This document shows, in pieces, positions 1 to 64,000 of a stretch of DNA of 64,000 bases (the stretch's first letter is position 1; every line of letters begins with the position of its first letter). The DNA lies in assembly GCF_009914755.1 (NCBI RefSeq), contig NC_060928.1; one strand, written 5' to 3'. The translations under genes and the position numbers were made by a program. Source of the DNA: the human T2T-CHM13v2.0 reference genome, Homo sapiens. Below the pieces are notes generated by a model. The model worked only from the letters and a program-made list of their open reading frames with translations, did no database searches and was not told the origin of the DNA.

Positions 1-302
1 TATAATAACTTATTTAATTTTCACAAAAACTATTTGAGGTAACTACTCTTATTTTTCTCATTATTTAAAATAAGAAAGCTGAGGCACAGATTTGAACTCA
101 TTGTGATGGGATAAGTTGTAACAAATGCTATCATTCAAATACAATTATTTCCCACGTGAGAGTCTAAAGTGTGTGATTCAAAGATAACTTTGCTTTACTT
201 GGTGATTTAGAGGCCCAGGATCCTTCCATCTTGTGGCTCAACCATCACCTAAGGCTCCATTGTCAACTGTACCATGCTGGCCAAAGAAAAAATGAGAGTA
301 AA

Positions 303-805
303 GTATTAGTTTCCTATTGCTGATGTAACAAATTACCACAAACTTTGTGACTTGATGCAACACAAATGTATTCTCTCACAATTCTGTAGGCAGAGGTCTG
401 AAACAGGTCTTACTGGGCTAAAATCAAGGTGTGGCAGGACTGCATTCCTTTCCTAGGCTCTAGGGGACTATTTGTTTCCTTACCTGTTCCATTTTCTAGA
501 GGCTATCTATACTCCTTGCTTCATGGCTCTCTTTCATCTTCAAAGTCAGCAATGGCCAGTCAAGTTGTTCTCATAACAAATCACTCTGATGCTGACTCTT
601 CTGCCTCCATCTTCCACTTTTGGACCTTTGTGATTGCATCAGGCCTGTTATCCAGCTTATCCAAGATAATCTCCTTCATTTAAGGTCAGCTGATTAGCAA
701 TTTAATTCTGTCTTCAACCTTAAATTCCCCCTTACCACGTAACTTAACATATTCAAAGGTTCTGGGAATTAGGATCTTTGAACGGACATTATTATGCCTT
801 CCACA
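303..805 (-). mobile_element. MLT1-type (ERVL-MaLR) solo LTR
   Basis: Begins GTATTAGTTTCCTATTGCTG..TAACAAATTACCACAAACT and ends ..CCACA, the reverse-orientation MLT1 termini. Confidence 0.75.
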
Positions 806-1189
806 AGGAGGATATATCTGCTTAAAGTCTTTGCCTTGAAATGGTAAACATCACTTCTAGTTACATTCCATGGTTGAGAATTAGTATAGCTGAAAGGGAA
901 ACTGATTAAAAACTCTTGAGTGGGAATCATATTCCAATTACAGCTATGTTCTATGTTAACAAAAATTAGCTTTTGGTGGACAGTCAACTTTCTCTGACAC
1001 AAAGATTTCATGGCTGGCTCAAGGTATGGCTAGAATCTATGTGCTTAAGCACTAGGTGCTAGTGACACATAACAAGATTATGCTCAACTCATAAAATTAA
1101 TAAAGTGCACTCTCTCTTGCTTTTCTGTTATGAAGATGTTACAATGGCATTGCCAATTCTTTTTCATTAAAAATTTGCTAACGTTCATC

Positions 1190-2580
1190 TATCAGATCAC
1201 ATAGGTTTTGTATTTTGGGAGTTGTAGCTTTTTGACAATTTTATTTCTCCTGTGGTAACTGTTCTATTTATATTTTCTGTATTTTTGGAGCGGAGGATCA
1301 ATTTTGGAACTTCATGTTTTCCCAGAAAATTATCCATTCCATCCAGGTTTCCAAATTTATTTTCATAGAATTGAGATTTATCTCATAATTCATCTAAATT
1401 TGTTTATTCTGCAATCTCATTTTTGTGTATTTGTAATTTTTTTCTTGATCCAGTTAGCTAATACTTTTCACATTTTGCTACCATTTTCAAAAAACAACAG
1501 ATCTTGGATTTATTCATATGTCCAACAATTTTCCTATTTCTATTTTGTATCTCTTTTCATTTTTTATTAAGTTCCATTTTTTATTTCTTCAGGTTCATTA
1601 TTGTTCTAATGCCTTGAGTCAAATCTTTTTAATATGTTTATATTCAGTTATTCTCATTAGCATAAATTTTTAAAGTGATGAATTTTCCTCTAATCACAGC
1701 TTTAGCTAGATCTATAGATCTGATATGTAGTGTTTTTATTATCTCTATTTTCAAAATATTACATAATTTCAAATTTGGTTTCCTCTTCTATCTTTCCTCT
1801 TTTTATCTTTCCCCTTTTATAAGCTCTTGAGAAAACAAATTTAAAATAAGGCTTTCATCCCATCTCACCAAGTTTATTTTCCAGTTTAATGTATTGTTAT
1901 CAGAGAAGCTGCCTATATTTTTACTTCTGGAAAATTTTCCTTGTGGTCTAATATAGTTACTTTTATGAATACGAGTTGCATTTTTTTTAGCCTACAAAAT
2001 TTGGTATCACTATCTGTATTAATTATAGCATGTACATTTTCCACATACTCATCTTTTGTCTACTTACATTGTCATAGGTTGAGAAGTATGAGTTAAAGAC
2101 TCCTTATACTGATGTATTGTTTCATGTAATTCCCAAAGGCTGTCAGTGACTTTGAATACTGTTACCTGATACACAGATTTTCATAATGGTTAGATCTTTA
2201 CTAAGGATTGCCTTCTTGACAATTACAACATGTCCTTCTCCTTTTCTTTATTTGTAATGTGTTGGACCTTATCTAATGTTAAGACTGTGACTTCTGACTT
2301 CGTTTTATTAGCCTGGTATGGCTTTTTCTATTTTTTATTTTCAATATTGCTGAGTAGTTTTAAATACAGCATATATTTCTTTTTTAAATCCAATCTGGAA
2401 GATTTTTGGACCATTTAAATTTGCTGATAGGCCATATAGATTTTGTCGTGTGATTGTGTTTTATGTTAGCATTGTTTTTGTTGCTTTTATAAATGTTTCA
2501 CTAAATGATCTGTAATTTCCTTGTTTTGTTTAGTGAGTGTTCATTTGGTAATTTAGAAAGTTTACATTTTAAAAATCTTA
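1190..2580 (-). mobile_element. Old L1M fragments (approximate bounds)
   Basis: T-rich degenerate antisense L1 ORF2-like phrases (CACAGCTTTAGCT, TGATATGTAGTGTTTT, TTGGTTTCCTCTT). Confidence 0.5.
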
Positions 2581-3490
2581 TCTAAGCCTGGGTTCCTCAG
2601 AAAGTACAGCCTGAATCAAAATCCTATATATTATTACCATTTTAGGGCAGGCAATGTCAAAAAGACTGAGAAACAAGGGAAATAAGGCAAGAAATGAGAA
2701 AGCCAATACAAGCATTATCGTTAGCTACTGCTTGACAATTGTTTGCTCAAGCCCTGACAGAGTAAATGGAATAACATTTCCATTTTACATATAAAAACAC
2801 TGAGGCCTAACAAAGGTTGAATAACTCATCCAAAGTCTCAACACCAACAGTGGCAGTGGCAAGGCTTATGCTTAGTCCAATTCCCTACTGTTTCCATTGA
2901 TTGTCAATATTACCACCTTTTGATTCTGTCACTGCTTCTCTTCTTCACATTTATTAGATGACTACTATATTTGTCTGGTAATGAGACAGGGAAACAGAGA
3001 TAAATACCTGCATGCTAACTGAAATCAAAGTTTAATGACTACTAAATGCCTTTACTGCCCTTAATTCAAATCTCTACCATTCTCCTTTCTTTCTTTATCT
3101 CATTTTACACCTGTTGTCTGTATACTTTCTCAGGGCTCTATGGACAATTCTTGCCTTTTATCTACATCATTTCTGTTACCTTTTCTGTCTATAAAGTGAA
3201 ATAGTATGTCCCTTTGCTTTATAATTGCCAGTCACTGCTGGATTTCATCATTGTTCATTTACCTCCCAAAAGATGTTTATTCAGTAGAATTACTTTCTTT
3301 TCTCAATTTTGATTTTTCCATTCTGAGCATTTTCAAATGCTATAATGTCAACAGCACCAAACTCTGGAGAATCAGAATGAAGAATGGTTCTTCTCTTAAG
3401 AATGAGCTTGCTTTATGATCACTGTAGGTTATTAAAGAAATTAAATGTGAGGAAATTCTGTATTTCAGCAGACATATATTTTTTGATGCA

Positions 3491-3496
3491 TTTATT
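3491..3496 (-). terminator. TRMT10A: Candidate distal polyadenylation signal
   Basis: TTTATT on + strand = AATAAA on - strand. Confidence 0.55.
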
Positions 3497-3736
3497 TAGG
3501 TAGTTTAATTCTCTACTTTTATTATGTTCTAATACAAGTAACTTTAGTATTTACTGAAGTTTTAACAAATAACCTAAATAAACCAAAACAATGTTGAGAG
3601 AAAAGTATACATGCAAATGAGCAAAAAGCTTAATATTTTTAAAACCAAATTTTTAAATACCTCAGAAACTAGTTATATCAAAAGAGGTAGTAATCTTCAC
3701 CTTCTTGCCACCAACATCCTAGATAAGATATGGGCC

Positions 3737-4194
3737 TGTAGTGGGTAGAATTGTGTCCCCCAAAAGATATGTCAAATCCTAACACATGGTACCCTGTAAA
3801 TGTGACCTTATTTGGAGACAGGGTCTTTGCGGATGTAGTCAAGATGAGGTCATATTGGATCATGGTGAACTCTAATCCAGTGCTGGTCTCCCTAGAAAAA
3901 GAGTTTGGACACGGATACAAACATAGAAGACAGGGTAGAAGACCACTTGACAACAAAACTGAGATTGGAGTCAAGCCACTATAGGCTAAGGAACAGCAGG
4001 GATTGCTGGCAACCACCAAAAGCCAGGAAGAGGCTAGGAAGTATTCTTTCCTAGGGCCTAAGGAGGAAGCATGGCACTGGGACATTGTGAGTCTGGACAT
4101 TTAGTCTCTGGAACTGTTAAGAGAATAAATTTCTGTTGTTTAAAGCCACCCAGTTTGTGGTAATTTGTTCTAGCACATCTAGGAAACTAATACA
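3737..4194 (+). mobile_element. MLT1B/C-type solo LTR
   Basis: TGTAGTGGGTAGAATTGTGTCCCCCAAAAGATATG ... AATAAATTTCTGTTGTTTAAAGCCACCCAGTTTGTGGTAATTTGTT ... GGAAACTAATACA. Confidence 0.85.
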
Positions 4195-5855
4195 GAGTTT
4201 TTTATAATTAATAAAAATTAAACTCTTATTTGGAATGATTTTCCCCCTTTCATAATTAAACAGTGCCCTATTTTACATAAAATAATTTAAGTAAAAGGCA
4301 TAATATTTCATGCTAATAAACCACATTTACTCAGAAAAACATGAACCTTTGAAAAAATACAACTTAAGACATAAGCTTTGTTATTTTAAAATTGTAGGGC
4401 TTGTCTTTACTTACATATCTTGCCTACAGACCTTACCTTAAAATAGGTAACTATAATAGATTACTAAGAACAAAGTAACAAAAATAGACAGTAAATATCA
4501 GTACTAAATCCAATAAACTTTCTGTTGTGTATATATATGTTAGTATGTAACATATATAGTATGTTATATACTTTTTAAATATAACTTTTATATATTAAAA
4601 AGAAGACAAAAGAACAGCAACTTATTTTACCCAAACTCAATGAAGGCTACTGAAATCTTTTAGCTGTGACAGAGACCAATCATTTTACCTTAAACATTTA
4701 ACTGCATGTACAATTACTGATAGGAAACTAAAACAGTTCCCTTTCACACTATTCTTTCTTGCCAATGTTCCCATACAAACGTTAAGGATTTTTGTACTTA
4801 ATAAAATTCAAATTGTTCTTAGCGTGTTCAACACAACCATTCACACAAGTAATACAGATATATGGCAATTCAATCATGTTATCATCAATTAAGAACTGAG
4901 AGCCATACATGATGAGGATAGTTATGTATTTACATGCATATTATCACATGTGTATTTGATTTATAGAAACAAACATTAGTATGCATATTCTTAGAGAAGA
5001 GGAGGCAGATGCACCTATAAACTTTATTCATCTTAAGAGCCAACAAATTTAAAAAAAATATGGAAAAAAAAACCACAGCTGCTAAGAGCTGTTCCATTTT
5101 AAATGCAGGTAAAGACAAAATTGATCTTTCAATAGCAACAGCCTTATAAAATAATTTAGTCTGCAAAATTCAATTTTATAATTGAAGTAACTTATCACCA
5201 TTGTAAGAATTAAGAAAATGCATTAAAGAGATTCTCAACTCTTCAGTAATTACTTCAGAACCATAAAAAGGCATCATAAAGAAGGAACAGATATGCGCTC
5301 CATAGTCCAAAAGAAATGAATTATTAAGTCTATCAAACTGATACTTCTTCCTAAAATTACTACATTCTTTCAAGTAACTAATTTAAACATAAAAGCTGCA
5401 AATAGAGGGTAACCTACCATACACAAATGCTGATAGATTGACAGTATATTTATGAATATGTGCCCTCACAGATATATAGGCAATAGATCATAAAGATGTT
5501 GATGTGACTATAAAATTAAAAAACTGAAAGGTCAGAAGGCACATTCTAAAGAATATAAAATGAAAGAAAATGAAAATATACTAATACAGTAAAATTATCT
5601 AGAAACTACTGAGGCTTTAAAAACAAAAACAAAAAAAATCACATACACATTTAAATCTTCTTACGCAAAATCAAAAAATATTTCCTTACAAAGTTTAAAG
5701 GGCTTTTTTTTTTATTATTATTTAGGTCCAAAAAAAAGTTTTTAAAAATCACAACAGAAATAAGAGAAAATAAAATGTTCTTCCAATTTCAATATTCTAT
5801 ATAGCACCTCACTTTCTCCTAATTTTTCCTTAAACTAAAAGGAAACCAGGTAACA

Positions 5856-6188
<333 letters not shown>

Positions 6189-6957
6189 TTAAAATACATT
6201 GCCTTTGTGTTAAGAGTGCTAGTTTGTCCTAATAACTACTTTGTTCTTAGCTCTTCTTTCTATTGTCTGTCAAGCCCAATTTGCCCCAAGGTACTTAAGT
6301 CTATTACCTCCTATCTAGCTTTTTCTCAGTTCAGTTCTTAAGCACTCAGAAATTTACCAGTATCCCATGTCAATTATAATCAATAAAGACCTTTTCAGTT
6401 TCTCTCCTACTCTTTTTTAGCCCCTTCACATCTTTATCCTTTACATGCTAACAACCTAGTTAGCATTCACTTAACTTTCTTCATGTTTCCTGTAAAGAGC
6501 CACTCACACTAGGATCTCCTTGACTGCTTTTTTTTCTTTTGTTTTTCTTTTCACATTGGTTGTAGTCAAGAGTATCAATATTGTCTCCAGGGTACTCTCA
6601 CATCAGCATACTGCTGAAGGGCTAACCTGAATTACTTTGTGGAAAAAGTAATTTCTACTATATATCAAAGGTTTTAGAGGCAATTCATTTGTTGAATCGA
6701 TAATTTCATTTTTATAACTCCCTAGAACCTGCTATATAGAAAGTAGCGCATAAAAAGTTTAATAAGTAGTTGTGTATTGACTAAAAACTCGGCTTAAAAA
6801 TTTTTTTAAAGCAAAGTCCAGGCAAAGACCGGTACAAGGATGTCTATTTCAATGTTATTTGCAACAGCAAAAAGAAAAAAAACACAATTCAACCATAGTA
6901 GAATGGTTAAATAATTGTATATTCAAATGATGGACTACATAGCCATTAACAACCATT

Positions 6958-7263
6958 TTTTAAATTTATTTATTTGAGACAAGGTCTCACTCTGCCACCC
7001 AAGCTGGAGTGCAGTGGCACAAACATGGCTCACGGCAGCCTCCACCTCCTGAGCTCAGGTGATCCTCCCATCTCACCCTCCTGAATAGCTAGGACTACAA
7101 GCACCCACCATCATGCCCAGCTAATTTTTGTATTTTTTGTAGAGATGAAGTTTCACCACGTAGCCCAGGCTGTGTTCGAACTCCTGGGCTTAAGCAATCT
7201 GTCTGCCTCGGTCTCTCAAAGTGCTAGGATTAGGATTACAGGTGTAAGCCACTGTGCCTGGCC
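6958..7263 (-). mobile_element. AluJ
   Basis: Diverged antisense Alu with J-type GGTCTCACTCT/CTCCTGGGCTTAAG; TSD CCATTAACAAYCATT at 6943-6957 and 7265-7279. Confidence 0.9.
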
Positions 7264-7644
7264 ACCATTAACAATCATTCAATGACATAAAAAATAAAGT
7301 AATAAAGGAGAGAAAATATCCCAGATTCACAACATTGTATGTAATATAGTGAAAATCCAATTATGTAATAAATAATAATATATATACATAGGAAAAGAAC
7401 TAGAGGTCAACACCAAAAAGTTAACACCAAGTATTTCTGTGTAGTAAGACACAGCTAATTTTTTAATACTTTCGTACATTTTCAAAATTTTCTAATACAC
7501 ATTATTTCTGTTAAACAAATTATAAATTATTACTTTTTACAATTTTGTCTCCAGGAAGGTGTAATACTTTCTACTTGTTCAAATACTAAATGTAATATTC
7601 TTTCTCACAATGTTCGCTCAGGTATATTTTCAGTTTATCCCTTA

Positions 7645-7758
<114 letters not shown>

Positions 7759-8127
7759 CTAAAACAAAGACACTATGACTTCGACAAGAACATTAAATTA
7801 TTTAAAGTTTCTGTAATAGTATAAATAATTTTTAGATAAGATTTATAGTTCAGAGAATTTATAGTTCAGAGAATATTATCTGAATGGGGGGTATGTGTGT
7901 GTTTTACTGCTCATTTGGAAACATTCTCTTGACAATAAGTATAGTCAATGTGCAGAGCATTTGTTTTAAGCTCCTCAAGTTACAAATGAGGAAACCAAAG
8001 ACATTATGTTTCCTGCCGAGTTACAAAGCTCCTCAGTGGCAGAATCACGAGAAAAATCTGGCTCACATATCTCCTAACTCAAATATCTTTTCCCCATTCT
8101 ACCCTGCCTTTATCTCAGCTTAAAATA

Positions 8128-9344
8128 CAGTCCTGCACTGCATAACAAAGTTTCAGGCAATGACAGATTTCATATACAGTGGTAGTCCCATAAAATTATA
8201 ATGGAGCTAAAACATTCCTGTCACCTAGTGACTTTGGAGCTGTTGGAACATCATACTGCAACGCATTACTCATGTGTTTGTGGTGATGCTGGAAGAAACA
8301 AACCTTCTGCTCATCACATAAAAGTACAGCACATACAATTATGTACAGTACATAACACCTGATAATGATAATAAATGTTACCTGTTATGTATTTACTATA
8401 CTTTTTATCGTTAGAGTGTACTCCTCCTACTCCTAAAAAAAAAAATAATAATTACATATAAAACAGCCTCAGGCAGGTCCTTCAGGAGATATTCCAGAAG
8501 AAGGCACTGTTATCACAGGAGATGACAGCTCCATGCATGTCATTACCCCTAAAGACCTTTCAGTGGACTAAGATGTAGAGGTAGAAGACAGTGATTTTGA
8601 TGATCCTGACTCTATGTAGGCCTAGGCTAATGTGTGTGTTTGTGTAGTAGTTTTTAACAAAAAAGTTTAAAAAGTTGAAAAAAAAAGAGGAAAATTTTTT
8701 TTTTAATTTTAAAAAGTTAAAAAATTAAGAATAGAAAGAAGCCTATGGAATAAGGATATATGAAGAAAATATTTTTGTACAGCTGTATAATGTGTTTACG
8801 TTTTAAGCTAAATGTTATTACAAAAGAGTCCAACAGTTTAAAAAATTAAGTTTATAAAGTAAAAAAGTTACAGTAAGCTAAGGTTAATTCATTATTGAAG
8901 AAAAAATTTTAAATAAATTTAGTATAGCATAAGTGTACAGTATTTATAAAGTCTACAGCAGTGTACAGTAATATCCAGGTCTTCACATTTAATTTGCCAC
9001 TCACTTACTGACTCACCTAGAGCAACTTGCAGTTGTGCAAGCACCACTCATGGTAAGTGCCCTATACATGTATACCACGTATACCTGTATTTTAAAAATC
9101 TTTTATATCATCTATGTTTAAATATGTTTAGAAACACAAAGATCTTTATGTTACAATTGTCTACACTATTCAGTACAGTAACACTCTGTATAGGTTTGTA
9201 GCCTAGGAGCAATAGGCTATGCCATACAGCCTATGTGTAGTAGGCTATACCATCTAGGTTTCTGTAACTACACTCTATAATATTGATATCGCTAAATGAT
9301 GTAATTCTTAGAATGTATCCCCATCATTAAGCAACATACGACTG
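8128..9344 (+). mobile_element. Tigger3b/MER7-like (TcMar-Tigger) near full-length DNA transposon
   Basis: TA|CAGTCCTGCACTGCATAAC...GTCCCATAAAATTATAATGGAGCT ... ATTAAGCAACATACGACTG; terminal inverted repeats; ~1.2 kb. Confidence 0.85.
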
Positions 9345-9849
9345 AACTTAAACTGAATTCCTATGGAAGCACCATCATTCTTCCCGTAAGTGTAAAAAAA
9401 AATTAAATTTCAATTAGTAACACTACTTTGCACAAATGACAAAGACAAATTAAATGAAAACTTGAATTGAGAAATTTTAAATAACTGACAAGTTTTATTT
9501 TTCCCTGTCAATTAAAAAAATGCAGAATATGAATTTCATCTCTCTTCAAAATTAAAATCCTTGAAACCTATGTCCAACCAGAACTGAAATGGTCGAAAAA
9601 CAGAGTACAGGAGAAAGAAAAGCTCAATTTGTCAACTGATGGTTTGCATACTTGGTGGGGGGGGGAGGCAGCAAATAATAATAGATTGAAGCAGGTGCTT
9701 TTGAAAACAAAATTGTTTTAGTTCAGAAAAACATAAACATGAGAAAAAATGTGGTTCTATATAAATAACAAAATAGAATTTTTCCACTAAGAAAAAAACA
9801 AAAAGGCTAAAAGATCATTCTGATAAAATTCCCTATGATGCAATAGAGC

Positions 9850-9982
9850 TGCAACTGTCCAATTGGTAGCCATGTGTGACTACTTAAATTTAAATTGATT
9901 ACAATTTAAAAAATTCAGTTCTTCAGTCATACTGTACACATTTCAAGTGCTCAATAGCCACAGACCTAACATACTGGACAAG
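9850..9982. mobile_element. MER3-like hAT-Charlie relic
   Basis: CTGTCCAAT..GGTAGCCATGTG...CACATTTCAAGTGCTCAATAGCCACA...TACTGGACA. Confidence 0.65.
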
Positions 9983-10224
9983 CAGATACGAAGAATTTTG
10001 CATGCTGCAATGTAGCTGGCGAAGTACAAAATGACATTTTCTTTTAGAAAGTGCATTTCTGTAATTTTTCATCCAAATAAAGGTATGGATGGGAAGAGAG
10101 AAAAGTACAAATGAAAGATAATAGAAAAAACATCCCATGAAAATAACATATTTAAAAACTAGTTTAAGTTCCAATGGCTTAGCAATTGATTAGCAGCAGA
10201 ATCTTCTATCAGTAAAGCATAGAC

Positions 10225-10732
<508 letters not shown>

Positions 10733-11142
10733 TTAATAAGACCTTATGAAAGTTGGCTAAAAATGATTATTCTCTTTTCCCAAAACAAATCCATTCAAAA
10801 ATATATGAAACAAAGTTTGAAATAATATAATTACAATGCATTATTTTGAATTTACTACATCAATTTCTTATATCTCACACTTTGATCATTTAAATAGCCT
10901 CTTAATTTTATTTCCTCCTTGTTGGCCTCAGACCCCTCCAACCTACTTCCACACACTGATAGCAGGCTCATTTTCTAAAAACACTACTTTCAATGTTTTA
11001 TCTTTTTCTGTGGGATAAAATCTGAAATCCTTAATTTAAAAACTCTTTCCTGAATATGGCAGTAATCTACTTTTCCAACTTTATTTCTGTTCCAACAAAA
11101 CAAACGCATTTTTACTGCCACATATTTGCTCACATTGTTCTA

Positions 11143-11521
<379 letters not shown>

Positions 11522-12230
11522 GAAAAGGAAATAGTTTATAGATTTAATTAATTCCATGTATCTGTTTCTACAAAGAGACACACATTTGAAAACTTCTTCA
11601 CCAAAATTGTCAGGTCACAGGTACAAAATTGAACAATAGCTGGCAGTCATGATTTTGTAAGCCACATTGACTGCATAAAAGATGTATCACCAGGCTCAGA
11701 TGACATTTATCCATAATTTTTAATGAAACCAAGAATGAGGCAAAAGAACTCTCTCCTAAAATGTATAATTAATAAATAGCCAGTTTTCTGGAAAATGTTA
11801 TATTACAAATTTAAGGCCCCAAGAGGAACCTGATTAATTAGAGACCAATGAATCTCAAGTCTCTCTGGAAAGGTGATGGTATAAATGATAAATTTAACAA
11901 GTCGCAAAATAACTGAAAACATGCCTCTTTTAATTTATTACACTAGTTCTTGGAAAAATGGGCACAAATACAGGATTTGGTAAATATACTGTACTTAAAA
12001 ACTTAAAAGCCTTTGAAAATGTTTCATATCATAGGCTATTAATAAAATAAATGCCTTTGTTATGGAATTAGTGAGTGTGAAAGGGAAAGTGTGTCACTGA
12101 GAGAACTGACTTTGAGAAAGAAAAAAGGTATAGGGATAACCCAGTACTTCCCTAAATAGGATCAAGTTCCTCAGGGACTGGTACCAAGGCCAATCTATTT
12201 AGTCACCTTTACCAATGACTGAGAACAATT

Positions 12231-12545
12231 TGGTCCAATAGAAAAAACTGTGAGGCCACATAGGCAATTTTAAATATTCTAGTATCCAAATTTTAAAAAG
12301 TGAAAATAGGTGAAATTAATTTTAACAATTTATTTTATTAATACAGTATACCCAAAAGTTTATCATTTAAACATATAATAAATATTTTAAAAATTACCTA
12401 GGAGATATTCACATTCTTTCTCTTTTGTGGTACTGAGTCTTTGAAATCCAGTATGTATTTCACATTCATAGCACATCTCAATTCACAATTCAGACTGTCA
12501 CATTTCAAGTTCAATAGCCACATGTGGATAGTGGCCAGCACAGAG
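12231..12545. mobile_element. MER33-like hAT-Charlie relic
   Basis: GTCCAATAGAA..GCCACATAGGCAATTTTAAAT..AGGTGAAATTAATTTT...CACATTTCAAGTTCAATAGCCACATGTGG. Confidence 0.7.
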
Positions 12546-12793
12546 TAAGAAGAAACAGAATGCAGGCACACTTCCAAAATTTAGAGTGACTTCATTTTTA
12601 TAGGTAACATATAATGTATAGCTAGTATGTTAGGGAGAAATGATATAAAGGCCCTTAAAATTATTTCTTTTTAAAAATACGTTTTAAAAGTTGACCATAA
12701 AATAGGGAAGATTTAATGAGAACAAATACAAGCTACCAGATGTCTCACTCCCTTCTTCAGCATCTCTGATTTGTAATCTTAGACTTAGGTTCA

Positions 12794-13033
<240 letters not shown>

Positions 13034-14046
13034 TTAAGTCTAATATTTTATTTCTCTCATCTACTTATCTGACGATCAATGAAACACAAAATATATTTAT
13101 TCTCATTCATCTAGAAAAAAAATTTGTGACATGCTTTGAGCAAACAATAAACTGTGGTAGAAATAGTACGTTTTGTGTGCATGTTTCATAACCCAGTAGC
13201 TGCAGTATCCCATTTACATTTTCATCCCAAGTAGTTATAACATGCCTGTACCTTAATCATCACTTGTCTACAAACTCCCTGCTTCCATGTCAAGTTCCCA
13301 CTCCTCTTTTTTTTAAAACAATACAAAGTCTTCATAATTTTTCTTTGATTCTAAACCCTGACACCTATTTAAGTTTGAATCAAGGGTGAGAAGGGGTCTA
13401 CTACAGATAAAAATGGGGATAAAAGGACTATCACAGAAGTGTGATATGAGACTATAAAACAAAAAGTATAAAAAACAAAAATACAAAATTACTATCACTT
13501 GGTAAAAACAAAATATCTAACCAAAATATATTAATAGTTCCTGGTTCTTAACATCAGTGAGCCAGTATTAATTTTTAGGTCACCTAGAATTCCAACAGAA
13601 AGATGTTATTCTTAACAGTAGCCAAATAGTCTCCCAAATCACTCCCTCACCTCAGCTTAAAAAAGACCTGTCAAAACTCTCAGTGACCCAAAAGAAAACT
13701 AAAAACCTTTAAGTAGACAAAATCTATACAACAGATACCACGACATATGTCAAGCGGTGGCAGCCACAGCTTCTGCCTCTCTGTCCAATCTCTCTCCCAC
13801 ACTGGAAGTAATTGTAAACTGAAAAACTGGTATAAAAATATATGTATGTCCCACAATGAAGATATCAACTACAGGCAATGAAAAGGCCAATTTGTATAAG
13901 ACTGATGATTACTGGAAAGAGTGTGTCTAAGATAACATATTAAAAGATGTTTAAAATATTTTGCTTCATTTCTGTCAAAAAAATTTTTTTCACATAGGCA
14001 TTAAACAAGATTACCTGTAAGACTACTGCAAAGACTATAGGAATTA

Positions 14047-14184
<138 letters not shown>

Positions 14185-14810
14185 CTATCACAGAGTTCAA
14201 TTTTTAAAGCAAAGTTATTAAAATTGTCTATGGCCATTCTATGATCTTAAAGGAATGGAATAAGCAGAAGGGATGACTATATACATACAATTTTTCTTCT
14301 TAAATACAAATGCATTCTGATAAATGTTATTTGATTTCCTTACATACTAGCAAAATTACTGTAAGTTAATGCTCTGTAAGTGACCCATTATTTCATATTT
14401 TGTATTTATTTAAAATGCTAGTTCATGAAAACGGCTACTCTCTAAAGAGACAACAACAAGACTTTTAGAGCCATACTATTACTATTTTCATGTTTTACCA
14501 ACAACACTGGTAAAACCCCACAGATCTTTATGATCAATAAGTAGTTAATTTAGTTCTGTCATCTAGACTACAAAGTGTGTGTTTGTCTCTCTTTCCTGTC
14601 TGCACACATACTGACACACACACATACACACATATATAAATACACATATTTATTATATCAATGCAATTTGCTAGCTAATTTAACTTAGGGGAAAGTTTGA
14701 AAAACTGAAGATTCATTTCAATACACAAATTTACATAAAAGGGATATTGCATATTAAAACAAAAATGATTCGACCTAATTCACATACAAGATTTTTCTGA
14801 CAATGATTCA

Positions 14811-15008
<198 letters not shown>

Positions 15009-15764
15009 TTATTGTGTATTCAGTTATTTACAAGACTCTTCTAAATAAACAATTCCTTTTAAAAATCATCAGGTTAAATCATATGAAATTGTCACTTCTG
15101 TGACCATTCAAAAATGGTCAAGTATTAGCAGTTTTATACAACCCATCTAAAAGCTTCAGATAGGAAGGAAATGAGCTTCCAAAAATGATCTAAAGCTTTC
15201 TATCTAAATCCTAACTATACTATCTGAATAGTTTCATTTGTTATTGGTATCATACTATCCCTAACCTTATAAATACTGAGTTTGAGTTATGACGAATTTT
15301 ATTTTCATAATTTACCTATATGATTTTTAAGCCACATTTATAAGGTATAGAAAAAAGCAAAATAAAATTGTTCATTAAAAAAATTACATACTTTTTCTCT
15401 AATTTACACCAACTACAGTTTATTTTCTCTCCATAAATTTTGGCATTTATTACAACGACAAATTTAGCCAAACTGCTTTCACCAAAACCTGCAACAGTTC
15501 TTGTGGCAAAATCAATGTCAGGCCAAAACTTGATCTTTCTGAGTTGGCTGTTTTTATTCCATAACTAGCACACAGACACTAATTACATCCCTTATCTAAG
15601 TCAGTTGTTTCAAAAATTGTGCTGCTACTCATAATAAGGTTCTGCATTAGAAAAAGTGTTGAGTGCAAGATCATCAACAGTGCTAAAAGAAACCCAAACA
15701 ATTTTAAAAAATAGTTTTAACAGCCAGTTGACAGTGTTAGCTAACAATATACGTTGTTAGCTTC

Positions 15765-15818
15765 AATTTTCTTCTCTTGCGTTTTTCTTTACGCTTTTGT
15801 CTAAAATTAGTAATTGAA
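15765..15818 (-). repeat. Local duplicate of the TRMT10A exon-3 acceptor and 5' coding end (copy of 14944-14997)
   Basis: 51/54 identical by manual alignment, offset 821 bp. Confidence 0.9.
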
Positions 15819-15869
15819 TTTTAAGTAACACAATTACATTTAATATGCCAAAGGGCTATGCAAGGTTTA

Positions 15870-16184
<315 letters not shown>

Positions 16185-17719
16185 TCAATATGATTAAAGT
16201 TAAACCATAAAATAATATAAATAAAACTTTAGACAAATAAATGTCATTTAATTGTAAATATCATTTAAATACCATTTAATATCAATTAAATATTCAGCAA
16301 TGCTAGTAAAGGTCTAAAGAAATGGGGTGTTTCATATACTACTGGTGGTCATGGTACAATTTTTCCAGAAGGCAACACATATATATGTTTTAAGAGCTTC
16401 AAAATCTCTATTTAGACACCCTTTGACTCAGTATTTCCTTAAATTTCTGTAAATAAATCAGAAATGCACACAAAAATGTGCACAAGAGTATATGCAATGC
16501 AGTGTTATTTTTAACAGTGAAAAGTTAGAAACCTCCTGAATGTCAGTGAAAGGAAACTAAACAATTACGGTTAATCTATAACATGGGCAAGGAATATTAA
16601 GCAGCCAGAAAAACTTATATATCCAAAAATATTTAATGATAAGGGGAAACGGTTATACATTAAACAAAATCAAAGAAAACAATATATACATTACGACCAA
16701 CTTTTTTAAAAAGGTATACACACACACGTTTAATTCTTACCCACAGTTTTCTGCATTTTCTAAAGTTATATAATGAAAATATATTGTTTTTAATAAAACA
16801 AAAAATTTTAAAAAGAGATGAAAAGCATCTTTTCTATAGTCTTTTTTAATGCTGTAGAATGAGGGAAACTACAAAAAGACAGAACTGATTTTTAAAACTG
16901 AAATCAATAACCAAGAAATAAATTCACTTGATACAAATTAAAAATAGGGCAATCAAAATGACTTTAAAATAAATTTGGCTGAAATATTTCAGAGAGGTCA
17001 TAAGGGAATAAGAAGTATAAGAACAAGACAGAAAGTTGTGATATAAAAGCAGGCTTTACTAAAAAGTAAAACAAGAATCAGTGAAAAAGAACAGAATCAG
17101 TGAAAAAGAATCTGTGAAAACTAGGAAATGAAGACATAAAAAGTTCAATAGAAGAGACAAACTCCAGATTATCTGGAGTCCCAAGAAGTAACTGATGACT
17201 TAGAAGACAATCTGACTCAGGATGCAGACACAAATAGAACAGAAAAATAATATGGAGGAGCAGTAAAGACTTGGATAACAGAATAAGAGAGATACAGGAA
17301 AAAAAGGTAATTAGAGATAAACATATAGCCTTGAATGCATTCATTAATTTTTTTAAAAAAAATCTAGAAAGTAAGGTAAGCATTCAATTTAAGAAACTGG
17401 AGGTGGGGAAACTGAATAAGCCTAAAAAGGCTAGATGGAAAAAAATTAAAAAATATGTATTTTGATCCCCTGGATCACTTTTATTTTCCTTTCTTGCAAT
17501 ACACAATACATTAAATAAAATTCAGCTATGCAGGTATCCAAAACGACACCGAGTGGAGGAAACTTAAAAGCACAATTAAAATTCACAGGAAACAAATTGC
17601 TCTCTTCATGAAATAATAATATTCCAAGAGAGTACATTTCTGTTTATCAGTGGCATCATTTTCAGTTAGTTCTCTATTTTATTCAAAAACGGCATGTGTT
17701 GATTAGCTCTATGTGAAGA

Positions 17720-18032
17720 TTTTTTTTTTTTTTTTGGAGACAGAGTCTTGCTCTGTCACCCAGGCTGGAGTGCAGTGGCGCGATCTCCGTTCACTGCAAC
17801 CTCCGCCCACTGCAACCTCCGCCTCCCAGGTTCAGGCGATTCTACTGCCTCAACCTTCTGAGTAACTGGGATTACAAGCGCGCGCCACCACGCCTGGCTA
17901 ATTTTTGTATTTTTAGTAGAGAAGGGGTTTCGCCACGTTGGTCAGGCTGGTCTCGAACTCCTGACATCGTGATCCGCCTGCCTCGGCCTCCTGAAGTGCT
18001 GGGATTACAGGCGTGAATCACCAGGCCCGGCC
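17720..18032 (-). mobile_element. AluS with an internal 16-bp tandem duplication
   Basis: Antisense Alu; CACTGCAACCTCCGCC x2 at 17792-17823; TSD TAYGTGAAGA. Confidence 0.92.
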
Positions 18033-18601
18033 TACGTGAAGACTTTTTAAAGAGCAATGTAATGTTTTACAGGTCATGTACACCAGGGGGAGCATATGCC
18101 TTTCCTATCTAAGAAGTCTTAAGTTAAATTTAATATGACCTGTCATAGTACATTAATGTTTCAATCTCTCAAACACAAGGAAAGGTCATGAGATGGTCAA
18201 CATCTTCATCATCATCATCATCATCTTTTTAAAAACTATTCCTAACTAAGAAAACGACTGTACTAAGTGAAGTTTTTAGGCTTTAAATAAGCCAGGTGCA
18301 CTGAGACAAATGGAATGCAACAAAAATGATGCTAACCTGATATCTTATAAATTATTCCGTATAGTATACTTTACAAAGATATCTACCAACTCGCACTGTC
18401 TACACTATACAATAAGTATAATGTATATCTACACTGCACTATGTACTAGCGTGTTCAGATTACCTGTTAAGCAAAACAGCATTTTATTAGGTATACTTGC
18501 TTTCTAATTGTTTTAGTTTGGGCAATAATTTATAAAATTCCATGGCAGAGTTTTTCATTCCTTTCTCACATGCAGTGATGCTCACAGTACATTTTCATTC
18601 A

Positions 18602-19052
<451 letters not shown>

Positions 19053-19271
19053 TTATTAAGTGGGCTTACAAACTATCTCACTTTGTAAGGCAAGGACACA
19101 TCCTACATCAATGAGCACCAAAAGAAAAAAAAAAGTTTTTTAAAACTGCATTAAGTTATGGATTGGGATAAAATAAATAATCGTCGTTAATTTATGACAG
19201 TCTCCTTTTCAGAAAAATCTCAACGAATGTGGGAATAATGCAGATTGGAATTAATGACTTGACAGCGATAG

Positions 19272-19889
<618 letters not shown>

Positions 19890-20326
19890 AGGAATGCCCT
19901 TTTAAAAGACATGCGGACTAAACGTGGAGGAGCGAAAAGCCCTTTGTTCACTTCAGTTGTCAAGCCTTTTGGGCAGAGGGTTGGGAATGGAAGGGGCAGA
20001 TGAAATTCTTTCAGAAAGTGACAAGTAATGTGTTGCCATCCTCTTCATATCTGTAGAAAAATTCCCAAATTTAAAGTATTTCAGTGAAATCAAGTAACAC
20101 TTCGATCTTTATAAAACTGTCCTCAGCTCACAGCACCTGCAGCAACTTCCCCTCGGGCTCTCTACATTTCAGAGAGTTCAGCGACGTCAGCCCTTTGCAG
20201 GAAAAATGAGGTAAGGCAGCTTTAAAGAGGTAAAGCCCACGGTCTCTAGCCACGAAGTGGCAGGGCCATAACACGCTTTCCGGCCCTTTAGAGTACAGAT
20301 TTCCCACTGATTCTTTGCAAACTCAC

Positions 20327-20450
20327 TTTTCACATACTACGGGCCGATGGCAACCCCAAAACACACGCCGACGGAAAGCGCCCCACCACGGGGCGGAGCC
20401 TCGCCCACTATCCCTTCTAGGCTCCCAGCCAGCAAACGCATTTCAGAGAC
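20327..20450 (-). other. TRMT10A: Possible alternative TRMT10A non-coding first exon (5' end unknown)
   Basis: Donor AAA|gtgagt at 20327/20326 inside the CpG island. Confidence 0.4.
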
Positions 20451-20681
20451 GGGATTAAGCTGTCTCTGGCGAACCAGGGAGCAGCTGGGTAGGCCGCGGG
20501 GGGCGCCTGTCATCGACGTCATTTCCTTCAGCAAGAGCGCCGCAGGAAACCACTTCCACACCACTGCTCCCCTCTCCCCCGGAAGCCCTTGTTGCTAGTA
20601 GGGGGCTGCATGGCACGCGCCCCTTTGCGTCCAGAGAATACCATAGTGCGGGGGAGCGCCAACCAGTGCCAGGACACTTAC

Positions 20682-20805
20682 CGAGCTGAAGAGTTGACAG
20701 GGAAGTGAAATCTCAGAAAGAAAGCCTTTCTGGGTTGGCCTGGTTACGGCTCACGCTTCCTTCCACAGAAACTTCAATTCCCAGAGGCAGGGGCGGTAGT
20801 TACGC
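20682..20805 (-). other. TRMT10A: TRMT10A non-coding exon 1 (TSS approximate)
   Basis: Strong donor TCG|gtaagt at 20682/20681; no upstream AUG in this segment. Confidence 0.75.
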
Positions 20806-20849
20806 AGTGGAGGCTACGGCGGTTGCGTCTTACGTCATCGAACTGCGGC

Positions 20850-21006
20850 CATTTCGAACCCGCAATGGAAGAAAGGGGAGGGGTTTATGCGGGGCGGGGT
20901 CTGGAGTTAGTGTTTTGGGAGTGGGAGGTAGTTACAGTGATGTCTGTTTTTTCCCGTTCAAGAATTAAGTGTGTACCTGCAGACGTGTATTCATTCATAT
21001 ATTCTT
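20850..21006 (+). other. MTTP: Upstream alternative MTTP first exon (ATG at 20865; TSS approximate)
   Basis: Donor TCTT|gtgagt at 21006/21007; ATG in good context (gcaATGG); 142 nt open, ending in phase 1. Confidence 0.7.
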
Positions 21007-22304
21007 GTGAGTATTGGATGAAGGAATTAAGATAGTCCCACTGTTAAAAATGCAAAACAACGAAGAAAGGCTCCTAATTTTTCTGTGTTGAAAATGAGAG
21101 AAAAACATCTCTTGCCTATATTATTTTTAATTTATACAGAAAATTACCATATCACATGATTTTACATAACTCAAGTGGAAAATTAAATTCAAAAAGTGAG
21201 TCAGATTCACAATAAAATGCATTTAAATTTAGAATCTGTAAGGCTTTTTTATGGCTGAAGTAAAACAGCCATAGCTTTACTCTTTATTCATTCCTTGAGC
21301 TATTTTTCCTATGCTGTTTTGCAAAACATCAGATGACATTTCATTGTTTATAATACTTGACCTTATATAATCTTTTGCTATATATAGATCATGTCAACTG
21401 AGAGAGAAATGAAATACAACCCCGTAGATTGTCATTTTCTATTTAGTTTTTTTCTCCTCTACTTCTAATAGGTGATTATTGCAGAATTTGAAGGTAAGAA
21501 TGAGGTTTGCATCTTGAATAGAAGACTGGCTTCTCATATAGAAAGAATTTTGAAGTAAATTATCCTTGAAGATATTTGAACATGTTTAAAGGCTTCAGTG
21601 AATAGAAAATTAAATCCAGAATTTGAGATTCTCTAAAAGAGCCGAAATTTCTTTGACTTTAGTTACAAAACTAAAGTCACTCTTGCCATAAGCCCTTAAA
21701 TTTTACTTGAAACACTGTATCAGCTATAACACTGTTGTGAGTCCCTCTTCTGTTTCTTCCTCATCTCAAACCTAAAAGATCTTTGTTAACTGAGCACTGG
21801 CAAAAAAGTCTGGATCCACTTCTGATCTGTTAGTAGGGCATCTTTTTTCAGCTGCCTCCATATGAGGGCAAAGAGTAGCTGAGGGAGGATTAGTAATTGG
21901 ATATGTAGCCCTTCACATGTAGGTCATTAAATTCAGGCTGGCAAAGTGATGTGCCAAATCTTTCCACAGCTGTTCAGTTGCTCCTATGGGATCTGTTTTA
22001 TAAATAATTATACAGTTTTTTCAGAGTTAATACCTGGCCTCCTTAGATATTTTAAACAAAGTTTTAAAGCAAAAAAAACCACTTCATATTCTAATAATGA
22101 AGTCAATAAATTTTCTTTTGACATAGACATTTAACTTTGTAGTCATTTGGTGCAAAATTTAAAATGATTCTATTATTAATCCAAAGTAAGCACCAAAAGA
22201 GCACCAGCAAAAGTCAATTTAACAAAAAATTGAAACATATAGAAAGTTTAAGACGGTGAAATCATGTGAAACAATATTTTCATTGATTTGTAAAATTTAT
22301 GTAT

Positions 22305-22720
22305 TTATTTATTTGACACATGTATCGAGTTCTATGCGTTTTGTCTTAGTATTGGTGATACAGAAATGACGAAATCATGCTCTCTGTGCTTAAGGAATCC
22401 TTAATCTAATAGGGGAGCCAGCAGTAAATAAATACCATACAACATGTACTTGAGATGCTTGTACTTTGAAAGAAGCAACTAAATGCTCCTTGAGGCAGAG
22501 GACATAGTTTTGGAGATTAAATAATTTTGTTTCATCTTGGAAAGTAAGTAGGAGTTGTACAGGTGTCAGAAAAGTGAAGAAGTTTAAGATATTGGGAACA
22601 GTGAAAGCAAAGACCTAAGCGTGTCATAGTTTTGCACATGACTGAAAAGCTGTGGATAGAATGAGGAAGAAGGAGGAGATAATAACCCTAAGGGCTTCTC
22701 TAACTTGGACAACTGTAGGA
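22305..22720 (-). mobile_element. L2 fragment (approximate)
   Basis: TTTATTTATTTGACACATGTATCGAGTTCTATGCG..GGTGATACAGAAATGA resembles an antisense L2 3' end. Confidence 0.55.
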
Positions 22721-22776
22721 ATGCAGTAACATTAACCGGGTCATTTAGGGAATACTGGAAGAAAAATAGGTTTTGA

Positions 22777-23083
22777 GGCCGGGCGTGGTGGCTCACGCCT
22801 GTAATCCCAGCACTTTGGGAGGCCTAGGCGGGCGGATCACGAGGTCAGGAGATCAAGACCACCCTGGCTAAAACAGTGAAACCCCGTCTCTGCTGAAAAT
22901 ACAAAAACTTAGCCGGGCGTGGTGGCGGGCGCCTGTAGTCCCGTCTACTCCGGAGGCTGAGGCAGGAGAATGGCGTGAACCCGGGAGGCGGAGCTTGCGG
23001 TGAGGCGAGATCCTGCCACTGCACTCCAGCCTGGGTGACAGAGTGATACTCCGTCTCAAAAAAAAGAAAAAAAAAAAAAAAAA
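22777..23083 (+). mobile_element. AluY
   Basis: GGATCACGAGGTCAGGAGATC and GAATGGCGTGAACCCGGGAGGCGGAGCTTG; TSD GAAAAATAGGTTTTGA. Confidence 0.95.
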
Positions 23084-24899
23084 GAAAAATAGGTTTTGAA
23101 AAAATAGTTTTGTTTTAAAATATGTGCATTCTGGGGAGTCTGCAGGACATCTGAGTAGAAACAGATTTTAAAAAGAATGAGCACATACTTGTAGTTTAAG
23201 CTAATATAAGAGGTTGGACTCAAAGAGATACTACTCCATGGGTTACAAATGCATAGTATCTATGGGGACTGGAAGGTAGCAAATGAGAGAAGCGTCTAGA
23301 AGGAAAGTATCACAAACCTGAGAGTGCAATTCCTCTTTAATCAGGATAAAAGTTCCAGGAGAGAATATGGGCTTAATGGCACCAGATCTCATTTTTTTAA
23401 GAACAGCCATAAATATGAAATCTGGTTTTAAAGTGTTGGCAGCTATTTTGTTTGTTTTAAAATACTGAGCAGACTAAATAAAATATGTCTGTGGGCTATA
23501 TTCAGACAGTTGGCAACCAGTTTGTTAAATTGGGCCCTAGTTGGTAGAATAAGAAGGAGGCTACAGACAGAACTAGAACTTTAGGACATAAAAATACAGT
23601 AATAACTATGATTATGAACCCCTCCGTAAGTTTGATTTCAAAACATTGGGCAATCATTACAAATTCCATTATTTTAAGCTTAATTCTAAGTCTTAGGATA
23701 CTCTTCAGCAAGTTGGGAGTTGAGGAGATGTGGAAATAGAGTAACACTTGTGAGTACTTTAATTTCAGGCTAGGAAAGCCAAAAAGAAACCCATTTTTAA
23801 ACATGACTTGAAAGGTAGCTACAAGGAAGAATCGGCCACTCATCTATAATCATTTCAACCTGCATTTCGACTGACTCCAAAAATACAGAAAAAAAACTTT
23901 AAAATGTATTTGTACATTTACATACTTATACATACATATTACTGGTATCCTCCCACGTAATATATGAATATTGAAGACTCTGGGAAGGTGATTAGACAGG
24001 CAGTGTAGTCTGTGAACTTCCTGAATCTCCTGATAAAAACAGGTAAAGCATCTAGGATAGACAATAACAAAATCCCAGAAGATAGCTATAACATAACTAG
24101 GTGAAAAGGAATCCCTAAAACCTCAAAATATGAACAGGAAGGAGCAAACCCAACTTAATATCAGCAACTGTGTAGGAGGGAATAGTGGGAAGACAACAGA
24201 TCATCTGAAGACCCTCAGAATGGGAAGGCCCCAAAACTGCCAACAAAAAATCACTAAAAAACAGAGGAAACCAATGTGAGGTCGGCGTCAAAACTGGCAG
24301 GTTGTTCAGCAGACTCTAAGCTCAGCTAAGTGTGAAGGAATGAGCAGGAGGGTCTGAAGCTGCTGGAGGGATGTGAGGCCTGTAAATTCTCGAAACCAAC
24401 AAACTGGAGCTCCGTTCTTGAACATAGCCCAACACTAGGGAGAAACTACTGAAAGTAGAATCCAAATTGAACAGAACAGAGACAATAGGGGCCAACAAAA
24501 AAGCAGATGCAGATAAAAGTGGGAGAGTAGAGAGGAGACAGATCTCAGAAAATATGAAGACACGTGTGTCATTTTATGAAATATTAGAAAAGGAACCTCT
24601 AGAGCCATGAAACTGGAAAAGATATTCTACCCAATCCTCCCTCTTAAAAATACAGAATAACTTAGCCTAAAAATATACCACAGAAAAGGATCATGGTCGA
24701 ATTTCATTTAAAGTTGCTATAATAGAAAAGAGAATATGAAGCAAAAAAAAGTGGATGAAAACTGTAATGTAATATTTCAAAACAGAGAGCAAGTTTTAAA
24801 TAATAGAAAATATTAGAGAACCACATAAAAATGAAAATGATTCAAAAATAAATATTTGAAGATGAATAAAAGAACTCAGACAATAATAAGAAATATAGA

Positions 24900-26360
24900 A
24901 AGCACACACATATATTCACCATTGTACTGGAAATTCTAACCAGTGCAATAAGATTTAAAAAGAAAATAAAAGGAAGGAAGAAATAAAACCATTTGTAGAT
25001 GACTGAATGTCTGTCTAGAAAATCCCCAAAAACATACCAAAAAAAGACGCTCACTAAACTAATAAGCAATTATAGTAAGGTCACATGATATAAGGTTAAC
25101 ATGCAAAAGTCAATTGCCTTCCTATATAGCAGCAGTGCAGAACTGGAACTTGAAATTAAAAAGAAACAACCCCTCCAAAATGAAATAGGTATAAATCTAA
25201 AAAATTTGAGCAGAATCTACATGAAGAAGTTGCAAAACTCTGATGAAAGAAGTCAAAGAAGATCTAAATAAATGGAGAGATATGTGTTCATAGATTGAGA
25301 GACTTGATGCTGTAAAAATGAGCACACCTAGTGTCCAGATCTTGGTTTCTAGTACAGTTCTTCAATAAAGGAAACCAGAGATTCTTGGAGAAATGAGTGA
25401 TTCTAAGATTGGAGTAAAAATGCACAAGATGACCTGGGAGCATCTTGCAGTGCCAGATAATAAGGAGATGCTAAAAACCAAAACTAAAACCAGAACCCAA
25501 ACAAAACACATTTATGGGGTATGTCAAAGGAACGGGGCCAACTGAAGGAACTCCCAGTGGCTAAAGATAGAACAATTGTTGCAACAAAGAAGGATTCAAC
25601 CTTAACCCAAAGTATAAATTAAATATCCACAAGTCCTTATTGATATAGTGATTAAATAAATCAATTGGAAATTAAAGACAAATTTCCCATGTGGAGGAAT
25701 TCAAATAATTTACGTAGCTACTCCACCCTCAAGGAGGAGGAACATAACTCCTCACTCCATAAATGTGGGATGTACATAGCATTTCCTTCCAAAGAGTGCA
25801 CTATGAAAAAAAGGGTGAAGAAAAACAATTAACTTTACAATGGAGAAATCTGACAACACTGCTGAGCCAGGTGATCAAAGTCAATGTAAATAGAGATAAA
25901 TCATGTTGATATTATGTACCTCTGATGTAATGTGGTATCAAGAAAATAGCACTTTACCTCTGTGGTATTCCTCCTCCAAACTTAACAACCTCAGTCAAAT
26001 CATGAGAAAAATACCACAAAAATTCACTAGAGGAATATCTTGCGAAGTATCTGACCATTTCTCCTCAGAGCTATTACAGCCAAGAGGAGCCTAAAGATAC
26101 TTGAGAACTAAATGTAATGTACCCTGGATGGGAGATTGGAAAAGAAAAAAAGAATTAGGTAAAAACAAAAGTAACCTAAATAAAGTATGAATTTTAGTTA
26201 ATAATATATTAATATTGGTTTATTAATAATAACAAATCAACTACACTAATGTAAGTTATTAACAGAAGTAACTGTGCAGGCTATATGAGAAATCTTTGTG
26301 TTATTTTAGCAATTTTTCTGTAAATCTAAAACTGTTATAAACAATAAACCTATTTTAAAG
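24900..26360 (+). mobile_element. L1M ORF2 3' remnant and 3' UTR (approximate)
   Basis: TATTCACCATTGTACTGGAAATTCTA, AAAAGTCAATTGCCTTCCTATA, GAAGATCTAAATAAATGGAGAGAT, and a TGTAAATCTAAAACTG..AATAAA end. Confidence 0.7.
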
Positions 26361-27325
26361 TAACATATACATTATACAATGTGAGAAAATATAATGGCAA
26401 AAAAAGAAAATGCAAGCACAAACTATATTCCGTCTCTCAGGGATAATAATTATTAAGGTGTTCAGTGAATATTGTTCTAATCCTTTTTCTGTGCTCATAT
26501 GTATGTATATTGTTTAAACAAGAAATCTCAAACCATATCTACATCTGCTGTTTACCAGACTGCTTCCTTTACTTACTAAGATATGGTAAATATACTATAT
26601 TTACAAGTTTACATATTTACATATACCAAACTATACAAAATACACACTTTTATAGTATTATTTTAAAATGGCTTCATGGAATTCTGTTGAATTGATACGC
26701 CATAATTTATTGAACTATTTTTGTCATTAACCAAACATGGTATCCAAATTTTCACTATACCACAAAGTTCCTTGTGACACCATTTTTAATGTTTTTTTTT
26801 TGTGCACTTTATGCCTAACTCCACAAGACACTGTTATTAAGAGCCAGTGTGTTTCTCCACCATACTTTCTTTGCTCTTCATCCCTTCTTGCATCTCAGAT
26901 TTTATCTGGGGTCAATTTTTTTCTAATTGAAGCAGATTTTTAAAGATGTCATTTGGAGGAGTCCTTTACTGGTAAATTTTCAGTTTTAGTTTTTCTGGAA
27001 AATCTCTATTTCAAGTTTATACTTAAAAGACATCTTTACAGAATATATATAGAATACTTAATTCACAAGTATTTTCTCTCAGCACATTGAAGACAACATT
27101 CTAATGTCTCCTAATTTTCATTGATACTGTTAATAATTTAGTAGTTGTCTGCTTCTCTTTCTTCTTGAAAATAATCTGTCCTCTCTATCTAGTTCCTTTA
27201 AATATCTTCTCTCTCTCTCTGATATTCTGCAGTTTAATTATGATGTATCTACTTGTGTGTATGTGTGTTTTAAAAATTATCCTGCTTAAGACTTATTGAG
27301 CCTCGTGAATCTGTGGATTGGTATC

Positions 27326-27815
27326 TGTGATAGGCAGACAATGGCTCCCCAAAGATCTTAAATGTCTTAATCTCCAGAACCTGTGATAGTCTAAGTTAAG
27401 GTTGTAGATGAAATTAAAGTTACCAATCCACAGACCTCAGGGTAAAAAGATTATCCTGGATTATTTAGGCAGGCCCAGTATAATCACAAGGATTCATAAA
27501 ACGGAAGAGGGAGACAGAAGAGATGGTCAGAGTGATATGAAGTAAAAAGGATTCAGCTTACTCTTGCTGGATTTGTAAATGCAGGAAGGGACCACGAGTC
27601 AAGGAATGCAGGTAGCTTCTAGAAGCTAGAAAAGGTAAGAAACAAATTCTCCCCTAAAGCCTCCAGAAAGGGATACACCTGCCAATACTTTCATTTTATC
27701 CCTGTGAGACCAGTGTTAGACTTCTGACCTCCAAGAGTATAAGACAATAAATCTGCTGTTTTAAGCCACTAAGTTTTGTGGTAATTTGTTATGGTAGCTA
27801 TGGAGAACTGATACA
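27326..27815 (+). mobile_element. MLT1D-type solo LTR nested in an older L1 fragment
   Basis: TGTGATAGGCAGACAATGGCTCCCCAAAGAT ... GATTATCCTGGATTAT ... AATAAATCTG..TTTAAGCCACTAAGTTT ... AACTGATACA. Confidence 0.85.
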
Positions 27816-29391
27816 GTGCCTTTCAATAGTTCTTGGAAATTCTTCAAATATATTCCCCAAATATTGCCTTTGCACCACTCACTCTATCCTCTATATCTCT
27901 TGACCTCTCTTTAACATTTTTTATTTTCTTATTTTGGTAATTATTTAAAACAATTGGCTTCTTGTTCCACTTCAAATAAATTCATATTTTTATATCTACA
28001 TATTAAGAATTAGTTCATAAATGTAATTGTTGTATCGTATATACTTTAAAAGGAAAATTGCATTTATACTTGGATATTATTATATTTTAGGTTTTGAAAT
28101 TTCTTTTTTTAAATGTCTGATAAATTTATTCTGATCAAAATTAAAATCTTATTGTATTTACAGTAGTCTACTAAAAGAGTTTACATCAATTCTCTCCTTT
28201 AAATGCTAGCAATTCAGTTTTGTGTGGTCAAAGATAATTTAGAATCCTTTTATGGTAACTGATATGATACAAAGGATTTTTTTGGTTGTTGTCAAATTTG
28301 TATGTGCGTATATATGTATAGGGGGTAGAAAATTTGGTTAGTGACTCTATTTTGGAAAAATGAATGTTCTTTTTGGAGTTTTAGATTCCCAGTGTTTCAA
28401 ACCAAGTTTGCTTTTGATAAGGAATTCAGTGAATCTTTATTTTCTCGTAGAGAATTTTTAAACAATACCTTTCAAAATATTGTATGTATTCCTATATAAT
28501 TTTGCCTTGGAATAAAAAAAGTCATCACATTAAGAATATTTTTAACTTAAGAAATTTTTTCAAGATTCTTTCAAAATGCTAACTCCCTCATTGATTTGAA
28601 AATACTTTTAGAGTTTAAACTATTATGACCATGTAGGGATAACTTAAAGTGTCCTTCTAAATTTTTTTTTCATTAATGTCATGCTTCTTTCTAAGAACAA
28701 AGTGTTTCAATGTTATAAACAGACTGTTTTTTCACATAGCTTTCATACATCCTGACTTTCTATATCTAGTAGGGTAATACATTTCCTTCCAACCTTTAGT
28801 GGGGTGAAGTTCATTTGTCTTCTAATCTAAGAAAATACGTTAACTCCTGACAACCTCTGACACTCAACAGAAACACAACTGTACTTTGGAATTAATCATC
28901 CATCTTTATTTCATAGTCTCCTTATTTATCAATGCAAATGGAAGTATAGCAAATATTTCACAGTGTCATGTACTACCTAAGGAATTTCATTGCAATAGCA
29001 TTGTTTTGAAATGTATCATTTGATTTTGATCTAACTATCATAGATCAGTTTTACCCCTGTATGTTCAGCCTGAATGTCTAACCACAATTTCACAAAAATC
29101 AAGGGCTCTGTTAGTTTTCATACAAAATTGTGATGACTTATTATGAAGACAGTCCCAATTAACAATTGCATGTCATCTGTAAGAAATCAATTTTTTTCTC
29201 ACTCCCCACCTGTAATTTTTTTTAAGCAAAGAAGAATACTTGGGTCTAGGTTTCAAGGTTTATTTTTCTGTAGTCCTAATATCACTTCAGTAAATTAATC
29301 TGAGACTCATTTTTCTAATATGTCAAATGACTGTTGTAAGGATTATTATAAAAACGTAAGGTGATTAACAAAGTATGTAATTGTTCCATAG

Positions 29392-29458
29392 ATGGCAGCT
29401 CTTGTTTTTTTACTGTGCTTTGCTTCTGCCCTGCTTCACATATTATGTAAAATAGCTG
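29392..29458 (+). CDS. Candidate alternative MTTP signal-peptide exon (MAALVFLLCFASALLHILCKIA-G)
   Basis: ATG, 22 stop-free mostly hydrophobic codons plus 1 nt, donor CTG|gtgagt in the same phase as MTTP exon 1; TATAAAA at 29347-29353. Expression is not shown by the sequence. Confidence 0.45.
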
Positions 29459-31470
29459 GTGAGTTTTAGGAGGTAGTGCTCACATGTTTGCACAGTGTTT
29501 GCTGTGGACGATCAACAGTAACAGAAGAGCATACTTCTTCGATACACAGAGTTTACTGAATTTGGAAAGGCTTTGGCATTCTTATGTCATCTGTAATGAA
29601 ACAATCTCCAGAAGTCTTTTCTAAAATGTCCTTGTAAAAAGAAAAAAGTTATGTTTATATTTTATAAAAGGATGATGTTATTTATAACCAGCAGAAGCAG
29701 CCTTATTTGAACATCTTATGTTGAAATTGCTACTTAATACAGTGACTCATAGGAGCTTTCTAGTGGAAATCAAATGCTCAAATGAAATAGAATTTAGTTT
29801 GTTAGGCAATAGTGATATGTCTTTTATTGGTTGGACTCTGGAAAACACTTGACAACGAATAGTACTTTACCCGAAGGGCACGTATCATGCACCACATAGC
29901 CTAACCACAAACATTAAAGGTCTTGTAACTGTGAGCCTCAAATGAAAATACATAAGGACAGCTCTCATACAATCAAATACAATACAAACTAGCTTTTAAT
30001 TTAAATAAATATGTAAGTAAAGTTCAAGTGACTATAATGATTTTATATCCCTATGTATGTATCACAGAAATTGTGGCAAACTGTAGAAATCTATTCAAAT
30101 GGAAAGTAACAAAGCACTTTCACATTGCCTTGTATTCAAAATCCCTACTCTTCATAAAAACTTATATTTCTTTAACAAAGCTACTTTTCTGTTTAACTCC
30201 CGGAAAACTTCGTATTTATAACTTAAGGGGGTTTCTCCAACCAAACAATTTATTTTTGCTAGGTACTATAGCTATATTTTTTATACAAAATTTGTGACAG
30301 CAAATGAAATTCTAATCCCAATAGAAGAACAAACAATTTTCATGTTTCGATCTTCATATATATAATTCAAGAGGAAATATGCTTAACTTTGTAGATTTTT
30401 ACATTTTAAATTGCATTGTGTCTGTATCAAGTCTACTATCTTTTACCTAGATTGTCTGGAAGATTTAAGCTCAAGGTTACGGTTTGAGAAAAGGGTTTTG
30501 AGAGTGACCAGGATAGATTTAAGAATTCATTTTATACTAAAATATGGCCATAAATATTTTTAAATACATTCAAATAGCCCTTTGCTGGCACATTTTTTCC
30601 CTTCTTTGCCAAAACATTCCCACAGGCGGCCTAAGTCACCTCATTTTATAGGTTTAGTAGGTTTAGCAGGCTTTATGTGCTCTAGTAGGGTTAGTAGGTT
30701 TTGTTCATATCAGGTCTCTCTCATGGGAGTTTCCAGGGACAAGGATTGCTTCAGTTAGTATGGCCTTAGCCATACTAGGGTATTTGCTTTAATTCTACAG
30801 AAGTTTTCTAATTAATATTCTGTAGCAAAAGAACTAAGATCTGGAATTCCCCCTCTTAATCTCTTCCTAGAAATGAGATTCAGAAAGGACAGGACTGCAT
30901 CCAGCCTGTTTGGGAACTCAGACAAATGTGTGTTGTCACAGACACAAATAGAGGTCTACTATGAAATAATTGGCTTGCTAGTGTGCTAATGACAGACAAT
31001 GCTGATTTGCTCCAACCTCATACAGTTTCACACATAAGGACAATCATCTATGTTTCATGAAAGTTCTATCTACTTTAACATTATTTTGAAGTGATTGGTG
31101 GTGGTATGAATTAACAGTTTAAATTTAAATCCTAAAATTCAGTGTGAATTTTTTATAATAGCATAAAAATTCAAAGATGTCCATACAAGAAAAATTAAAA
31201 TTTGGTTAGGTTTAGCAGAGTTTGAGAATCCTTACTACCCTCCCACATAGTATTGTAATGTGAATATAGGCAGTTACTATTACAGGCATAATGATGATTA
31301 TGTATTAAGCAGAAAGAAGTATCACCACCAGTTTTTTTCTTTGAATGCCCCTCAGTACTTCTGCATTTATAGGATGGTAGACTGGTTTGGTTTAGCTCTC
31401 AAAAGTGAAAACATTTAAAGTTTCCTCATTGGGTGAAAAAAATTAAAAAGAGTGAGAGACTGAAAACTGC

Positions 31471-31565
31471 AGCCCACCTACGTTTAATCATTAATAGTGA
31501 GCCCTTCAGTGAACTTAGGTCCTGATTTTGGAGTTTGGAGTCTGACCTTTCCCCAAAGATAAACA
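31471..31565 (+). promoter_or_regulatory. MTTP: MTTP proximal (liver/intestine) promoter
   Basis: AGCCCACCTACG (31471-82), HNF1 TTTAATCATTAAT (31483-95), HNF4/DR1-like TGAACTTAGGTCC (31510-22), DR1 TGACCTTTCCCCA (31543-55), GATAAACA at the TATA position (31558-65); TSS about 31593. Confidence 0.85.
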
Positions 31566-31678
31566 TGATTGTTGCAGGTTCTGAAGAGGGTCACTCCCTC
31601 ACTGGCTGCCATTGAAAGAGTCCACTTCTCAGTGACTCCTAGCTGGGCACTGGATGCAGTTGAGGATTGCTGGTCAAT

Positions 31679-31739
31679 ATGATTCTTCTTGCTGTGCTTT
31701 TTCTCTGCTTCATTTCCTCATATTCAGCTTCTGTTAAAG
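31679..31739 (+). CDS. MTTP: MTTP exon 1 (signal peptide, c.1-61), microsomal triglyceride transfer protein large subunit
   Basis: MILLAVLFLCFISSYSASVK-G; donor AAG|gtaagt. Confidence 0.97.
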
Positions 31740-33182
31740 GTAAGTTTGTGTTGCCTTTTGCTAAACTTTAATTTCCATCTTTGGAGTTGGAGGCAGATAC
31801 GTGCGTGTGTGTGTGTTTGTGTGAGTGAATAGTGAAAGAGTTTCTGACTAAACTATCTTCAAAACCATGTAACTTTGGAATGTTTGTGAAAGCATGGCTG
31901 AGTTGAAATGAAAACCAAATTCAAATCCCTACAAACATTAAGAAAACAGATATTTCTTTTAGTTTCAGTTCCTCAGACCAGTGTGTTCTTGCTTCAATTT
32001 CTCATTCATGGTCTGTTTTTAAAAGAAGGAAAAAAGATACCCACTATTGTTACCTGCTGTTGTTGGTCACATTGAATGCAGCTCCTTCATTTGAATTGTA
32101 AATGAGGATTTTTTTTAAAAACCGAGTTCTTAAATTTTCTTTTAGTTGCTTAGCAATGTGACCTCAAGAAGAATTAGACCCAATGAAAAAGGCATTTGAT
32201 TTGCCAAAGAATTATGAATGAAATGGCACAACATATATTTAATTCCGTTACAATTAAAAAATGATAGAATTCATAGTGAATTAAAGAAAATTAAATTTCC
32301 TGATACAGATTTAAGAAATAAGACATTATCTTTGGAAAAATAATGTTGCTACTTACAGTTTCTATTTTAAGATGAAATTAATTTTAAAAATACATATGAA
32401 TTAATACCATTGAAAAGGCAAGTGAAAAAACATTTTATGAGGAATGGTTTCATAAAACTGTTGTGAAGTGTATTAATATAGAATCATGTTTCAGATCAGC
32501 TACATTATAAACATCGGTTTTCCAAATGCTGCATTGTGTAAAATGATCACTTTTTAGTTTCTTAGGAAGACACACTGTTAAAAACCAATTGATATAACAA
32601 CATAGCGTTATAGGGACCAATTTTAAAACCATGTACTCTAAGTAATTGATAGAAAACAATTCACTTATAAACTTATAAAACCTGTTAGGGATAAATGTGG
32701 CTTTTGATATTAAAGTAAAGTTTGCCTCAGGATTTTTTGTGTAGAAAATTTCCACATGAGGAAAAAAACCTAATCTTCATTATTGGAGCAATAGAGGGTT
32801 AAATTTAAACCAATTCACCTCAGCAAATCACACTGTAGGTTCTTGAACTAAAGAAAATATTTTCACCAATTTCTAAATATTTACTATTTAAACATACAGT
32901 TCTTACTTGGACAAAAGAAATTTTTTAATGAGAAGAAGATTTATAAATTATATCTGACTGAGAGTGTTATATAGAGGACTTACTATTTCATCTGCCAAAT
33001 AAACTGTTGAGTAGTCAAAATATGTGTGATTTAAATACCATAGTATCAAACCTAATACCATAAGTATTTTGAGAAAAATAATTGAGACATGGTACTTATC
33101 ATGAGCTTCTCCTGTTTTCCCATTTTATAAACTAGAACATTGGGTGACCTCATGTTTTCAAATATACTTATAAAAAATTTAA

Positions 33183-33552
<370 letters not shown>

Positions 33553-34013
33553 TTAGAATATTATAGGTAGCTACAGTTTATTGTAAACAAGCTTAGTAGT
33601 AAATCTAGATTTTTAAAGCTTGAAACATATATAATTTAGGGGCCACTTTTGAGAAAAGATTACAAAAATATCTTACTATTGCAAAGGTTACTGAAAAAGA
33701 TATGGCATGTGGATACATTGCTAGGGTCCACTTCTGGAGTCTTTGGAAGGATCCTGGGCAAGAGAGCTTAAGCTTCATCAGCATCATGGTACGTTGCTTA
33801 TGCTGATATCATAAATTAAAAGTGTACAACTTGAGAGCTTCTTTACCTAGATGGAATAACTTTTTGCATTATGGTACCATGATTTAATTATAGATTCTTT
33901 GCCCTTGTAACAACTGACATTAATTAGCAAACAACTTGTGAAGAGTTTACCTTAAAATCAGTCCATTTAAAATTTGGGGATCCCATGCCTCATTGCCTCA
34001 AAACTCATCTCTA

Positions 34014-34514
<501 letters not shown>

Positions 34515-36019
34515 CTAAAGACTCAAGTTTTCCCTACTTTTTCTTAATTATACTTTGTCATGGTTGGACTATTTTCAGCGCCTTCTCTGTGTTTTCCTTA
34601 TATAGTATTTTTACCTTCTATTTAATTTTGTCACCTTTAAACCTGTACACTTCCTTCATTTCCAGTCTTTCTCTCAATCCCTCACCCCACCCTTACTTTT
34701 TAGTCAATTTTTATTAATCATCTTCCAGTTCTTTTTTCTTCTTACCCTTCATCTTCTTTTTTAACTTCTGACCCTTTAGTTTTCTGTTGGGTTCATAAAT
34801 GCCATTACCTATCACCCTTATCATCACTGCATGTCTCTTCAAACCTCACCAATAACTCAGCTCTGCTTTGTCTTCTTGACTAAGCCAGTTATCAGTGATT
34901 GTACTCATATAAATCTGACAAAGGAGTATTTAAAAAATATTTCTTGAAGATTCAAAACTAACAGTTTTGTTGCTTTTAAGTCACTTAAAAATTCTAAATG
35001 CACTTGAAGGGCAAATGAAAGAGATTCTGACTTTTTTGGCTAATATTACTTTCTGTTTTGGTTTTATCTAACAACAGTTATCAAAAAATATTACTATACA
35101 TACTCTGAAGAGCACTATCCTACAAAAGGAATTAAGTCAACAATATAAATGGGACATGCCCCAATGCCCAGTGTTGCCAGATCTCTGCAAAGCATAAACA
35201 GAGAAATACTTATCAAAAAGGAAAGTATAAGAGGATGACACTCTAGCACAGTCCACCTTATTTGAACCGTTTTAGGCTTTATCTCCTGTTGAAAGAGGTA
35301 GGAAACAGTTTGGAGGAATAAAGGGCCCATTCTTTTCTGTGCTTTAACATTTCCTACTCATAGTCAAAAATTGATTTATTATATGGCCAGTAAAGTAGAG
35401 GTAAGAAAAGAAGTGAATAACATAATAGTTTGGAAAGCTTTGGAATTTAAGAAAGGTTACCTTCCTACAAATGTTTCGTAGTTATTTTAACCAGAGGACA
35501 CCTTAATATAGTCCACAGAACTTGGATTTTGGTAAATTTAAACATCAAATCTGCATTATATTTGCTATGTTGGGTTGAACTTGGGGTCAGCTTCTATCTG
35601 CTGTCACACAATGCTTACTTTTCAGAATTGCTCTGAGGATTAGATAAGACAACATGTATTTCCTTTATGCCCTATGTGGAATTTGATAGGTGTCATAAAA
35701 AGAAGGCCTCCTGACCGAAATATTTTTCCTGACCAGAAAGCCAGTATTTGAACCCGCTATAGAGTCCCCAATTACAATGCAGAAGACATAGAGATAAGAG
35801 GGAATCCCAGTCTTCATCCCCTTCAAGGTTTTTCCTGACTCTCTTTGCCTTCTGTGTCTCACACCTCAGTTTCTGCCTGACTTGGTGCTTGGACACAGCT
35901 TGGTTTTGTGTATACACATAGATCCTTTCATACTTCCTTCTCCTGGCTCTTCTTGATTCCTATGAAAATGCTTGTCCCTTTTCTTTGAAGGTTCGACAGA
36001 TTATGTGACTTCACTACCC

Positions 36020-36950
36020 AAAATTCTATGGCAGCGTCCCATCTCACTCAAACTCCCCAAATCTTCCTGCCACCCATAGGTACCTCCTTTACCTTGTCTC
36101 CTTCACTGTGTCTTTTACTTATTTATTTCCAGCCTCTTTGGTCTCCCTGCTCTTCCTCCATTACACCTGCAGGAGCCCTCCTCGGGGCCTTTGCACTTGC
36201 TGTTTCCTCTGTGAGGGGAAGGGGTAGAAAGGGTAGGAGTTGGGGGAGGGGGATGCCCTTCCCACAGATATCCATGTAGCTCACCGAAAACCTTTGTCCA
36301 AAATGTCACCTTTCCACAGAGGTTTTTCTCTCAGCATCTCCATTCCCTTTCCTGCTTCAGTTTTCTTTATGAGCACTTCTATCATACTATATAACTTGCT
36401 TATGTACTCATTTTTTTATTGCCCTTCTCCATCGCATTTAAATGTACCTTCCAATTTACATTTACAAAGGGTAGAAAATTTACAAAGGGTATTAAATTTA
36501 CAAAAGGTAGAAACTTTGTCTGCTGGTTGGGTGCGGTGGCTCACACCTGTAATCCCAGCACTTTGGGAGGGTGAGGTGGGTGGATTGCTTGAGCTCAGGA
36601 GTTCAGGACCAGCCTGGCCAACAAGGCAAAACCCTATCTCTACAAAAATATAAAAATTAACTGGGCTTAGTGGCGTGAGTGTGTGGTCCCAACTACTCAG
36701 AAGGCTGAGGTGGGAGGATCACTTGAGCCTGGAGATGAAGGTTGCAGTGAGCCGAGATCGCATGACTGCACTCCAGCCTGGGTGACAGAGTGAGACCCTG
36801 TCTCAAAAAAAAAAAAAAAAAAAAAGTAAAGAAAGAAGAAGAAACTTTCTCTGCCTTTCTCTGCTTGTTAACTGGTGTAGTCCCAGAGCCTTAAAAAGTA
36901 CTTACTATTCAACAGGTACTCACTATATTCTAGTTGAATGAATGAATAAA
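36020..36950 (+). mobile_element. L2 3' fragment interrupted by an AluJ
   Basis: GGGCCTTTGCACTTGCTGTTTCCTCTG, AAATGTCACCTT, ...GTTGAATGAATGAATAAA. Confidence 0.7.
36525..36839 (+). mobile_element. AluJ
   Basis: GGATTGCTTGAGCTCAGGAG and GGGAGGATCACTTGAGCC; TSD AGAAACTTTSTCTGC. Confidence 0.9.
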
Positions 36951-37066
36951 TTTCTAGCTCACTGCCTAGGAATGGAAAATAATTCAACCTATAGTTTTAG
37001 AGATATATAGTATAGATAAGAGCATCATCTTTAGAGACAGACAGCCTGGATTAAAATCATATCTCC

Positions 37067-37372
<306 letters not shown>

Positions 37373-38642
37373 TCATGTCTCTATGATGAATTACCTGGGT
37401 GACCTTAGGTAAATTATATAGTTTCTGTGTCCCCTCAGTCTCTTCATCTATAAAATGAGACTAATAATAGTGCCTACCTCATTAGATTTTTGTGAGGATT
37501 AAATAAGTTAATACATGTAACATGCAGATGATGGATTTTTGACCACCATTTCCTCTGGGCAAGTACGTGCTGTCATATGTAGAGGAGACAGTGAACAGAT
37601 TGTTACTGTGTAGGTGGGTAAGGCCTTTTCAGGCATTGCAAAGTAATTTTTGCTATCACCTTTCTCAGCTGCTTTGCTTCTTGTCTAGTCACCCCAAACC
37701 CCTTTTCTGTCCCTCTCCCCATATGTATATTTCCTGAGAGAAAAAAAGATTATGGTTGCGTGTCATAGTAAACTGGGCAATGCAACCCCATTAGCATTGA
37801 GGAATAAGGTAAACTGAAGTCTTTTTTAACTATCTCCTGAGAGCCATACATAGAAAATATACAAAAGAAAAAAGATTTATGTGACCATACATTTTAAGTC
37901 ATCTCTGGGAAAGACTTGCTCCTTGGCATTTCTTTGGGCTAGGTAAACTGAATTGGATACTGTGTGAACTCATTCATACATCAGTTTTCTTGGCTCACAG
38001 TACAGATTTGTATACTATTTGATCTTTTTAAATTACCCCATGCCAACTTTAAGCCTGTACTAAGATTTCATATAGTAAAACATTATTTTATTCGGGCACA
38101 GCTAATTTAAAGTTACATATGTGCAACGCTGAAATGTACCTTTGTACTAAAAGTTTGATAATTACATTAATAGAGTAAATTACACTGAAGAGATGTTTCT
38201 TAAATATCAAAAATGTCCAAATTAAAGAACTTCCTTCTAACCACTAAAACTACCTTGGCATTGATCTGCTTGCATTTAAATAATACGTTAATTACGAATG
38301 GCTCATATTAAATTTATCAACCAATTCCTGGTGGGTCCTCTACTTGAAATCATGTTCATATAATTAAGAGAAATACAATGGCATTTAAACAAAAAAAAAC
38401 CCAAAATATCTATAGTTCAACCATGGCACTATCGGATAAGTGATTAGGAATACAAACTAAGGTTCTCTGAAATGGGAGTTTATTTGTTTGTTTTTTGTTT
38501 GTTTATCTATGTTTTTCAAGTCAATGATTTCAGCAGATGAAGTAGCACCATGTTTCAATCAGCGAATATTTACCAAGCTTCCTGAGCCCCACTGTGGTAG
38601 AGAGATGCACTGATGGTGAGACAGCATGTTCCCTTACAATGA

Positions 38643-39062
<420 letters not shown>

Positions 39063-40028
39063 TAGAAGGTATATACTGGTAAACGACCAGAGTATGGTGT
39101 TCAATTCTATAGATCATGTTAATAGGGAAGTTATACTAGAGTCTTTTCAAAATGTTCTGGGAGAGAAGGGTCAATAATCCATGTTGTATGAAAAACAATT
39201 TAGACCACTCTAACTCAAGAGGAGATCAGTTAGGAGGTTCCTGCATTCCTTGATACAACAGGTGGAATTACTGAAGAGAGAGTAAACCTAGTCTGTGTTC
39301 TTCCTGAGGAAGGAACCAAGTACTCCCCTGAATAACAGTGTTTGGTCAGTTAAAATGGTTTAGATTTATGTGCTGAGAAGGGAGGCCAAATTAGTTGGTC
39401 TCTGGGGACTTTTCCAATTGTAATATATGGTGATTCCCTTATTTGCTTCTCAAGAACCTAAAGATAATAGATTCCTTGAGTAAAGTCAGTTATTCTTCTA
39501 CATCTTGGTGTGAAACAGGTACACAGGACAAAGTACTTGGAACAAGTAGTTGCTGGTGTCCTTTATATTGAGGTGTCATAGCAATACATTTACAAGTGAT
39601 ATTTGCTTCTTTGGGTGTCTCTAATTGCTCTTGTGTTTTCCAAGTTAGATCTAAGCATCATCATCCATCTCTCTGAGCCATTTCTCAATACAACAGTAAA
39701 CTGTTCTCCAGAAAACATTATATTCCTCCTTATTCAGTAATTAGACTTTATTTTTATTTACACAGATAAGGTAGAATAGGGCAGGGGTCCTTTCCAACAA
39801 GTGGTAAAGAAAGTGAAGTGATCAGGTAGACAGCAACCACAAAAAACAAATGAAGAGTGGCAATGATAGGAAAGAATCACACTCAAGTCACAATTATTTT
39901 AAGCCTAAAGTCACAGAGTTCTTTAAGTATTGCTATTTTTGCCTTATTAAAAAACCTAGTTTTTAAATACCTTCTCCATTCTTTTAAAGTGAGTGGCAAG
40001 GTCCTATAAATCATGAATTGAAAAATGA

Positions 40029-40346
<318 letters not shown>

Positions 40347-43300
40347 TAGATATTATTTTGAGGTAATCACATTGTAACTACTTTTATGGTAAATGGAATT
40401 TCTTCAAGAACTAAAGAACAGAGGTTGTAAATTAAATGTTTCCAAACTGAATCAATGCCCTGAGTTCCCTTACATTTACTAGCCAATTTGTTTCCTATTT
40501 TTCTGGAAATCTTTATAGTGGAATGAAGTATTTATTTATTGATGAAAGGCATTATTAAAAGGTAAATTTCTCATCAAATTATAAGGGATTACAAACGTAA
40601 TGTAACAAAGCAAGTCATCAAAGCATGATTGGATGAATTCAGGAAAGGAGACAAATTATGAGACTGAAATGATCCAACTGAGATTAGTAATATTGATTTG
40701 TTATGAGATTATCGATATCTGGCTAAAGTACAAGGTTAAAGATTTTAAAAGGGTATGACAAGTCTAAAGTAGAGTTTTTTTAAAGCCTTTAGAAATTATT
40801 TTAAAACTATGACATGGAAAAGCCTTTTATATATTAAAATAATGATTGAACACTTTATAATATATATTTGAAAATCTGTTTTAAAAATTCTATGTGTGCA
40901 TTACTTATGGCTTGATTCTAGTCAATTGAAATGGTCTAAATAAATTTGGAATTGAGAAACAATTGTGATCAGTTGATTATTAGGCATTACATATTTGTGT
41001 TTATGAAAATTACAGATAGTGTGTTGACATACATAAAAATGTGTCTAAAGATGAGAGCTCAATTTTAGGAACAAAAGCAGGAAAACAGAAAGGGAACATT
41101 GAGTTATAATTCCATACGTCTCTGAAATTTCACTTTCTAAATTCAAAATAAAGAAAAACTGATCTTTATATACTGATAAAGTAATACTTTATTTATTTTC
41201 AACTGAAGTATTTGAAAACAAATACTTTGGACATTTCATATATGTATATTGCTAATCATGATGCACATTTTTATATGAAGTTCTAAAAAGGAACTCACAA
41301 GAAGAAATCTTGTGTTTTCACCTCGCCTACAACCAAATATGAATCACTATCTTCAAGAATGCTTTCTCTTCCTTCTTTACTTGTCAAAATACTTGCCATG
41401 TTTCTGACTGCTCACATGCCATTTCTGTCATAAAGTTCATACCCTTCCAGCCAGCTGGAAATAACCATCACTCTTTAGAATGCTCTTAGCACTTTGCAGC
41501 TCACTCATGACCCTTATCACTTTGTTTTTGGTCATTTGTGTTCATTGCTAGATTATGGGTGTTGGATAGAAAAAAATCCAATTCCTCTTTGTATTTCAGC
41601 CTCTCCCCTTCACCTCCATGCCCTTCCACTCCCTCCTTCCCCAAAGCACCCAGAATTATGCCTTGCACTGAATATTTTATGAAGCCTTCTCCGACATCTT
41701 TCCAAACCCCTGGGCCTATTTCTGTCAAAGCGTTTATCACAGTGTATTGTCACTCTCCTTTTATGTCTTGGCTCTCCACATTCAGAATAAGTTTCTCATG
41801 GGCAGAGTTGTATCTGTCTATTCAGCACCTTGCTCATAGGGGATACTGAATATAGATGCTTCTAAAATAAAGGATAAACAAATAAGATTATATGGGGCTC
41901 AACTGAGTTGAACTTTGATAAAGGTTTTACTTATTGTTTACTTAATAATAGCTAAAATGAACTAAGCACTTACTGTGTGCTAGGTGCTGACTAAAGGCAT
42001 TACACGAACTGTCTCTTTTATTCTTGTAATGGCCCTGAGCAGTAAGGGCTGCCTTATCAACCTCTTGTGATAGATGAGGAACCAAAGTTAAGAAAAGTTA
42101 GGAAATTTGCCTATGGTCATACAACTGGCAGGTGGTGGAGTTGGGACTTGAAATAGAGTCTATGCTCAAACTTCTATGCCTACTGTCTTCCAGCTGGAAA
42201 GTATTTGGAGAAATGCCTGCCTCTTTGGTTGACTTGTAGTGTTCCTTATTTACATCATGAGATCAGTTGACTTATTTGATTTTCTTATGGCTCAACTTTG
42301 TTAACAACAAGAAATATTGTTATTTTCTTCTCTGAGCTTCCAATGTGGCAAGACACTTGAGTTCATAGATATTATTTGCATTTATAATCTTACTGACAAC
42401 CAATCATTTTATAGCTCCTTTGGTAGCAGCTGAGTACAAAGTCTTCTGCTACACACATGAAAGGACTCAGTACCCTCACTGTTCAAAGGCTGGGATGGAA
42501 CTGCCACATCATTATTTTAATAACTGCAATGGGCCAATTCTAGAGGAGCTATGATTTGCGATGATTTACTGTAACCACAGGTTAAAGTACATCATTGTAT
42601 CTTTCAAGTATATAATAAAATATTTGTTGGAAAAAACTTAACAATGAGGACTAAGAAGCCAACAGGAAGTTTTGGCCATGTCACTGTCAGAAAGATCATT
42701 ACTTAAATTATCATTTCAGTTTACTATGAGAGAAATTATGGACAGGCAGAGTAAGGCTATGGACAGGCTATTTTCTTAGAGAGCATTTTCTACCACAGGC
42801 TCAAATTAAGTTGTGCTCCTGAAGTTTCTGGGATTTCAAGGATGCTCATCAGCATGTAATTTTTGTCCTTCCAGACCTCCCCCTGTCTCCCTTTCCCATC
42901 TGAGGCTCTCATATTTACATTTTAAAAGAGAGTCCATTAAAATACTTAGATACATATTCATTGCACATCTTCTTTTTTCCATGCCCACTCATCTTCCCTA
43001 CATAAGTGGGCATAACTCTAGTTTTGTCTACAAATCATTAAGTTGTAAACGTGACAGTTATCTGATTACGTTGATTAATGCTGACGAGTGAAAGATGCCT
43101 CAAGTTATACCATGGATTCTTTTTTAGGCCTGAAATGCTGCTCCAATTAACTGGATAATTACCAGATTTCCATTTCTGGTTTTGGCTTTGTGTTGATTAA
43201 ATTAACCACGTGGCTGCTGAGTCAGACCTTTATTTTGTATTGTTTCCGGGCATTGATTTGCTCTCTAAATCAGCATGGCTCTTGTACACACACTGAACTG

Positions 43301-45455
43301 CCACAAGAAATGTGACACCTTGAAAGTCCTTCTGAAATTTGTTGTATATTTCTTTACTTGTTTGTTCTCCAGTGTGTCATTTCCTAGCCATGCTCTGTCT
43401 TAGATAGATATCAAAGATAAAATTACTAATCTTTGTTTGCTGGGATTCTTTTTATTATTTTTATTGTTTGGCCACTTAATGGAATTTAGTCTCCTCTTAT
43501 TCTTAAAATAAATATAAAGGAAGGTGTGGAGAAAGGCATCTTCTTCCTAAGGAAAAAACAATATGAATGATGCCTACCTATTTCAAGAGGAAACTGGCCC
43601 CTCATATTTGGCTGGAAGAGGCACTGTACCACCTTCCCAGCCATTTTACCCAGTCTCCCTCTAGCTGTGGTTTCCTTGGGTTAAAGACTTCGTTTGTAAC
43701 CAGGTCATACCTGCTGCTGCTCTTTGGAAGCTCTGAGTACTGTAAATTTAGATAAGAACCTGTGCTCTTGGATGTTCAGAACTAATTTCATTGCTGAATG
43801 AAGTAATCAACTTTATGGCCTGAGTATAATAAAACTTACTCAGTTCCTGTTGTGAAATAATAAATTTAAGATTATTGCTGTGACAGCCATGTGGCTTGAA
43901 ATGCAAAATTCTGATTTCAGATTATTATTTTTTAAATGATTACAAGGCAGCTCAATTCTAACAGTTTTGACATTTAGCTGGTATGGATATCAGTACTATC
44001 TTCACTTTGGATCTCATCAGTCTACACTAAAGAAACAGAATTTAGGCCCTAGAAGTAGCAGTCATATAAAAGAAAAAGAGATGTGTTCATTTTTCTAGTT
44101 CTGGGGAAGCAATAAAAACTAATAGAAAGGATTAAAAAAACTTTTTTCATTGTGTTTCACAGTTTATATCTATCATTCAGCCTGCCAGGAGGGAAAAAAG
44201 GCTCTAACACCATTTTCTAAGGGATCCAGAGGTCAAGATCAAAACTTGATCCATTGCAGTGGGTCAGTAACAGATAAGCACTGAACCTTATGCACAGTCC
44301 AAAGATTAAATCCAAGAACTGGGTTTCCTTACCTTTTAGGTAAAACTTTAAAAATAGCTCAGATACATTTTGTAGCCTGGAAGGAAAGTGACATAGTGGT
44401 GACAATACTGGTATTTTTCCCACTTAGGAGATCTTGCTTTCTAAAGTATTTAAGGTTCATACCAAAAAGACATGGGCCATATAGACATGTGTGCATTGCC
44501 ACTGAGTGAACACTTCTGACTATTTTGGGGCAATCTAGTTATGAACTTCTAATGGTCATGATACCTGGAGATACACTTCCAAATATTTGAAAAGGAAATT
44601 ACACTGTGATTATTAGAGGAAGGAGATATAGTTTACAAAATAGAACTTCAGAAACTCAGGCTTGGGTCTGAGATATTGCCAGTGATTTGTTTGAGAATAT
44701 GATACTGTGAATTTTCAGACACTGAGGTCATTATTCCAGTTCCTTTCTAAGTCGGACAAACACTATTCCAACATTTATAGGTTAGTCCAGTCTAATGACT
44801 AAAACTGATTGCCAGATAAAGTACCTAGTAAATCCATCACTAGGCAGAGTATATGTAGGAAGTAAAAATAGAGATTTGAGACACTTGTTTGGATAATTCA
44901 GGAAAAGTATTCTCTTCTTCTAAGGCACAAGATAATTTTCATGTAGACTAAATTACTGAGCTTGGTATTATTTGGATTCATTGCATAGCTATTGAGCTTT
45001 ATGTTTTACTTTAGAAGCTATGGTTGGTTTTAAAGAGTACTAGGAAGGCATTCAGGATATTTCTGGTAGAAATGCTCAGCTATAATTATCATAGACCTTG
45101 GGAATTTTTACAGGGAACATGTATCTATCCTCTATTTCTAAATTGTGTGATGCATATCAAGTCTACAGGGTGAAAACCAACAAGCTGATTTTCATTAAAT
45201 TCACTTTGTACTTTTATCCTTGTTTCTTAAACATTAGTTAAATTATCAAAATGGCAAAAGACACTTATCATCTCTGTGCCTATAAATATCAAAGATGATA
45301 AAACAAAACTAAGTGGCTTACTATTCCTGCCAAATCATAGTCACCCTCCTCATTTCAACCTCCTTTCTCTGCCTTCTGATGGTAACCTCAAAGCAGTGCC
45401 TGGGGCAGGTTATGCAGCAGTAGCAATCTCAACCTCAAATTTTCCAGCCTTCTGA

Positions 45456-46510
45456 ATATATATATACACACATATATATATATGTTCATATATATACACA
45501 CATATATATATGTTCATATATATACACACATATATATATGTTCATATATATACACACATATATATATGTTCATATATATACACACATATATATATGTTCA
45601 TATATATACACACATATATATATGTTCATATATATACACACATATATATATGTTCATATATATACACACATATATATATGTTCATATATATACACACATA
45701 TATATATGTTCATATATATACACACATATATATATGTTCATATATATACACACATATATATGTTCATATATATACACACATATATATATGTTCATATATA
45801 TACACACATATATATGTTCATATATATACACACATATATATGTTCATATATATATTCATATATATATGTTCATGTATATTCATATATATATGTTCATATA
45901 TATATTCATATATATGTTCATATATATATTCATATATATATGTTCATATATATATTCATATATATATGTTCATATATATATTCATATATATATGTTCATA
46001 TATATATTCATATATATATGTTCATATATATATTCATATATATATGTTCATATATATATTCATATATATATGTTCATATATATATTCATATATATATGTT
46101 CATATATATATTCATATATATATTCATATATATATTCATATATATATGTTCATATATATATTCATATATATATGTTCATATATATATTCATATATATATG
46201 TTCATATATATATTCATATATATATGTTCATATATATATTCATATATATATGTTCATATATATATTCATATATATATGTTCATATATATATTCATATATA
46301 TATGTTCATATATATATTCATATATATATGTTCATATATATATTCATATATATGTTCATATATATATTCATATATATATGTTCATATATATATTCATATA
46401 TATATGTTCATATATATATTCATATATATATGTTCATATATATATTCATATATATATGTTCATATATATATTCATATATATGTTCATATATATATTCATA
46501 TATATATATA
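45456..46510. repeat. Bipartite AT-rich minisatellite/VNTR
   Basis: 28-bp units TGTTCATATATATACACACATATATATA to ~45850, then 26-bp units TGTTCATATATATATTCATATATATA. Confidence 0.97.
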
Positions 46511-47031
46511 TTTTTTTTTTACCCAATACCAATATAAATGCTCTGGAGGGTGGAAAACATTGCCCCTGTGAAATGTTGACCATGGGTATTATGGCCATGC
46601 CTGGGGCCTTGCAATAGCCCATAAAGGCTGTGCCATCTCAGGAATCTCAAAGGTAGTGATTGCCATTTTCGTCCAAGAACTTTTTTATTTGCTATTATTT
46701 TAAACCTTAGTTATTTTTTGTTTCAAGTACAGTTACAGGTAGAGAACATGCTGACATGTTCAAACAGAATGTTCATCATTTCTCTTCCCTGGGCCATCCT
46801 TGTTTTCATGAGGCTCCCAGCCTATATCAGTGCTCTCTCCCAATGCTGTGCCCATCATGCAAGAGCCTTCATTATCGGTCTCCCTAAACTTCATATTCTG
46901 ATGGTCTCAGAGATTTAAATAGCTTCTTTTCACAAAAAGGAAATTCCAGATTTGGAGTGTCAGATCTCTTTCTCCCAGGATTAATACAGGTAAGAATCTG
47001 ACCTTGCCTGACACTTATTTAAATCTGATAA

Positions 47032-47223
<192 letters not shown>

Positions 47224-47421
47224 TAAAATTTGTAAGGATTTCTACTTATACAATTTCAGTAGAAGAGTTACTACTAAGGTAATGCTCAGAAAAGGTGACT
47301 TGTGTAGTGAAGTCGCATTTGCCTATGAAACAATTGCCATTTATCCCAATGTTTTGTTAATTAATTACAAGGTAGAGAGGATTAGAAATATTTATACTAA
47401 AGGAGCTTCGTGGGGATCATT

Positions 47422-47892
<471 letters not shown>

Positions 47893-48273
47893 TCTATACC
47901 AACACTGTTCATTTTGCAAAAGAAGAAACTAGAGAAGTTAGGTGGATCTTCCAGTATCATACCTGGAGTCAAGGCTGGAGTCCAAGTTTCTTAGACTGAA
48001 TTCAACCAGCCCATGAGTGGGTGAAAAATCTGATGGTAGGGTTGGACCAAAAGAATGTTGGTTAGCTTGCTAGAAAAGAGACCTCTGCTTCTGTGATGCT
48101 GGCAGAGGCCCCAGGAAAAAGCTCAGAGAAGCTAGACAGAGTCTGTATTGGGATACATTTGCCTAAACTCAAACTGATGATGTAGCTAATGATGATTTGA
48201 GTTAATCCCAGTGGATTTTAATTAATCCCACAGGATTTTAAGAATTTCTAATCATGTTCAGCTAGTTGAAGTT

Positions 48274-48312
48274 ACACACACACACACACACACACACACA
48301 CCACACACACAC
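48274..48312. repeat. (CA)n microsatellite
   Basis: Read directly from the sequence; one interruption. Confidence 0.95.
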
Positions 48313-48671
48313 AGAATCTAGATACAGCATTAACAATCAACTCCCTTGCCACAGAATTACCCATTTATCCAAAGTTTCAATTATTACCAGGCCATTTGTC
48401 TAATTTTAATTGGATTTCGAGAGAAGTAGGAAATCCCACATTATTTGTGAAAAAAAATGAGAAGGCGCTATTAAGACACTCAACCAAAGAGAATGGGAGG
48501 GAATCAATGAGCTACCAGAAACCTTGTTCTTGTCTTTGTATCTTATCATCCTGGGGGAGAAAAAAAGTCCCCTATGGCCTATTAGAGACCTCAATTTTCA
48601 AGCCACTTCTCACTAGAATTCAAATGGCCCACAAGGAATCCCAAGCATTATGCCCTTGCCTTTCTTTTTAG

Positions 48672-48791
<120 letters not shown>

Positions 48792-49087
48792 TGATAGATG
48801 TCACTTTCTTTGAGGCATTAAAATAATTACATTTTGTAGAGACTAATTTAATGTAATAGAAAAATAAAGTAGAAATAGAATTTTGAAACATTTGTAATTT
48901 TTAGTTTAGGCTACAAATTCACACATATGTAATGAATAGACCCATTTCAATTGTTGTAGGTGTTAGTAATGAGGGATGGGTGTAATGGGGAAGCTGTTTG
49001 TAGACTGAAAGACAGTTTGCTATTTGACTTGATTCAATAATTTAAACGATGATTACTTGTTATAAAGATGGCTATTTATTTATTTAG

Positions 49088-49228
<141 letters not shown>

Positions 49229-49331
49229 TAAGATAATGCTAAAATTTTTATTTTCTTTGCTATTCTTTGTTATATTATTATACTTGATTTGTAAATAGAT
49301 CTGTGTTTGTGTGTGTGTGTGTGTGCGCGTG

Positions 49332-50548
49332 TAGTCATGCATTGCTTAACAATGGGAATAAGTTCTGAGAAAAGCATTGTTAGGCAATTTCATCACTGTG
49401 CAAACATCATAGAGTATACATACACAAACCTAGATGGCATAGCCTACACTACATTATATGGTATAGCCTATTGCTCCTAGGCTACAAACCTGTATAGCAT
49501 GTTGCTGTACTGCATACTGTAGACAATTAAACACAATGGTAAGTTTTTGTGTATCTAGACATAGAAAAAGTCAGCAGAAAAATACAGTATAAAAGATACT
49601 ATGTAGGTGTACCTTTATTCATAAAAGGTACATAAGTGAAATTTGCAGGGCTGAAAGTTGCTCTGGATGAATCACCAAATGAGCACTGAGTGAATGTCAT
49701 AGACTAGGACGTTACTGTACACTACTGTAGACTTTATAAACACTGTACACTTATGCTACGCTGAATTTCTAAAAAACTTTTTTCCTCCATCATAAATTAA
49801 CCTTAGCTTACTGTAATATTTTTACGTTAAAAACTTTTTAATTTTTGTTAACTTTTGAAGTACTCTGTAATAACACATAGTTTAAAACACATTGTATAGG
49901 TGTACAAAAAATATTTTTTCTTTAAATCTTTATAAGCTTTTTTCTATTTTTAAATTTTTTATTTTTATTTTTTTCTTTTAAAAATTTCTGGTTAAAAATT
50001 AAGACATAAGCATATATATTAGCCTCGGCCTACACAAGGTCAGGATCATCAATATCACTGTCTTCCTCCAGTGGAAGGCACTTACAACCTCCAAATGTTG
50101 TCTCACTGAAAGGTCTTCAGGTGCAATAACATACATAGAACTGTCACTTCCTCTGATAACAATGCCTTCTTCTGGAATACCTCCTGAAGAACCTGCCTGA
50201 GGCTGTCTTACAGTTAATTTTTTTAATAAGTAGAAGAAGTACACTGTAAAATAATAATAAAATGTGTGGTATAATAAACACAGAAATCAGTAATAATCAT
50301 TTGTCACCATTATCAAGTATTATGTATTGTACGTAACTGCACGTGCTATACTTTTATATAACAGTAGCACAGTAGGTGTGTTAACCACCAGCATCGACAA
50401 AAACACGTGAGTAATGCTTTGCACTGTGATGATAGGACAGCTATGATGTCACTAGGCAAGAGGAATGTTTCAGCTTCATAATTTTATGGGACCACCTTTG
50501 TACATGGGTCCATCATTGACCAAAATGTCCTTGTGCAGCACATGACTG
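49332..50548 (-). mobile_element. Tigger3b/MER7-like near full-length DNA transposon
   Basis: Reverse-complement match to 8128-9344 (e.g. TCTGGAATACCTCCTGAAGAACCTGCCTGAGGCTG); ends CACATGACTG|TA. Confidence 0.85.
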
Positions 50549-51273
50549 TATTTATTGTGCTTCCTCATTTCAACTGTGAGCTCCTTGAAAATAGTGATTA
50601 TATCTTGTTCATCTTTATTTTTTACATCATCTACAACAATTCACGGCACATGGTAAATAATTACTTTTTAAATAAAATTGTATTAAAAATCAATTATTTA
50701 TTGAACAGGTTTTAAGTTTTAAAAAGACAAACTACTTGATTCATTCTAGTTCATTTTCTAATTTCTCTGTCAAATGTTTTTAATATTAAGGTAAAAAAGT
50801 GGTAGCATTTGTAATTTTTAAGAGTTTTTAAAAAAAATTGTTGTTAAAAAACATAAAAAGTTCCGTAGTGAAGAGATGTGACAAAATTTTTGATATGACT
50901 TATGCAACTTAAATATTTAGGCCTGTTTATCATTTGAAGACCATTCTCTGGACAGAATTGTTCTAACAGGATTAAGAACTAGAATGTTAAATCTTAGAGT
51001 TTCTGTTATTTTCAGATTTTAATTCAGAAAACAATGTTTTCTAGCAGTGAATGTGTTATACCTTATGCCATTGCTTCTCAAAAAATTTCTCTGGAGTAGC
51101 TGTAATATTAGCACCAAATAGATGCAAAATAGTAGTAAAAATGCCTGATTAAAATGCTTGAAATTTTATAGAAGTCTCATCTGGAATAGAATTTTGCATT
51201 CTACTTCATATACTACTGGTATATCTATAGTGTTTTATTATATTTTCATATAAAATAAATATTTTAAATAACT

Positions 51274-51800
51274 TATCAGGCCTATGAGATTTCCATTGCT
51301 ATGTAACAACCCCAGATTTAGTGGTATAAAATGCAACAATCACTGTACTGTTCTCTGTCATAATTTACAGGCTTGCCTTGGCCTTGCTAGGCATCTATTA
51401 TGTAGTTTCAGACAGTCAAACTATTCAAAGGTGGTTCCCCCATGTATCTGGTGCATGGGCTGGAAAGACTCAAACATCTGAGGCTCCTCATGCAACTATC
51501 TTTATTTCCCTGTCGCCTCTCAGCACTGCAGCTTCATGTCAGACTTCTTATGTAGTAGCTCAAGGCTCCGAAGCACATGTACTGATAGTGTGCCAGAGAA
51601 AAGCTGAATTCTCTTTTAAGACATAGCCTTAGAGATCACACAGTGTTACTTTCAGTCTCCTCTATTAGTTGAGGCAGTCACAGAGTCCTACCCAGGTTCA
51701 AGGAGAGGGATGTAGACCCTACCTTTTGATGACAGACAGGTTCTGGAAGAGCATGTCAGACAAAAATAGAGTTGAGACTATTTTTGGAAAATAAGATTTT
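51274..51800 (-). mobile_element. Old MLT1-type LTR (approximate)
   Basis: CCATTGCTATGTAACAACCCCAGATTTAGTGG ... CCCAGGTTCAAGGAGAGGG..TAGACCCTACCTTTTGATG. Confidence 0.6.
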
Positions 51801-52146
51801 CTAGCTGTCTTGGTTAATAAGTAACACGTGGTTGTATTGACGATATCATTTTCAGAAAGCTGGGCTAAATTCAAAAGAGCTGACATTGCATATCTTATTC
51901 ATCATCCAGGCAATTTTTCTTCCCTGTATACTGTTGAAATAATATTTTGAAAATGCAAACTTAAATTTTCAAATCTTTTAATATAATTGTTGCTCCAGAA
52001 AGACTTCATAATGAGCTTTCAGTTACCTCTGGAGATATCACAGTTTGAAAGACATGGCTATATACAACTTGAATAAATTACTATCTTGTTTGCCAAAAGA
52101 ATGGCAATTAGTATCTTGTTCACTCAAAAGAATGATTATAATATAG

Positions 52147-52416
<270 letters not shown>

Positions 52417-53818
52417 TAAAGAACTACCAGCTACCACAGAGTTGTGATGACAGCAGTCTCACAATATGCACCTGACATAGTGCATGACACATCAATAATT
52501 AACAAATAGTTACCATTCATTCCTCTCAAAAAGTGTTATAACTCAAGGGCAGCCTTTAATAAGTCACATCTAGAATTCAGGGAGGATAGAGGGCTTAATG
52601 AAGTTAGGGGGAAGCATATGGTGTCAAGAATGTGGACAACGGCTGAACCTTGAAAGTTCTGTCACATAATAGTTATTTGTCCACAGGTGACATACTTTAC
52701 TGGCCTCAGTGTTCTGATTATTGCTGCAAGGACTGAAAAAGGATACCAGGATCTTTGCCTAAATTAGGAAACATTTATTTACCCCAGTTTCCCCTACAAT
52801 TCCTGTCAGAAATGCGATATCTCATCCCCAGGGCAAAGTGTAGATCATTGTAACATTTTTAATCCAACAAAGAAAATTTTCCTTTTATTGCATGAATCAG
52901 TTATGATATACATTCAGAGAAATGACTTACCACCCAGCATTTCCTTATCTGTAATCTCTTGTCAGAAGAGCAAACCATTGGCTTCATGCTCTGTGTGTAA
53001 CTATAGGGAGATGCTCTTTCCTTCAGTATTACTGGTGTTCAGAAAAGTGAAATCATCAAGATGTAATACCATAATTTGCTTAAAGTACAAGACAGTAATT
53101 GCTTATTAGTTTCTGAAATTGAGTTAGAGGAAAAAGGAAACATTTTAAAACACAAAATCATCATTTTCAAACATTGTTTCTTCTTTTACCTGTTTTTTTT
53201 TTCATATGTCATTTAATGTTCTAATGTAATTTTCTAATGCTGTATGAGATGGAAATTATTTAGGAAGGTGGCTAATAAAACTAAACTTTTCTTATGCTCT
53301 GCACTATTAATTTCTCTCCCATAGATATTAAACATTATGAGCCATCTAAGATTTTTGATAATTATTTCTTAATTATTATAGAAAATGATTTATTTATGTT
53401 ATTGAGGAATTTGCTTTTCCAAATTTGGAATTCCAAATTCCAAATTTGCTTTTGTAAATTCTATTGCAGCCCTTTAAAGTAAAACAAAAACAAAAACACC
53501 TGAATTCATATTGATATGCTCTCTGCCTTCAGAAATGACCCAGTAAATCTTTAGCTAAGTGCAGCTGGAATTTCACTTGGAATATCTTCTTAAGATTACA
53601 TAGCTAAAAGGCACTTGAAAAAGAGAAAAAAAAGGATCCATTGCTTATTAAAAGTAATGAATAATTTAAAAACTGGCAGCAAGTTATTACTATAGAGTTA
53701 GAGAGTTAGTAGTCACTGATAGGATTTCATAAAACTAGGGGGGAAAGTAGTAAAGTATGAAAAATAAGTTCTTCAGTTAGTTTCAAAGCCGAGAGATGCT
53801 GTTAATTAGAACTATTTA

Positions 53819-53873
53819 TTAGGTTGTTGCAAAAGTAATTGTGGTTTTTGCCATTACTTTTGTGACAACCTAA
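53819..53873. mobile_element. Internally deleted MADE1 (Hsmar1 MITE)
   Basis: TA|TTAGGTTGTTGCAAAAGTAATTGTGGTTTTTGCCATTACTTTTGTGACAACCTAA|TA. Confidence 0.9.
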
Positions 53874-54470
53874 TATTATTTTTAAAACCGCAATAGAATA
53901 ACTTAGTGTGTGTGAGAATTACCTTTATCTAAATGCTACTCTAAAAAACATAGATATAAGAAATGAATAATTCAGACCTTAGCAACAGCAAAACATTGAA
54001 TTTTGTACAAATAATAAAATAAAGAGAGAGAATAGGGAGCTCACCGAAAAATTGATTTTCAGTGAGGTGCAGGTAAATTAGAAACCTGATGCAATTCTTC
54101 AGCAGTTCTCATTATTTTATCTCTGAAATATTTTGCTGTTAATTAAAGTTCTGCACAATTTAAATTGCACTATGGTAGTCAAAGCCTGGCCTCGGATAAA
54201 TTCCCTTGGTGTAGCCGTGAAATGACCTATATACCCAGAAACCAGTTAATTATTGCCCTAGGATCTTCAAGCTAAATATGAATAGACAAAAACAGTCCTC
54301 CTATAGAGGAATGGTTCACAGAGTGGATGGAAGTCCCAGGGGTATGATATGGGCAGGGAACTGTCATGTGTATTGAGGTAAGGTACAAAAAGCTGCTTTC
54401 GCTTCAGACACAAGGGACATTTTATTCCTAGGAGAACACCCTTTGTAAATGTGGATGTTCACAGTTATGA

Positions 54471-54662
<192 letters not shown>

Positions 54663-56026
54663 TAAGTTCCCCAACCTTTGTGTGGGGTTGTCTGTCAGAA
54701 ACATTTCTGGATTGTTGGTTTTTTGAAGTAAGAAAGACCCCTTTTAAACCAACTGCCCCACCACCAAAACAATTATTTTCTTGTACTACATTTTCATCGA
54801 AAAGTTATGCCACAGTGCAGTAATTTAATGGTCACTTGACCAGAAATACAATAGCAGATTTTCAGCAGGGACTAGGAATAAACATGTTGTTGTGTTTATG
54901 AGTTTAAATCAGGACTAGATTGGTACATAGATAAGTGAAGGCAAGGCTTCGTCGTGACATCGTGGGGCATGTGCTGCCTCGCTGTTTTTGAAATTATGTT
55001 CCTCATGCTGTTAATTGACACCTGAACAGATTTGAGTTCATTTAAAAGAAAACAACAAAAAGGGTTTGACTTCTTCAGTTGAAAATGTGATTTCACTAAA
55101 CAGCCAGTTGAAACTATGTTTTATGTAAAAAATTGAGAACTGAGGCGAATGGTGAAAAGAATCTGGAGAAAATAAATCCATATGTTACTTAATATTTGGT
55201 GAAACTATGATCCATTTTACATGTGTAATAAACAGAGTTGACTTAATTTTTCCCCAAAACATTGCATCTGTTTCTAAATAGAATGTATTTTTAGTCTATC
55301 ATACAGAATTTGTGTATATATACAAATTGAGCTTATGATACCAATTATCCTAATTGATGATATAGAACAAGGCCCAATTAATTTGACAAACAGTGAAAAA
55401 CAGTCATTAACATAATCAAAAGTGGAAATTAGCCAAGTTACACACACACACACAGCAGTAGCAGTCACTGAGTTCAAAGAACTGAATTCCCCAACAGGAG
55501 GAAAATTGCAGCTTTTTTCTGAAAAGTCTGTTTATGCTCAATTGCATTTATTTACTTGCCTTAAGGACATTAAAAAATTGATAGGAATTCCAAATGACTA
55601 ATCAAAGTTGGTTATTCTCTTCAAAAATAAATAAACCAGAAATTGAAAAAGAAGCAAAATCATAAATTATCAGGCTCTGTTTTAATTACAGCATGTTAAA
55701 ATATATTGGTAGAGGGACTTGTCTTAACATTATTTTTTATATTTTTAAGATTCTTTAAAAATTTTACCACTCTCAAAGTACATAGGCATTGTCTTAACAT
55801 TAAAGGCAGACATTACTGAGAATAAAAGTGGAATAATTAGGTATTAATTTAGAATAGAGATTACATTAAACCTTATTAGCATTATCTGTATCCTAAAAAT
55901 CTTAAGGCAGCAATAATTTGGAGGACTGCATGATGTATTTTCTAAATCAGATTATTTATACAATATTGAACCATATAACATGCAACACACATGTAGTGTA
56001 GTGTAATAGAAAGGATACTAAGATGA

Positions 56027-56399
<373 letters not shown>

Positions 56400-56794
56400 A
56401 AGGAAGTCTTTTATATTTAGCTTCTCTGAGCCTCACTTTCAACATCTGTAAAATAGGGATAATAATTCTTTCTATTTATTGTAGGCTAGTGAGAGGCAGG
56501 GTGGTGGAATGTAACATTTCCCAAAAAGCCTATATGTTGTATCCTGTAATTTGCAGGAAGTTAACAGGTATGCAAAAAGGAAAAGATTCTGTGAGCAACT
56601 GAGTTTGCAAAACTGGATGAAACCTTGTTAATTTCTCTGTTGCAGAACTTTTCAGTATCTTTAATCAGATAATATTCTGGTAAGTTTTGAATATTTTCTA
56701 AAACACATGATCTTGAAAATCCCTTTTCTTAAAGCATTTTGTAAGACTAGTGTTAACATGGAAAACACTTTGAGAAACATCACTATAATTAAGA

Positions 56795-57180
56795 AACCAT
56801 GGACTCCAGAGTCAGAAAAACCTAGGTTTCAATCCCAGCAATGCCATTTACCATTTACCAGCTATATGACCTTGAACAAATGACTAGGTATATCTGCGTC
56901 TGTTTCCTAGCATGTACAGGGGAATATTAATATTAAACTGACAGAGATGTTCAGTGGATTAAATGAGGTGGTAGTATTAGTAACAGCTAATATTTATCAA
57001 TCACTTACTATATGTCAAGCACTCTTCTGAATGTTTTACAGAGATAACATAATTTAATCCTCCCAACAATCCTGAGGTAAATACTACTTTGGCTTCATTT
57101 TACAGATGAAGAACTTAGAGATTAGACACATAAAATTTTTAGTACAGTGCTTGCACAATATAAACTCAATAAGTATTATG
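56795..57180. mobile_element. Nested MIR fragments
   Basis: GGACTCCAGAGTCAGA..GGTTTCAATCCCAGC..TGACCTTGAACAA and CATTTTACAGATGAAGAA. Confidence 0.6.
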
Positions 57181-57951
57181 TCTTCTAGTTATCTAAGCTT
57201 AATTCACTAGTTTTTTGTTATGATCAAAATAGTACAAGTATATCATTTTTTAAAAGTATAAACTACTAAGCACATGTCACATTGTCTGGTGTGCTTATAT
57301 AGGGGTAGTATGTAATATTTACATACATGTGTTAATTAGTATGACAACTATTTTTAGAAGTTTTACCATCCCGGGCTCAAAAAGCCAAAGATTTTTGATG
57401 ACTAGAATATATAACTAGAGTTTTCCTGTAGGGGTTCCATTCTGTTCACACATATTCATTGTGGTTAAACATAGAACTATACTATGGTGTGTTTTTATTT
57501 TTAAAAAGAGGAAAACCTTTCCCCTTGGATTTAAGGTTAAAGGATTTTCCATCAAATAATACTGCTTTAGTTCAATTAGGCACTTCTGAAATAGGTTTGT
57601 TTGCAAAGCTAATTAAAGAAAGAGAATAAATTTGGGGACCCATAGCTTTTATGTATTACTCATATAGGAAAGAATTTGAACTTAATTTATAATTGTATTT
57701 ATATAATTTTTACTTACAAATCGCCAAATTATACTTGGCTTAGGTTAATATAGTAAAATTAGTTTGTATATTCTGAGTATACATTGTTTGAGTGAGAGAG
57801 AGGGGCGTTCAAGGAGAAAATTAAAATAAAATGGGGAGGGGTCTTTTTGAGAAAGTCTTAATCATTTTTTCATTTGTTCAAATTAAAAAAAAAATCACTT
57901 CTTGAGAAAACTCAAACCAATAGAAACTCTGTGAATGGTAGAGATTTTTAA

Positions 57952-58206
<255 letters not shown>

Positions 58207-59043
58207 TAAAACTTCTTAAGAATATTAACAGTAATTAAAAGTTTCTTAGATCTGAATGAAGGCTATCAACTAGAGACTTCTGAGTATTCATATTCAAATT
58301 GGGGTATTTTCTATCCACTAATTATTAACTGTATAATAAATTATTTCAGTTAGTGCCTTTTTCGTAATTTCAGTAAGTAGTATAAACTATATGGAAATTT
58401 AAAGATTGTGTTCACCTATCATGTTATATAGCATAGGACAGAATTTCAGAGGGGAGAAATCTAGCTTATGCTTCAGTAATCAATTTTACAAGATTTGTTT
58501 TGACTTCAAAAATTCTCATGATATTTAATACACCTACATTGAAGAGATACAATTCTTCTGCTGTTAAAGATTTATGTTGAAAACAAAAGCTAGACTTCTC
58601 TTGTGTCCAAGAATGTTATCTATTTAATTGCACTTGTCTACCTATGATCTAGTGGAATAGTTCATAATCTTTATGGAAAATGTACCCATTCAGAATCTGA
58701 TAAAAGTGATGAGGCCCCTTTTTACTCATACATAAAATTTTATAACCCTCACCCCTCCTTTTTTTTTTTTTTTTTTTGTTCATTGACCCCATGAATCCAA
58801 TCCATAAATTTCCAGGGTTAAGAATTCCCTGTACCACAGGTTAAAAATCCCTGAAAAGGGGATTAACTCTTCAATTCAAAGCTAGATAGCAAATGTGTAA
58901 GTGTCTCAAAAGCAAAATTCTGAGTTTGCAATCTAGAAACATAAAAATACTTTACCAAGTATGTGTTTATTTTTTAACTAAAAGTGTTCCTTGGAAATAT
59001 TTAAATGTCTTGGTAACCTATTTTATCCCTGTTTGGTTAATAG

Positions 59044-59286
<243 letters not shown>

Positions 59287-60244
59287 TAACATATATTAAA
59301 ATTCAGTCATTTATTATGTTTATTGTATATTTCTATTTCACTAGAATGTAAGTTCCATGAAGAAATGGATCTCAGTTTTTTTCAACACCAATTGCTCACC
59401 AGTTCCCGGTACATAGATAATATTTAATAAAGACTTGCTAAAAAGTGAATAGTACAATAACCTCCCTACCCATATACTTTATTGAGTGCCCACTATGTAC
59501 TCAGTTTTAAATGGTGTGTATGATATACTTCTTGTTTTCAGAGAAATATTAGACTCTAAGTCTATCTCCTAGAGTAGAACTTTGTATATAGTAAGTGTGG
59601 TTTCCAGTTTTAAGTTTTGATAGTAGAAATTTAGTTACTTTTAATCACAGAGAACTTTATATTTTATTTTCAATTTCATTTGCCTAAAGCTTTTCCACTT
59701 GCCTGAGTGGACTATCAATTTTCACGTCTTTCTTATTAAAAAGCAAAAAGCAAAAACACTTTTTAAGTATAACTAAATATGGAAAACCAAAATAGATTAA
59801 TGTCTAACACAGTCCATCTTTCTATAATGCAAATAAAGATGCTAAATATATAACAACATAGTCTTTTTTTCTGTCCACATTATACAGCCAGTGTCCCATC
59901 AGCATTTTTTCTACCTCAGACAGCACTATATATCATTTTGCTTACTAAGTGCTTGCTATTAAAAATAGTAGGGAAAATGTTCTTGAAACCAAATGGTCCC
60001 AAAAGAGGCAAGCCAAAACTAGAATATACATTAAGTATGAAAAAGATCACTAAAAACAGTAGTACTGAAAAGGCTTGGGTATTAACTTATTAAGTTCTGG
60101 CAGAAATTAAATTTATTATTTTTATATTAGGGAAGCATGACTTCTTATATTTTTCAATTTCCATAATTATTTGAGTAGCTGATTTACTTCAGCTATTTGT
60201 GTATTAAATATCTTGGCAAAAGATAAAACCCACATATCAAAAGA

Positions 60245-61300
60245 TCTATTCAGCAGTATTTAATGAGCATCTACTCTGTACTAGGCATGATGCTAGTCCT
60301 CAAATAAAAAGATAAATAAAATATTCTACCATCCTCAAAGAACTCCTAGTCTGTTTATCAAATATAAACAAATAAATAATATTGAAATATAAACAAAGTG
60401 CTCAGACAATACAGAAGATGCAGCAACGTTTTCTGTTTGAGTGTGCTCGAGAAGTTTCCACCAAAATAACAATTTTTGCACTTAATCTAGAAGAGGTTTT
60501 TAAGTGAAGAGGTCAAAGTATGGAATGAAAGACATTCTAGGAGACATACAATAATGTATGAAAAGGCCCAAAGTCAAAATAGGCCTGGTATGGTTGGGAA
60601 CAGTGAGAAATTCTGTGGGGTTGGAACATAAAATATGTATGTTTCTGGGGGCAGATAAGTGACAGTGGAGACACAGGAAAGATGGGAAAAGAGATGGAAG
60701 GTGAGCCAGATCTTCATTAATAACAAGCTAAGGAGTCTGGCCTTCATTCCACAGAAAGAAGAGAACAGTGAAGTCTTTAGGCGGATGAATGACATACTCA
60801 GATTTTTTATTAAGAAAGAAGCAAGATGTTTTGTGGACTGATTGTTTAACTGGATTAGAGTTAGTGAGATCTGACTGGAAGCATTTGCAATAACCTAGGC
60901 AAGAATTAGTAAAGGTCTGAATTAATGTAGGGGCAGAGGGCTGAGAGGAGATACATTCAAGGGCCACTTTATTTAGTGACTGATAAGATGTGGAAAATGA
61001 GAAAGAGATAAGAATCCAGGTGACTCTAAAGCTTTCAGTTGAGGTTACCAGGTGTATGGTGATGCCGACCACTTAAGTAAGGTTTATACAGCCTGGTTGG
61101 GGGTGGGAGGAGAGTAGAGCTATTAGTTTGTTTTGGCCATGTTAAGTTCAAAATCCTTTGGGTCACCAGGCTCAGTTGTCCAACAGGCAGGTGTCCACAT
61201 TCACCTGCAGCTCAGGAGAGAAGTTAGGGTCAGAAATAGAGAGTGGCTGAAACCTTCAAAGAGACTGGGGTTACCTAGGAAAGTCATGTAGCATAAGGAA
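60245..61300 (-). mobile_element. L2 fragment (approximate)
   Basis: ATTCAGCAGTATTTAATGAGCATCTACTCTGTACTAGGCA followed by a purine-rich antisense L2 body. Confidence 0.65.
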
Positions 61301-61844
61301 ACAGAACAAAGGATCAAATTTAAAGTTCTTCTGATAATGGACAGCCTGGTTCTCATCACATCTTTAAAATTACCTTGAAGGTAGCTGCAAACCATCTACT
61401 ATCACTGGCATTCAATTTTGTTAATATTTTTGAGCAAACATTTTTTTTCATCTTTGAGGATAATAAGATTTGGCCATAGTGAATTTACTACAGAAGAACT
61501 GTAGTAAAGGTTCAGTTTTTCTTTTGAATTTTCTGCTGTGAAACACTCATCTACGTTTTGTCCAAATCAAAGATATATGAAAGAAAGGAAAGAAAATTAT
61601 GTATTGTATTAAATAAGCACAAATTTAAGGTAGCTACTGGGCACACTATATGCATGCTGTGTAAAAGGAACCTGCCATTCTGTGTAGTTCTATAGCCTTT
61701 CAGAACTTACTAGGATAAAAGCTACAGTCCTGTGACAGTCTGAATGGCAGCTAGACAAGTGCACAACCAGTACTATGCCACATGTTTCTTTTTTATGTTT
61801 GTCTTTTGCTTATGTTTTGACCTCCCGGCATCCTAATTCCTTAT

Positions 61845-63240
61845 TTTCACTGAATTTGTACTTGAAAAAATGTAAACCTACAGAAAAGTTGTAAGAATAG
61901 TACAATTCCATGAACACCCAGATATCTTTCATCTAGATTCATCAGTTGTTAACGTATTTTCATCTTTGCTTTATCTCTTTCTGTCTTATTTTAGTTGAAT
62001 AATTTGATAATAAATTGCAGACATCTGACATTTTACCTCTAAATACTTTTACTTCTTATTACTTGAGTGCCATTGCAACTAGTCTCTTACAATGAAAAAA
62101 ATACATGTATTTACCAAATTGTGAGTTCCCACTGCTATCTCTAATTCTAATTCTAATTCAACACTACAGGGTTATTTTTTCCCTCATTTCATCATTCTAT
62201 TTTCCTTCTCCCACTGTGACAACTGTGGTTTTCGAGAACACCAATATATTGATTCACCTGCTCAATTCTAAAACATACACAATATATTTTTGGAATTGCC
62301 ATACTGATATTACTACAGAAACAAACTAAATAAAGTTCAAGACTTTTACAGTTCTTTTTGTCCTTAGAATATATTCCATCGCATGTACACAAAGTTCTAT
62401 GCTCAAAAGTTACTTGGATTAATTCTTTTTCATTCTCTTCTGTTTAGTCATATTATCAAGTTGATAGACATTTAGTTTCATTTGTTTCTGGTTAAACTGA
62501 ATTTTGATAATTTTCCATCCTGTTGATTTAATTTTATTTCTTGAACATGTGAAATAGTAATGTGGTTCAAAAGGCAGAACTGTGTTTTAAAAGTATTAAC
62601 AGAGAGGTCTCATCGCTTCTCGATGCTTTTCCCCCAATCTCACCTACTTCCTCTAGGTAAAAAAAATCACTCATTAAAAAAAATTTTTCTTTCTATGTTT
62701 CTTTTTGCAACAGTAAACAGATGTTCACACATTTACATACTTTTTTGCACAAAATATATCATTCTATACATACTCTTTTTGTATCTTACATTTTTCACTT
62801 AACAATATATCATGAAAATATTCCCTACATAGAGATCTTTTTCATTCCTTTTGACAACTGCCTAGTACTCCATTGTGTCTATGGACTATGTTTTATTTAA
62901 TATCTCCTATGAATGGTCATGTAAGTGGCTTCCACTATTTTGCTGTTATAAATAATACTGAAGTGAATAATCTCAGGCACAGATTTTTGCTATTGTTGAG
63001 ATGTAGCTTCAGGGATAGAGTTGCTGGTCAAAAAGCAGTTCTGTTTGTTTTTCTCACATTATCTTCCATAGGAATTGTACCATTTTAGGCTTTCATCAGC
63101 AATTTATGAAAAGGCCTATTTCCCCATAGTCTCACCTACAAAATATGTTAGCAAACTTTTGAATTTTTCACCAATTTGATAGTTGAGAAATGTCACTTCT
63201 CTGATTAAGTGTGATGTTTAGCATCTTTCCTTCTATTGGG
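61845..63240 (-). mobile_element. Old L1M 3' fragments (approximate)
   Basis: ACAGAAAAGTTGTAAGAATAGTACAA; CTGCCTAGTACTCCATTGTGT; TTCCACTATTTTGCTGTTATAAATAAT. Confidence 0.65.
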
Positions 63241-63297
63241 AGCCTTTTGTTAATACTTCTCCACTCTTCCCCATATCATCCATTCTCCCCAACCCCA

Positions 63298-63347
63298 TGT
63301 ATGTGTGTGTGTGTGTGTGTATGTGTGTGTCTGTGTGTTTGTGTGTG
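63298..63347. repeat. Imperfect (TG)n microsatellite
   Basis: Read directly from the sequence. Confidence 0.9.
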
Positions 63348-64000
63348 CTTGTAGCCTAATTTCAGAGGTTATGAATCCTGTGGATGAATTAGATCTTAAA
63401 ACCCTTTATTTTTAAAAAATTTTTCAGCCTAGACTCTGTCATACAAAGAATCTTTATTTTAAACATGAAACTGAAGCCTCTAAAACATATGTAGTGGCAA
63501 ATATAAGACCAGAACCCAGATGTCCCTATTTCTAATTTGCTTTCCCATTAAACTATTAACTTACACTCAATCCCCCTTTTTCTCAGACTAGGACAAAAGG
63601 ACTTTTCTGATTGTAGAACATATTTGAAAAGTACCTAGTAAAGTACCTACCACATAGGAGGTACTGAGGAAATATTTTTTGAACTATATTGCAGCATTAA
63701 TTAAATTTGGAATTAAGTGAAAACAAACACTTTTAAAACATTTAGAGCCAGACTTTATGGTTGAACTCTAAGAGGTCTCACCCAAGTTCTTACTTAAGGA
63801 AAGGTGTATGGTGACACTAAGACTCCATCTAATTGTTGCTTTAGCAATTCAGTGAATGAGCAGTTTTTTGAATAACCAATCACAATGAAATTAAAAAGTG
63901 GCCTTATATATTCAAAATGTGTTCAAAACAAAATATGCCCATTATTGATAATACTCATTGCTTCTTAAGAATGTATATGTATTTTTTTTAAAAAAAGCAT

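What the first reader, a model, noticed from the sequence alone, without database searches (positions are those of the whole stretch)
15535..15818. Duplicated exon-3 acceptor in TRMT10A intron 2 forms a candidate alternative last exon
Seen: 15765-15818 matches 14944-14997 at 51/54 positions and keeps the 3' splice site (taattttag|ACAAAAG), only 121 nt after the exon-2 donor. Splicing here gives in-frame [20 protein letters not shown] (stop at 15739-37), compared with [16 protein letters not shown] in true exon 3. Two of the three differences in the aligned block are synonymous and one is K>R. A minus-strand AATAAA follows at 15558-15553. Inference: a competing proximal acceptor could yield an 82-aa basic, NLS-like peptide with no catalytic domain, or act as a decoy that lowers TRMT10A dosage. 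This matters because TRMT10A loss causes microcephaly, short stature and young-onset diabetes.
Basis: partly seen in the sequence, partly recalled or inferred. Interest (0 to 1): 0.75.

Follow-up and report, generated by a model that had tools for sequence, protein, structure and literature searches.

The report
Copied splice acceptor inside TRMT10A intron
A short piece of TRMT10A, the end of intron 2 plus the start of exon 3, has been copied into intron 2, leaving a splice-acceptor look-alike that is probably a silent leftover and not a working alternative exon.

Summary
Window 15818-15765 (gene sense strand, minus) matches the true exon-3 acceptor region 14997-14944 at 51 of 54 bases (blastn E 1e-17). 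Ungapped, the match is 59 nt at 92%. These are the only two copies in the 3.1-Gb genome. The reading frame, the stop at 15739-15737, the 121-nt distance from the exon-2 donor and the AATAAA at 15558-15553 are all as described.

The copy covers only 18 intron bases and about 41-56 exon bases. The rest of exon 3 and its donor are not copied.

By sequence the pseudo-acceptor is as good as the real one: the two 23-mers differ at one base. The other supports are weak:
- AATAAA occurs once per 722 nt in this gene.
- Two of three changes being synonymous gives P = 0.08-0.16.
- No strong downstream donor exists.
- None of RefSeq's 7 transcripts, the 7 Vega transcripts described in 2013 or one intronic-polyadenylation atlas table contains such an exon.

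Most likely this is a neutral partial exon duplication that leaves a cryptic 3' splice site used at noise level. No RNA data could be consulted, so low-level use is not excluded.

The parts
15760..15818 (-). High-identity copy of the true exon-3 acceptor region: 18 intron bases plus the first 41 exon bases. The core, 15765-15818, matches at 51 of 54.
14939..14997 (-). Source of the copy: the last 18 bases of intron 2 and the first 41 bases of the true exon 3. Exon 3 is 14817-14979.
   Evidence: hub gene table
15801..15921 (-). The 121-nt interval between the exon-2 donor (CAA|gtatgt) and the pseudo-acceptor AG. This would be the intron removed if the copy were used.
15737..15800 (-). In-frame continuation after the pseudo-acceptor: one split-codon base, 20 codons and the stop TAA at 15739-15737. 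The predicted product is 82 aa.
15724..15742 (-). Probable further stretch of the copy, matching source 14941-14924 at 15 of 19 columns. It is displaced by a 20-nt local tandem duplication whose 8-nt ends lie at 15762-15755 and 15742-15735. The second of these repeats supplies the in-frame stop.
   Evidence: 60 of 2000 shuffles reach the score, so support is only moderate
15553..15558 (-). AATAAA hexamer 179 nt after the stop. It is one of 4 in intron 2.
15581..15589 (-). Nearest donor-like GT downstream of the pseudo-acceptor (GAT|gtaatt, 6 of 9 matches to the consensus, T at -1). It would close a 214-nt exon.
15819..15824 (-). TTAAAA directly abutting the upstream end of the copy. It is paired with a second TTAAAA at 15720-15715, 3 nt after the extended copy. 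Together they may be a target-site duplication.
15715..15720 (-). Second TTAAAA of the flanking pair.

Best explanation
A short segment of about 60-100 nt was copied once into intron 2, 821 nt upstream of its source. It consists of the last 18 bases of intron 2 and roughly the first 41-56 bases of TRMT10A exon 3.

The copy is a partial exon. It has an intact 3' splice site and a purine-rich exon start, but it lacks the remaining two thirds of exon 3 and has no donor. It has since picked up three substitutions and a 20-nt local tandem duplication.

I read it as a neutral relic. It is a cryptic 3' splice site that the spliceosome mostly bypasses, because nothing downstream defines an exon: the donors are weak and the AATAAA is ordinary. 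Any splicing to it would give a small amount of non-productive RNA.

Shown: the duplication, its limits, its uniqueness in the genome, and the sequence equivalence of the two acceptors. Inferred: its neutrality, its low usage, and its origin by a templated insertion or template-switch event.
For: - **Duplication and limits.** 51 of 54, E 1e-17; 59 nt at 92%. There are only 2 places in the genome.
- **Rest of exon 3 not copied.** The remaining 119 nt of exon 3 has no copy in intron 2 in either orientation. The local score is 12, against a mean of 10.96, sd 1.38 and maximum 15 in 200 shuffles.
- **Flanks.** Flank similarity is not above shuffles: 148 of 500 shuffles reach the score upstream and 198 of 500 downstream.
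- **No good donor.** There are 6 GT sites with 6 or more of 9 consensus matches in 15795-15001. The nearest is at 15586, with T at -1.
- **AATAAA.** It is at background frequency, and its downstream TG/GT count (7) and T fraction (0.27) are at or below the medians of 41 intragenic hexamers (7.0 and 0.40).
- **No coding constraint signal.** P = 0.078 with uniform changes and 0.159 with kappa 4. The 20-nt insertion breaks the frame relation.
- **Not annotated or reported.**
  - None of the 7 RefSeq transcripts has it (hub table).
  - The 7 Vega transcripts described in PMC3814312 code for 339, 200 or 206 aa or are retained-intron forms (passages).
  - TRMT10A and RG9MTD2 occur 0 times in the one readable supplementary table of the intronic-polyadenylation atlas PMC5928244.
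  - 0 papers hold TRMT10A together with 'cryptic exon'.
Against: - **Competent by sequence.**
  - The 23-mer from -20 to +3 differs from the true site at one base.
  - Branch-point-like UnA motifs lie at -22, -26 and -34, against -20, -30 and -41 at the true site.
  - No AG lies between them and the splice site.
  - Predicted local accessibility is similar for both sites.
- **Position favours use.** The intron it would close is only 121 nt. From recalled general knowledge, not tested here, this is within the range where human splice sites can pair across the intron without exon definition, and the site is transcribed before the true acceptor.
- **Enhancer content.** The copy keeps the purine-rich exon start. 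One substitution creates a GAAGAA, a motif recalled as a splicing enhancer.
- **Annotation is weak evidence.** Absence from annotation does not rule out unstable or tissue-restricted transcripts.
- **Untested.** No RNA-seq, 3'-end or cross-species data were available to me, so neutrality and low usage are not tested.
Confidence: 0.7

Rival explanations
1. Dosage valve or decoy. The proximal acceptor is used, or engaged unproductively, in an appreciable share of transcripts. The resulting RNAs carry a premature stop, a retained remainder of intron 2 or an early 3' end, and this lowers TRMT10A output.
For: - Acceptor equivalence, comparable branch-point motifs and no intervening AG.
- Similar predicted accessibility.
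- A short 121-nt upstream intron.
- Weak true exon-3 sites that leave room for competition: the true donor AAG|gtatca matches 5 of 9, and the pyrimidine fraction is 0.67.
- Decoy exons that promote intron retention are an established class (PMC6097662 and PMC7373989; I saw only the search listing and abstract starts).
Against: - No annotated transcript shows it (hub table).
- No paper links TRMT10A to cryptic exons.
- Per the abstract start of PMC7373989, the decoy-exon model involves predominantly introns over 1 kb, and decoy splice sites (plural) are essential for activity. Here the intron is 942 nt and only an acceptor is present.
- Use of the site is untested.
Confidence: 0.17
2. True alternative last exon. 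Splicing to 15800 and cleavage after the AATAAA at 15558 give a stable mRNA, immune to NMD, for an 82-aa basic, nuclear-targeted peptide with a function of its own.
For: - The frame stays open for 20 codons after the junction and the stop would lie in the last exon.
- AATAAA lies 179 nt after the stop, with one UGUA within 60 nt upstream.
- The first 89 residues of TRMT10A were predicted to hold nuclear localisation signals (PMC3814312, passages).
Against: - AATAAA is expected by chance, at 1 per 527-722 nt.
- The hexamer lies 363 nt from a 7-of-9 donor. From recalled knowledge, not tested here, U1 snRNP suppresses poly(A) sites at that range.
- There is no signal of protein-level constraint.
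- The stop comes from a 20-nt secondary duplication.
- No 82-aa isoform appears in RefSeq (hub table) or in Vega as described in 2013.
- It is not in the readable table of the intronic-polyadenylation atlas.
Confidence: 0.05
3. Chance similarity of low-complexity, purine-rich sequence, or an assembly artefact.
For: The exon part is A/G-rich and lysine/arginine-coding, which raises background similarity.
Against: - The match includes 18 non-repetitive intron bases that are identical.
- E is 1e-17 locally and 6.8e-15 genome-wide, with no third copy.
- The copy has diverged (3 substitutions and a 20-nt insertion), which is not what a collapsed or duplicated assembly error would look like.
Confidence: 0.01

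Closest known systems
Unannotated intronic homologues of exons (tandem or intragenic exon duplications; Ivanov and Pervouchine 2022, PMC9013439; Letunic et al. 2002 as cited there)
   Same: - An annotated exon has a homologue inside an intron of its own gene.
- The homologue is not a dispersed repeat.
- It lies upstream and in the same orientation.
- That study reports 116,320 exon-target pairs in human genes and RNA-seq support for some unannotated ones (passages).
   Different: - Only about a quarter to a third of the exon is copied, 41-56 of 163 nt, together with its acceptor.
- There is no donor and no conserved length or phase, so it cannot act as a mutually exclusive twin.
- TRMT10A is not named in that paper's main text (0 occurrences).
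- Its tables are on an outside repository, and its supplements could not be read.
Pseudoexons and cryptic 3' splice sites (review PMC8819188, seen as search listing and abstract start only)
   Same: An intronic sequence with a competent-looking splice site that is absent from annotated mRNA. It could be activated by a mutation that supplies the missing partner site.
   Different: Its origin as a copy of the gene's own acceptor makes it exactly as strong as the true site. Most pseudoexons only resemble consensus sites. No activating variant or patient is known from my searches.
Decoy exons that promote intron retention (Parra et al. 2018, PMC6097662; PMC7373989; abstract starts only)
   Same: A non-productive splice site inside an intron that could engage the flanking constitutive sites and reduce productive splicing.
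   Different: Per the abstract start of PMC7373989, the model involves predominantly introns over 1 kb, and decoy splice sites (plural) are essential for activity. Here the intron is 942 nt, only the acceptor is good, and neither retention nor conservation is shown.
Intronic polyadenylation isoforms with a skipped terminal exon (atlas: Singh et al. 2018, PMC5928244)
   Same: The proposed architecture is the same: upstream donor, intronic acceptor, stop, then AATAAA.
   Different: There is no 3'-end evidence. TRMT10A and RG9MTD2 do not occur in the one readable supplementary table (three PDF supplements could not be read). The hexamer is at chance frequency.

Membership tests
Alternative last exon (intronic polyadenylation isoform) | A 3' splice site that is used, shown by junction reads or cDNAs | not testable with these tools
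   The sequence is competent, but no RNA data are on hand. None of the 7 RefSeq transcripts (hub table) or the 7 Vega transcripts described has it.
Alternative last exon (intronic polyadenylation isoform) | A poly(A) signal with a context beyond background, and a mapped cleavage site | tested here: not met
   AATAAA is present, but there are 24 per 17,330 nt in the gene and 4 in intron 2. Its downstream TG/GT count and T fraction are at or below the intragenic median. The one readable table of the atlas has 0 entries for the gene. Cleavage itself could not be tested.
Tandem exon duplication giving mutually exclusive exons | Whole exon duplicated with both splice sites, and similar length and phase | tested here: not met
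   The copy covers 18 intron bases and 41-56 of 163 exon bases. The other 119 nt has no match (score 12 against 10.96 +/- 1.38 in shuffles). No donor is copied.
Cryptic 3' splice site / pseudoexon | An intronic sequence with splice-site consensus comparable to real sites | tested here: met
   The 23-mer differs from the true acceptor at 1 base. UnA motifs lie at -22, -26 and -34, and there is no upstream AG within 54 nt. The pyrimidine fraction is 0.61, within the 0.44-0.89 range of the 16 annotated acceptors in the window.
Cryptic 3' splice site / pseudoexon | Not included in normal mature mRNA | tested here: inconclusive
   It is absent from RefSeq (hub table) and from the Vega list described in 2013. 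No expression data were examined.
Poison (NMD) cassette exon | Both splice sites functional, with an in-frame stop | tested here: inconclusive
   A stop is present. The nearest donor-like site is weak: GAT|gtaatt, 6 of 9 matches, T at -1, closing a 214-nt exon. A 7-of-9 site lies 485 nt away. Usage could not be tested.
Decoy exon (intron-retention regulator) | Decoy splice sites that engage the intron's terminal splice sites and raise intron retention | not testable with these tools
   No cross-species genomes or RNA data are available. The structural prerequisites are only half met, since only an acceptor is present.
Dispersed repeat or retrocopy | Many copies in the genome, or a processed (intron-less) structure | tested here: not met
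   There are two places genome-wide. The copy includes intron sequence, so it does not come from spliced mRNA.

The most novel reading that the evidence does not exclude
The copied acceptor is a live competitor. It lies only 121 nt from the exon-2 donor, so it may be paired across the intron and divert a tissue-dependent share of TRMT10A pre-mRNA into dead-end RNA, or into a stable mRNA for an 82-aa nucleolar-targeted peptide. That would be a lineage-specific brake on the dosage of a gene whose loss causes microcephaly and early diabetes. A corollary is that a deep-intronic variant which improves a downstream donor or poly(A) site could explain unsolved TRMT10A-like patients.
Probability: 0.08. 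Interest if true: 0.6.

Novelty: new member of a known kind. Interest (0 to 1): 0.2.

Why it matters
- **If inert.** It is one more small intragenic exon-fragment duplication, and the value is mainly practical. Primers, antisense oligonucleotides, CRISPR guides or short reads aimed at the first ~40 bases of exon 3 and its acceptor have a 94%-identical second target 821 nt upstream.
- **If used.** It would lower the output of a dosage-relevant disease gene. It would also mark a place where deep-intronic variants could be pathogenic, since the acceptor half of a pseudoexon is already in place at full strength.

Tried and rejected
- **Larger or inverted duplication.** I looked for more of exon 3 in intron 2.
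  - The remaining 119 nt of exon 3 scores at shuffle level in both orientations.
  - An 18-of-23 inverted match seen (E 0.23) was not supported.
- **Extension of the copy into the flanks.** Loose-gap alignments are not above shuffles: 148 of 500 shuffles reach the score upstream and 198 of 500 downstream. A specific 19-column extension after a 20-nt insertion is moderately supported, with 60 of 2000 shuffles reaching it.
- **Dispersed repeat or structured RNA.** The genome holds 2 places only. Apart from itself, the rest of intron 2 has one 63-nt match at 82% on another chromosome. Rfam gives 2 matches at E 0.74 and 0.85, far below their gathering scores.
- **RNA structure hiding the pseudo-acceptor.** Predicted unpaired probabilities are similar at both sites: 0.30 against 0.42 for the pyrimidine tract and 0.82 against 0.81 for the AG. 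This offers no explanation.
- **Recursive splicing or a micro-exon.** One substitution creates a GT 9 nt into the copy, but the site matches the donor consensus poorly (my reading).
- **Literature.**
  - TRMT10A with 'alternative splicing': 47 papers, 20 listed, none on TRMT10A's own isoforms judging by title and abstract start.
  - Six mixed terms: only 1 of the 25 papers listed holds TRMT10A.
  - TRMT10A with 'cryptic exon': 0 papers.
  - TRMT10A with 'polyadenylation': 36 papers, 15 listed, none on its 3' ends.
  - RG9MTD2 with 'splic': 10 papers.
  - A 2026 TRMT10A preprint was checked by passages only and has nothing on isoforms.
  - A search for a citation on templated insertions found 0 papers.
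- **Cross-species dating.** This was not possible. No primate or other vertebrate genome is reachable with these tools.

Full report
**What is there**

I read the gene's sense (minus) strand.
- Exon 2 ends at 15922 with the donor CAA|gtatgt.
- The true exon 3 begins at 14979 behind a pyrimidine-poor acceptor.
- At 15818-15765 there is a second copy of the last 18 intron bases, the AG and the first 36 exon bases.
- 51 of 54 positions are identical. The mismatches are at 15791, 15773 and 15771.

blastn extends the match to 68 of 83 with one gap, at E 1e-17. The repeat finder gives a 59-nt ungapped block at 92%, 15760-15818 against 14939-14997, 821 nt apart. It is the longest of 13 direct-repeat families in 13500-16500.

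A search of the whole 3.1-Gb genome finds only these two places, whichever copy is used as the query. So this is a local duplication. It is not a dispersed repeat, and it is not a retrocopy of spliced mRNA, since it carries intron sequence.

- The interval from the donor is 121 nt.
- The frame runs for 20 codons to the TAA at 15739-15737.
- The product would be 82 aa.
- AATAAA lies at 15558-15553.

**Limits of the copy**

The rest of exon 3 (119 nt) has no counterpart in intron 2 in either orientation. Its local score is 12, against 10.96 +/- 1.38 and a maximum of 15 in 200 shuffles.

With permissive gaps, neither flank aligns better than shuffled sequence: 148 of 500 shuffles reach the score upstream and 198 of 500 downstream.

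A specific continuation is moderately supported. After a 20-nt local tandem duplication, whose 8-nt ends lie at 15762-15755 and 15742-15735, the stretch 15742-15724 matches the next exon bases 14941-14924 at 15 of 19 columns. 60 of 2000 shuffles reach that score.

The copy is therefore about 60 nt for certain and perhaps about 75 nt before the secondary duplication. That is the acceptor plus a quarter to a third of the exon, with no donor. The in-frame stop lies in the second unit of the 20-nt duplication. That insertion is not a multiple of three, so the similarity of the two reading frames ends by accident of an indel.

**Is the pseudo-acceptor competent?**

By sequence, yes, to the same degree as the real one.
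- **23-mers.** From -20 to +3 they differ at one base, position -19.
- **Branch points.** UnA pentamers lie at -22, -26 and -34 at the copy and at -20, -30 and -41 at the true site. Neither has an AG between these and the splice site.
- **Pyrimidine tract.** The fraction from -20 to -3 is 0.61 against 0.67. Both are low within the 0.44-0.89 range of the 16 annotated acceptors in the window.
- **Accessibility.** Predicted local values are alike.

What differs is the downstream side.
- The true exon 3 is closed by a donor 163 nt away.
- After the copy, the nearest donor-like site is GAT|gtaatt at 15586, with 6 of 9 matches and T at -1.
- The only 7-of-9 site lies 485 nt away.

From recalled general knowledge, weak acceptors depend on such exon definition, which would explain why the copy is bypassed. 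Also from recall, introns as short as 121 nt can be defined across the intron. That argues the other way, and it is why I do not put the relic reading higher than 0.7.

**The poly(A) and coding arguments**

AATAAA occurs 24 times in the 17,330-nt sense strand of the gene and 4 times in the 942-nt intron 2. Composition alone predicts one per 527 nt. The hexamer at 15558 has a downstream TG/GT count of 7 and a T fraction of 0.27. These are at or below the medians of 41 intragenic hexamers, 7.0 and 0.40. It is therefore not evidence for a terminal exon.

Two of three substitutions being synonymous has probability 0.078 under uniform changes and 0.159 with a transition bias. That is not evidence of protein-level constraint.

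**Outside evidence**

- **RefSeq.** The hub's table has 7 transcripts, and none has an exon between 14980 and 15921.
- **Vega, 2013.** Igoillo-Esteve et al. 2013 (PMC3814312, passages) describe seven Vega transcripts. Three code for 339 aa, two for 200 and 206 aa, and two are retained-intron forms. None codes for 82 aa.
- **Localisation signals.** The same paper reports predicted nuclear localisation signals in the first 89 residues.
- **Polyadenylation atlas.** The one readable supplementary table of an intronic-polyadenylation atlas (PMC5928244) holds neither TRMT10A nor RG9MTD2. Three PDF supplements could not be read.
- **Searches.** Full-text searches found no paper on a TRMT10A cryptic exon, intron-2 event or alternative 3' end. 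A 2026 TRMT10A preprint, checked by passages, says nothing on isoforms.
- **Genome-wide survey.** A survey of exon homologues within parent genes (PMC9013439, abstract and passages) shows that such pairs are common: 116,320 in human genes. It reports that some unannotated ones have split-read support. TRMT10A is not named in its main text.

**Origin and age**

These are inferences.
- **Age.** Three differences in 54 bases give a Jukes-Cantor distance of 0.058 (95% range 0.012-0.172). That is roughly 29 My (6-86) at 1e-9 per site per year if both copies drift, and twice that if only the intronic copy does.
- **Size at origin.** The abrupt edges, with unrelated flanks, suggest that the event was small from the start. 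A decayed large tandem duplication would look different.
- **Flanking repeat.** TTAAAA abuts the copy at 15824-15819 and recurs at 15720-15715, 3 nt past the extended copy. The intron holds 5 such hexamers in 942 nt.
- **Reading of the repeat.** This could be a target-site duplication from repair of a staggered break with a templated insertion. From recall, the motif is also the preferred L1 endonuclease site, but there is no A-tail. I noticed it after the fact, in AT-rich DNA, so I rate it a lead only.

**Verdict**

The proposal that it forms an alternative last exon or a dosage decoy is a fair hypothesis from the sequence. Nothing I could reach supports it, and two of its three props, the AATAAA and the synonymous changes, are at chance level.

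The most likely reading (0.7) is a neutral relic that acts at most as a noise-level cryptic 3' splice site. An appreciable non-productive drain gets 0.17, and a true 82-aa isoform gets 0.05.

It belongs to a known kind, intronic exon-fragment homologues and cryptic splice sites. I did not find it described in my searches.

Interest is low (0.2). It has a practical side, a second near-identical target for reagents aimed at the start of exon 3. It also has a clinical side, a ready-made acceptor where a deep-intronic variant could complete a pseudoexon.

Noticed in passing
window 15824-15819 and 15720-15715 (minus strand): The same six bases, TTAAAA, flank the copied segment on both sides. This may be a target-site duplication of a small templated insertion. 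There are 5 such hexamers in the 942-nt intron, so chance is not excluded.
   Followed up: partly
window 15762-15735 (minus strand): A 20-nt local tandem duplication lies inside the copy, with 8-nt identical ends at 15762-15755 and 15742-15735. Its second unit supplies the in-frame TAA that ends the hypothetical peptide.
   Followed up: yes
window 14817-14997 (minus strand): The true exon 3 has weak splice sites. Its acceptor has a pyrimidine fraction of 0.67 and a longest pyrimidine run of 4. Its donor, AAG|gtatca, matches 5 of 9 consensus positions, joint second lowest of the 17 annotated donors in the window. The exon probably relies on its purine-rich start for recognition; this is inference.
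   Followed up: partly
window 14603-14649: A degenerate CA/TA-rich short tandem repeat lies in intron 3, just downstream of exon 3 (family D2).
   Followed up: no
window about 15074-15138: A segment of about 63 nt in intron 2 matches one place on another chromosome (G000 contig C16) at 82% identity, E 6.3e-7. It is probably a fragment of an old repeat.
   Followed up: no
window 15760-15818 against 14939-14997: Reagents aimed at the acceptor and the first ~40 bases of exon 3 (guides, primers, antisense oligonucleotides) have a second site with 92-94% identity 821 nt upstream. A 2026 preprint describes a guide RNA against exon 3 (passages). I did not see its sequence, so I could not check for overlap.
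   Followed up: no

What the first reader, a model, noticed from the sequence alone, without database searches (positions are those of the whole stretch)
29327..29464. Intact-looking second signal-peptide exon for MTTP, 2.3 kb upstream of exon 1
Seen: ATG at 29392 opens MAALVFLLCFASALLHILCKIA and ends in a consensus donor CTG|GTGAGT after 67 nt. That is phase 1, the same as canonical exon 1 (61 nt), so joining to exon 2 restores G-HTTGL in frame. The peptide resembles the canonical leader (ALVFLLCFAS vs [10 protein letters not shown]). A TATAAAA sits at 29347-53, an HNF1 half-site (ATTAAC) at 29364-69, and an AG lies immediately before the ATG, so it could be a first exon or a cassette exon. 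Recollection, unverified: mouse Mttp has an alternative exon 1B 2-3 kb upstream whose peptide starts MTVV.. and contains QLLLFY..MQNS. Here MTVV is read from the ATG at 29327, and QLLFFY and M*NS appear in the other two frames. Inference: this is the orthologue of mouse exon 1B, with the mouse frame broken but a different signal-peptide frame open, possibly an ancient duplicate of exon 1.
Basis: partly seen in the sequence, partly recalled or inferred. Interest (0 to 1): 0.85.

Follow-up and report, generated by a model that had tools for sequence, protein, structure and literature searches.

The report
Human remnant of mouse Mttp exon 1B
About 2.3 kb upstream of the normal first coding exon of human MTTP lies a recognisable counterpart of the mouse alternative first exon 1B, which two laboratories reported they could not find in human; the rodent reading frame is broken, a different frame is open, and nothing here shows that human cells use it.

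Summary
ATG 29392 opens 22 codons that run to a strong donor (CTG|GTGAGT, GT at 29459-60) in phase 1, the phase of canonical exon 1A, so it would join exon 2 in frame.

The orthology claim is supported.
- A published mouse exon-1B primer has its single best match in the window at 29391-29411 (17 of 21).
- A rodent-like exon-1B N-terminus (P0124) can be traced in the human DNA, but across two other frames. Those frames are closed by frameshifts, a TAA at the Gln codon and one extra base before the donor.
- The human ATG aligns with mouse ACG.

The open human frame is weak evidence of function.
- All three frames of this T-rich stretch are hydrophobic.
- 6 of 43 other strong donors in the window also carry an in-phase ATG ORF.
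- RefSeq has no exon here, and 0 of 155 retrieved MTTP protein entries carry this N-terminus. One tamarin gene model uses its last seven codons and its donor.
- Published human 5'-RACE, EST and cDNA work did not find it.

Similarity to exon 1A does not exceed composition.

Most likely this is a decayed exon with a fortuitous ORF (about 0.6). Real use as an alternative first exon is about 0.2. Junction reads and a mammalian alignment would decide.

The parts
29327..29338 (+). ATG ACT GTT GTA (MTVV). Possible counterpart of mouse ATG-1 of exon 1B. It lies in the same frame as QLLFFY but is followed by stops at 29357, 29366 and 29378.
   Evidence: It matches the mouse cloning primer at 9 of 11 bases, and all four codons are synonymous. 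This is not significant alone: 213 of 1332 tiles score as well.
29347..29353 (+). TATAAAA motif, 39 nt upstream of the ATG
   Evidence: The motif occurs 23 times on the + strand and 29 on the - strand of this AT-rich window, so it is weak evidence for a promoter.
29364..29369 (+). ATTAAC, an HNF1-like half site
   Evidence: It occurs 23 times on the + strand and 25 on the - strand of the window. The name 'HNF1 half-site' is a recalled consensus, not a tool result.
29389..29391 (+). TAG: an in-frame stop directly before the ATG. Its AG is the possible acceptor.
   Evidence: The 20 nt tract upstream is 50% pyrimidine.
29391..29411 (+). Stretch matching the mouse exon-1B primer GACGCCAGCTTTTGTTATTTT. 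The human ATG (29392-94) lies opposite mouse ACG.
   Evidence: 17 of 21, the unique best match among about 128,000 positions on both strands; only 2 of 344 tiles reach the same score, one of them being the tile that holds this site.
29392..29458 (+). Human open frame (frame 0): 22 codons MAALVFLLCFASALLHILCKIA plus the G of a split Gly codon; 67 nt, phase 1
29396..29428 (+). First part of the rodent frame (frame +1): QLLFFYCALLL against rodent QLLLFYAVLLL. This frame ends at TAG 29453-55.
   Evidence: tblastn rank 2 of 333 HSPs, 8 of 11 identical, E 0.21..
29406..29456 (+). Second part of the rodent frame (frame +2): FFTVLCFCPASHIM*NS against rodent FYAVLLLFPTLCAMQNS. TAA at 29448-50 stands where rodents have Gln. 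Asn-Ser (29451-56) is followed by TG instead of G before the donor.
   Evidence: (rank 25, 7 of 17 identical), and the Asn-Ser-Gly mature N-terminus in Dougan 2007
29440..29460 (+). ILCKIAG. It matches the whole N-terminus (MLCDIAG) of a Saguinus oedipus MTTP gene model, in the same frame and with the same donor.
   Evidence: the only HSP at E of 10 or less, 5 of 7 identical..
29459..29464 (+). Donor GTGAGT. The 9-nt site CTG|GTGAGT matches the consensus at 8 of 9 positions.
   Evidence: it equals or exceeds 10 of 11 annotated MTTP donors in the window.
31679..31739 (+). Coding part of canonical exon 1A ([20 protein letters not shown] plus G), used for comparison
38674..38861 (+). Exon 2, the acceptor that the candidate donor would join in frame

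Best explanation
The segment 29327-29464 is the human counterpart of the rodent Mttp alternative first exon 1B (exon v1), about 2.3 kb upstream of exon 1A.

In rodents this exon supplies a second promoter and a second signal peptide (..RQLLLFYAVLLLFPTLCAMQ|NSG) that splices directly to exon 2.

In human the donor and the T-rich hydrophobic core are still recognisable, but the rodent reading frame is destroyed:
- three stops follow the MTVV ATG;
- the frame shifts between the core and the C-terminal part;
- the Gln codon is TAA;
- one extra base before the donor changes the phase.

A third frame has an ATG at 29392 (ACG in the mouse primer) and stays open to the donor in the right phase. I take this ORF to be most likely fortuitous. 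DNA that once encoded a signal peptide is T-rich, so it reads as hydrophobic in every frame and is poor in stop codons.

On this reading the element is a decayed pseudo-exon that human cells use not at all, or only at trace level. Human MTP then comes from exon 1A and the far-upstream exon at 20899-21006, as published.

Shown here: the sequence features, the match to mouse and rodent sequences, and the broken rodent frame. Inferred: the lack of use.
For: Orthology
- The mouse exon-1B primer has its unique best match at 29391-29411 (17 of 21). In the same test, 3 of 5 control primers from mouse exons 1A and 2 also ranked first at their known human sites.
- The rodent-like N-terminus P0124 matches 29396-29428 as the second best of 333 tblastn HSPs, and 29406-29456 in another frame.
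- Asn-Ser codons sit directly before the donor, as in the Edman-sequenced mouse protein.
- The position is 2,287 nt upstream, ATG to ATG, against 2.6-2.7 kb in mouse.

Broken frame
- One search shows stops at 29357, 29366, 29378, 29448 and 29453.

ORF not special
- All three frames are hydrophobic, with maximum Kyte-Doolittle means over 10 residues of 2.92, 2.76 and 2.24.
- 6 of the 43 other strong donors in the window also have a phase-1 ATG ORF.

Poor start context
- The context is tagATGG, with T at -3.
- uATGs lie at 29320, 29327 and 29375 if transcription starts as far upstream as in mouse.

No sign of use
- The RefSeq table given with the finding lists no exon here.
- 0 of 155 MTTP entries carry the MAALVF.. 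N-terminus.
- Among 126 candidates, only the tamarin model has the ..IAG junction.
- Suzuki and Swift searched human ESTs and did 5'-RACE. They report upstream exons only at about 10.6 and 3.9 kb (PMC4891672, Results and Discussion read).
- Dougan et al. sequenced MTP cDNA from human dendritic cells, PBMC and a B-cell line and found only the liver form; those data are unpublished (PMC2137905, passages).
Against: - The ORF plus donor is the only unannotated instance of its kind in 128 kb of sequence, counting both strands. The donor is as good as or better than 10 of 11 real MTTP donors.
- The fused N-terminus passes rule-of-thumb signal-peptide checks: a hydrophobic core, and (-3,-1)-allowed cleavage sites after residues 13, 19 and 23.
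- A Saguinus oedipus gene model (P0048) starts MLCDIAG and then continues with exon 2. It therefore uses this donor in the human frame. The frame-0 phase is thus at least as old as the split from New World monkeys, and one annotation pipeline accepted it.
- The absence from protein databases is weak evidence. Entries are clustered, and rare tissue-specific first exons are often unannotated.
- The human experiments in print covered few tissues.
- No expression data, no SignalP and no mammalian genome alignment were available here.
Confidence: 0.62

Rival explanations
1. It is a working alternative first exon of human MTTP. Transcription starts shortly upstream of 29392, perhaps from the TATAAAA at 29347. 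Translation starts at 29392, and the 23-residue leader acts as a signal peptide. The exon splices to exon 2, giving MTP with a slightly different or identical mature N-terminus. This would be the human equivalent of mouse MTP-B, read in a new frame.
For: - Intact ATG, 22 open codons, phase 1 and a strong donor.
- It is one of only 2 hydrophobic phase-1 ORF-plus-donor combinations in the window; the other is the real exon 1A.
- Signal-peptide-like by simple rules.
- It sits where the mouse has a functional exon.
- The tamarin model P0048 uses the same frame and donor.
Against: - No RefSeq exon, and 0 of 155 protein entries with this N-terminus.
- Published 5'-RACE, EST and cDNA work did not find it.
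- The ATG is ACG in the mouse primer.
- Hydrophobicity does not discriminate between the frames.
- T at -3, and either a very short 5'UTR or three uATGs.
- The tamarin model starts only 7 codons before the donor, not at an upstream ATG. This hints that the full ORF is not shared.
Confidence: 0.2
2. The relic is transcribed or spliced without coding function. It could act as a non-coding or poison exon joined from the far-upstream exon (21006 to 29392), where it would shift the frame of the upstream ATGs. Alternatively it could be a remnant promoter or enhancer that modulates MTTP transcription.
For: - AG at 29390-91 and a strong donor delimit a 67-nt exon.
- The literature shows that MTTP is regulated through alternative 5' exons and uORFs.
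- A further upstream exon about 3.9 kb from exon 1A is reported with no coding role.
Against: - The acceptor tract is only 50% pyrimidine, below 9 of 9 MTTP acceptors in the window.
- No annotated transcript or RefSeq functional element lies here (annotation table supplied with the finding).
- No Rfam family matches in 28000-31500.
Confidence: 0.1
3. There is no homology at all: a chance ORF next to a chance donor in AT-rich intron sequence, and the mouse resemblance is coincidence.
For: - 4 of 5 mouse exon-1B primers do not have their best window match here.
- The local matches of the MTVV primer and of primer TGCCGTGCTGTTACTCTTTC are at chance level (213 of 1332 and 208 of 2284 tiles).
- The best tblastn HSP of the rodent N-terminus lies elsewhere (50260-50231, - strand), and the HSP at the site has E 0.21.
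Against: - The one primer that does match is the unique top hit of about 128,000 positions and lands exactly on the ORF start. The chance that the top hit falls in a preset 170-nt stretch on one strand is roughly 0.001.
- The weaker matches are in the mouse order: 29327, then 29391, then 29427, then the donor.
- Asn-Ser sits directly before the donor, and a stop stands exactly at the rodent Gln codon.
- The distance from exon 1A is comparable to that in mouse.
Confidence: 0.08

Closest known systems
Mouse Mttp exon 1B / exon v1 (MTP-B, MTPv1; Mohler 2007, recalled and not held; Dougan 2007, PMC2137905; Suzuki and Swift 2016, PMC4714884)
   Same: - An alternative 5' exon a few kb upstream of exon 1A on the same strand.
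- A T-rich hydrophobic core.
- A donor in phase 1 that would skip exon 1A and join exon 2.
- Recognisable sequence similarity (17 of 21 with one primer; QLLFFY and M*NS).
   Different: - The rodent frame is closed in human by stops, frameshifts and a changed phase.
- The open human frame is a different frame, with an ATG that the mouse primer lacks.
- There is no evidence of transcription.
- The mouse promoter is described as TATA-less, whereas the human stretch has a TATAAAA of doubtful meaning.
Human MTTP exon 1B of Suzuki and Swift (10.5 kb upstream; window 20899-21006; transcripts MTP-B and MTP-C)
   Same: An upstream alternative 5' exon of the same gene, with in-frame ATGs when spliced to exon 2.
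   [quoted passage not shown]
Canonical MTTP exon 1A signal-peptide exon (31679-31739)
   Same: Same phase, similar length (61 against 67 nt), T-rich (49% against 43% T), a hydrophobic leader without a charged N-region, and a strong donor.
   Different: - Exon 1A is conserved almost letter for letter in 121 of 155 retrieved mammalian entries.
- Its similarity to the candidate does not exceed what composition gives.
Pseudo-exons and decayed alternative first exons that carry a new ORF in another frame (overprinting)
   Same: Retained splice signal, lost ancestral frame, and a new ORF in another frame of the same DNA.
   Different: Overprinting implies that the new frame is expressed and selected. 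That is not shown here.

Membership tests
Orthologue of rodent Mttp exon 1B (exon v1) | Lies a few kb upstream of exon 1A, on the same strand, inside the MTTP locus | tested here: met
   ATG 29392 is 2,287 nt upstream of ATG 31679. Mouse values are 2.6-2.7 kb.
Orthologue of rodent Mttp exon 1B (exon v1) | Sequence similarity to mouse exon 1B above background | tested here: met
   Primer GACGCCAGCTTTTGTTATTTT matches 17 of 21 at 29391, the unique best hit in the window. However, 4 of 5 exon-1B primers are not best here, and the tblastn HSP has E 0.21.
Orthologue of rodent Mttp exon 1B (exon v1) | Donor in phase 1 directly after the Asn-Ser codons, joining exon 2 | tested here: inconclusive
   The donor is present and strong, and Asn-Ser codons lie at 29451-56. 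But one extra base (TG instead of G) puts that frame in phase 2. Use of the donor cannot be tested here.
Orthologue of rodent Mttp exon 1B (exon v1) | Encodes the rodent signal peptide in an open frame from an ATG | tested here: not met
   There are stops at 29357, 29366, 29378 and 29448, a stop at 29453 in the other frame, and a frame change between 29429 and 29445.
Orthologue of rodent Mttp exon 1B (exon v1) | Transcribed and spliced to exon 2 in non-hepatic tissues | not testable with these tools
   No expression data were held. The literature read reports no such human transcript.
Secretory signal peptide | N-terminal Met followed by a hydrophobic core of at least 7-8 residues | tested here: met
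   The maximum Kyte-Doolittle mean over 8 residues is 3.19, against 3.56 for the canonical leader.
Secretory signal peptide | Cleavage site with small residues at -3 and -1 | tested here: met
   Allowed sites lie after residues 13 (ASA), 19 (ILC) and 23 (IAG), by a simple rule. SignalP was not available, so this is a rule of thumb and not a prediction.
Secretory signal peptide | Positively charged N-region | tested here: not met
   No Lys or Arg precedes the core. The canonical MTTP leader lacks one too.
Alternative first exon with its own promoter | Core promoter and mapped transcription start | not testable with these tools
   A TATAAAA lies at 29347-53, but the motif occurs 52 times in the window on both strands together. 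No CAGE or RACE data were held.
Tandem duplicate of exon 1A | Similarity to exon 1A beyond shared composition, extending into the flanks | tested here: not met
   The peptide score is reached by 492 of 5000 shuffles. The DNA score of 15.5 is reached by 12 of 2842 tiles and 16 of 2000 shuffles. The best wider alignment (28900-30100 against 31200-32300) lies outside both exons.

The most novel reading that the evidence does not exclude
Humans, and perhaps all anthropoid primates, kept exon 1B as a working alternative first exon of MTTP. Its signal peptide is now read in a different frame from the rodent one: a signal-peptide exon that survived frame-breaking mutations by switching frame, because T-rich DNA encodes a usable hydrophobic leader in any frame. 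Human non-hepatic cells would then have a second MTP promoter after all, contrary to the printed statements that this kind of isoform exists only in mice.
Probability: 0.17. Interest if true: 0.7.

Novelty: new member of a known kind. Interest (0 to 1): 0.4.

Why it matters
In mouse, exon 1B explains several things: MTP expression in haematopoietic cells and adipocytes, CD1d lipid loading and NKT-cell development, and the residual MTP left in exon-1-floxed knockouts.

Three papers read here state that humans have no counterpart:
- PMC2137905: human MTP 'not regulated by alternate splicing';
- PMC3337244: 'only in mice'.

A recognisable human counterpart corrects the first of these statements at the level of DNA. 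It also turns 'is there a human MTP-B-like isoform?' into a direct test of one junction (29458 to 38674).

If the exon were used, three things would follow. It would bear on how variants in exon 1A and its promoter are read in abetalipoproteinaemia. It would bear on MTP in human antigen-presenting cells and adipocytes. It would also be a clean example of a signal peptide surviving by a change of frame.

If it is not used, it is an ordinary decayed exon.

Tried and rejected
- **Other mouse exon-1B primers.** TGTTAACCGATTAACCTGGG, the Dougan exon-v1 primer GGTCTCACTGAATCTGGAGAGGAA, the MTVV cloning primer and TGCCGTGCTGTTACTCTTTC have no significant match in 29100-29470. The Dougan primer has 7 equal best sites at 16 of 24. 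One of them is 29549-29572, 91 nt downstream of the donor, where a human ORF reads SLLNLER against mouse VSLNLER. I treat this as chance, roughly 3% for one primer before correcting for four primers, but it is not explained. The mouse-human alignment upstream of 29391 therefore stays unresolved.
- **Local duplication.** Only short two-copy matches were found (19 of 22 at 29170 and 29584; 13 of 14 at 29311 and 29617), with inconsistent spacing. Rejected.
- **Exon-1A duplicate hypothesis.** Not above composition.
- **Ictidomys partial protein P0101 (..WRVHLCLKSWFQNG before exon 2).** I considered it as an exon-1B relative. It has no match at the site (its only HSP there ranks 201 and lies on the other strand). 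Dropped.
- **Prolemur P0153 N-terminus.** It maps to intron 1 near exon 2, not here.
- **Direct protein search with the 23-residue ORF.** I did not pad the query. The tamarin protein's first 40 residues were searched instead.
- **Literature.** The peptide strings MTVVMGK and MAALVFLLCF are in 0 papers. Searches for MTTP with 'alternative first exon', 'alternative promoter' or 'exon 1B' gave nothing on a human exon at this place. One search was too loosely framed to be informative.
- **Papers and files not available.** Mohler 2007 (JBC) is not held. The supplementary primer table of PMC2668751 cannot be read; it may hold further mouse exon-1B primers. Figure 6 of PMC4714884 and Figure 1B of PMC2137905, which show the mouse sequence, are not held.
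- **Rfam.** No family in 28000-31500.
Full report
**What is there**

- An ATG at 29392 opens 22 codons (MAALVFLLCFASALLHILCKIA).
- The next base, G at 29458, is followed by GTGAGT, so the 67-nt stretch ends in phase 1.
- The coding part of canonical exon 1A (31679-31739, 61 nt) ends in the same phase. Exon 2 begins at 38674 with the two bases that complete a Gly codon, so a splice from 29458 to 38674 stays in frame.
- A TAG lies directly before the ATG (29389-91).
- TATAAAA (29347-53) and ATTAAC (29364-69) are present.
- The other two frames read ..RWQLLFFYCALLLPCFTYYVK* and ..CFFTVLCFCPASHIM*NSW*.
- ATG 29327 reads MTVVRIIIKT*.
- The stretch is single copy in the genome. It holds no Rfam family.

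**Is it more than chance?**

Over the whole window and both strands, 45 GT sites match MAG|GTRAGT at 8 or 9 of 9 positions. Of these, 8 have an ATG ORF of 13-45 codons ending in phase 1. Only 2 of the 8 have a strongly hydrophobic core: the real exon 1A and this candidate.
- The donor (8 of 9) equals or exceeds 10 of 11 annotated MTTP donors in the window.
- TATAAAA (23 on the + strand, 29 on the - strand) and ATTAAC (23 and 25) are common in this 35% G+C window and add little.

**Relation to mouse exon 1B**

The literature read says mouse Mttp has an alternative first exon 2.6-2.7 kb upstream of exon 1A that splices to exon 2. It gives a different signal peptide and a mature protein starting Asn-Ser-Gly (PMC2137905, passages; PMC4714884, passages).

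The same groups state that no similar sequence could be found 2-5 kb upstream of human exon 1 (PMC4891672). A review says the isoforms exist 'only in mice' (PMC3337244).

I had no mouse genome, so I used published mouse primers as probes.
- The exon-1B primer GACGCCAGCTTTTGTTATTTT has its single best ungapped match in about 128,000 positions at 29391-29411 (17 of 21; the next best are two sites at 15 of 21). The human ATG then lies opposite mouse ACG.
- In the same test, control primers from mouse exon 1A and exon 2 ranked first at their human sites in 3 of 5 cases (21 of 24 at 31693; 15 of 20 at 31559; 17 of 20 at 38769). The other two ranked just below chance hits.
- The other four exon-1B primers do not have their best match here.
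- Restricted to the expected places, the MTVV cloning primer matches 29327-37 (9 of 11) and TGCCGTGCTGTTACTCTTTC matches 29427-35 (8 of 9). These lie in the mouse order, but each is at chance level (213 of 1332 and 208 of 2284 tiles).

**A rodent-type peptide**

Protein searches with human exon 2, with a vole MTTP segment, and with the tamarin N-terminus returned 155 distinct MTTP entries. One of them is P0124, an unnamed record 94% identical to vole MTTP over residues 22-140. It begins MMGKCQVSDGRQLLLFYAVLLLFPTLCAMQNSG before exon 2.
- This agrees with the mouse primers (MTVVMGK.., RQLLLF, AVLLLF) and with Asn-Ser-Gly.
- By tblastn against the window, its N-terminus hits 29396-29428 in frame +1 (QLLFFYCALLL, 8 of 11, rank 2 of 333 HSPs, E 0.21).
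- It also hits 29406-29456 in frame +2 (FFTVLCFCPASHIM*NS, 7 of 17, rank 25).
- The top HSP lies elsewhere (50260-50231, - strand). The protein match alone is therefore not significant and serves only as support for the primer result.

**State of the rodent frame in human**

Read against the rodent peptide, the human DNA has the following lesions.
- Three stops lie between the MTVV ATG and the core (29357, 29366, 29378).
- The frame changes between about 29429 and 29445.
- TAA stands at the Gln codon (29448-50).
- After Asn-Ser the human reads TG|GT where the rodent exon must end G|GT.

The open human frame is neither of the two frames that carry the rodent residues. It coincides with the proper phase only at the donor. 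Which frame is ancestral cannot be told without outgroups.

**Does the open frame argue for function?**

Only weakly.
- The stretch is 43% T, and all three frames are hydrophobic (maximum Kyte-Doolittle means over 10 residues of 2.92, 2.76 and 2.24). A signal-peptide-like reading is therefore expected in any frame.
- An in-phase ATG ORF occurs at 6 of the 43 other strong donors. Given a retained donor, the ORF has a chance probability of the order of 0.15.
- By simple rules the fused leader has a hydrophobic core and allowed cleavage sites after residues 13, 19 and 23. SignalP was not available.
- The start context is poor (T at -3).
- A start site as far upstream as in mouse would put uATGs at 29320, 29327 and 29375 before it. 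A TATA-driven start would leave a 5'UTR of roughly 15 nt (the spacing rule is textbook knowledge).
- As a cassette exon it has a weak acceptor: 50% pyrimidine, against 60-90% at 9 of 9 MTTP acceptors.

**Evidence on use**

The RefSeq table supplied with the finding has no exon here in any of the 3 transcripts.

The 155 protein entries sort as follows.
- 121 have the canonical leader.
- 11 read in from intron 1.
- 1 has the rodent exon-1B leader.
- The remainder have other upstream exons.
- 0 have MAALVF...
- One entry, a Saguinus oedipus 'hypothetical protein' (P0048, 1027 aa), begins MLCDIAG and continues with exon 2. Its seven residues map to 29440-29460 (ILCKIAG, 5 of 7), the only HSP at E of 10 or less.
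- No other entry among 126 candidates shares this junction.

The tamarin entry shows that the donor and the frame-0 phase exist in a New World monkey. It is a gene model, though, and it starts 7 codons before the donor rather than at an upstream ATG.

In print:
- human ESTs and 5'-RACE gave upstream exons at about 10.6 and 3.9 kb only;
- cDNA from human dendritic cells, PBMC and a B-cell line gave only the liver form, from unpublished data.

**Duplicate of exon 1A?**

Not supported.
- The best DNA local alignment (29408-38 against 31683-712, score 15.5) is reached by 12 of 2842 tiles, three of which are exon 1A itself, and by 16 of 2000 shuffles.
- The peptide score is reached by 492 of 5000 shuffles.
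- No similarity extends into the flanks.

**Verdict**

- Orthology to mouse exon 1B is well supported for 29391-29464 and uncertain for the 5' part. I put orthology at about 0.9 overall.
- The most likely reading is a decayed alternative first exon with a fortuitous in-phase ORF (0.62).
- Real use as a coding first exon is possible (0.2).
- A non-coding role is at 0.1, and pure chance at 0.08.
- The point of interest is that a human counterpart, said in print not to exist, is recognisable and leaves one specific junction to test.

**Limits**

No expression data, mammalian alignments, SignalP or full mouse sequence were available. Figures of the mouse sequence and one supplementary primer table could not be read.

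Noticed in passing
window 20610-20702 (+): This stretch encodes, at 31 of 31 residues, the N-terminus of a Homo sapiens 'partial' MTTP protein record (P0002, 178 aa). That first exon lies upstream of RefSeq exon 20899-21006 and overlaps the first exon of TRMT10A on the opposite strand (20682-20808). This fits a shared bidirectional promoter region.
   Followed up: partly
window 20865-20972 (+): This is the human counterpart of the long N-terminus of macaque and colobus MTTP isoforms (P0036-38 and P0046; 31 of 36 and 29 of 36 identical). It is open in human and overlaps the published human exon 1B.
   Followed up: partly
window 21156-21195 (+): An ORF MILHNSSGKLNSK ends at a donor AAA|GTGAGT in phase 1. 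It matches the first 13 residues of Kogia breviceps MTTP isoform X1 (P0145) at 10 of 13. This may be another alternative 5' coding exon that some mammals' gene models use.
   Followed up: no
window 29484-29624 (+), esp. 29549-29572: A 46-codon ORF downstream of the candidate donor reads ..QSLLNLER... The Dougan mouse exon-v1 primer, which reads VSLNLER, matches here at 16 of 24. This is one of 7 equal best sites in the window. The site is out of order relative to the mouse exon. It is probably chance, but it is unexplained.
   Followed up: partly
window 38650-38673 (+): 11 of 155 retrieved MTTP entries, from unnamed transcript-like records and some species annotations, start with a read-in from the last bases of intron 1 (..CHYLYAG). 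These are retained-intron or ORF-calling artefacts, not alternative exons.
   Followed up: no
window 38499-38531 (+): The N-terminus of a Prolemur simus MTTP entry (P0153) matches intron 1 about 150 nt upstream of exon 2 (7 of 11, E 0.004).
   Followed up: no
literature (PMC2137905 against P0124): Dougan et al. place the signal-peptidase cut between residues 21 and 22. In the rodent-like N-terminus P0124, Asn is residue 31, and counted from mouse ATG-1 it must lie later still. It is unclear which ATG was taken as residue 1.
   Followed up: no
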